IMG/VR virus record: IMGVR_UViG_3300050162_000080
Location: 1 to 39,542 of that record
Source of the DNA: a virus
Taxonomy: Duplodnaviria > Caudoviricetes
DNA length: 39,542 nt
Reading direction: 5' to 3' (one strand)
Below the pieces are notes generated by a model. The model worked only from the letters and a program-made list of their open reading frames with translations, was not told where the DNA came from and ran no database searches. The position numbers were made by a program, and so were the translations under genes. Below are positions 1 through 39,542 of the stretch, piece by piece (the first letter of the stretch is position 1; each line of letters begins with the position of its first letter).

Positions 1-113
1 CCGAAGAGGCAAGCGACAAGGACAAGGTGCCCGCATTTTCTGGCGGATTCTGGACGCTCACACAAGACGAGCTTGAACGCTTTGCCGCCATTGGCATGAA
101 GGAGCACCCGTGA
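1..113 (+). CDS. Partial hypothetical phage protein (3' end only)
   Basis: Frame is open from the window edge (...DKVPAFSGGFWTLTQDELERFAAIGMKEHP*). TGA at 111-113 overlaps the GTG start of the next gene. Confidence 0.5.
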   Translation, partial: EEASDKDKVPAFSGGFWTLTQDELERFAAIGMKEHP

Positions 114-571
114 GCAAGATGCGCTACAGGAAGCGTCGGCGCTACGGTCTTGGCGACTATCGGGAGAGCGACCGGGACTACCTGGCGAACAACAGCGACC
201 TGGCCGTCAGCCTGCTTGACAACTATGGTGCCATCATGAGTGGCGAAGTCCTGTCGGTCAAACACATCAAGCGCCAATACGCCCAGGCTCGCAAGGCCCT
301 GAACGACTACGTTGAGGCAGAAATGCGTCGAATCATGCAGACGCACAAGGGCCTGACTTGTCTGCTGAAGTGCATGGGCGACCTGATTGCCTATGACAAG
401 GTTGGCCCCATGAGCAGGGCAGGCGACTACAACAACACGGAGCTTCGGGCAGTTACCAAGTTGGCGGACTTTCTGAGTGAATACGACCGGGCTTATTACT
501 GCCAAACGGGGCACCCGCTGCGCCTGACGCGCATGACTGATGGTGCCATCAAAGAGGATCGGCACTGGTAA
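110..571 (+). CDS. Hypothetical phage protein, 153 aa
   Basis: GTG start preceded by AAGGAG, with a GTGA overlap on the upstream stop. No recognisable motif. Confidence 0.7.
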   Translation: MSKMRYRKRRRYGLGDYRESDRDYLANNSDLAVSLLDNYGAIMSGEVLSVKHIKRQYAQARKALNDYVEAEMRRIMQTHKGLTCLLKCMGDLIAYDKVGPMSRAGDYNNTELRAVTKLADFLSEYDRAYYCQTGHPLRLTRMTDGAIKEDRHW

Positions 572-627
572 TGAACAAGATCACACCCAAAGCACAGGCA
601 TTGGGTACCCATCTCCCCGCTTCCATC

Positions 628-657
628 AACCCACTTGAGAAATCAAGTGGGTTTTTT
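628..657 (+). terminator. Rho-independent terminator
   Basis: AACCCACTTGA-GAAA-TCAAGTGGGTT followed by a T-run. Confidence 0.75.
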
Positions 658-658
658 C

Positions 659-730
659 ATGTCTATTGATACCGTTCTCGCCATTGCATTGGCTTTGGTA
701 CTTTCCTGCAGTCATCTGCTTGACAAATGA
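659..730 (+). CDS. Possible 23-aa hydrophobic peptide (MSIDTVLAIALALVLSCSHLLDK)
   Basis: Translated by hand. Stop overlaps the next ATG (ATGA at 727-730). Below the ORF-track size cutoff. Confidence 0.35.
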   Translation: MSIDTVLAIALALVLSCSHLLDK

Positions 731-1008
731 AACACGTCTTTTTGATCTGCATTGCAACCTACGCCCTTACTCTTTGGCTTTTGTCTGTGCTGCTGCCTGC
801 ACAGCAATTGGTGGCAAACAAGAAAGCCAAGGAAGACCAGAAATCTCAATGGGTTGAGGCAGCAAGCGCTTGCAGCAGTGCAGCCCAAGGCAATGTCACC
901 ACCTCGATGGATGCGTCAGGGGTGGTGTATTGCATTTCCCAAACAGGCAAACTGCTGGCCACCATTGCAGACACTACCAAAGAAAACCCCCACCAATCCA
1001 AACCATGA
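727..1008 (+). CDS. Small membrane-anchored or exported protein, 93 aa
   Basis: N-terminal hydrophobic segment. ATGA-coupled to its neighbours. Confidence 0.65.
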   Translation: MKHVFLICIATYALTLWLLSVLLPAQQLVANKKAKEDQKSQWVEAASACSSAAQGNVTTSMDASGVVYCISQTGKLLATIADTTKENPHQSKP

Positions 1009-1214
1009 CTGTCAAAGTATCGTCAGATGGTGCATTCCTGGTCGACACAGACTATGTAATGACCGATGCAACCGTCACCCCTCCTCGAAAGAATGTCCAA
1101 CTCCTGTGTGGAAACCTCCACTCAGGCAAGACCGTCATTTCCGTATGGGATGACAAGTTTGGATTCACACACTGGGCACCTGTCCCAGTTTTCCCCAAGC
1201 CAAAGAAACCATGA
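1005..1214 (+). CDS. Small phage protein, DUF551-like C-terminus, 69 aa
   Basis: ATG at 1005 overlaps the upstream stop. C-terminal FTHWAPVP resembles the DUF551 THWxPLP signature. Confidence 0.65.
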   Translation: MTVKVSSDGAFLVDTDYVMTDATVTPPRKNVQLLCGNLHSGKTVISVWDDKFGFTHWAPVPVFPKPKKP

Positions 1215-1654
1215 CCATCGAACACATCGCCCAGTGGCACCAAAAAGCCCGCCCTTCCATTTCCAACAAGTCTTTCAACGTGCAGCTTGGCTGTCACTTT
1301 GAAGAGGTGGCTGAAATGGTGGAAGCCCTGCTTATCCATGGCAATGACGATGCAAGAGCCGTGGCTTCGACCACGCTGAATTCCCTGCAAACCCTGGCTT
1401 TGGGTTTGAAGACTGGCATTTACCAAGCCAACATCACCAACCGCAAAGACTTTGCCGATGCCATTGGTGATCAAATCGTCACTGCTGTGGGTGCAGGTTA
1501 CAACGCCAACATGGATGTGCCTGAAATCGCCAAGCGTGTGGACGAGTCCAACTGGTCCAAATTCCATGATGGCAAGGCAATCTTTGATGCCAATGGCAAG
1601 GTCGCCAAGAACCTGGCAACCTACAAAGAAGCCGACCTGACAGGTACCTACTGA
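1211..1654 (+). CDS. MazG-like / PRA-PH all-alpha NTP pyrophosphohydrolase
   Basis: EEVAE...DAIGD acidic motifs, then V(D)ESNWSK and NGKVAK, typical of phage MazG/dUTPase-like proteins. Confidence 0.8.
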   Translation: MTIEHIAQWHQKARPSISNKSFNVQLGCHFEEVAEMVEALLIHGNDDARAVASTTLNSLQTLALGLKTGIYQANITNRKDFADAIGDQIVTAVGAGYNANMDVPEIAKRVDESNWSKFHDGKAIFDANGKVAKNLATYKEADLTGTY

Positions 1655-1668
1655 AGAAAGCTGGCCAC

Positions 1669-1956
1669 ATGAAATACACCATGACGGATGAAATGGCTGC
1701 GCGTGAGATGGGGATTCCTGTCAAGGAAATCAGAGCCCAGATCACGAGAGGTGATTTGCCCACCATTCAGCGTGGCCGGGGTTACCTCATCAGACGTGCC
1801 GATGTCTTTGCAGCCATCGACCAACGCATTGCCCTTGAAACGGCAGAACGGGTGAAAGCCAAGCAACCTGAGCCTGCACCCGAAACCAAGACAAGCAACC
1901 TCAAGCGAGGACGCAAGCGAAGAGAGATACCTGATCTGTCTCGCTTGACTGTCTGA
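1669..1956 (+). CDS. xis: Excisionase / recombination directionality factor (MerR-like wHTH, HTH_17)
   Basis: AAREMGI...IRAQITRGDLPTIQRGRGYLIRRADV is an excisionase-type HTH. Basic C-terminal tail. Abuts the integrase. Confidence 0.75.
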   Translation: MKYTMTDEMAAREMGIPVKEIRAQITRGDLPTIQRGRGYLIRRADVFAAIDQRIALETAERVKAKQPEPAPETKTSNLKRGRKRREIPDLSRLTV

Positions 1957-3096
1957 TCACCACAGCTTTTTTGCCAAGGTTGATGCCCTGAGATTGGCGT
2001 ATCTGAGAAGCATCTTCTGGCTTTTATGGCCAGTGATCTTCATGATTTCCGTTTCAGTCAGTGTGGTGCGTTCAAACAATCGACTTGTGGCCTCGTGCCT
2101 CAAGTCATGGAAGAACAGGTCATCACACTCGGCAACATTGAATATCCCTGGATTGCGTTTGTCTGAAAAGACTTTGCCAATCTCGCTGGATAACTTCTTC
2201 AAGCTGCTATCTGTTCCATCCCACCATGGAAACAGATTGTCTTGAGGAATACCAAGAGGAATATCTTTGTGTTTCCCTAGGTATTCTTTCAACTCAGCAA
2301 CCACTACAGAAGACATAGGAACTTGTCTTTTGGAACCGTTCTTTGTCTTGTCTAAAAAGACTGTTGTACGCGGGATGTCCAATTGACTAATCTTTAATGT
2401 GAACATCTCTCTCAATCTCATGGCAGATTCAATCGCCAAGATGTACAACAGCCTGTATGCAAATGGATAGTCTAAGGTTCTAGGCCGGTACTTCCTGAGA
2501 AGAACACCTGATTGAATCACAGTAAGGATTCTTTCGTGTTCTCCCGGCTCTAGCCGTCTGTCTCTCTCAACATCTTTCCTCACAATACCTGCCAACTTTG
2601 CATCTTGGTCACTGTATTGTGAGTAGCCATTGGGCAGTGTCACAAAAGGCATGTCAGGCAATGCCATGAACTCCTTTCTGACTGCCCAATTACAAGCTCT
2701 GGACAGTGCTCCCACCTTTGCTCTGATAGTTGAGGGGGAATTGTGATCGTCTACCTTCATAGAACGAATCCAAGAGTCCACCCATTTGACATTGATAGCA
2801 GTCAGTGGTTCATGTCCCCTGGCTTCCACAATGACATTGAGGCACTGCCTGTCTTTCTCACTGGGATGGGCTTCCTTCTCATAGGTGCCCACCAGTTCCC
2901 GGATCGTGGCTGTGGAGGCCACTGCCGTCAGTTCCGTGGGAACGATGCCTTTCTTGAGCAAGGCTTCCAGCTTGACTGCATACGCATCGCCTTCAGCCTC
3001 CGTGTCAAAGGTCATGTAGATGGGCTTGGGGAGCACACCTGCCTTCTTGAAGATGTACTCCCACGTCCCGTTGTCTCTCAACCGTTTGCCTGCCAT
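1957..3096 (-). CDS. int: Tyrosine recombinase (phage integrase), 379 aa
   Basis: Full catalytic set R (AMRLRE), K (KTKNG), HxxR (HDLRH), H (TGH), Y (RYANL). AGGAG upstream of the ATG. Confidence 0.95.
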   Translation of the reverse strand: MAGKRLRDNGTWEYIFKKAGVLPKPIYMTFDTEAEGDAYAVKLEALLKKGIVPTELTAVASTATIRELVGTYEKEAHPSEKDRQCLNVIVEARGHEPLTAINVKWVDSWIRSMKVDDHNSPSTIRAKVGALSRACNWAVRKEFMALPDMPFVTLPNGYSQYSDQDAKLAGIVRKDVERDRRLEPGEHERILTVIQSGVLLRKYRPRTLDYPFAYRLLYILAIESAMRLREMFTLKISQLDIPRTTVFLDKTKNGSKRQVPMSSVVVAELKEYLGKHKDIPLGIPQDNLFPWWDGTDSSLKKLSSEIGKVFSDKRNPGIFNVAECDDLFFHDLRHEATSRLFERTTLTETEIMKITGHKSQKMLLRYANLRASTLAKKLW

Positions 3097-3234
3097 GCTG
3101 ACTCCTGATCAGTGAACCTACGCTTTTTCAGGAATTGTGTCAGTTGGTTGGGGTGCCAAACACGGTTGGTTGACCCCTCTTCAGGGTCATTTCTGGTTGG
3201 TTTGTAGACTCGCTGCCGGGAGGTCAAAACTCTC

Positions 3235-3247
3235 TAAGTTGTTGATT
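3235..3247 (-). promoter_or_regulatory. IHF binding site (attP arm)
   Basis: TAAGTTGTTGATT is an exact match to YAANNNNTTGATW. Confidence 0.75.
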
Positions 3248-3261
3248 TTCCTAGAGAATTT

Positions 3262-3308
3262 TGGTGGGTGCTGAGGGGCTCGAACCCCCGACCTGCGCCG
3301 TGTAAAGG
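3262..3308 (-). mobile_element. attP: attP core: 3' half of tRNA-Val(TAC) including CCA
   Basis: Reverse complement reads CC-TTTACAC-GGCGC-AGGTC-GGGGG-TTCGAGC-CCCTC-AGCACCC-ACCA (anticodon loop, T-arm, acceptor 3' strand, CCA). There is no D-arm or 5' half, and it lies just upstream of int. Confidence 0.88.
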
Positions 3309-3324
3309 AGTTACCTTGCTTATG

Positions 3325-3337
3325 AATCAAGCACTTA
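3325..3337 (+). promoter_or_regulatory. IHF binding site (other attP arm)
   Basis: AATCAAGCACTTA is an exact match to WATCAANNNNTTR. Confidence 0.75.
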
Positions 3338-3653
3338 GCGAACTCACCAACTTCGGATGCCACCTGATTTTTGGAAGCCCAAAAGCTCGGTTGGTTGCCA
3401 AAGCTGGGCAACTTTCGTCCTCCTGTACAATCAGACCACTTTAGTGGGATGTGCGTAGACTCAAGTTGACTCAAGCTCAACTGAGTGTCACTACCAGAAG
3501 AAGCCAGAAAAGACAAGACCGCAGCACGAAGAGCCCTTGCGCCTTCTAAACGCCCTCCGTGCGTTCTGCGAAAAAAGCAAGGGCTCCCTTGCAAACGAAT
3601 TGCTCAGTGAGGGTCGCCCCCTTGCTGAACAGTAGGCCCCTGATCAGGGCCTT

Positions 3654-3740
3654 GGGTCAAAGTGACGGAATCGGTAGACGTGAGCCCTTCTCCGGGGCTG
3701 CAGCAATGCGTGTGGGTTCGACTCCCACCTTCAATGACCC
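3654..3740 (+). tRNA. Atypical or pseudo tRNA: type II (Leu-like) body, CTC in anticodon position, bulged acceptor stem, no CCA
   Basis: D-arm ACG-GAATCGGTAGA-CGT; anticodon arm AGCCC-TTCTCCG-GGGCT; variable arm GCA-GCAA-TGC; T-arm GTGGG-TTCGACT-CCCAC; closed by GGGTCA-AAG / CTT-CAA-TGACCC. Confidence 0.65.
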
Positions 3741-3786
3741 TAACTTCCTATAATCGGCGTGGCTGGCCGTCAGCAAACTGTCAACC

Positions 3787-4008
3787 TTGCATGTTCCTCT
3801 TCATGGCTTAGGCTTTGAAGACTGCGTGTGCACGGTGGTCGAAATGACAGTACCTTGGTATGCCGAAACCAAGAACGTCGGGAACGATTCTTACCAGTTC
3901 GACGTTAAGCTACAGAAGAATCTGACACCCTGGAAAGACAGGGACCATCAAGAGTACAACCTAGCCCGAACATCCTGGCCGCTAGATCACTTCAAACGCA
4001 GAGATTAG
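3787..4008 (+). CDS. Possible small hypothetical protein (start uncertain, alternative ATG 3844)
   Basis: Only ORF in the gap between the tRNA-like element and the lysis-cassette terminator. No motif and no clear RBS. Confidence 0.3.
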   Translation: MHVPLHGLGFEDCVCTVVEMTVPWYAETKNVGNDSYQFDVKLQKNLTPWKDRDHQEYNLARTSWPLDHFKRRD

Positions 4009-4170
4009 TACCTCTGGGTTGTACCCTTGATGGTGGCTTTGGTAGTACGGGTTAGCACCGTATTCAGAAGTAATTCTGAGCCGTAAACACTGCTTCATGT
4101 GAGCCAGGGTTACCATCTTAAATTGATGTAAACTTCTGCTCAATCACTTTAAGTAATCTACCCAACAAAG

Positions 4171-4198
4171 AAAAAAGCCACCTTCGGGTGGCTTTTTT
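4171..4198. terminator. Bidirectional rho-independent terminator
   Basis: AAAAAA-GCCACC-TTCG-GGTGGC-TTTTTT, directly after the Rz stop on the - strand. Confidence 0.9.
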
Positions 4199-4213
4199 AT
4201 TGGGGAATATTTT

Positions 4214-4732
4214 TCAGTTCGACATCTGCCAAGCCTCACGCAACAGCTTGCGACACGCAAACAGCGTGCTTCTGGCTACATTGGCACTCACTGCGAATCT
4301 GGCAAGCTCTTCTTGACTGGCTTCAGTGAGGACAAGATTTCCACCATCCACACTTCGTAATCCGGTATCTCCGACTCCATCACTTCTGAGGGAGGCTTGG
4401 GCACTTTGGGGATGGCTGGCACCACTTGCACCGGTGCTTCTGGCTTGAATGCTGCGCACCCTGCCAAGCAAAGCAGCAATACGCTCGTCACGCTCAGAGA
4501 CAGCCTTTTGCAATTCGGCCACGACTTCTGCTTGATTTTCATTGGCTTCATTTTCCTTTTTCCTTGCTGACTCAACAGAGACAGTTGCTGCAGCAGAGGC
4601 CCCTGCCTTCATTGCCAGAAGGCTGTTGGTGGCCTCTGAGGCCTCGATACGGCATTGCCAGTACAACACCCCTACAAAACCGAGCAAACCCAACAGCAGG
4701 GCTATCAGCGATTCCTGGACAGACAGTTTCAC
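4214..4732 (-). CDS. Rz: Inner-membrane spanin (i-spanin)
   Basis: N-terminal TM segment followed by a coiled coil. Follows the endolysin and contains an embedded lipoprotein ORF. Confidence 0.8.
   Translation of the reverse strand: MKLSVQESLIALLLGLLGFVGVLYWQCRIEASEATNSLLAMKAGASAAATVSVESARKKENEANENQAEVVAELQKAVSERDERIAALLGRVRSIQARSTGASGASHPQSAQASLRSDGVGDTGLRSVDGGNLVLTEASQEELARFAVSANVARSTLFACRKLLREAWQMSN
4288..4551 (-). CDS. Rz1: Outer-membrane spanin lipoprotein (o-spanin), embedded in Rz
   Basis: Lipobox LLLCLAG-C and a Pro-rich mature part (PAIPKVPKPP), nested in another frame within Rz. Start at 4551 or 4542. Confidence 0.8.
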   Translation of the reverse strand: MKPMKIKQKSWPNCKRLSLSVTSVLLLCLAGCAAFKPEAPVQVVPAIPKVPKPPSEVMESEIPDYEVWMVEILSSLKPVKKSLPDSQ

Positions 4733-5223
4733 GCTTCATCTCCCAGGCACTGAGAAAACAACTCTTTGCGACGAATCCACAGGCCACCACATACCTTGTT
4801 TGGCTGCGCGCAATCAATGCCTTGATACCGACGCCATTCAAGAATTTGACGGCACGCCCCTCGGTAATCAGACTCGTTGAGTTTCTTCACCAGGGTAGAG
4901 CCACAAAATGCAGTGGGGCCAATGTTGTAGGCCAGGTCCACATACGCATCGTACTCATGCTGTGCCAATGGCACATGCACACACTGCTTGATGATGCCTT
5001 CAAACTTCACCACATCACGAATGGCACGCTTGACTGCTTGAGGTGGGGTAATTTTGTCCCCCATCTGAACGCCATCAGTAGTGCCAAAACCAATGGTAGG
5101 AACGTCGCCTTTGGTGGGGATGATGGCCTGGTCGCTGTAACCTTCCCGGTCAAGCAAACCAACAAATGCTGCTGCCGACAAAGACAGTGCAGCGAGTGAA
5201 ATTCGGGTCTTGGTACCAATCAC
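4729..5223 (-). CDS. SAR endolysin, GH24 (T4-type) lysozyme
   Basis: Ala/Ser-rich N-terminal anchor, then E-x-D-x5-T catalytic residues (REGY...GDVPTIGFGTT), YNIG, and GLWIRR at the C-terminus. Confidence 0.9.
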   Translation of the reverse strand: MIGTKTRISLAALSLSAAAFVGLLDREGYSDQAIIPTKGDVPTIGFGTTDGVQMGDKITPPQAVKRAIRDVVKFEGIIKQCVHVPLAQHEYDAYVDLAYNIGPTAFCGSTLVKKLNESDYRGACRQILEWRRYQGIDCAQPNKVCGGLWIRRKELFSQCLGDEA

Positions 5224-5462
5224 AGGTAATCCCCCCGGATAGCACGGAGTCTTGCTTCGGATTCTGCTTCTTGTCGTCTGTCTTCTCGGTACTTGAAGTA
5301 GAGATTCACGATAAAACCAAGAAGACCGATTGCAATACCAATCAGCACACCAGCTTCACTGGATTGAAGCCAGCCCATGAGACTGGTTCCTGCACCTGCG
5401 TATGTGGCTTTTGATCCTAAAGCAGCAATGGCTGCATCCGTGTGTTGACTGACATTTTCCAT
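5220..5462 (-). CDS. Holin / pinholin (start 5462; frame extends to ATG 5573)
   Basis: Two hydrophobic segments and a charged C-terminus (YFKYREDRR), immediately upstream of a SAR endolysin. Confidence 0.8.
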   Translation of the reverse strand: MENVSQHTDAAIAALGSKATYAGAGTSLMGWLQSSEAGVLIGIAIGLLGFIVNLYFKYREDRRQEAESEARLRAIRGDYL

Positions 5463-5575
5463 GGCATGTTCCGAATCATGCAGAGAGAAACTATCTCTCT
5501 GAGGTAAATCTGTGTAGTTCGGATTGTACTTGCCAAGGTCAAAATGAAGAGGGGTTCCTAATTGGAACCCCATAT

Positions 5576-5881
5576 TTATGCTTTCAAGTTTTCACTTGAG
5601 AAATCTGTGTGCGTGAGGTAGTAGCGTTTAGCCAACTCAGCATACACAGGAGGCAACTGGGCATGGGTAACCTCATTCCAGAATGATTCCTCACAATGGT
5701 TGTCATCCCAAAAGAACAACTTGTCGATCACAGGTCGCCAGAATTTCCCAGTCCATCGACCTTCCAATTCCAGACGCCATGCAGCAGCACTGGCTGTTTC
5801 ATCTGGATGGGCAAGGCCAAGGGTCAGCAGAACAAACATCCATTGATCCCAGCAAAGAAGAAGGTTCTTGATTCGTTGCAT
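5576..5881 (-). CDS. Small phage protein of a type often found next to tail-fibre and lysis genes
   Basis: PDETASAAAWR...IDKLFFW...HCEES pattern, tightly packed between the chaperone and the holin. Confidence 0.75.
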   Translation of the reverse strand: MQRIKNLLLCWDQWMFVLLTLGLAHPDETASAAAWRLELEGRWTGKFWRPVIDKLFFWDDNHCEESFWNEVTHAQLPPVYAELAKRYYLTHTDFSSENLKA

Positions 5882-5882
5882 A

Positions 5883-6449
5883 TCAATTCCAGGTTACTGC
5901 CTCAATCTCGGCAACCGTTGTTGCAGACATCACTTGGTTTTTCAAATCTCGATACTTGGTAAAGGCAGCATCCACTTGCCAAATCTTTGCCATTTCAATA
6001 CCCACAAAATCCTCTGCAGTGAATGAAACCACCGAGTCATCAGCCAAGGTGAAGTCTTTGGCAAATGAGGTGCCCGCTGCAATGGCTGCTTTGGCTGCAG
6101 AAACCAAACCAGTCAAACGACGCTGGGCATCCACATCCCCATCTAAAACCAAACCGTTGTAAGTAAACTCACTGAACTCTTCAGCATCTCTTGATGCTTT
6201 CAGAGATTTCAGTTTTTCACTGCGAACCTCTTCAACATCTTTGACCCACATAAAGTCAGGAAACCATTTCCAGACATACCCATTTCCTGGTTTATCTGGA
6301 ACAGCAATTCGCTCGCCGTTATGGACGTAGCATTTTTCGGTACACATCCCAAGAAAATAGACCTCACCTGGAACAACTTCTTCAGGCAAAACAGATGCTT
6401 GCCCCATTACCTGTTTGGTGACAGGATCAACTTCGCATTTAATGATCAT
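5883..6449 (-). CDS. Tail fibre assembly chaperone (DUF4376-like)
   Basis: KLKSLKASRD...FTLADDS...AEIEAVTW pattern, directly downstream of the tail fibre gene. Confidence 0.8.
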   Translation of the reverse strand: MIIKCEVDPVTKQVMGQASVLPEEVVPGEVYFLGMCTEKCYVHNGERIAVPDKPGNGYVWKWFPDFMWVKDVEEVRSEKLKSLKASRDAEEFSEFTYNGLVLDGDVDAQRRLTGLVSAAKAAIAAGTSFAKDFTLADDSVVSFTAEDFVGIEMAKIWQVDAAFTKYRDLKNQVMSATTVAEIEAVTWN

Positions 6450-8440
6450 CGCTTACATCCCAACATGGTGACTTCCATACCCACAGTGATGTAACCAGTT
6501 TCCCCGGTACAAACCACTTCGTAAGACACAACCCCAGAAGCTGGGGTGTGCTCCACGGTCATCATAGGTAATTCAAAATCAGGGTAAGCAGCCACACCTT
6601 CACTGGCTTGCTTCACTGTCCGTGTTCCGGTGTCATACACAATCTGTCCTGAAGTCGTTCTCAAGTACAGCCTGGACTGTCCACTTTGCGAGTCGTCGAT
6701 GCTGCGGATATAGGCCCGAATAAAAAAGACAGCCTTACCTCCGTAAGTAAAGTCAATACTACCCAGTGAAAAAACCACCCTGTTTCCTGGGTTGCTGTAA
6801 ATCGCCGTGTGCTCGTAAATACCTCGCCTCGGGACAATGACCGCATCTCCTTGAATTTGGAGGGTGCTGATCACATTGGCTTGGGAAATTCCCATGACGC
6901 CATTAACCACTTGAAATCCTGGGGCATATACATCCCCGGAATCTGTCACACGGAAATACTTCCCAGATTCGACAGAGCCAGAATACAGCTCGCCTGCAAA
7001 AAACACATCTCCTGTGGTGGCCAATTGGAATTTGGTTTTTCCGCCCTTTTTACCAATAAGACCATTGCTTCCAAGGTACACCCCATTACTTAAATCGGAC
7101 CCTGCAAACAGACCGTCTTCAACTTGAAGATTGACCCGACCCGCAATAGTCCCCCCCGTTTCTTGCAAAGCCCCTAGAGCTTTGGCAGAAACAGTGGCAG
7201 CATCTTCACCACCAACCAAAGTACCTGCAGGAGCACCATTGGTGGCATCCAAATCACCGGTAAAACCAAGGTTACCTAAATTGGTTTCAGCACCTCCCAG
7301 CTTTGACCAATCAATTGCCGACCCGGCTTTAACGACGATATTCCCTGTGGAATCCCGCAAAGCCAAGCCACGAGAATCAATCTGATTTGCCGTGACAATA
7401 TCTATCACAGCACCTGGCATATATACCCCAGGTTCAATGGTGTAGCCATTCAATACCGTAGGGGTAGTGCGAACCGTGAATGGCACCAGACCGGCTGTAG
7501 GCGTGGTCTGCCACGCTTGGCTGGAACTGTTGTACCAACGGGTGACGTTTGGAGTCACCGAGGTATCTCGCCAGATTTTTCCGTTGAATGGGTTGGTAGG
7601 TGCCGTGGCTGAAACCAAGACAGGAGGTGTCAAGGCAAAACTGTCAGCAGCGATCTGGAATTCACTGTTGGAATCTCCATTGGGATCAACGCTTGCAGCG
7701 AAACCAAGACCAGAGACGTTACCTGCCAGGTCGAGCTTGATGGTCTTTTGAGCAAACAGCTCACCTGTCTCCCTAGCCCGGACTTCAGCCTCTTCCTGAA
7801 TGGCCGCATAAGCTCCGCTGTCAGTGGTTTGGGCCAGCAAGGTGTTCACCTGCTGCACGAAGGATTCCCGTGCACCTGCTTCAATCGTGGCTTGCTCATT
7901 GATGTAGGCCACCGATTCGGTGACCGTATCTCGCACAGCCAACAGCTCTTGAGCAATGGCACCGTTCTCAGTGGCCACCGTCTCAGACAACTGCGTCAAG
8001 CCATGAGCCAAATCATTGATGGCGTCAATGCGTGTACGCAGGCTTTCCGCCAATTGCGATGTGCTGATCTGCTGATTCAAATCAGCCAGCACCTTTTCCA
8101 GCATTGGCTTGGCCGTTGCCATTCCAGGGCCAATGGCATCCAGTACAGTCCCGTTGATCGAGTGATGCTGAATCCAGTAGTAATACGGACGGATCAGTTC
8201 AGCAGCATCACTGTCAAAGAAGTAGTTTCCACCTACATCTTTAAATGGCACTGCCAACGCATAGTTGCTGTCTGTACTGCGATAGATACGGGTAAACGAC
8301 ACAGCAAAACCATTGGTAGTGGGTGTCGTCCATGAAATTTCAATGCCCCCAAATTTGGAGACAACTGAGAGCACAGAGCTATTATCCGGGTCACCGGCTA
8401 CTGGTCCACCCCAGCCACCTACCCCGCAGGTATTAGCCAT
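6446..8440 (-). CDS. Tail fibre / host-specificity protein with a lambda-J (DUF1983)-like segment
   Basis: N-terminal Fn3-like segment, coiled coil, KLDLAGNVSGLGF...FQIAADSFAL, and a Gly-rich beta C-terminus. Start uncertain (8440, 8488 or 8494). Confidence 0.8.
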   Translation of the reverse strand: MANTCGVGGWGGPVAGDPDNSSVLSVVSKFGGIEISWTTPTTNGFAVSFTRIYRSTDSNYALAVPFKDVGGNYFFDSDAAELIRPYYYWIQHHSINGTVLDAIGPGMATAKPMLEKVLADLNQQISTSQLAESLRTRIDAINDLAHGLTQLSETVATENGAIAQELLAVRDTVTESVAYINEQATIEAGARESFVQQVNTLLAQTTDSGAYAAIQEEAEVRARETGELFAQKTIKLDLAGNVSGLGFAASVDPNGDSNSEFQIAADSFALTPPVLVSATAPTNPFNGKIWRDTSVTPNVTRWYNSSSQAWQTTPTAGLVPFTVRTTPTVLNGYTIEPGVYMPGAVIDIVTANQIDSRGLALRDSTGNIVVKAGSAIDWSKLGGAETNLGNLGFTGDLDATNGAPAGTLVGGEDAATVSAKALGALQETGGTIAGRVNLQVEDGLFAGSDLSNGVYLGSNGLIGKKGGKTKFQLATTGDVFFAGELYSGSVESGKYFRVTDSGDVYAPGFQVVNGVMGISQANVISTLQIQGDAVIVPRRGIYEHTAIYSNPGNRVVFSLGSIDFTYGGKAVFFIRAYIRSIDDSQSGQSRLYLRTTSGQIVYDTGTRTVKQASEGVAAYPDFELPMMTVEHTPASGVVSYEVVCTGETGYITVGMEVTMLGCKR

Positions 8441-8502
8441 AACATCAATCCACTTAAAAAGAAAAGGGCTTTGCCCTGTATTCGCCATTATCAAACAAAA
8501 CC

Positions 8503-9159
8503 ATGATTGAAACCTCTTTGATTACGTTTATGGGCAGCGATCTTACTGTGGTCAACAGTGCCCGAGTCAGCTTTCAAAAAGAAAGCATGTTCACGGAAGA
8601 TGGTGAAGTGAACGCCCAGGATAAAAAGCTCATTGCTTACTTAGCCAAGCACAGCCACTTCACCCCATTCACCCATCCTCAGATCACACTACGGGAAACC
8701 GTACCAATTTTTGTAGCACGGCAACGGTTCAAACACGTTGTCGGGTTTACCTACAACGAAGTTAGTCGACGCTACGTTGATGAAACCCCTAGCTTTTTCA
8801 TTCCTACTGAATGGCGTGAACGCCCTGATGGCAGCATCAAACAAGGCAGCGGGGGTAAATCCCACACAAGTGATTATTACCATCTCAAATACATTGCATT
8901 TCTTGAAAAAGCGTCCCAGCTCTACCAAGAAATGCTGAATGATGGTATTGCTCCTGAGCAGGCCCGAATGGTCCTTCCTCAATCCATGCTAACCAGCTAC
9001 TACGTTACAGGCTCTTTGGCAGCATTTGCCAGAGCTTACGTGCAACGCAGTGATTCTCATGCCCAAAGTGAAAGTCAAGATTTGGCTAAACAGTGGGACG
9101 CAATCATTGCTCCCCTGTTTCCAGTGTCGTGGGCTGCACTCACCCAAGGTGTGTACTGA
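8503..9159 (+). CDS. thyX: FAD-dependent thymidylate synthase
   Basis: NSARVSF, HFTPFTH, RQRFKH-x7-VSRRY and EQARMVLPQS motifs. Confidence 0.95.
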   Translation: MIETSLITFMGSDLTVVNSARVSFQKESMFTEDGEVNAQDKKLIAYLAKHSHFTPFTHPQITLRETVPIFVARQRFKHVVGFTYNEVSRRYVDETPSFFIPTEWRERPDGSIKQGSGGKSHTSDYYHLKYIAFLEKASQLYQEMLNDGIAPEQARMVLPQSMLTSYYVTGSLAAFARAYVQRSDSHAQSESQDLAKQWDAIIAPLFPVSWAALTQGVY

Positions 9160-9213
9160 TTCCCTTTTGGAATTACACTGATTCCCCTTCACGGGGGAAT
9201 ACCATTCGCCTAC

Positions 9214-9252
9214 AGCCATGGCTTCTTGATTCCTGGGAAGCCATGGCTTTTT
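9214..9252 (+). terminator. Long hairpin plus T-run upstream of nrdB (terminator, attenuator or operator)
   Basis: AGCCATGGCTTCTTG-ATTCC-TGGGAAGCCATGGCT-TTTT. Each arm contains the palindrome AGCCATGGCT. Confidence 0.55.
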
Positions 9253-9273
9253 CCATACAGGAAGGAGATTGAT

Positions 9274-10293
9274 ATGAGTCAGCAGTACCTGAGTCAGATC
9301 GAAACACCAACAGACTCATACGTTCCCCGGTATCCGTGGGCAGTGGAGATGGCTCGCAAACAGCAAGACATCTTCTGGCCTGCTGAAGAACTGGGCGTTG
9401 AAGAAGACGCACAAGATTTTCGTGTTGGGCTCAACGATGCAGAGAAACACGGTGTTCTGACAGCCCAATCCATCCTCACTCAATATGAGCTGATGATCGG
9501 TGGGGAAGAACTCTGGGGTGGCAAGATTGCCAAGATGTTCCCCAGACCTGAGATTCAACGCTTGTGCGCTTGCATCTCAAACGTCGAACTCAACAGCCAT
9601 GCCCCCTTCTATGCCATTGGCAACGAAGTCTTGGGTGTGGCCACGGACGAGTTCTACTCTCAGTGGCGACAAGATCCCGTCTTGGCAGAACGCATTGCAT
9701 TCATCAATGAATGTACTGCTTCAAGCAACCCACTGAAAGTCACTGCAGCACTCGCCTTCCTGGAAGGTGCAGTTCTGTTTTCAGTCTTTGGTTTCTTCAA
9801 AGGCTTCAACAGTCGTGGCTTCAACCTCATTCCTCATTTTGTATCGGGCATTGACGGTTCAGCCAAAGACGAAAACTACCATTCCCTGGCTTCTGCGGGG
9901 CTTCACAATGTGTGTAAGACCGAACGTAAAGAAGCGGGCAATCACACCAGTGATGCTGAATTTGAACTTGTGTATGCCATTCGCAAAATGGCAGGCAAAG
10001 TCTACGAACATGAATTGCTCATCATCGACAAGCTGTTTGCCGCTCCTGGCAATCGTGTGGTGAACAAGGCTGAACTGATTGACTTCCTTCAAGACCGCAT
10101 CAACGTGGTCCTGGAACGTCTGGGACTTCCTCCCATGTTTGAAAAAACCAAGAGCGAAATCAGCACCTGGTTCTATCAACAACTCAGCACGGTCAAAGTG
10201 CCTGACTTCTTTGCCACCACCCAACTGCAATACACACGCAATTGGGCAAAGCACAAACTTGTTTTCCGAAAGGACAAAGTGTATGGGGTTTGA
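9274..10293 (+). CDS. nrdB: Ribonucleotide reductase class I beta subunit
   Basis: FWPAEE, metal ligands YE / ExxxH / LEG / DENYH, radical Tyr (HAPFY), C-terminal DFF...Y. AAGGAG RBS before ATG 9274. Confidence 0.93.
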   Translation: MSQQYLSQIETPTDSYVPRYPWAVEMARKQQDIFWPAEELGVEEDAQDFRVGLNDAEKHGVLTAQSILTQYELMIGGEELWGGKIAKMFPRPEIQRLCACISNVELNSHAPFYAIGNEVLGVATDEFYSQWRQDPVLAERIAFINECTASSNPLKVTAALAFLEGAVLFSVFGFFKGFNSRGFNLIPHFVSGIDGSAKDENYHSLASAGLHNVCKTERKEAGNHTSDAEFELVYAIRKMAGKVYEHELLIIDKLFAAPGNRVVNKAELIDFLQDRINVVLERLGLPPMFEKTKSEISTWFYQQLSTVKVPDFFATTQLQYTRNWAKHKLVFRKDKVYGV

Positions 10294-12010
10294 AATCACA
10301 GGTGGCGAAGAAGCCACCATCAAAATGTTTGAAAACCTCAGTGCAGAACGCAAGCAGTTGCAGGCTCTAGGCCATCTTCCGCACTGGTACACCACCCAAG
10401 GGTGGCAAGCCTTCAAAGCCAAGTACGCAGTGCCTGGTGAAGATGCCCTGCTGGGCCGACATCGTGTGATTGCCAAGACCCTGGCACGTCACATGAAAGG
10501 CCGTGAAGCTGAGTGGGAAGCCAAGTTCTTCAATGAACTGTGGGACGGCATCCTGTCTCCTGCATCCCCTGCCCTGGCCAACACAGGCACCACACGAGGC
10601 ATGATGGTTTCGTGCTCCGGTCAGGTGATCGGTGACAACGTGGATGACTTCTACACGTCTTTGCGTGAAACCGCACTCCTGTCCAAGCACGCCTTTGGTA
10701 CCTCTGCTGACTTCAGTGCCATCCGGCCACGGGGCAGCAAGTTCAATGGCAACGGCAAAGCCAACGGTGCAGTGGAAGTCATCGAAGACTTCTTTACCTG
10801 TGCTGCCAAGATCAGCCAAGGTGGTAACCGTCGAGGCTCGATTGGTGCCTATCTGGACATTGAGCATCCTGATTGGGATGAGGCTGCAGATGGTCTGCTG
10901 GCTTCGTCAAACGGCAAAAACTACGGCTGGATCGTCCGAGACAGCTTTGTGGAAGCCCTGGTCAAAGGTGAGCCTGAAGCAGAACGCAAGTTCCAAAAAG
11001 CTCTGTACATCAAGCTGGTGACCGGCAAGGGTTACTGGTTCTTTGTGGACAAGGCCAACCGCCACCGTCCTCAGATGTACAAAGACCTTGGCTTGGACAT
11101 CAAGGCCAGCAACCTGTGCACCGAAATCATGCTGCACAGCAGCGAGGAATACACCTACTCCTGCATCCTGTCTTCGTTGAACCTCGTTCACTGGGACAAG
11201 ATCAAGAACAGTGATTCGGCATTCATTGCTGCAGTGTTCCTGGATTGTCTGTGCTCCGAGTTCATCGAAACCTCCAAAGGTGTCACTGGCTTGGAAAAGG
11301 TCCGCACCTTCACTGAGAAGGGTCGTGCAGTGGGCCTGGGCATCATGGGTTTCCACACCTATTTGCAAGGCAAAGACATTCCTTACGTGGGCCTAGAAGC
11401 TCAGTTCCTGTCCATGGAGATTGCCGAACACCTGGCCAAAGAAAGCCTGCGTGCTTCTCAATGGCTGGCTCAGGAATATGGTGAGCCAGAATGGTGCAAA
11501 GGCTATGGTGTACGTAACACTCACCGCACTGCTTACGCACCAACCAAAACCACATCCCTGCTTATGGGGGGTGTGAGTGAGTCTTGGTTCCCCGATCCTG
11601 GCATGGTCTATGACGCTGGCTCTACTGTTGGTGAACTGCGTCGGATCACTCCGGTGATCTACGAAACCATGAAAGCCAAAGGTGTTTACAACGAAGACAC
11701 CATCACCGATCTGATCAACCACCTGGGCTCTGTTCAGCATGTGGATTGGCTGACTGATGAAGAGAAGTTGGTGTTTCTCAACGCCTTTGAAATGGATCAA
11801 CGAATCCTGCTTCGTCATCACGTTCAACGCCAACGGCACACCTGTCAAGGCCAAAGCCTGAACTTTTACGTGTCAGAAGAAGGCAGTGAAGACCTCATTG
11901 CCGAACTCATGACACTGGTGTTCACGCATCCTGACTGCCTCAGCCAGTATTACATCTACTCCCGTAGCGGAGTGGTGGTCAAGGACGAGTGCATTGCCTG
12001 TTCGGCATAA
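10283..12010 (+). CDS. nrdA: Ribonucleotide reductase class I alpha subunit, no ATP cone
   Basis: SPASP, VSC, SNLCTEI, APTKTTS, YYIY and C-terminal CIAC. Start at 10283 or 10325. Confidence 0.95.
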   Translation: MGFEITGGEEATIKMFENLSAERKQLQALGHLPHWYTTQGWQAFKAKYAVPGEDALLGRHRVIAKTLARHMKGREAEWEAKFFNELWDGILSPASPALANTGTTRGMMVSCSGQVIGDNVDDFYTSLRETALLSKHAFGTSADFSAIRPRGSKFNGNGKANGAVEVIEDFFTCAAKISQGGNRRGSIGAYLDIEHPDWDEAADGLLASSNGKNYGWIVRDSFVEALVKGEPEAERKFQKALYIKLVTGKGYWFFVDKANRHRPQMYKDLGLDIKASNLCTEIMLHSSEEYTYSCILSSLNLVHWDKIKNSDSAFIAAVFLDCLCSEFIETSKGVTGLEKVRTFTEKGRAVGLGIMGFHTYLQGKDIPYVGLEAQFLSMEIAEHLAKESLRASQWLAQEYGEPEWCKGYGVRNTHRTAYAPTKTTSLLMGGVSESWFPDPGMVYDAGSTVGELRRITPVIYETMKAKGVYNEDTITDLINHLGSVQHVDWLTDEEKLVFLNAFEMDQRILLRHHVQRQRHTCQGQSLNFYVSEEGSEDLIAELMTLVFTHPDCLSQYYIYSRSGVVVKDECIACSA

Positions 12011-12029
12011 GCAACCCCACCAACTCCAT

Positions 12030-12053
12030 AGGCTCCCTCCGGGGAGCCTTTTT
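12030..12053 (+). terminator. Rho-independent terminator after nrdA
   Basis: AGGCTCCC-TCCG-GGGAGCCT-TTTT. Confidence 0.8.
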
Positions 12054-12070
12054 GATTCCTGAAAGAAAGT

Positions 12071-12286
12071 ATGTCTACAGCAAACTCCCGCCAGCCTGGT
12101 GGTGACCACTACATGAAAAAAGCCATTCAGCCTTGGGACTTTATCAGTTCCAACGACATTGGTTTTCTTGAAGGCAACGTAATCAAATATGTGAGTCGAT
12201 GGAAAGACAAAGGAGGAGTACAAGACCTTGAAAAAGCCAAGCACTACTTAGAAAAACTCATTGAGGTTAACAAAACACCATCATGA
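12071..12286 (+). CDS. DUF3310 family protein (T7 gp1.7-like nucleotide kinase family)
   Basis: GGDHY...IQPWD...GNVIKYVSRW..K.G.QDLEKAKHYL. Confidence 0.85.
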   Translation: MSTANSRQPGGDHYMKKAIQPWDFISSNDIGFLEGNVIKYVSRWKDKGGVQDLEKAKHYLEKLIEVNKTPS

Positions 12287-12432
12287 AATATGAGGCAATT
12301 CAACTAAGGCAATCTGTTTGTGTCCGTCCAGTAGGTTGCCTTGGCACCTGTGGATGGATTGATGGTGTGCCATGGCAAGCAAAGTTTTTTGGTTCCATGT
12401 TCAAAGCAAACCAATGGATTAAGCGGCAATAG
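12283..12432 (+). CDS. Small hypothetical protein, 49 aa
   Basis: Hand-translated MKYEAIQLRQSVCVRPVGCLGTCGWIDGVPWQAKFFGSMFKANQWIKRQ. ATGA overlap with the DUF3310 stop. Confidence 0.55.
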   Translation: MKYEAIQLRQSVCVRPVGCLGTCGWIDGVPWQAKFFGSMFKANQWIKRQ

Positions 12433-12434
12433 TC

Positions 12435-12614
12435 ATGGCATACAGCAGCAACACCCAAGCCGTTGCAACTCGGTATGAAGTAAGACGGCTGCCCTGCCCT
12501 CAATGTGGTGTATTGCAATTTAAGAAATGCAAAGGCACCCGTGTTCAAAATAGATCAGCAAGCCACCGAGCCAGATGGAATGCTTACCGAGAAGCTCGGT
12601 TTGCTATAGTTTGA
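12435..12614 (+). CDS. Small zinc-finger protein (CPxC-x7-C-x11-H), 59 aa
   Basis: Hand-translated MAYSS...LPCPQCGVLQFKKCKGTRVQNRSASHRARW. Starts 2 nt after the previous stop. Confidence 0.6.
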   Translation: MAYSSNTQAVATRYEVRRLPCPQCGVLQFKKCKGTRVQNRSASHRARWNAYREARFAIV

Positions 12615-12662
12615 TTTGGTTCATGCGCCTCCTGCGCTCGGTGGACTTAACAGGCGAGTGCC

Positions 12663-13658
12663 ATGAATCAACCTCAATACACCAACACATCTTCCGTTCC
12701 TCTGTCCATGGCAGTGTTCCTGGCCACGGACCATTACGATCACATCGACGAACCGAACTACATTTCGGCCACTTCACTGATCAAACCTGTTCGCCAACTG
12801 GTTTTGGCAAGCCGTGTTCCACCCACCACACAGGCGATTGATCTACGTGACATGACTGCATCCCGCATGGGTACAGCATTGCACGATGGAATCGAGCGTG
12901 CATGGAAGACCAATTACCAAAATGCAATGCGTCTACTGGGCTATCCCAAAGGCGTCATTGACAAGGTGAGAATCAATCCCACCAAAGAAGAAATGTTCGA
13001 TGGGATCATTCCCATCTACATGGAACAACGTGCCTTCAAAAAAGTAGGCAAGTACACCATCGGTGGCAAGTACGACTTCATTGGTGATGGTCGACTGGAA
13101 GACTTCAAAAGCACTTCCGTCTACACCTACATCCACCAAACCAACAACGAAAAGTATTCCTGGCAAGGGAGCATTTATCGTTGGCTGAATCCTGACTTGG
13201 TGACTCGTGATCGCATGGCGATTCAGTTCATCTTTACAGACTGGTCCGGTGCAAAGGCTCGACAAGACCCCGCCTACCCACCTACTCGTACCTTGGAGCA
13301 ACTGTTTGACCTCAAGAGCATTCCTGAAACCGATGCCTTTGTGCGTCGAAAACTCAATCAGCTTGACCAGTATTGGGATGCACCCGAAGACCAAATCCCT
13401 GAGTGCACTTCCGAAGACCTTTGGCGTTCTGAGCCGGTATTCAAATACTACAAGAACCCTGAGAAGCTGAGTCGCAGCACCAAGAACTTTGACAACAAAC
13501 AAGACGCCTACATCCGACTTGCAGAAGACGGAGGCAAAGGCGTCGTCATCGAGAAGCCAGGCGAAGTCACTGCCTGCAAATACTGCTCTGCATTCTCGGT
13601 GTGCACACAAAAGGATCGACTGATCGCTGCTGGCGATCTGCTCATCACCACTTCTTGA
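12663..13658 (+). CDS. PD-(D/E)XK exonuclease, N4 gp42-like
   Basis: SATSL, GTALH, GKYD-x8-DFKST, and C-terminal CKYC...C cysteines. Position before the primase matches N4. Confidence 0.85.
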   Translation: MNQPQYTNTSSVPLSMAVFLATDHYDHIDEPNYISATSLIKPVRQLVLASRVPPTTQAIDLRDMTASRMGTALHDGIERAWKTNYQNAMRLLGYPKGVIDKVRINPTKEEMFDGIIPIYMEQRAFKKVGKYTIGGKYDFIGDGRLEDFKSTSVYTYIHQTNNEKYSWQGSIYRWLNPDLVTRDRMAIQFIFTDWSGAKARQDPAYPPTRTLEQLFDLKSIPETDAFVRRKLNQLDQYWDAPEDQIPECTSEDLWRSEPVFKYYKNPEKLSRSTKNFDNKQDAYIRLAEDGGKGVVIEKPGEVTACKYCSAFSVCTQKDRLIAAGDLLITTS

Positions 13659-13666
13659 GGCCATGA

Positions 13667-15805
13667 ATGAAACCCCTTGATCAGATTGCCCACAACCCGA
13701 AAGCAGAAAAGCTGGTATCCATCCTGCAAAACAAAACCAGGATGAACCCACTTTTCCTTCGTGTGTTGACGGGCTACTACTTTGCTCAGGTGGCTTCGCA
13801 AATGCGCGCCACCATCAACACCCATGACCGGGGAGACATCCCCATCAGCATGTATGCCCTGAACCTGAGCCCATCGGGTACAGGCAAAGGTGTCTCCACA
13901 GGTTTCATGGAAAACCATGTGCTGAACCTGTTTCGTGAACGCTTTGTGAACGAAACCTTCCCCAAGCTGGCAGAGATGAACTTGCCCAAGCTGGCCAACA
14001 AACGGGCTGTCCGCAAAGGCACTGACCCGGATGATGAGCTGGTGCGTGTGCAAAAGGAGTTTGATAGCCTGGGGCAGTTTGCATTCAGCTTTGACAGTGG
14101 TACACCTGCTGCCGTCAAGCAGATGCGTCACATGCTGCTCATGGCCGAAGCAGGCTCTGTGAACCTGCAGATCGACGAAATCGGTGCAAACCTGGTTGGC
14201 AACCTGGAAGTGCTTGGCACCTTCCTTGAGTTGTACGACCAGGGCATGATCAAGCAGAAGCTCACCAAGAACACTTCTGAGAACACCCGTTCAGAAGAAA
14301 TCATTGGCAAGACTCCCACCAACATGCTGCTCTTCGGAGCACCTTCCAAGCTGCTCAACGGTGGCAAGACAGAGGAAGAGATGTACGCCATGTTGGAGAC
14401 GGGCTACGCACGTCGATGCTTCTTTGGCTACAACAAGGCAGCCAACCGTCCTAAAAACCTCACGCCTGAAGACGTGTACAACATGATGGTCAATCAGCAA
14501 GATTTGGCCTACGTGAACCAGATTGCAGAAGAACTGGAAGAGCTGGCTGACATTGCCAATGTCAACCGACGCATCTCCATCAGCAAGAGCACCACGCTGC
14601 TGCTGATCGAGTACCGCCTGAAGTGTGAAGACGCTGCAGACGAACTGCGTGAGCACGACGAAATCAAGAAGGCTGAACTCAGTCACCGCTACTTCAAAGC
14701 CTTGAAGCTGGCAGGTGCCTATGCCTTTGTTGAAAAGTCACCTGAGCTGACGGAAGACCATCTGTACCAGGCCATCAAACTGGCCGAGGAATCGGGTGAA
14801 GCCTTCCATCAACTGCTGACCCGTGATCGCAACTACGTCAAGCTGGCCAAGTACATTGCCAATTGCAAGCAAGACGTGACCCAAGCCGACATGGTGGAAG
14901 ACCTCCCCTTCTACCGTGGTGCATCAGGCCAAAAGCAAGAGATGCTCTCTCTTGCCATTGCCTACGGCTACAAGAACAACATCATCATCAAGAAGTCGTT
15001 CAGCGACGGTATCGAGTTCCTGCGAGGTGAAACCCTCCAAGAAACCGACTTGAGCAAGATGGTGGTAGCCCACAGCACCGATCTGGCTTATGGGTACCAC
15101 AACGAAGTCGCCCCCTTTGACAAGCTTCACAAGCTGACTCAAGCCCCCGGACTGCACTGGATCAACCACCACACTGTCGACGGTCATCGACAAGAAGAAA
15201 GCTGCAAAGCTGGCTTCAACCTTGTGGTGTTGGACATTGATGGTGGAACCAAACTCAATACTGTGAGAACTCTTCTGAGCAATTACAAGTACCTGATTTA
15301 CACCACCAAGAGACACACAGAAGAAGAACACCGTTTCCGGGTCATCTTGCCCATCAACTACACACTGGCACTCGATGCCCGTGACTATAAAGAGTTCATG
15401 TCGAACCTTTATGAGTGGTTGCCTTTCAAGCTCGACGATCAAACCAATCAACGTGCACGCAAGTGGCTGTCTCACGATGGTCACTTTGAGTACAACGATG
15501 GCGAGTTGCTCGATGCCCTACCCTTCATTCCCAAAACCAGTAAGAACGAAGAGCGAAAGGAACGCCTGCAAACCCAGCAGGCAATGGACAACCTGGAACG
15601 CTGGGTGATCAACAACATCGGAGACGGCAATCGCAACAACATGCTGCTGCGTTACGCCATGATCTTGCTTGACGCAAACTTTGGTTTCGAGGATATTCGA
15701 TCCCGAGTGGTACAACTCAACAACAAGATCGCCGACAAGTTGGATGAAGCAGAGATCATGGGAACCGTCATGGTCACTGTCGGAAAAGCCCTGGCGACAA
15801 GGTAA
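13667..15805 (+). CDS. DNA primase / replication protein, N4 gp43-like
   Basis: Walker A (SPSGTGKG), IDEIG, AEP-like LDIDG...YTTKRH...RFRVILP, and a PriCT-like GNRNN tail. Confidence 0.88.
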   Translation: MKPLDQIAHNPKAEKLVSILQNKTRMNPLFLRVLTGYYFAQVASQMRATINTHDRGDIPISMYALNLSPSGTGKGVSTGFMENHVLNLFRERFVNETFPKLAEMNLPKLANKRAVRKGTDPDDELVRVQKEFDSLGQFAFSFDSGTPAAVKQMRHMLLMAEAGSVNLQIDEIGANLVGNLEVLGTFLELYDQGMIKQKLTKNTSENTRSEEIIGKTPTNMLLFGAPSKLLNGGKTEEEMYAMLETGYARRCFFGYNKAANRPKNLTPEDVYNMMVNQQDLAYVNQIAEELEELADIANVNRRISISKSTTLLLIEYRLKCEDAADELREHDEIKKAELSHRYFKALKLAGAYAFVEKSPELTEDHLYQAIKLAEESGEAFHQLLTRDRNYVKLAKYIANCKQDVTQADMVEDLPFYRGASGQKQEMLSLAIAYGYKNNIIIKKSFSDGIEFLRGETLQETDLSKMVVAHSTDLAYGYHNEVAPFDKLHKLTQAPGLHWINHHTVDGHRQEESCKAGFNLVVLDIDGGTKLNTVRTLLSNYKYLIYTTKRHTEEEHRFRVILPINYTLALDARDYKEFMSNLYEWLPFKLDDQTNQRARKWLSHDGHFEYNDGELLDALPFIPKTSKNEERKERLQTQQAMDNLERWVINNIGDGNRNNMLLRYAMILLDANFGFEDIRSRVVQLNNKIADKLDEAEIMGTVMVTVGKALATR

Positions 15806-15849
15806 GCAAAGCCGGGCCTGACCAGCCCGCATCGACCGGGAGTATCAAA

Positions 15850-16296
15850 GTGACGACGTGTGTGCACATGTACACCGAACACCGTGTGAACGGTGAGTGG
15901 GTGGCAACCTCTAAAGACACCTTCAATGAAGAAAAGCCCAACCGTTTCGGCTGGGTCAACGCAACCATGCGCAAGGTGGATTGTCCAGAGAACTACCAGA
16001 TATATGGCCTGTTACATGATGGGGTCAGAACATCCTGGCCCTGGGCATTCAAACCAAGAGGAGTGCCCATGGACGTGAGTGAAGAAGTTCGCTCTGTCTG
16101 TGATTCTTTTGGATTTGAGGGTTATGGCCACAGCCACATCACACTCAAACACTTGGTTGAAAAGTACCTGGAACTTCTGGTTGCAGGGCCTGATGCCAAG
16201 ATACTACTCCCCTACCTGCGTGAACTGATCGAGTCAGTTCCTCGTGCGGTAGAGAACCACCACGACGTTCGTGTTGTGTTCTGGTTCGATAGTTAA
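15850..16296 (+). CDS. Hypothetical phage protein
   Basis: GGGAG RBS and GTG start. Pattern VR...PRGVP.D.S...HSH...RVVFWFD. Confidence 0.75.
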   Translation: MTTCVHMYTEHRVNGEWVATSKDTFNEEKPNRFGWVNATMRKVDCPENYQIYGLLHDGVRTSWPWAFKPRGVPMDVSEEVRSVCDSFGFEGYGHSHITLKHLVEKYLELLVAGPDAKILLPYLRELIESVPRAVENHHDVRVVFWFDS

Positions 16297-16334
16297 ACGT
16301 TGAGGGAGCCTCCGTCTCCTTCTGCGAAAAATCC

Positions 16335-16367
16335 AAGAGGGTGTCTCGAAAGAGGCACCCTCTTTTT
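16335..16367 (+). terminator. Terminator-like hairpin
   Basis: AAGAGGGTGTCTC-GAAA-GAGGCACCCTCTT-TTT. Confidence 0.7.
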
Positions 16368-16382
16368 CATTCAAGGACACAT

Positions 16383-17914
16383 ATGACTCAGCAAGTCAAC
16401 GATCACCTTATTTTGTTGGTTGGCAAATCTGCTACTGGCAAATCAGCTTCCCTGATGGGTTTGAAGAATCCTGAAGGGGTTCTCTACCTGAACTGTGAAG
16501 CTGGCAAACGACTGCCATTCCCTGCCAAGTTTATTCAGAAGACGGTCACCGATCCTCTGCAAATCTACGAGGCATTTGAATGGGCAGAGCAGCAAGCGCA
16601 CATCCACACTATTGTGATTGACACCCTCACGTACCTGCTTGACATGTACGAGTCGATTCACGTTTTGCCCTCATCTAACACCATGCAGGCTTAACTACTA
16701 GGCCGCCTGGCTAGAAATAGCCAGGGCAATACCGATTGAATTCAGGGAAAACCTAAGTCTGAAAAGATATGGCAATCCTGAGCGAAGACTGAAAGTACCC
16801 TAGCAAACAAGTACACTGTGTTTATTTGAAAGGGTATGTATGGGAAAAAAGCGCTACGGAAATGAATTGCATCCCTTGTACACACGATGGCTATCCATCA
16901 CGCAAAGGTGCACAAACCCCAACCACACTAGCTATATAAACTATGGTGCAAGGGGAATTTCCCTATCAGAAGACCTCAGATCATTTGAAGATTTCAAAGC
17001 CTTTGTTGAAAGCCTACCCAATTACAGTCCTACAGAAGGGACTGTTGACAGGCTGGACAACAACGAAGGATATACAAAATCAAATTTGAGATGGGCTTCT
17101 CGCAGCACACAAACCGCCAATCAGCGATCAAGTGGAAAAGGCTGCAATAGGTTTACCGGAGTAAATTGGAGCGTCACCCATAAACGATGGGTTGCTCGCG
17201 TAACATTTGAGAGCAAAACTCTTTTTTCAAAAGTCTGTTTGACTGAGGAAGAGGCCCTGAATGCGCGTAACGCATTCATCTCTCAAAACAATTTACCCCA
17301 CCCCATACAGTAATTTCAGTAACGTGCAACGACTATCCCCACAGGGGGAGTAGGCCTCAAGCTATTGGAGGTCGAAGCGGTTGGCACCTAAACAAGTAAT
17401 GTTGTAGGTGAAGATATAGTCTCTTCTCATGGGAAATCATGAGCAGTTCATAAGAGAACGGGCCAAGGCGTAGCGTCCTTGGTCGAAGATTAAGTGGGGC
17501 CAGTTCTCCCAGTATTTCAAGGTGCTGATGCAAAACCATGTGGCGAACTCCAAGAAGCGAGTGATCTTCCTGGCCCACACTGCCGACAACATGAACGAGT
17601 CGGAGATGGTCATGGAAACCAAGGTGCCTGTGAAGGGTGCTCTGAAGAACAACGGAATTGAAAGTTACTTCAGTGTGGTCATTGGTTCCAAGAAGGTTTC
17701 ACTGAAATCTCTCAAGGAATACAAGTCCGACCTTCTGAACGTGACTCCTGAAGAGGAAATGCTTGGCTTCAAGTACGTCTTCCAAACCAAGCTCACCCGT
17801 GAAACCGTCCATGAACGCCTTCGTGGTCCACTGGGTATGTGGACCAATGGTGAAACCTTTATTGACAATAACCTTCAACTGGTCTTGGATCGACTCCAAA
17901 CCTATTACGGCTGA
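16383..17914 (+). CDS. Sak4-like P-loop ATPase / ssDNA annealing protein (N4 gp44-like), spliced: join(16383..16691,17495..17914), 242 aa
   Basis: Exon 1 has Walker A GKSATGKS and Walker B IVIDT. Joining GCT|TGG gives continuous NTMQA-WGQFSQYFKVLMQ in frame with the 17522..17914 ORF (IFLAH). Lies between the primase and SSB. Confidence 0.88.
16692..17494 (+). mobile_element. Group I self-splicing intron, 803 nt
   Basis: Exon ends in U and intron ends in G. P1 GGCU|UA-loop-UAGGCC has the U-G pair. Core elements AATTCAGGGAA, GGCAATCCTGAGCGAAG, GCAACGACTA and GAAGATATAGTC (P7 GACTA/TAGTC). Confidence 0.92.
16840..17313 (+). CDS. Intron-encoded homing endonuclease (HNH-like plus AP2 DNA-binding domain)
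   Basis: YGARGI...TVDRLDNNEGY..SNLRWA...Q..NQR, followed by FTGV...KRWVARV. Bracketed by the ACTGAAA (16788) / TTTCAGT (17314) stem in the P6 region. Confidence 0.85.
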   Translation: MGKKRYGNELHPLYTRWLSITQRCTNPNHTSYINYGARGISLSEDLRSFEDFKAFVESLPNYSPTEGTVDRLDNNEGYTKSNLRWASRSTQTANQRSSGKGCNRFTGVNWSVTHKRWVARVTFESKTLFSKVCLTEEEALNARNAFISQNNLPHPIQ

Positions 17915-17972
17915 TTAGAATCAGCCCTTTTCAAACAAACCCAACCTGCTTTACGCAACTCCAAGGAATACC

Positions 17973-18716
17973 ATGTCTCTTCTTTCCAATCTCTCTACCG
18001 ATTCTTCTATTGCCGATGAACAAGATGTCATCGGTGGTTCCCGCATCCTGGAATCGGGCATGTACACCCTGAATATCAAGCTGGCCTATCTGACCAAAGC
18101 TGACAGTGGTGCCCTGGCTCTGAACATCGTGGGCAAAACCGGCAACCAAGAAGTCCGTCAACAGTTCTGGATGACCTCTGGCACGGCCAAAGGCTGCAAG
18201 AACACCTACCAGGACAAGGATGGCAAGGCCCAGTACCTGCCTGGTTTCATCATGGCCAACAGCCTGTGCCTGCTGACTGTGGGCAAGGAAATCAGCCAAC
18301 TGGAAACCGAACAGAAGGTGATCCCTCTGTACAACTCTGCAGCCAAGGCCGAAGTTCCCACCAAGGTGGAAATGCTGACCGACCTGATCGGCCAAGACAT
18401 CCTGGCTGCAGTGCTGCGTCAGACCGTTGACAAGACGGCCAAGAACGCAGCAACAGGTGCTTATGAGCCCACTGGTGAAACTCGTGATGAGAACGAAATC
18501 GAAAAGTTCTTCCGTGCACGCGACCGCATGACCACGGCTGAAATCCGTGCCCAGGCAGAAACCGCAGTGTTCGTGGACACCTGGGCTTCCAAGTGGACGG
18601 GCATTACCAAAAACAAGGCCAAGAGTGCTGGTGCCAAGGGTACGGCAGGTCTGCCGGGTGCCAAGGCCAGTGCTCCGGTAGGTTCTTCCAAGCCCGCCAG
18701 CAGCCTGTTTGCCTGA
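17973..18716 (+). CDS. ssb: Single-stranded DNA-binding protein, N4 gp45-like
   Basis: AAGGA RBS, synteny after the Sak4-like gene, YLPGF and ENEIEKFF motifs, and a flexible tail ending SSLFA. Confidence 0.8.
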   Translation: MSLLSNLSTDSSIADEQDVIGGSRILESGMYTLNIKLAYLTKADSGALALNIVGKTGNQEVRQQFWMTSGTAKGCKNTYQDKDGKAQYLPGFIMANSLCLLTVGKEISQLETEQKVIPLYNSAAKAEVPTKVEMLTDLIGQDILAAVLRQTVDKTAKNAATGAYEPTGETRDENEIEKFFRARDRMTTAEIRAQAETAVFVDTWASKWTGITKNKAKSAGAKGTAGLPGAKASAPVGSSKPASSLFA

Positions 18717-18736
18717 TCCCCTGCCTTACCCCTTAC

Positions 18737-18765
18737 TGGGCCTGTGAAAACGCACCACAGGCCCA
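18737..18765. other. Intergenic 10-bp stem-loop
   Basis: TGGGCCTGTG-AAAACGCAC-CACAGGCCCA after the ssb stop. No T-run on the + strand. Confidence 0.5.
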
Positions 18766-18778
18766 AAGAAAGCATCCC

Positions 18779-19183
18779 ATGACCCAAACCAACGAAGCTG
18801 TTGAACCCCAAGACACTTCTGCTCAAGCAGAAGCCCCCAAGGAGTTCAACAGTGAAGTTCAACTGAAGCCCATTGAGTCGATGGACCAGTTTTTCTCGAT
18901 CCTGTCGGTCTGGCACAGCCACCAGATGCAGACTGTCAACCACTTCATGAACATCCCGGATGGCACGGAAGTTACCCTCACCAACTCCACTGATCCTTTG
19001 ATCCTGACCGGTGACGCTTTGCGTGGTTTCCAAGCTGGCCTGTCCACTGCCATGGACTACTTTGGCACACTGCCAATCAGCCAGTCCTTTGGCCCCGAAG
19101 AAGCCAAGGAAGAACAACTGAGTCAGGAACAACTGGAACTGGCTCTGGTCACTGTCTCGGCTGAAACCGCTGTCGCTCACTGA
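18779..19183 (+). CDS. Hypothetical acidic protein, 134 aa
   Basis: ATG at 18779 (the longer ORF-track start overlaps ssb). Stop overlaps the next ATG. Confidence 0.7.
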   Translation: MTQTNEAVEPQDTSAQAEAPKEFNSEVQLKPIESMDQFFSILSVWHSHQMQTVNHFMNIPDGTEVTLTNSTDPLILTGDALRGFQAGLSTAMDYFGTLPISQSFGPEEAKEEQLSQEQLELALVTVSAETAVAH

Positions 19184-19749
19184 TGAGTCGGCAAATTCCA
19201 GTTGTCGGAATGGACCCCAGCCTACGGCATTGGGGTATCTCGATTGGTGTGCTTGATCTGGACACCAACAAGATCACCATTCAGAAGCTCAATACCATTG
19301 AGCCAACCATCCCAACTGGCAAACAGGTACGACAAAACAGCAAAGACATCGAAGCTGCTCGACAACTCACTGCAGGCGCAGTTGACGCTCTCAAGCAAGC
19401 CAAGATGGCCTTTGTTGAAGTGCCTGTGGGAAGTCAATCTGCCCGTGCCATGGCTTCATACGCAATCTGCGTAGGCATCTTGGGTGCCCTCAGAGCAGGT
19501 GGCCTTCAGTTCATGGAAGTCACCGCATCCGAGGTCAAGGTTGCAGCCACAGGCGATCCTACTGCTTCCAAGAAGCAGATGATTGACTGGGCTATGAAAA
19601 CCCATCCCGAAGCCAATTGGCCTACCTACACACGCAAAGGCGTTGTGAAGGTGACCGAATCTACTGCTGAACACATGGCTGACGCAACTGGTGCCATTCA
19701 TGCAGGGATCAAATCAAACCAGTTCCAACAACTCATCTCCTTACTTTGA
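19183..19749 (+). CDS. RuvC-like Holliday junction resolvase
   Basis: VVGMDPSLRHWG, FVEVP, ASKKQM and HMADA RNase H-fold motifs. Confidence 0.85.
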   Translation: MSRQIPVVGMDPSLRHWGISIGVLDLDTNKITIQKLNTIEPTIPTGKQVRQNSKDIEAARQLTAGAVDALKQAKMAFVEVPVGSQSARAMASYAICVGILGALRAGGLQFMEVTASEVKVAATGDPTASKKQMIDWAMKTHPEANWPTYTRKGVVKVTESTAEHMADATGAIHAGIKSNQFQQLISLL

Positions 19750-19758
19750 AAGAGAACC

Positions 19759-20109
19759 ATGAAACTCGTTCTTCAAGAACCTGACATCCTGGCAGGCATC
19801 AAGCTGTTTGTGCAATCGCAAGGCATCTTGCTGGCCAACAAGACCGTTGAGGCTGCTTTCACGGCAAGCCGCAAGGGTGCTGGCCTGAGCGTTGAACTCG
19901 TCATCGAAGACGTTGTGAAACCCTCGGCACAGGAAACCCCTGTTCAAGCTGCTGCAGTGACTTCGGAAGAAGCCACCGCAAAGGAGCTGGATGTGCAAGA
20001 ACCTGAGCAAGAGCCGGTTGCTGCTCAAGAACTTCCTGAAGCTGTCGTGACTGCTCTGGTACCAGAAGCTGCCAACGAAGTGCCACAAGCCAAAAGCCTG
20101 TTCGGCTAA
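19759..20109 (+). CDS. Hypothetical protein with acidic low-complexity tail ending SLFG
   Basis: N4-like position after the resolvase. Confidence 0.75.
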   Translation: MKLVLQEPDILAGIKLFVQSQGILLANKTVEAAFTASRKGAGLSVELVIEDVVKPSAQETPVQAAAVTSEEATAKELDVQEPEQEPVAAQELPEAVVTALVPEAANEVPQAKSLFG

Positions 20110-20112
20110 ACC

Positions 20113-20307
20113 ATGGGACGCAAGCTATTGAGCTTGGTCCTCTCCCTCATGGGGTTCATCATTGTGATAGCCGTCATGGGGGCGGTGATTTTTGTAGGCT
20201 GGTATGTCTACCTGGCAGTGTTGCTGCTCGGTGCATGTGTAGTTGCTTGCTGCATCCTGGCATTCATCTACACCAGCATCAAGAATTACTTCATCAATCC
20301 ACGATAG
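20113..20307 (+). CDS. Small two-TM membrane protein, 64 aa
   Basis: Almost entirely hydrophobic. Last gene of the + strand block. Confidence 0.65.
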   Translation: MGRKLLSLVLSLMGFIIVIAVMGAVIFVGWYVYLAVLLLGACVVACCILAFIYTSIKNYFINPR

Positions 20308-20344
20308 TTGACCGCATCGTGAAGACCTTTCCGAGTGAATGAAC

Positions 20345-20368
20345 GAAGGCCCCGTCATTGGGGCCTTC
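20345..20368. terminator. Hairpin between convergent middle and late blocks
   Basis: GAAGGCCCC-GTCATT-GGGGCCTTC. Confidence 0.65.
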
Positions 20369-20385
20369 CTTCATTTTCTACCTGG

Positions 20386-23300
20386 TTACAGCAGAGAGAG
20401 AATCGTATTGGCCGTGGCCGCTTCGGTCAGGGCTTTGGGGTAAACCGCAGCACCCAAACCAATGGGGTTGTGTCCAATTCGAGTCAGGAACGAACTGTCT
20501 GTAGGCATCGGAAGATTGCCTGCAAAGTTGTTCAAAGCCACCGCACTGAGAACGCGCAGAGGGTTGTCTTGGAAGTTGCGAGCCAGGACACGCTGAATGC
20601 TCAAGAAATACTTGATGAAAGGCAACACACCCATTTCATCCATATACTGAATCTTCTTGGGCAAAGGAATGTCGTAGTTCACAAAGGCCTCAGATGCCTC
20701 AAACACAGCTTCAGCACTGGTCATAGGATTCTTTCGAGTCGTCAGATGCTTGTACATGGCATACCGACTGATGAAGTCCGAATACTGAGTGGCTTTGCTG
20801 GGAATCTTGTACAGAAGGGAGTCATGGGTCATGTACATGAACCTACCTGCTTTGAGCACATGCTTGTTCAAGCCCGAGGTTTTATCCTCCACCCAGTTGG
20901 TGAGTTCACTCTTGTAAGAGTACGGGTTTTCTTCCATGGACACATCTTCCACCAGAGTCGGCAGCAAGCCTGCATCAATCATTTCCTTGATAGGGTTGCG
21001 TGCAATCCGGTCTTGCAACTCCACCATTTGAGCCGCCACTTCGTCCATGCTTTGGCTTCCGTACCCGGTGTCCTGAATCAACTGCAGTCGGGCCAGGGCA
21101 GCTCGGTCACGTTCGTAATCCATCACACCCTTCAAAGCAATGTGCTGGTCACGCAGGGAATCCAACATGGGTACGCCCTTCAATGCCAACATCATCATGT
21201 TGGACAGCATGTTGTCTCGCAGCACGGTGAACGACTTCACCACAATGAAATCCTTGGCTTCCTGAACAATCTCTTGCCAGCCAGCCTCGATTTGACGCAC
21301 GGTGGCTGCACCACGCTTGGCGTACTGGATTGCACCTTGCTGGTCCATCTTCAAAGCCTTACGTGCGTACAAACGCAGTGAGTACCCTACCGCATCCATG
21401 AACTGACGTTCAGCCCAGTTTGGCTTGGCTTTGTCGTACATGTCGGCCAGGCTCATTTTGCGATACCCAAACACCACATCCACCATGTTCTTCGGAACCC
21501 ACAAGCCATCTGTGCCCCAGATACGTTGCACGTCTTGCTTGGTTTTCTCAGGCAACATGTCCCAGATTTCCTTCATCTTGGGGTCCGTGCTGGTGTTGTG
21601 CACCTGGATGAACTGCTTAGGATTCAGACCAAAGTTCTTGGTGTAGTGCTCACGCAGAGCTTCCATCACAAGTTCGTTCTGTTCTCGGGTGGCTTGCTTG
21701 TCAAAGGTTTGACCTGCCATCGTGCCCAACAGATGCTCGAAACGGTTGTCTCGACGGAGCAAGGTGTCTCGCGTCTGGTGGCCCATGACATAGCGGTAAT
21801 CCACCATTTCCCCATGCTGGTTCAAGATGGGCAGCATGTAGTTCTGCTTTTCACGGGCTTTGAACGGATCAAAGCCAGGATCGGCCTTGAACTGGTTCAA
21901 CACTTCTTGATGAGCACGGCTGGAAATTGCGGCCATGCTCAAAGCGTTGTTCTTGCCTTCTTGCAGATGGGTGCTGTAGAACTGGTTGTGCTTGCTGGTG
22001 CCCTTGGCTTTGGTATCGGTCAACGACACCATGCCAGTCAGACGACGGCTCATGCCACCACCTCGCAGGACATAGATCATGGCCTTGCGTTTGTCGGGAT
22101 CGTTCTTGTCCAGCATCACCGGCTGATAGGCCACGTAGCCTTTGTCCAGCAAGGCTTGCACCTCTGCAGGATCACGGGCAACTTCAAATGCCACAGTGGG
22201 GTCAACCACTTCAGGCATGTAGCCATGAATCATCATGGTTTCACTGTTTTTGAACAAGCGTTCTTCTGCCTGGATGTGCAGATGCTTGTGCATGTGCAGG
22301 GCCATCAGAACACCGCTTTGGTCACCACGGACACTCTCAGAACGCATCAGAGAGGCTGCTGCTGCGATGGAATCCTTGTTGGAATACCGAAGGCCATACA
22401 ACGTCACCAATCGCTCCAAAACGAGTTTGGCTGCTTCGCTGTGTGCCGGGGCCTTGCCTCCCAGGTTGATCACCGAAGCGATGTTGCCTGCATTGAGCAT
22501 TTGGTTGTCCACTGCCACCATGCCGGTGGCAGTGTAGAAACCAAGACCCTTGGCCTGCTTGATGTAGTAATGCACCTCTGGGTAGCCAGACAGCGCACCC
22601 ACTTCCTTGTCGATGGCTGCTTTCAGTGCCTTGGGGGCATCCAGCATCTTCAGGATTTCGTCCATGCTGTAGCTGTCCACCAGGAAGTGCATCCCGGTAC
22701 GCAGCACCACAGAAGCCAGGGCATCACTTTGCTCCTTGGTGATGTCTTCCCCTTCGTTGGCAAAGGAAGACTTAACCAAGCTGGACACGTCGTTGGACAC
22801 GGCCAGTCGCTGCTTCTCCACCTTCTTGGCTTCCAGCAAAAGGGTGTTGGCCCACTGAGAAATGCCACTGACATAGTTGACCAGGCCCAAGGCAGTGCCC
22901 GTGCTGGATTTCCACAGGGAATCTCGCATGGCATTCATCTGTTGGACGATGGCTCCGGCTTTGCCACTGGCTGCAATGTTGGTGGCAACACCCGCAATGC
23001 GAACCACCTTGAAGCTGTTTTGCTTCACAAACTTGGACTGGGTGGCGTTGACCACTTGCTGTCTGATGCCTTTGACAACCTTGGCTCCTTGGGCCTCGAT
23101 GGGATCAAAGAAAGAGGTGATCGACTTGCCAGCCATGATCTGGCCCTTGCCTCGGCTTTCGGCTTGTACCAAGTCAGTCACCAGTGCAGCCATCTTTGAG
23201 GTGCCTGCTTGGCCCAAGGAAGTACCCGTCTGCCAAGAACCCACCCAATCGGTGGCAGCACGCCAAGTAGCTTCCACACGTTCCATGAAGGAACGACCCT

Positions 23301-26300
23301 TCATCACCAGGTCTGCCTTGCGAGTCTCAAAGGTCATGGCTTTGTTGAACTGCTCATTGGCCAGGGTCAACGCCATGAAGCGAGCCATGTAATTGGACTT
23401 CCCATCCAGGGAACCATGCGATTCTGGCTGGAAGACGAACTTGTAGAGGTCGGTCGGGATGTTGCCTTTGAGCTTTTCCTTGGCTTGTGCGTAGAGCTTT
23501 TCCAGTTCACGGAACACAGCGTTGTCTACTGCCGACTTGTCTTGCAGGACATGGGTGAACACGGCTTCCACCTGTTCAGCCACATAGGCTTCTTTCTGAG
23601 AGAAGCCAAGAGGAGCATTGAGCACCCGCGAAGAGAAGGGACGCTGCCCCTTGGCCTGCAGAGCAGACCAGACATCCAAGGGGTTGTTGCCCAAGCTGGC
23701 TTCAATCTGGGTTTTCACTGCACCAAAGGGACCATGCAGTTTGTTAACCACATCATCCAGCACAGTCTGCAGCCGTTCCTGGAACACAGCACTGGAGCCA
23801 TAACCACTCAAGGAGTCGAAAACTTCCTGAGTGGTGTAGTCGTTCACAGGTGAAGGTGAAACCATGTTCATGGTTTCTTCAATGTCTTGCAGCTCCTTCA
23901 CGAAGTTTCGGTCTTCGCTGGCTTCCATGACTTCCACCAGGTCATTCACTCGGATCACCAAAGCCGTGAAAGCATCCACTTCAGCTTCCTTGCCCGTCAT
24001 CTGACGGTTGAACAGCAAGCCAGTGACCTTGGTGATGAAGTCATGCAGGGCAGTCACAAACTTGCCCAGCTTGGACTTGACTTGAATCTTGCCCAACTCA
24101 GCACGGACATCCTGGTTGGTCAGCCCCCAGGAGATGAACTCATCCAGATTGCCGGTGGCGTGCACCATGTTGTCGCTCATGGACTTACCACGGTGGTAAG
24201 CCTTCACTTGTTGAAGCAAATTGTCGAGGTCGGTAACGATCTTCTTTTGCTCTTCTGTCCGGGGCTTGCGAACCGTGCTCACCAAAGCAGCGTGCAGCAG
24301 CTCGTGCACCAGAAGTTCCGAAGTCAAACCAGACTTGGCGAACTCAGTGCCACGCACGTAGATCGTGTTAGTGGACGGGATGAACCATCCACGAGAACCC
24401 AGTTCGTTGACAGGAAGGTCTTCTTCAAGGGTTTCCGTGGTGACGTACTGCACTTTCAAGCCAGGAGGAAGGATGGCCTTGACTCGCCCCAACATGGTAC
24501 GCAGGTACTTGGCTTCCTGGTTTTCGCTCTTGCCCAGGTGCCCTGCCAGGAACTCCACCAACTCTGAACCATCCATCTTTGGTTGGCCTTCAAACAAAGC
24601 CACCAGACCAGGTGCAGGGGCCACAGCAGGCTTGCCAATCGGACCCAGCACCGTGCCAAAGCCCTTGGTGTACATCTCACCCAAGAACGACAGCAGGCGG
24701 GCTGCCTGCTCTGGTTTGAGGTTTTCCGTGATGGCTTGAGTAGCTCCCTTTGTACCACCCCCTGCCTCAAATGCTCGCAGCACCTTGTCAATGGCGTAGT
24801 TCTGAAAGCTGTGGGTGCCCTTGCGATCTTTCAGCAATCGAAGCACACGGATGATATGGTTGTCAGGCATGGCCGTTACAGTGACAAAAAACTCAGGGTT
24901 TGTGGTGATGACTTCATCCACAACAGGAGACATACCACTGTTCAGAACTTCCCCCAAACCACCCAAAGCAATGCCAACTTCATCTGGCATGGTGAACTTC
25001 ACTTCTTCCAGCTTTTTGACTGCAGCTTCTCGGTCTGTATCAGTGACCACATACTGACCACCTTGCAGTGCGTATTGGTCAATAAAGCCCATCTCAGCCA
25101 GAACACTCAGACGCATCTGATCTGCCACACCTGCTGTGTAATACGCATTGCTGACCAAGCCATTGATTACTTCAAGTAGGCTCTGATTTTTAATCCTGGC
25201 TTTGTCTTCTTTCGGTGCTGCTTTCAGAGCATCAGCTTTGATTTGTTCCAGTGCTGCAGTCAGTGCCGGAGTCACGTATTGCTGAAAGCTCTCGTCAGCC
25301 ATCAGCTTGCCAAGCTCTTGCAGCATGTTGCCCATGGAATCGGCCATGGCCTTCATGGGGGAGTAGTTCAGCAAGGCTTCCCAAGTGGCTGCATTGAGGT
25401 TCTTTGCCACCTGAGTGAACTCACCCATGCCCGCCACATGAGCATCATGAATGTTCAATGCTTCCGACAAGAAAGCTGCCACATGGGAGATGTAGCTGTC
25501 AGACGAGTGGATCGAAGCAGGAACCAGAGATACCCCCGGATCAGCGGTCACCATGCTTTCCGCAGCCACTTTCTCAACACGGTTGGTTTTTCCAGACTCA
25601 CGTTGGAAAGCCACATTGGTTTCATACTGACTGTCCGAACTCATCTGTTGCTTGGTCTTGGCCACAGGCAAACCAGCATCAGGATTGCCACTGGCTTGTG
25701 AGTACGCAGTACCCAGAACAGGCATCAACTTGTTGATCCGAGTCATGAACTCGGCTTCTTGCTTCTGAGAGAGGTCTACCGTGTTCTCGCCCATAGCAGA
25801 CATGTCGATGTCACCTTGCAGTGCAAGCTCTCGGATGTACTGCTGCCGGAGCGTTGAACGCACCGCATCCGAAACCAAGTACATGGCCTTGGCAGTGCGG
25901 GTCATTGCATTACGGCGTTCAATGATCCCAGCGAAGGCAGTCCCCATGGTGTCAACCATGGGCTTGCCGAACTTCTCAGAGAAAGCCTCTTTCAAGACTT
26001 TGCGTTGTTGCCAAGTCAGGGGAGTTGCCAACAGATCAGACAACGGCATGTGCTGAATCTGCTGCGTGCTCGGCAAGATTTTGTTGAGGTTGTCAATCAG
26101 TTCAGCCGTCTTTGCGTACTGCTCACTAGCAGGAAGGCTTGCCAGCTTTTCCATCTTGGAATACACAGCATCCAAGAAAGTGTCACCCAAGCCTTCTTGA
26201 ATGGTTCCCAAGCCAGAACCAAACATCAAAGCAGTGATCGGCTTTTTCACGATGTCTCGACCACCCTTGGCAATCTTGCCAGCCTCATCCACCATCTCAC

Positions 26301-29300
26301 CTACGAAGTACCACAGAGGCTGGAAAGCCGCAGACTGAATGGTCTGCATTCCCAGGTTACGCATCACAGCCTTGGCAAGCGATTCGTACAAGTCTAGGGC
26401 ACCTTCACTGCCCCGATAGATGTTGTAGTTCTGATGCTGGCTGTCCTGGTGGAAGAAACCACCACGCTTGACCACATTGAACAAGCGTCCCTTGGTATCA
26501 GCGGCACCCAGGAACAGATGTGTCAGCATCGGGCCGTTGGTTACACCATCGACCTCACCAATCAGCACTGCATCAAAGGAGCCGTTTTCAGGCGTCATCT
26601 CGTACTTGGCCAAGGCAATCAGGGCATTGAGGGAGTGCGCTTTCTCACCCGCTTCCTGAACACCTGCCACCACAGCAGCCTGGTCAAAGGGATTGCCTTG
26701 CAGACCCTCTTTCAAAGCAGCCACAGCAGCTTTGATGACTTCGGTACCCGTCTTGCTTTCCCACTTTGTCAAAGAATTCGTGTTGTCTTGCTTGTCAGTC
26801 TTGACACCCAAGCCTTCCAGCACACGCAGCTTGAAGTCCATGACTTGGGCTGCATTGGTCTTGTCCACCTTGGTTTGCCAAGTGGGGCGATACATCATGT
26901 ACCGATGAATCTTGCTGGTCTGTGGGTTGAACAGGTTGTTCTTGATGCCCACACGGAAGTTACGCCAGACTTCATGCTGAAGGAAGAAGGGCTTTTGCAC
27001 ACCACCGTTCATGCCCATCGTTGGCACAACATGGTCACTGACGAATTCGATCAGGTTAGCAAACTCTCGCTTGATGCCATTGTTCTTGGCTCCCCGTGCT
27101 TTCACCTTGTCGATGTGCACCGGGTTTTCATCCAGAGGCTTGAAGCCAAACATCTTCAAAGCATTGTCCTGGTCCATGCTGGCAACCAGGTTGAACACGT
27201 CCATGTTGATGTAGTTCTCTTCCTGGTTCTTCTTGTTCAGGATTTCAGCTTGCTTGCTGGAAATGTTGGAAGTGGACTTCTTGGCTTTACCTTGCTTGAA
27301 AGGAATCGGTTCAAAGGTAGGAGCTACCTTGCTGGCATCCGTACCAAACAAACCGTCCACCACATTGTTGGCACCTCGCTGGGAGTCCACCAAGGCCTGT
27401 AGCTCATTGGACAGCTCACCTTCAGTGTTTCGCACAGGTGTGACGAATTTGAAGATGGTCTTGGCATCCACATTGGCCAGCATTTCTGCATCACCAAGCA
27501 GCTTGGTCATTTCATCCACGGTCATTTCCGTAGACTTGAGCAGGGGTACCAGCTTCTTGGGATCTTCAGCAGAAGGCACCAACGGGCGTACCATCAGGTT
27601 GACTGCGTAGGCACCCAAGGCTGCTTGAATTTTGGGCAGCGTGTCTTTAGGTGCATCCACCAGTGCCTTCAAGCCAAGTGCATCTGTGATCTTCTTGCCA
27701 ATCTGATTTTTGACAGCGCTGGCAAACGTACCGATGCTGGCGAATGCCTCCATCAATTCGGGAGAGACTTCTTTCTCTTCAGGACGACGAAGCATCGTGT
27801 TGATGTCTTCTTCATCGTTATCCAGGCTGCGAACAGTTAAGCCATTGAGGTAAGACATGATGCCTGCAGCTACTGCAGCCTTCACGTTCTCATCCATGTC
27901 CACCGTGCCATTGGCTTGGTTCAGCAAGTGCTCCACCGGGTTACGGTGGCGGAAATACTTTTCACCCAATGCCATGCGAGTCTTCTCGGTGGCTTTGACG
28001 ACTTGCTGTGCAAATCGGAAGAAGGATTTCAGGGCTTCCTTTTGCTCTTCGGTGACAGCTTCCTTGAGGAACTTAGAAGGCAGAGCTTCACCAGACTTCC
28101 ACTTGCTCAGGAAGTCTTTGACTGCAACCAGAGGACGACGTGTGACAGCAGTGACACCACCACTACCTTGCTTGAGCAGTCCAGCCAGTGGGCCAGTCTC
28201 ATCAGCAATGGCACTCAGTCTTCCGTCTGCAGAGGCGGCAGCTTCTTGGCTTTCACTGTTGGTGCTGGCTTGCTCGGAGGCGGGGGCAGAGCTTTGTTGT
28301 TCGCTTCCTCCTGCTTCGCTTGCAACATCGCCAGAAGAACTTCCATCCTGCGTTTCGGGCTGAGTGCTCGAATTTTCATCAGTGCTAGGTGCTTGCTCAA
28401 TGGCGTAATCTTGGGCTGCATCGTTGAACTCTTGGGTAATTTCTTCAACAGTCAATGGCTGTTGCAATGCCTGGATCGTTACGTCCAGTCGGTTAAGGGT
28501 TTCAACTGTACTCTCAGTCAGGTAGTTGCGTTCACGCAAACGCTCAATGATGTGCTCACGCGCTGCAGCTTCATCTTCTGCAGTGCGAGCCATGCCATTG
28601 CCAAAGTTCAAGTTGAAGGGCAGGAAGTCGTCCAGGCTGCCATCAGTGATCTGGTCAATGAGGCGACGGGCGTTCTTGCCCTTCAGAGCCGTGTACCGCT
28701 TCTTCCACTCAGTCCCATAGACTTCATTCAGGTCAGCGTCTGAGAGGCTGTGCTTGATTGCCGAGTACAGGCTCTTGGGGTTCTGACGAATGACACGCCG
28801 GTACTCTTTTTCTGCCTGCTCCACTGCACGGTCAAGGTCTGTCTTTGGGTTGGCCTCAGTTGGGGCATCTGCTGCTTGAGCAACAGGTTGAGGCTCAGGC
28901 TGAACCGAGTCGACAGCAGGGGCTTGGGACTCTTGAACTTGATCAGGCTGACTTTGTGCAACCGTGGTGCTTGGGGCATTGGCTTGGCTTTCTTGGCTTT
29001 GAGCCGGAGCAGTAGGCTTACTGTTGAAATGGATGTCAAAGGCTTGGCTCAGAGCACTGTGCACCTGCTTGATGGCCCGGTACTCTTTACGCACTCGGTT
29101 CACCAGTTCAAGGCTTTTTTGGCTCTTGGGATTGACGAAGTAGTTTCCTGCATCCCGGAGTTCTTCTCGGGTCTGGGTCATGGGCGAAGCCTTCCAGGAA
29201 CCATCGGATTGACGGACGATCTGGAAAGGCTTGCCAGCATTCTTGGCATCCAGGACAGCCTGGGACATGACTCGGGCCTTGGCTTCATGGCTTGCCAGGA

Positions 29301-31383
29301 AGTTACGCAGACCTGCCAACTCTTTGGCTGCACGGCTGGCATCCATGCCTGCCACGAACTTGCCAAAGCGATCCCGGTAGTCTTGCAGACCCTTTTGATC
29401 GGTCTGACGGTCACCCACCAGCACTTCCTTGCCCACCTGCTTCATGTTCTTCAGGGAAGCAATCTGCTCATTGGCAATCGAGAAAGCAGCCAGGTAGTCT
29501 CGTTCTGCCTGGGTCAGACCATTGTCTTTGTTGTCCACCACCGACTTGATTTCTTCAGCCGTCATGGCTTCAGGAGAAACCATGGACAGGGTGAGCAGCT
29601 TCTTGGCAGCTTGAGGTGCCTTCACCGGATCACTGCCTTGTGCATCTGCCAGGGTTTCTTGCACCGGAACATCACGCACTGCTTTCACAGTGTCTTGTGT
29701 CATGGCGTCATAGACCTTCTGGGCATTTGCCAGAGCTTCGCTGGACTGGGTAATTTTGCTTGCCAGTTCAGGGTCTGCAGCAGTCTGCTTGGCACTGGTC
29801 AATTCAGCCTGAATGGTGTCGATGTCCGCTTGCAAAGCAGCAGCACTGGGATCGCTACCCAATGTGGCTTGCTCTTCCTTCAACATGGTCAAGGTATCTT
29901 CCAAGTCCTTGATGCCATCAGGCGTGTTGCTCTTGAGAGCATTGACTGTGCGTTGGTAGTAGTCCACCAGACCTTTGGCTTGTGCTTGGAAAGTCTTGCG
30001 TTCTTCTGGCGTGGTCCCCTCGCTGGCATTGAGAGTGTGCAAAGCAGCCAAGGCTTGTGCTGGGTTGAACGAAGGGCTCTTGGGATCGGCAAGGTCACCC
30101 ACATTGCGATCAGCCACCGCTTTCTGCATGGCAGCATTTGGTGTCACAGCGGGGGCATCGGTGTCTTTACCGAAACCGGGCATCGAAATCTGACTGGCCC
30201 CATCAATGGCAGCAAATGGGCCAGCCATGCCACCACCCACCATCGCACCGATGGCACCACCTTTGAAGATGTCCATGCCAGAGGCAGGCTTCAGTTGAGC
30301 TTCGCCTTCCAGGTAGGTTTGTGCAGTTTCAGTCAGGCCTTCAGACACGGCACCTTCTGCAACACCCAAAGCAGTGCCTTTGCCTGCAGCAAGCAAAGAC
30401 TGTTTCAGGGTCTGCTTTGTCAGGTCAGTTGCTGGCTTGGCAAGTGCTTTGTTCAAACCAGTGAGTTGCAGACCATCCCCCGCGACTTCAGCCAGGCCAG
30501 CCATGGCAGCAGAAATGGCCATGTCATCGCGCAGGGCTTCAGGAGGCAGCGCACCACCATTGGCTTTGCGATAGTTCTCAATGCCTTGCTGATAGTTGTC
30601 AATGGCGTAACCGGCATTGAAGCCAGTCATCACGGCTTTACCTACGCGACCATAGGCACCAACGGCAAGCTGGGGGACGTTTTCTGCAAGATAGTTCAGA
30701 GCACCGGCGGGGTTGTCCTTGGCTGCCTGCAAGCCTTTGACAATGAGCCCACCAAGACCACTTGCCACTTTGGACCAACCATCCCCATCTTCACCTTTTC
30801 CCAAGTGCTCCCAGCCTTGCTTGATCTTGGTCAGATTGGCTTCAGTGTCAGCACCTTCCAGGCTGTTGCTTAAGGCCTGACGGTCATCCTGATTGACCAG
30901 GTGTGAAAGGTCCAGCCGAGCAGAGACATCACGAGCAAGCTCACGCTTGTTGTTGGAGGCTTCAAAGGCTTGCAGAACAGTCTGTTGCTGCCAAGGACGC
31001 TTACGACTCAAAAGCCCCATGTCCTCCTTGGAAGCAGTCCCCTTTACATATCGACCGTAGGCGTCGTACTCGTTCTGGTTCAGCCCTGCTGTCTCAAGGG
31101 CTGCAGAGGCGTCAACAGGCAGGTTGTGCAAAAATGCAAGACCCTGTGCCGATCCGCTTGCAATGGCGGCACCGGCATTGACCAGTTGACCCGCAGCGGA
31201 CGACGAAGACAGGCCCAATTTGGAAACCAGAGAGTCTGCATTTTGAATCTGAGCAGCTTCCCTTTCTGCAGAAAACTGTGAAAGAGCAGCCATTTTTCGA
31301 TTCATGGCATCAACCAAACTGACGCGCTTTGCCTCAGAAGGATTCCAGGATTCCAAATTGGTCAGGTAAATCTTATCGCTCAT
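20386..31383 (-). CDS. Virion-encapsidated RNA polymerase (N4 gp50-like), 3665 aa
   Basis: Size; no Cys seen on reading; T7-family motifs A (EVDGVTNGP), B (RDIVKKPITALMFGSG) and C (NIHDA); C-terminal HELLH; synteny. Confidence 0.96.
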   Translation of the reverse strand: MSDKIYLTNLESWNPSEAKRVSLVDAMNRKMAALSQFSAEREAAQIQNADSLVSKLGLSSSSAAGQLVNAGAAIASGSAQGLAFLHNLPVDASAALETAGLNQNEYDAYGRYVKGTASKEDMGLLSRKRPWQQQTVLQAFEASNNKRELARDVSARLDLSHLVNQDDRQALSNSLEGADTEANLTKIKQGWEHLGKGEDGDGWSKVASGLGGLIVKGLQAAKDNPAGALNYLAENVPQLAVGAYGRVGKAVMTGFNAGYAIDNYQQGIENYRKANGGALPPEALRDDMAISAAMAGLAEVAGDGLQLTGLNKALAKPATDLTKQTLKQSLLAAGKGTALGVAEGAVSEGLTETAQTYLEGEAQLKPASGMDIFKGGAIGAMVGGGMAGPFAAIDGASQISMPGFGKDTDAPAVTPNAAMQKAVADRNVGDLADPKSPSFNPAQALAALHTLNASEGTTPEERKTFQAQAKGLVDYYQRTVNALKSNTPDGIKDLEDTLTMLKEEQATLGSDPSAAALQADIDTIQAELTSAKQTAADPELASKITQSSEALANAQKVYDAMTQDTVKAVRDVPVQETLADAQGSDPVKAPQAAKKLLTLSMVSPEAMTAEEIKSVVDNKDNGLTQAERDYLAAFSIANEQIASLKNMKQVGKEVLVGDRQTDQKGLQDYRDRFGKFVAGMDASRAAKELAGLRNFLASHEAKARVMSQAVLDAKNAGKPFQIVRQSDGSWKASPMTQTREELRDAGNYFVNPKSQKSLELVNRVRKEYRAIKQVHSALSQAFDIHFNSKPTAPAQSQESQANAPSTTVAQSQPDQVQESQAPAVDSVQPEPQPVAQAADAPTEANPKTDLDRAVEQAEKEYRRVIRQNPKSLYSAIKHSLSDADLNEVYGTEWKKRYTALKGKNARRLIDQITDGSLDDFLPFNLNFGNGMARTAEDEAAAREHIIERLRERNYLTESTVETLNRLDVTIQALQQPLTVEEITQEFNDAAQDYAIEQAPSTDENSSTQPETQDGSSSGDVASEAGGSEQQSSAPASEQASTNSESQEAAASADGRLSAIADETGPLAGLLKQGSGGVTAVTRRPLVAVKDFLSKWKSGEALPSKFLKEAVTEEQKEALKSFFRFAQQVVKATEKTRMALGEKYFRHRNPVEHLLNQANGTVDMDENVKAAVAAGIMSYLNGLTVRSLDNDEEDINTMLRRPEEKEVSPELMEAFASIGTFASAVKNQIGKKITDALGLKALVDAPKDTLPKIQAALGAYAVNLMVRPLVPSAEDPKKLVPLLKSTEMTVDEMTKLLGDAEMLANVDAKTIFKFVTPVRNTEGELSNELQALVDSQRGANNVVDGLFGTDASKVAPTFEPIPFKQGKAKKSTSNISSKQAEILNKKNQEENYINMDVFNLVASMDQDNALKMFGFKPLDENPVHIDKVKARGAKNNGIKREFANLIEFVSDHVVPTMGMNGGVQKPFFLQHEVWRNFRVGIKNNLFNPQTSKIHRYMMYRPTWQTKVDKTNAAQVMDFKLRVLEGLGVKTDKQDNTNSLTKWESKTGTEVIKAAVAALKEGLQGNPFDQAAVVAGVQEAGEKAHSLNALIALAKYEMTPENGSFDAVLIGEVDGVTNGPMLTHLFLGAADTKGRLFNVVKRGGFFHQDSQHQNYNIYRGSEGALDLYESLAKAVMRNLGMQTIQSAAFQPLWYFVGEMVDEAGKIAKGGRDIVKKPITALMFGSGLGTIQEGLGDTFLDAVYSKMEKLASLPASEQYAKTAELIDNLNKILPSTQQIQHMPLSDLLATPLTWQQRKVLKEAFSEKFGKPMVDTMGTAFAGIIERRNAMTRTAKAMYLVSDAVRSTLRQQYIRELALQGDIDMSAMGENTVDLSQKQEAEFMTRINKLMPVLGTAYSQASGNPDAGLPVAKTKQQMSSDSQYETNVAFQRESGKTNRVEKVAAESMVTADPGVSLVPASIHSSDSYISHVAAFLSEALNIHDAHVAGMGEFTQVAKNLNAATWEALLNYSPMKAMADSMGNMLQELGKLMADESFQQYVTPALTAALEQIKADALKAAPKEDKARIKNQSLLEVINGLVSNAYYTAGVADQMRLSVLAEMGFIDQYALQGGQYVVTDTDREAAVKKLEEVKFTMPDEVGIALGGLGEVLNSGMSPVVDEVITTNPEFFVTVTAMPDNHIIRVLRLLKDRKGTHSFQNYAIDKVLRAFEAGGGTKGATQAITENLKPEQAARLLSFLGEMYTKGFGTVLGPIGKPAVAPAPGLVALFEGQPKMDGSELVEFLAGHLGKSENQEAKYLRTMLGRVKAILPPGLKVQYVTTETLEEDLPVNELGSRGWFIPSTNTIYVRGTEFAKSGLTSELLVHELLHAALVSTVRKPRTEEQKKIVTDLDNLLQQVKAYHRGKSMSDNMVHATGNLDEFISWGLTNQDVRAELGKIQVKSKLGKFVTALHDFITKVTGLLFNRQMTGKEAEVDAFTALVIRVNDLVEVMEASEDRNFVKELQDIEETMNMVSPSPVNDYTTQEVFDSLSGYGSSAVFQERLQTVLDDVVNKLHGPFGAVKTQIEASLGNNPLDVWSALQAKGQRPFSSRVLNAPLGFSQKEAYVAEQVEAVFTHVLQDKSAVDNAVFRELEKLYAQAKEKLKGNIPTDLYKFVFQPESHGSLDGKSNYMARFMALTLANEQFNKAMTFETRKADLVMKGRSFMERVEATWRAATDWVGSWQTGTSLGQAGTSKMAALVTDLVQAESRGKGQIMAGKSITSFFDPIEAQGAKVVKGIRQQVVNATQSKFVKQNSFKVVRIAGVATNIAASGKAGAIVQQMNAMRDSLWKSSTGTALGLVNYVSGISQWANTLLLEAKKVEKQRLAVSNDVSSLVKSSFANEGEDITKEQSDALASVVLRTGMHFLVDSYSMDEILKMLDAPKALKAAIDKEVGALSGYPEVHYYIKQAKGLGFYTATGMVAVDNQMLNAGNIASVINLGGKAPAHSEAAKLVLERLVTLYGLRYSNKDSIAAAASLMRSESVRGDQSGVLMALHMHKHLHIQAEERLFKNSETMMIHGYMPEVVDPTVAFEVARDPAEVQALLDKGYVAYQPVMLDKNDPDKRKAMIYVLRGGGMSRRLTGMVSLTDTKAKGTSKHNQFYSTHLQEGKNNALSMAAISSRAHQEVLNQFKADPGFDPFKAREKQNYMLPILNQHGEMVDYRYVMGHQTRDTLLRRDNRFEHLLGTMAGQTFDKQATREQNELVMEALREHYTKNFGLNPKQFIQVHNTSTDPKMKEIWDMLPEKTKQDVQRIWGTDGLWVPKNMVDVVFGYRKMSLADMYDKAKPNWAERQFMDAVGYSLRLYARKALKMDQQGAIQYAKRGAATVRQIEAGWQEIVQEAKDFIVVKSFTVLRDNMLSNMMMLALKGVPMLDSLRDQHIALKGVMDYERDRAALARLQLIQDTGYGSQSMDEVAAQMVELQDRIARNPIKEMIDAGLLPTLVEDVSMEENPYSYKSELTNWVEDKTSGLNKHVLKAGRFMYMTHDSLLYKIPSKATQYSDFISRYAMYKHLTTRKNPMTSAEAVFEASEAFVNYDIPLPKKIQYMDEMGVLPFIKYFLSIQRVLARNFQDNPLRVLSAVALNNFAGNLPMPTDSSFLTRIGHNPIGLGAAVYPKALTEAATANTILSLL

Positions 31384-31407
31384 GCTGTGGCCTATGGATA
31401 ATTTTCA

Positions 31408-31426
31408 GAGATTCTAAAAGAATCTC
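31408..31426. promoter_or_regulatory. Inverted repeat between divergent genes
   Basis: GAGATTCT-AAA-AGAATCTC in the 53-bp gap between the vRNAP start and the antisense membrane gene. Confidence 0.45.
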
Positions 31427-31436
31427 CATTGGAACC

Positions 31437-31664
31437 ATGAAGCTCAAAGAAATGAATTGGCCCATCATCCTTCATCGGATGTACTTGTTAAGCTGGGCTG
31501 GGTTATTTTTTATGATGGCAGGTACTGTGCTACATGAGTTAAGCAAAGGCATTTCTTTGTATGCAGATCATGTAGGAATGCTTACCATTGGTTTTTTGGT
31601 ACCTCCCATCTTGAAAGCAGTAGTTCTTTGGGCACTGGACATCAAAAAAGAAAAGACCAGCTAA
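31437..31664 (+). CDS. Small two-TM membrane protein, 75 aa, opposite strand to the late operon
   Basis: MKLKEMNWPIILHRMYLLSWAGLFFMMAG...MLTIGFLVPPILKAVVLWALDIKKEKTS fills the gap without overlapping neighbours. AT-rich. Confidence 0.6.
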   Translation: MKLKEMNWPIILHRMYLLSWAGLFFMMAGTVLHELSKGISLYADHVGMLTIGFLVPPILKAVVLWALDIKKEKTS

Positions 31665-31677
31665 CGCTGGCCTTTCC

Positions 31678-32436
31678 TCACTTAGAGCCATGCCGGTACT
31701 CATCCGGCCTGGCTAATCCATCTTGGGACCAAACACCTCTCTTGGCTTCTTTGGCTTTCTGCTGGGCAGTATTCAACGCAGGCTCCATTTCTGCTTTGAC
31801 GTATTTCTCATAGACATACGCAGCCCCCTGCTCTACCAATGCTGCACTGAGATCATGTCCCTTTACAGTGACTAAACACACATTGCGAAAATAGTTCGCT
31901 TTATTTGGTTGGTCTTGCGGGGACAATGAAATCTGAACACTGACCTTACCTTGCTCAACAAACTTCTTGAGCACGCTGGTAGCGTAAGCCCCAAATGGTT
32001 GCCCAGGATCATCCTTCCATGCTTTAGGTGATTCAGGGGCGTCTACCCCAGTCACGCGGCATGTCACAGTGTCTCTGGTCCCAGCAAAGTTGCCAGCAAA
32101 AGTATCCCCATCCTTGATAACAGTGATGTTGAACTCTTTTGCGCTGTCCCAGTTCTGAGCCTTTTTAGGCTGTACGACTGTTTTACTCTGTTGAAAGTCT
32201 TTAGGAGTAAACACGGGAATGTTAGGAACAGAGTCCAACTTGGTTGTCTTGTTACCTGACACAGTTACTGCAGTTGACGTGTGGACCTCCCCATTCACCA
32301 TCTGCTTGGACACACCAGGCACAACTTCAATAGGTGCTGTCACCCGTTGGCCATTCGCCTGCACCTTTACAGGTGCTGTCGACAATGCGGAGTGGACTGC
32401 ATCAGCCCTCTCCGCAATAGATGCAGGCGTTACCGT
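31678..32436 (-). CDS. Staphylococcal nuclease (thermonuclease, SNase) domain, probably expressed as a -1 frameshift extension of the upstream gene
   Basis: KDGDT, RVTGVDAPE, YFR, LVEQGAA and AKEAKRGVW. No ATG or RBS near the 5' end (track start is TTG 32385 inside a structure). Frame is open back to about 32454. Confidence 0.85.
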   Translation of the reverse strand, partial: TVTPASIAERADAVHSALSTAPVKVQANGQRVTAPIEVVPGVSKQMVNGEVHTSTAVTVSGNKTTKLDSVPNIPVFTPKDFQQSKTVVQPKKAQNWDSAKEFNITVIKDGDTFAGNFAGTRDTVTCRVTGVDAPESPKAWKDDPGQPFGAYATSVLKKFVEQGKVSVQISLSPQDQPNKANYFRNVCLVTVKGHDLSAALVEQGAAYVYEKYVKAEMEPALNTAQQKAKEAKRGVWSQDGLARPDEYRHGSK

Positions 32437-32442
32437 TTTGGG
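32386..32442 (-). promoter_or_regulatory. Candidate -1 programmed ribosomal frameshift signal
   Basis: In-frame X XXY YYZ heptamer C CCA AAA (32442-32436), a 9-nt spacer containing the stop, then stems CTGCATC/GATGCAG and TGCGGAG/CTCCGCA. Confidence 0.72.
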
Positions 32443-33647
32443 TAAGTGCCTCCCCTAACCGACTTAGTTGTGACGGGTGCTGGTGGAATGAACAACGGCA
32501 CACCTTGGGCATCTGCCCTTTGTTGAGCTGAGTCGATCACTTGAGCAGCACTGCTGTCACGAAGCATCAGAGCCTGTCGCAAATCAGGAATAAATGCTGC
32601 CTTTTGAATCATGGATTCAAGCGCATTGCCTGCAGCATCCCCACGACGGGACCATAAAGCACCATCACCAATCCACTCAGGATTATCACCAACAGCTTTG
32701 AGAATTTGGCTAATCGGCACTGGGTAAGATTCAACGACCTTATTACCTTTGGCATCCTTGGTTTCAACCTTAAATTTCCCATCAGGAAACCGCTTGAAGA
32801 TGTTTTCTTGAACATCTCGCACAGCATTAGGTGGCAATCCTAAAGATTTGGAAAGCTGGTCCATCAGGTTCTGCTTGCCTTCTTTGGTATCAAGAGTCCC
32901 CTCACCCAAAATACCTTTTTTAAGAATGTCTTCTTTTGCTGCTTGCAATTGGGCAGCCGAATTAACTTGAAGCAGCTTATCTCGGTTAGCTGACTCAGTG
33001 GCAATACGTTGTGCTTCCAAAGCACGACGAGCAGCAGCATCTTGAATATGGAAAGCCAAGGTACGGTCAGCAATGTTCATGCTGTGGTTAATCTGCTTGT
33101 TTTGCAGATCAAACGATTGGTCTTCCCTACCAATCTTGCGACCTTCCAGCATCGTGTTTGCCTTGGTGCCTGCACGCACGTTGGCAGCTTCAATGATGGC
33201 ATTGCCTCCTTTGACATCACCCACAGCAAAACGCTCACGGGCAGCAGCCGTGGCATCTCGCTCACTGATGTCAGCCTTGGTGTCCAGGTAGTTCTGGTTT
33301 GCCACGAAGCGTTGCTGTAGCTGGCCAGGCAGGGCCTGTTCAGCATCCCGAGCAGCCTTCATGTCAATCTGAGCACCAAAGCCATCTCGCAGTTGCTGCA
33401 GGGCTCCTGACTGCTGTGCAGCAGCCAAGTCTTCTGGGGTCTTGAATTGCTGCAATCGTTGAAGGAACTGGTCTGTATTGACCTCCTTTTGGGCTTGCCA
33501 GTTCTTGGCTTCCGTGGCTTCCAGCATTTGAATAGGACGCCCAAAGGCATCCAATGCTGCGTTCAAAGAGTTCTGGGCTTGGCCCAGGATTTGGGATGCT
33601 CCACGGAGATCGGGAGCATCTACGTTACGCCAGGTGATAGGAGGCAT
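32430..33647 (-). CDS. Internal virion / ejection protein (N4 gp51 position), 405 aa
   Basis: PITWRNV N-terminus, helical, Ala/Gln-rich, Cys-free. Sits upstream of vRNAP. Confidence 0.8.
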   Translation of the reverse strand: MPPITWRNVDAPDLRGASQILGQAQNSLNAALDAFGRPIQMLEATEAKNWQAQKEVNTDQFLQRLQQFKTPEDLAAAQQSGALQQLRDGFGAQIDMKAARDAEQALPGQLQQRFVANQNYLDTKADISERDATAAARERFAVGDVKGGNAIIEAANVRAGTKANTMLEGRKIGREDQSFDLQNKQINHSMNIADRTLAFHIQDAAARRALEAQRIATESANRDKLLQVNSAAQLQAAKEDILKKGILGEGTLDTKEGKQNLMDQLSKSLGLPPNAVRDVQENIFKRFPDGKFKVETKDAKGNKVVESYPVPISQILKAVGDNPEWIGDGALWSRRGDAAGNALESMIQKAAFIPDLRQALMLRDSSAAQVIDSAQQRADAQGVPLFIPPAPVTTKSVRGGTYPKR

Positions 33648-34180
33648 TATTTGATCCCGTTCTTGTCCATGTAGCTGGACACAGATTCATACGCACCAGA
33701 GTTCGACGCAACACGAGCACGTTGACGGTCTTCCAGTTGGCTGTTGACCGTGGACTTGTTCGCATCCCAGTTCTTGTAGAAAGCATCTTTCTGGAAGTTC
33801 AACTGGTCTTTGTACAGACCTAGTTGTTGCATCCCCGTGTAGGCATTGAGCAGGCCTGTGCCTGCTGACAAAGCCATGTTGCCAATACCTTGGGTGGTCA
33901 AGCCATTCTTGTCCGTGGTGGTGAGGATGCCGTTGTCTTTCATGCTTTGCATGAACTGTGACCAGAGGCCTTGATTACCTGTATCTGCCACATCCCCCAG
34001 CAAACTGGTACCAGAAGTCAGTGCAGCAGTGGTAGGGCTTGTCATGCCATATGCTGTGGTACCCAAGTTAAGTGCCAATGGGTTTGCAGACAACCCATTT
34101 GCGTTGAGTTGGATATTAGGATTCCAACCGGAAGACGGAATCATATTGAGCAAAGATGGGTCGTAAAGACTATTAGCCAT
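33647..34180 (-). CDS. Small internal virion / ejection protein (N4 gp52 position)
   Basis: Gly/Ser/Asn-rich with QLNFQKDAF..N and LEDRQRAR. Synteny. Confidence 0.75.
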   Translation of the reverse strand: MANSLYDPSLLNMIPSSGWNPNIQLNANGLSANPLALNLGTTAYGMTSPTTAALTSGTSLLGDVADTGNQGLWSQFMQSMKDNGILTTTDKNGLTTQGIGNMALSAGTGLLNAYTGMQQLGLYKDQLNFQKDAFYKNWDANKSTVNSQLEDRQRARVASNSGAYESVSSYMDKNGIK

Positions 34181-36383
34181 AAGTGATACCTCCTAACGTA
34201 TCGGAGAAATCAGGCAGCTTCAAACTGCGAGAAACAAAGTTGTGAATGTCATCAAAGACCAAGGTTCCAATGTTACCGGAATGGTTTGTTCTTTGGTAAA
34301 AGGTGCTGGGGCTTTCTCCCAGGATGACAAATGGGGACAGCAGAGAAGTAACGTCCAAATCCTCCATGGCTTCTTCAAGTTCAGTTTGCTTGGTTTCCTT
34401 GAAAGTATTGAATGCTGCAGATTCCGAAGCCAGATCACTGGAATAGCTTTGGAGTTCTGTGTTGATTGCAGAAGTCAAACCCGAAGAAATCTGCAACAGG
34501 GTCTGAGCTTGCAGTCCAACCTGAGTGGTTGCAGTGGCACCAACCGTAGCAGTCTGCTGAATACCGTATGCGGCAGCAATGACAGCAGCCACCATGGCTA
34601 CTTCTGGTCCCACTGCTTTGACAAAGATTTTGAAGCCTTCACGAATAGCGAAGTAAATCAGAATCTTGTATGCCAATACCATGGCAATTTCTAAGGCAGT
34701 TGCCGTAGACAAAAATGCCAATGCGGCAGTAATTGCACTACCACCGTCTGCACCCAAAGAAGCCACTGTGATTACCACGGCCACCACCAGGAGCAATGCT
34801 CCAAACCAAGATTGCTGATACCACTTCAATGTGGTCACGACCTTGCTATTGCAAACCAGGTGCATTGACCTGGCATATAAGTTTTCAGCATCCCGTGAGT
34901 TGTATTTACGGGTGATACCTCGATCCAGAGGAACCAGCATGATTTCAGAATCATCATCACCTACCGTGGTTTGGTGTGACCCATCCACGTTGTATTTCAT
35001 GACCAGATTCAATACCTGAATCTCATCATAGAAGTTTTCAGTGATCTGCTTCCGGTAATACCGAATACGTCTTTTCAAACCATATTCAGTGGTGGCAGTG
35101 GTGTCACCTCGGGTGAATTCACCCACGTCAGATACCTTACCCATCTTACGGGACTTTTCCATCCCGTCGTAGATCAAGCTCATTTCCAAAGCGTTGTCTT
35201 TGATGGAAATGGTTTTGGAATTGACGTATTTGGCAGATACCCCAAGCACTGCCTTGGTGGTTTTTACATACTCAGAGTCCGTACTGGGAGATGCCTGATA
35301 TACCGCATCAAAGAACTCATAGAGGTACCTCAATTCATTTGAATTGGTGGAATCGGCAGGCACAGCGAATGTCAGAAATGCCTGCTCCACGCTCTTGATG
35401 TCAGGGTTTTCATGCAAGCCTTCGCACAGATCATCGAAGTCCACCCCGATGTACCCTGACATTTTTTTCTGAGATTTGTACCGTTGTGAGGATTTATCTG
35501 TAGCAATGGAAGTTTTGTTGAGTCGGTAGTAGATATTGGGATAAAAGTCTCCCACCACTGTCTGCGATGTGGTCAACACCGAATCCAGAATAGTGACTAC
35601 ACCCGACCCGTATTTGTACATCCAGTATTTCACCTGACCGTTGTATTCATATTTGGCATGGAAGTAATCCCCATTCAAATCTGCATACCGAACGGGCATG
35701 ACAAACGAATCCCTGACAAACTGCTTTTGACCATTGACGGTTTTTTCCCAGATGTATTTCACCCGAATCTGTACCACAGACAGGGTATTGATAATCACTG
35801 GTTTGGTGGCAGTAAAGTAGGATGCCAGGGTTACTTGCCGACTTGGGGTAACTCCCGTATTTGGGGGATTACTCCATACAGTAGTTTCCTTTTCATCGTA
35901 GGAACTCATGAGTGAAGCAGGAAACTCCACATACATGTCTTCCAAATACACGTCCTGATTGAGTTGGGAACTCAATACCCCCAACCGATTGTTGGCAATG
36001 GAATACCCATGGTGCTCCAACAAATCCATCCAAGCCATATGAATTAAATTGGTGCCACCAAATCTCATGTACTCAATCAGTACCGGGCCCCCTTCAAGAG
36101 TATCTAAAACACTTTGGACCTGATCAAACCCCTGAGTATCTGAATAAATTTCCCCACTGGGCAAACCAAATTCAGTGTCTTTCTTAACGTAGGCATACAT
36201 TCTCTCTGCCCGATTGGACAGAGAAGAGATGCTGGCTTCCAGAATACTGTCGATGAAGTCATCATCGGTGTACATGGAAGTGATCATTGCGGATCGAATT
36301 GAATCCGGCAATTGCTCGTCTTTGATGATCCGGCTGATATTGGTTCCAACCGTGGTGACCTTCTTGCTGGAAAAAATACCCAT
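34173..36383 (-). CDS. Virion structural protein (N4 gp53-like)
   Basis: MGIFSSKK start, KWYQ followed by hydrophobic helices, GESP..FY.RT near the C-terminus. Synteny. Confidence 0.8.
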   Translation of the reverse strand: MGIFSSKKVTTVGTNISRIIKDEQLPDSIRSAMITSMYTDDDFIDSILEASISSLSNRAERMYAYVKKDTEFGLPSGEIYSDTQGFDQVQSVLDTLEGGPVLIEYMRFGGTNLIHMAWMDLLEHHGYSIANNRLGVLSSQLNQDVYLEDMYVEFPASLMSSYDEKETTVWSNPPNTGVTPSRQVTLASYFTATKPVIINTLSVVQIRVKYIWEKTVNGQKQFVRDSFVMPVRYADLNGDYFHAKYEYNGQVKYWMYKYGSGVVTILDSVLTTSQTVVGDFYPNIYYRLNKTSIATDKSSQRYKSQKKMSGYIGVDFDDLCEGLHENPDIKSVEQAFLTFAVPADSTNSNELRYLYEFFDAVYQASPSTDSEYVKTTKAVLGVSAKYVNSKTISIKDNALEMSLIYDGMEKSRKMGKVSDVGEFTRGDTTATTEYGLKRRIRYYRKQITENFYDEIQVLNLVMKYNVDGSHQTTVGDDDSEIMLVPLDRGITRKYNSRDAENLYARSMHLVCNSKVVTTLKWYQQSWFGALLLVVAVVITVASLGADGGSAITAALAFLSTATALEIAMVLAYKILIYFAIREGFKIFVKAVGPEVAMVAAVIAAAYGIQQTATVGATATTQVGLQAQTLLQISSGLTSAINTELQSYSSDLASESAAFNTFKETKQTELEEAMEDLDVTSLLSPFVILGESPSTFYQRTNHSGNIGTLVFDDIHNFVSRSLKLPDFSDTLGGITYG

Positions 36384-36397
36384 GTTCAGTACCAATT

Positions 36398-36422
36398 AAA
36401 AAGGGAGCACAAGGCTCCCTTT
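36398..36422 (-). terminator. Rho-independent terminator
   Basis: AAAAAGGGAGC-ACAAG-GCTCCCTTT as read on the + strand, giving a T-run on the - strand. Confidence 0.7.
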
Positions 36423-36440
36423 GTCAAACCAGGAAAGGAA

Positions 36441-37121
36441 TCAGGCCCCGACACCATTGAGCAGTTTGGTCACTGCACGGCCCACAGCCGAGTCGTAAAG
36501 CATGTTGGTGGAGTCAGCCACCGTAGCTTCGTCAGTCGTTCGACGGGTGGCCCAGCTCTTGATCATCAGGTCGGCAGCCTTTTGCTCTGCATCTCGCGCA
36601 TACCCATTGGTTTGGGCGTAGTACAGGGCCTTCTGACGACCAATCACGCTGTCAGCATCCACACCCAGGGAAGTCGTTTGCGCCTTCTCAGTGAGGATTT
36701 TCTGATTGGCCAAGGCCACTTCAGCGTTCACCCGCAGAGTGGTTGCCTGGGTGTTGTCAAATTGAGCTTGCAGAAGACACTTCTGAGCCACCAGGACATC
36801 ATTCTCAGCCACGGCATTGAGCACTTGCTGATCCACCAAAGCCTTCTGGCTTTGAACCATGACCACTTCTTGCTGCAGCTTTTGTGCAGCCAGGGTAGCT
36901 TGGTCACGTTGCAGCAGAAACTGAACCGATGCAGAAAGCACAGCCTGCATCGAACCCAGGTAAACAGATGCGTACTCTGAGCCCTTGATTCGACCAGCTT
37001 TGAACTCTGCTTCCAGGTGCTGCCTCTGAGCACGCATCAAGGCATCGAAGACGCCTGTGCCGTCTACGGTGACGGTGGACAAAGATTCAAGAGTAATGGG
37101 AGTAACAAGAGCAGTCGTCAT
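36441..37121 (-). CDS. Virion structural protein (N4 gp54-like)
   Basis: GTGVFDALM...GRIKGSEYA.VYL and GRQKALY.AQ. Synteny. Confidence 0.8.
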   Translation of the reverse strand: MTTALVTPITLESLSTVTVDGTGVFDALMRAQRQHLEAEFKAGRIKGSEYASVYLGSMQAVLSASVQFLLQRDQATLAAQKLQQEVVMVQSQKALVDQQVLNAVAENDVLVAQKCLLQAQFDNTQATTLRVNAEVALANQKILTEKAQTTSLGVDADSVIGRQKALYYAQTNGYARDAEQKAADLMIKSWATRRTTDEATVADSTNMLYDSAVGRAVTKLLNGVGA

Positions 37122-37154
37122 ACAGCGATCCGTTTACCTGGGGGCTTCAGTTAC

Positions 37155-37703
37155 TTACACAGACGCCGTGCCATTGGCCATGGCTTGGCGTTGGGCCAGT
37201 TCTTTCAGTTCTTCTTCCGTCAGCTTGGGAAGGACTTCAATGGCGAATTCCTTGATCAGCTTGCCACGGCGAACCGAGTTGCCTTTGTCATCCTTGGCCG
37301 AGTAGAAGACCTGGCACTGTCGGTCAACCATTTGGTTGTAGATGATCCGGGGAACGTGCCAACCATCGTCTGCATTGAACGGTACAAACTTCTTGAACGT
37401 ACCCACCACAGTGTTGCTGACGGTGAAGATTTCACCTTCCCATTCACGCTTGGCCGGGTTCATGCAAGTCACACGAATGCGGATCAGCTCATTGGCTTCG
37501 TTGAACAGCTCTTGGCGTGCCTTGTTGGAGAGTTGATCCACCGAAGTGATTTCAGACTTCTCTTCACTCATGGCAGCAGCGATCTTTTCACGCAGCTTGT
37601 CCAGACCAATGGAGGGGTGGTAACTGATACCCAGAAGGTCAGCACGACCTTTCAGGACGGTCAGTTGATCCGGGGTGTCGTTGTCTTGTTCGTGTGCAGA
37701 CAT
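37155..37703 (-). CDS. N4 gp55-like protein
   Basis: LKGRADLLGISYHPSIGLDKLREKI, TCMNPAK and LPKLTEEELKELA. Directly after the MCP. ATG at 37703. Confidence 0.8.
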   Translation of the reverse strand: MSAHEQDNDTPDQLTVLKGRADLLGISYHPSIGLDKLREKIAAAMSEEKSEITSVDQLSNKARQELFNEANELIRIRVTCMNPAKREWEGEIFTVSNTVVGTFKKFVPFNADDGWHVPRIIYNQMVDRQCQVFYSAKDDKGNSVRRGKLIKEFAIEVLPKLTEEELKELAQRQAMANGTASV

Positions 37704-37738
37704 TAGTAATCCAACAGTTGTGACGATTTTTATGTAAA

Positions 37739-37766
37739 CCAGTGGAGGAATCACTTCCCCCACTGG
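37739..37766 (-). terminator. Hairpin after major capsid gene
   Basis: CCAGTGGAGGAA-TCAC-TTCCCCCACTGG, followed by TTT on the - strand. Confidence 0.6.
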
Positions 37767-37775
37767 ATGCCATCA

Positions 37776-38981
37776 TCAGATGGCTGCGACGGTCTTGATC
37801 AGACCAAGGCGTTCAGGACGCAGAGCCATGAAGCCGTAGTACCACTTGATCGACATGAAGCCGGTTTCACCGTAAGGATCATCCTTGTCGGCAGCAGCTT
37901 CACCAGGCTTGCGACTGTAGATCGTGAACTTCACGCCCTTACCATCAGTCTGGAAGCTGATCGTGGTGAAGGAACCTTCACCGATCACCAGCATCGGGAA
38001 CACGTCAAACTTGCTGCCCGTCGAGTACATGGTGGTGTTGCCAGCAGTGGCAGCACCAGCACCGGCCCACTTCATCATCTCAGGAACCACGACGATGCGG
38101 AACTGGTCAATGGCACCAATTTCACCGGTCAGGGTTTGACCACCAGCAGCGTACTTCTCCACCGGGATAAAAGCCGGGTTGTTGAAGAGATCCTTCATGG
38201 CCTTCAGGGTGGGAATCAGTTCCGAACCCACGTACATGGCACGGGCACCAGGAATGGTCTTGGTGTCAATCTGACGGGTACCCGTGAAAGCAGTGGTCTG
38301 CTTCGGGGTACGGTTGTTGTCCAGGTCGATGGACAGACGCATCAGGTCACCGTAGGCCACCAGCGAGGTGGCATTCATGGCACCCACGGACAGGGCAGCA
38401 CCACACAGACGAACCACACCAGCCGAGTTCAGCAGGTCGATCTGCAGAGCGTCTTCGGTCATCTCACTGGCACCATTGACCATCTCACGAGCGATGTGCT
38501 GTTCAAGCTGATCGTCCGAGTCGAAGTCCAGGGATTCCTGGGTGTACTCATCGAAGAAGCCGAACTTCTCGAAAGTACCTTCGATGGTTTTACGCTTGAA
38601 ACCCACACGGTTCACACGACCACCAGTTTCAGACAGGGCGGGCAGCTTGCCAGAAATGGTGCCCACGTCTTTCGACGAACCATACAGGTTGCCGTTGGCA
38701 CTGGTCAGGCCAAGGGCGTCAATGCCTTGATCGTTGATGTTTCGATCATCCAGCAGAGGCAGGTAGTGATACTGCACAATCTTCTTGCCCATGTTCTTAG
38801 GCATAGCACGGGCATCAGCAAGCTGAGTGAAGTATTGCTCCTTGCGGGCTTCAATCAGGGCTTGCTTGTAGAAGTAATCGGTACGAATCTGATTACCAGC
38901 CGGCGAAGTGGCGGTAGCAGCAGCAGCAATCGAAGATTCGGTGCCCTCAGCAGGGGCGTTGTATTTCATTGGACCAGCCAT
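37776..38981 (-). CDS. Major capsid protein (N4 gp56 family)
   Basis: MPKNMGK, GNLYGSSKD, GGRVNRVGF, GEIG, DPYGETGF.SIKWYYG...LRPER. AGGAG RBS. Confidence 0.96.
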   Translation of the reverse strand: MAGPMKYNAPAEGTESSIAAAATATSPAGNQIRTDYFYKQALIEARKEQYFTQLADARAMPKNMGKKIVQYHYLPLLDDRNINDQGIDALGLTSANGNLYGSSKDVGTISGKLPALSETGGRVNRVGFKRKTIEGTFEKFGFFDEYTQESLDFDSDDQLEQHIAREMVNGASEMTEDALQIDLLNSAGVVRLCGAALSVGAMNATSLVAYGDLMRLSIDLDNNRTPKQTTAFTGTRQIDTKTIPGARAMYVGSELIPTLKAMKDLFNNPAFIPVEKYAAGGQTLTGEIGAIDQFRIVVVPEMMKWAGAGAATAGNTTMYSTGSKFDVFPMLVIGEGSFTTISFQTDGKGVKFTIYSRKPGEAAADKDDPYGETGFMSIKWYYGFMALRPERLGLIKTVAAI

Positions 38982-38994
38982 AAAAGCTCCTTAA

Positions 38995-39542
38995 TTACAT
39001 GAGATGTGGAAGACCAATCTTGGAGAATTCCTCATCGGACAAAGCCAGAGGATTCAAATCCTTGAGCGGTCGCCCACCAACTGCGGGTTTGGTTGTGCTG
39101 GCAGCACGGCGTTTGTCTTTGATCTTCTCGTCTTCAACCTTCTTCGGTTTCGGCTCGACGACAACTTTTTCCACTGGCTTCGTTTGTTGCCCCTTTGATC
39201 CAAGGTGGGCAAACTTGCCTTGTTGGTGCATTGCGTCACCGACTTGCCGGTAGGCTTCAAGAGTCGAAAGACCCTTCAGACGGCCAAAGACCTGTTGCCG
39301 TTCAACCTCTGCTGAAATCAGGTCGTACACCCCTGATTCAATATGCGACGTGATCAGTCGCAGCAGTTGGGGATTCTCGGCAGCAATTTCTTTGCTTTTA
39401 TCGTCCCACTGGGTACCGACGACATCGACCGTTCGCTTGTATGCAGGCGACGAGGAAATCTCATCAAGCACTTCATCAAGCTCGATTTCCGAGTCTTTGA
39501 CAGCACGCACAGTTGGCCGATAGCCATCTGACTTTTGGGTGT
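38995..39542 (-). CDS. N4 gp57-like protein, 5'-truncated by the window edge
   Basis: Frame is open to the end of the window. WDDKSK, YRQVGD and NPLALSDEEF. Precedes the MCP. Confidence 0.8.
   Translation of the reverse strand, partial: TQKSDGYRPTVRAVKDSEIELDEVLDEISSSPAYKRTVDVVGTQWDDKSKEIAAENPQLLRLITSHIESGVYDLISAEVERQQVFGRLKGLSTLEAYRQVGDAMHQQGKFAHLGSKGQQTKPVEKVVVEPKPKKVEDEKIKDKRRAASTTKPAVGGRPLKDLNPLALSDEEFSKIGLPHLM

Follow-up and report, generated by a model that had tools for sequence, protein, structure and literature searches.

How is a nuclease domain translated when its reading frame has no convincing start of its own and lies directly behind the gene of a phage ejection protein? The question is raised by a locus in a 39.5-kb virus record (39,542 nt, the whole stretch of DNA analysed, hereafter the window) that encodes an N4-like virion RNA polymerase (vRNAP), a capsid protein, a primase, an SSB and a tyrosine integrase. 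Leaf-litter metagenomes account for 22 of the 23 runs listed as containing the window, and all of its sampled words are present in five runs (nine of the listed runs may be source runs); no RNA run is among the 23, which has no bearing on expression. The original prediction was that a programmed -1 frameshift fuses a staphylococcal-nuclease (SNase) domain to a gp51-type ejection protein, and the comparative evidence set out below strongly supports this core claim.

The tunnel gene and its junction with the nuclease frame

The genes of the locus are arranged as follows.

33647..34180, minus strand: gp52-position ejection protein, 177 aa, no cysteine (PHROG 2646; the position is that called 'N4 gp52-like' in LUZ7)
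32430..33647, minus strand: gp51-position ejection protein (periplasmic tunnel), 405 aa, the short isoform, no cysteine (profile homology, synteny gp52-gp51-vRNAP)
31678..32436, minus strand: -1 frame extension, 252 codons, a Pro/Thr/Val-rich linker of about 100 aa followed by the SNase domain
31648..31679, minus strand: intrinsic-terminator-like hairpin right after the nuclease stop (from a consensus scan only)
20386..31383, minus strand: virion RNA polymerase, 3665 aa, no cysteine (PHROG 2206)

When 15 relatives of the 405-aa protein are combined into a profile, it matches DEV gp72 (8vxq, E 3.7e-25, profile positions 2-233) and N4 gp51 (11mn, E 4e-4). By profile similarity the 405-aa ORF is thus a homologue of DEV gp72/N4 gp51, which are described as periplasmic-tunnel ejection proteins, present in 12 copies round the portal and in 9-10 after ejection (PMC13434306, PMC11445570). 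By analogy with the DEV and N4 structures, the tunnel protein of the window would likewise surround the portal in the virion and be ejected to form a tunnel. The nuclease ORF lies as an insertion ahead of the vRNAP gene, on the same strand as the gp52 homologue and the tunnel gene, and the consensus scan found no terminator-like hairpin between the gp51-position ORF and the nuclease ORF.

The elements at the junction itself are the following.

32449..32456, minus strand: candidate Shine-Dalgarno-like 5' stimulator, AGGGGAGG, 6-9 nt ahead of the heptamer
32436..32442, minus strand: slippery heptamer C CCA AAA (CCCAAAA, 32442-32436), in frame, one codon ahead of the stop, identical in the relative L050
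32356..32429, minus strand: predicted 3' structure, an 11-bp outer stem (32429-32419 / 32366-32356) around a long hairpin (32416-32386) and a small hairpin (32379-32369), forming a three-way junction

On re-reading, the 405-aa ORF (33647-32430, minus strand) terminates in TAC CCA AAA CGG TAA, as originally described. The -1 frame, which was described as having no convincing start, opens four codons ahead of the heptamer (stop-to-stop 32454-31678) and then runs for 252 codons; inspection by eye revealed no clear Shine-Dalgarno sequence before TTG 32385 or before the next nine ATG/GTG/TTG codons of that frame. The fusion, predicted at 656 aa, has a computed mass of 71.2 kDa, against 44.2 kDa for the short form. 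A sequencing indel could mimic such an arrangement. The junction was checked on contigs of four runs, two of which bridge it (X10 record 4, 32293-33156; X13 record 10, 32343-32839); no gap was found across it in these two other assemblies, so that an assembly indel is unlikely.

The 11-bp outer stem begins 6 nt past the heptamer, and gives the minimum-energy fold, with -41.0 kcal/mol (z -5.6, equalled by 0 of 200 shuffles). The original prediction had proposed instead an H-type pseudoknot built from two interleaved 7-bp stems. Both complementarities exist at their places in the window, but the pseudoknot did not hold as the primary stimulator: L050 has no H-type combination of at least 6 bp, and stem 1 of the pseudoknot shares bases with the 11-bp outer stem, which had been overlooked. 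As judged by folding and comparison, the better-supported candidate for the stimulator in the window is the nested 11-bp stem and not the pseudoknot. L050 is the closest relative with the same signal; its tunnel protein is 35% and its nuclease ORF 47% identical to those of the window. It retains 19 bases from the heptamer into the stem and nine of nine outer pairs, with one two-sided change (C-G to U-A) and one one-sided change (U-G to C-G), a thin covariation given that the three-way fold is common to only these two sequences. Its inner hairpin, of 14 bp, is unrelated in sequence to that of the window (z -4.7). The candidate Shine-Dalgarno-like AGGGGAGG is not kept as such in L050. Three-way junctions are a known frameshift stimulator in IS911 (PMC5009743), and a search of Rfam over 31300-32700 gave no match at E 1.

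Probable recoding at the junction in related phages

The loci compared were found through protein similarity, not through features of their junctions. SNase matches outside an N4-like context (L078-L081, L083, L084, L099 and Moraxella Mcat8 L003) were left out before counting. With duplicates merged, 15 distinct loci have the order gp52-gp51-SNase, then vRNAP wherever the contig extends that far. In seven of these the nuclease lies in the -1 frame (the window, L050, L074, L076, L077, L086 and L087). A conserved slippery site, for which the original prediction proposed a survey of related phages, was scored in the last 0-3 codons of the tunnel gene: an in-frame heptamer stands 1-2 codons before the stop in 7/7 distinct -1 loci and in 0/36 cargo-less clusters (Fisher p 3e-8; 2e-7 if the window and L050 are counted once). 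The cargo-less clusters comprise 57 complete genes from 68 loci, nine others running off the contig end and two being short. The heptamers of the -1 loci are of four types, CCCAAAA, CCCAAAG, GGGAAAA and AAAAAAA/G, and the exact 17-nt signal of the window has no match in viral contigs, so that the signal is conserved as a class and not as a string. Phage A2 uses CCCAAAA. A stem with z of -3.4 or lower lies within 60-80 nt in six of the seven -1 loci; the exception, L087, has no strong stem (z 0.3) but carries an A10 run and an upstream GGAGG. Among related heptamers, C_CCA_AAG is described as prone to shifting in E. coli (PMC5009743).

In-frame versions of the same gene would count against a frameshift if they were plain fusions devoid of any signal. 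A profile search of 1.84 billion representatives yielded, among its best 150 matches, 46 full in-frame gp51-SNase fusions, 79 short ORFs and 25 others. The fusions thus do exist, yet they corroborate the fused product, and many carry a recoding signal of their own, although 28 of the 46 clusters have none in the tested stretch. The in-frame P0022 is colinear with the -1 locus L087 before and after the shift site, and the two group together at 98/91, which indicates that the fusion is a natural product.

Where the in-frame versions have a signal, it is a homopolymer. Five of the seven in-frame loci for which DNA was available (L062, L090, L093, L096 and L097) have a run of A9-A11 where the body meets the linker, and both other frames reach a stop within 0-4 codons. 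Runs of at least nine A occur six times in the 115,791 nt of the 15 cargo loci, always at the junction, and never in the 498,806 nt of the 68 cargo-less loci (counted on the plus strand in the redundant set, homopolymer lengths being prone to mis-assembly). At the protein level, a matching lysine (KK) motif lies 65-140 aa ahead of the active site in 18/46 fusion clusters (p 7e-13) and elsewhere five times in 25,021 residues. The other two in-frame loci, L088 and L089, resemble the 28 clusters in having no junction signal in the tested stretch; hence, the short form is not universal. Runs of nine A or T lead to efficient slippage of bacterial polymerases, and Thermus dnaX uses one, with stops in both other frames (PMC5009743). 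The A9-A11 runs of the relatives likely act in the same manner, through RNA-polymerase slippage.

A third arrangement is found in one lineage, represented by the assemblies L009 and L071, where the nuclease lies in the +1 frame behind GGAGG TCA CTT CAA TGA and no start precedes the homologous linker. This junction presumably resembles that of prfB, and by that analogy a +1 shift may be guessed at. Judging from these junctions, the family of tunnel genes, like dnaX, likely yields a short and a long isoform through recoding routes that are interchangeable. An A-run that would restore the short form is retained in many in-frame versions, an argument for selection over a chance landing of the nuclease; selection likely maintains both the short and the long tunnel subunit, and the mixture itself would be what is selected. 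In the tree of SNase domains, from which P0166 was excluded for its missing motif, 14 of 25 inner branches are open, so that switches between recoding routes cannot be counted. The cargo is rare among relatives, being present in 4 of the 70 rows retrieved with the tunnel protein as query and missing from L049, the closest full-length relative. SNase domains are also fused to other large virion proteins (P0112 and P0170).

The nuclease domain and its probable place of action

The cargo domain has the following features.

31699..32139, minus strand: SNase domain with D-G-D, R, D-x2-E and a second R, and two cysteines (codons at about 32061 and 31878) on two beta strands (AlphaFold2, Foldseek, 74-sequence conservation)

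An SNase domain with intact catalytic residues had been recognised from the letters, and the assignment is confirmed by Pfam PF00565 (E 1.6e-17, 64 bits against a cut-off of 21). The AlphaFold2 model of the domain has a pLDDT of 87, and Foldseek aligns it with 1STN (E 3e-10, rmsd 2.5, probability 1.0). Five residues of the active site (D, D, R, E and the second R) are invariant in 74/74 aligned sequences, and the position of D40 is D in 63, N in eight and E in three. All six catalytic/Ca2+-binding residues are found in the window when it is aligned to SNase, where they are numbered D19, D21, R35, D40, E43 and R87. The staphylococcal nuclease family is Ca2+-dependent, and from its residues the domain of the window is predicted to be a Ca2+-dependent DNase/RNase. 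A single-protein SNase scan and an alignment-based scan of viral contigs gave no matches.

The domain differs from the rest of the operon in its cysteines. The gp50, gp51 and gp52 proteins of the window have none, while the -1 extension has two. Exactly two occur in 72/74 short nuclease ORFs and in 44/46 fusions, the remainder having zero, so the pair is all-or-none; tunnel-body sequence has no cysteine in 28,517 residues, and the first cysteine is missing from 16 of 17 cellular-type SNase matches. In the model the two residues lie on two beta strands; they may form a disulfide. Schitovirus ejection proteins suppress cysteine, and passage through the periplasm has been suggested as the reason (PMC11445570).

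These observations can be assembled into a course of events. Ahead of the three-way junction, ribosomes would re-pair from CCA to CCC at the Pro codon and from AAA to AAA at the Lys codon, and a fraction of them would shift by -1, adding the linker and the SNase domain to the tunnel protein. Through the N-terminus common to both forms, the long isoform would join the ring of about 12 subunits that surrounds the portal, and it would be packaged and ejected alongside the short one. After ejection, the nuclease would stand at the distal end of the tunnel on a tether of about 100 aa. The domain would be quiet in the reducing, low-calcium cytoplasm of the producer cell and would mature in the envelope through a disulfide and Ca2+. 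We regard this course as a whole, in which heptamer and long stem give a -1 fusion whose long isoform is packaged, ejected and works in the periplasm, as probable, with moderate confidence. Its weakest step is the job of the nuclease. Superinfecting T4 DNA is broken down in the periplasm, and by analogy the best guess, which is tentative, is that the nuclease cuts unprotected nucleic acid outside the tunnel, for example the DNA of a co-infecting phage. Extended to its full breadth, the proposal would be a widespread N4-like module, a recoding-dosed nuclease on a few tunnel subunits, locked by redox state and calcium until it reaches the periplasm and destroying competitor DNA, with the same Cys-pair nuclease grafted onto ejected proteins of other podoviruses. 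In that breadth it is doubtful; if true, it would be a pre-loaded superinfection exclusion, acting from the first second of infection without gene expression.

With the same frameshift and packaging, the tethered nuclease could instead cross the inner membrane with the C-terminus of the tunnel and cut cytoplasmic host DNA, RNA or defence nucleic acids at the onset of infection. A cytoplasmic position is allowed by the N4 model, where the C-terminus of gp51 spans the inner membrane and its helices are predicted to form a channel there (PMC13434306); the linker length of about 100 aa is in its favour, and ejected 'polyvalent' phage proteins, N4-like vRNAPs included, bear predicted RNases (PMC5512222). 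The evidence nevertheless leans towards the periplasm. The all-or-none cysteine pair in an otherwise cysteine-free operon points there, and so do the hydrolases of the extension: in P0039/L096 a glucosaminidase lies between the A9 site and the nuclease, within the same long-only tail, and an SLT domain is present in four other fusions, so that the tail can face peptidoglycan. The Ca2+ dependence of the SNase family (title of 1SNC) argues in the same direction. Moreover, the phage genome enters at the same spot, and the host chromosome has to be spared by cargo phages that bear an integrase. Such an integrase is present in the window and in three of five tested cargo phages (one a provirus), which speaks against wholesale destruction of the chromosome; with 7/10 of the cargo-less near-complete genomes also bearing it, there is no association of cargo with lifestyle. 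We therefore consider cytoplasmic action unlikely.

The long isoform might also have its main job outside the next host, either activated by oxidation and calcium at lysis or carried by spare ejected subunits that digest released or matrix DNA at the cell surface. The same cysteine and calcium logic would apply, in N4 and DEV two or three of the 12 tunnel subunits are described as surplus once ejection is complete, and most samples with the window phage are leaf litter. However, matrix DNA is out of reach of an internal protein until the phage has adsorbed, and the presence of the nuclease on an internal ejection protein in no fewer than 46 clusters, as well as on P0112 and P0170, argues for packaging. 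Work outside the host is accordingly quite improbable.

Less probable again is that the nuclease is a separate protein with its own start, at TTG 32385 or later or, in relatives, at a stop-overlapping GTG, and that the heptamer is incidental. Gene callers do predict a separate ORF (P0017, P0018), the 79 short ORFs among the best 150 matches were called in this way, and two short matches with a vRNAP-like N-terminus may be free proteins. In 5/7 -1 loci a GTG of the -1 frame overlaps the TGA stop (GTGA), so that coupled re-initiation would be possible there. In the window and L050, however, the overlap reads GTA, and in L074, L076, L077 and L086 the overlapping GTG is buried in the basal stem. 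TTG 32385 lies inside the structure without an evident Shine-Dalgarno sequence, the homology of the linker reaches the shift site, and the heptamer contrast of 7/7 against 0/36 weighs against an incidental motif. Finally, the reading that an in-frame fusion was disrupted, through an assembly error or a recent inactivating indel (a pseudogene), can be dismissed as extremely improbable, for although in-frame fusions are common in the family, the contigs of two other runs have no gap, the 19-nt signal and the fold recur in L050 at 35% protein identity, the catalytic residues are intact and P0018, 77% identical, is open.

Relation to known systems

Frameshift extension with packaging and work in the periplasm, the preferred reading, draws on several systems. 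The Schitoviridae ejection operon (DEV gp73-gp72-gp71, N4 gp52-gp51-gp50; PMC11445570, PMC13434306) is alike in gene order, in the homology of gp72/gp51 and in the absence of cysteine, but the window has an extra nuclease ORF between the tunnel gene and the vRNAP gene, apparently joined by recoding. The words 'nuclease' and 'frameshift' do not occur in the main text of either paper, and no Schitoviridae record is among the INPHARED matches to two cargo queries. The domain shares fold and catalytic residues with the staphylococcal nuclease family (PF00565) and differs from it in having no signal peptide, in its tether to an ejection protein and in the clade-specific cysteine pair.

Among frameshift-extended virion proteins (T7/T3 gene 10, Lactobacillus A2, Listeria A118/PSA, Ig-like tails; PMC5009743) the shift likewise occurs near the 3' end and places a C-terminal domain on a fraction of the subunits, and -1, +1 and in-frame versions coexist. 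Those proteins belong to the outer capsid or tail and their extensions are mostly Ig-like, whereas the one in the window is an internal ejected protein extended by an enzyme. The tau/gamma products of dnaX (-1 frameshift in E. coli, reversed cases, a run of nine in Thermus; PMC5009743) also combine a long and a short product, interchangeable mechanisms and, past the run, a stop in each of the other two frames; the case here is a phage virion gene, and the likeness is one of logic without homology. Polyvalent phage proteins (PMC5512222), which include add-ons of N4-like vRNAPs, are likewise virion-packaged enzymes delivered at infection, but the cargo here would sit on the tunnel subunit and be dosed by recoding; the main text of that paper contains neither SNase, 'staphylococcal' nor 'frameshift'.

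Each element therefore has a precedent in frameshift-extended virion proteins, dnaX or polyvalent proteins, and the combination on an ejection tunnel appears to be new. In agreement with the original statement that no equivalent was known, a literature search covering main texts, largely of journals outside subscription, found no description. If the proposal is true, the DNA-ejection tunnel of a phage doubles as a delivery rail for enzymes whose copy number is tuned by recoding, and the domain becomes a concrete, assayable candidate for the role of an ejected nuclease in the envelope. The three interchangeable routes at one junction (-1 with a stem, A9-A11 run, +1) would offer a rare natural test of whether the isoform ratio or the mechanism is selected. 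A practical consequence would be that annotation pipelines split or fuse the tunnel-nuclease gene wrongly in dozens of schitovirus lineages.

RNA folds and a candidate +1 site in related phages

Downstream of the shift site, four of the relatives' loci that have the nuclease in the −1 frame share a common fold, which is unlike the three-way junction of the window: it comprises a basal stem, an inner hairpin and, on the 5' side, a bulge rich in C. The regions are:

L074:3944-4030, fold region of −1 locus
L076:3845-3920, fold region of −1 locus
L077:3710-3775, fold region of −1 locus
L086:3423-3500, fold region of −1 locus

The bulge can pair with the 3' tail over 6 bp, as CCATCC/GGATGG in L076 and CGTCCA/TGGACG in L086, and in these two loci a three-stem pseudoknot is possible. 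A candidate site of the opposite sign, GGAGG TCA CTT CAA TGA, is located 5' of the nuclease in two assemblies of one lineage:

L009:5260-5300, candidate +1 frameshift site
L071:2415-2472, candidate +1 frameshift site

The GGHF peptide of this lineage recurs at the start of P0166, a protein cluster from a different lineage, hinting at a signal common to both.

Nuclease and muralytic domains in other contexts

The same cysteine-type SNase is found at the C-terminal end of virion structural proteins of about 2300 amino acids from another phage group (P0112 and P0170; PHROG 30152/6958), and one such SNase is located internally in PHROG 8809 (2317 positions). In P0153 and P0165 the domain lies within the tunnel protein (residues ~320-460) and is not terminal. 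P0152 and P0162 are short SNase proteins whose N-termini, compared by eye, are similar to the vRNAP starts of these loci; they would perhaps be free ejected nucleases carrying a packaging leader.

Five fusions (P0033, P0038, P0045, P0078 and P0039) contain an SLT or glucosaminidase domain by Pfam. Lysozyme-like motifs were judged by eye in the tunnel proteins of L044, L070 and L089, and a Pfam search of these three gave no match for them. The L044 protein (649 aa) resembles N4 gp51 at its N-terminal start, whereas muralytic activity is apparently absent from N4 ejection proteins according to PMC13434306.

Other features of the window genome

1957-3096, (−), tyrosine integrase, carried here by a phage of the N4-like type
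15850-17313, (+), apparently fragmented Sak4-like annealing gene adjoining an HNH endonuclease (16341-16694 and 16840-17313)

An integrase is also present in 10 of the 15 near-complete relatives. The apparent division of the Sak4-like gene next to the endonuclease suggests an intron or homing insertion. A non-coding gap of 260-320 nt separates the putative terminator from the vRNAP start in the window, in a cargo-less relative (L049) and in a −1 relative (L050):

window 31384-31647, non-coding gap
L049:5330-5640, non-coding gap
L050:5970-6260, non-coding gap

Short motifs common to the three occur near its end, and the gap may be a regulatory element.
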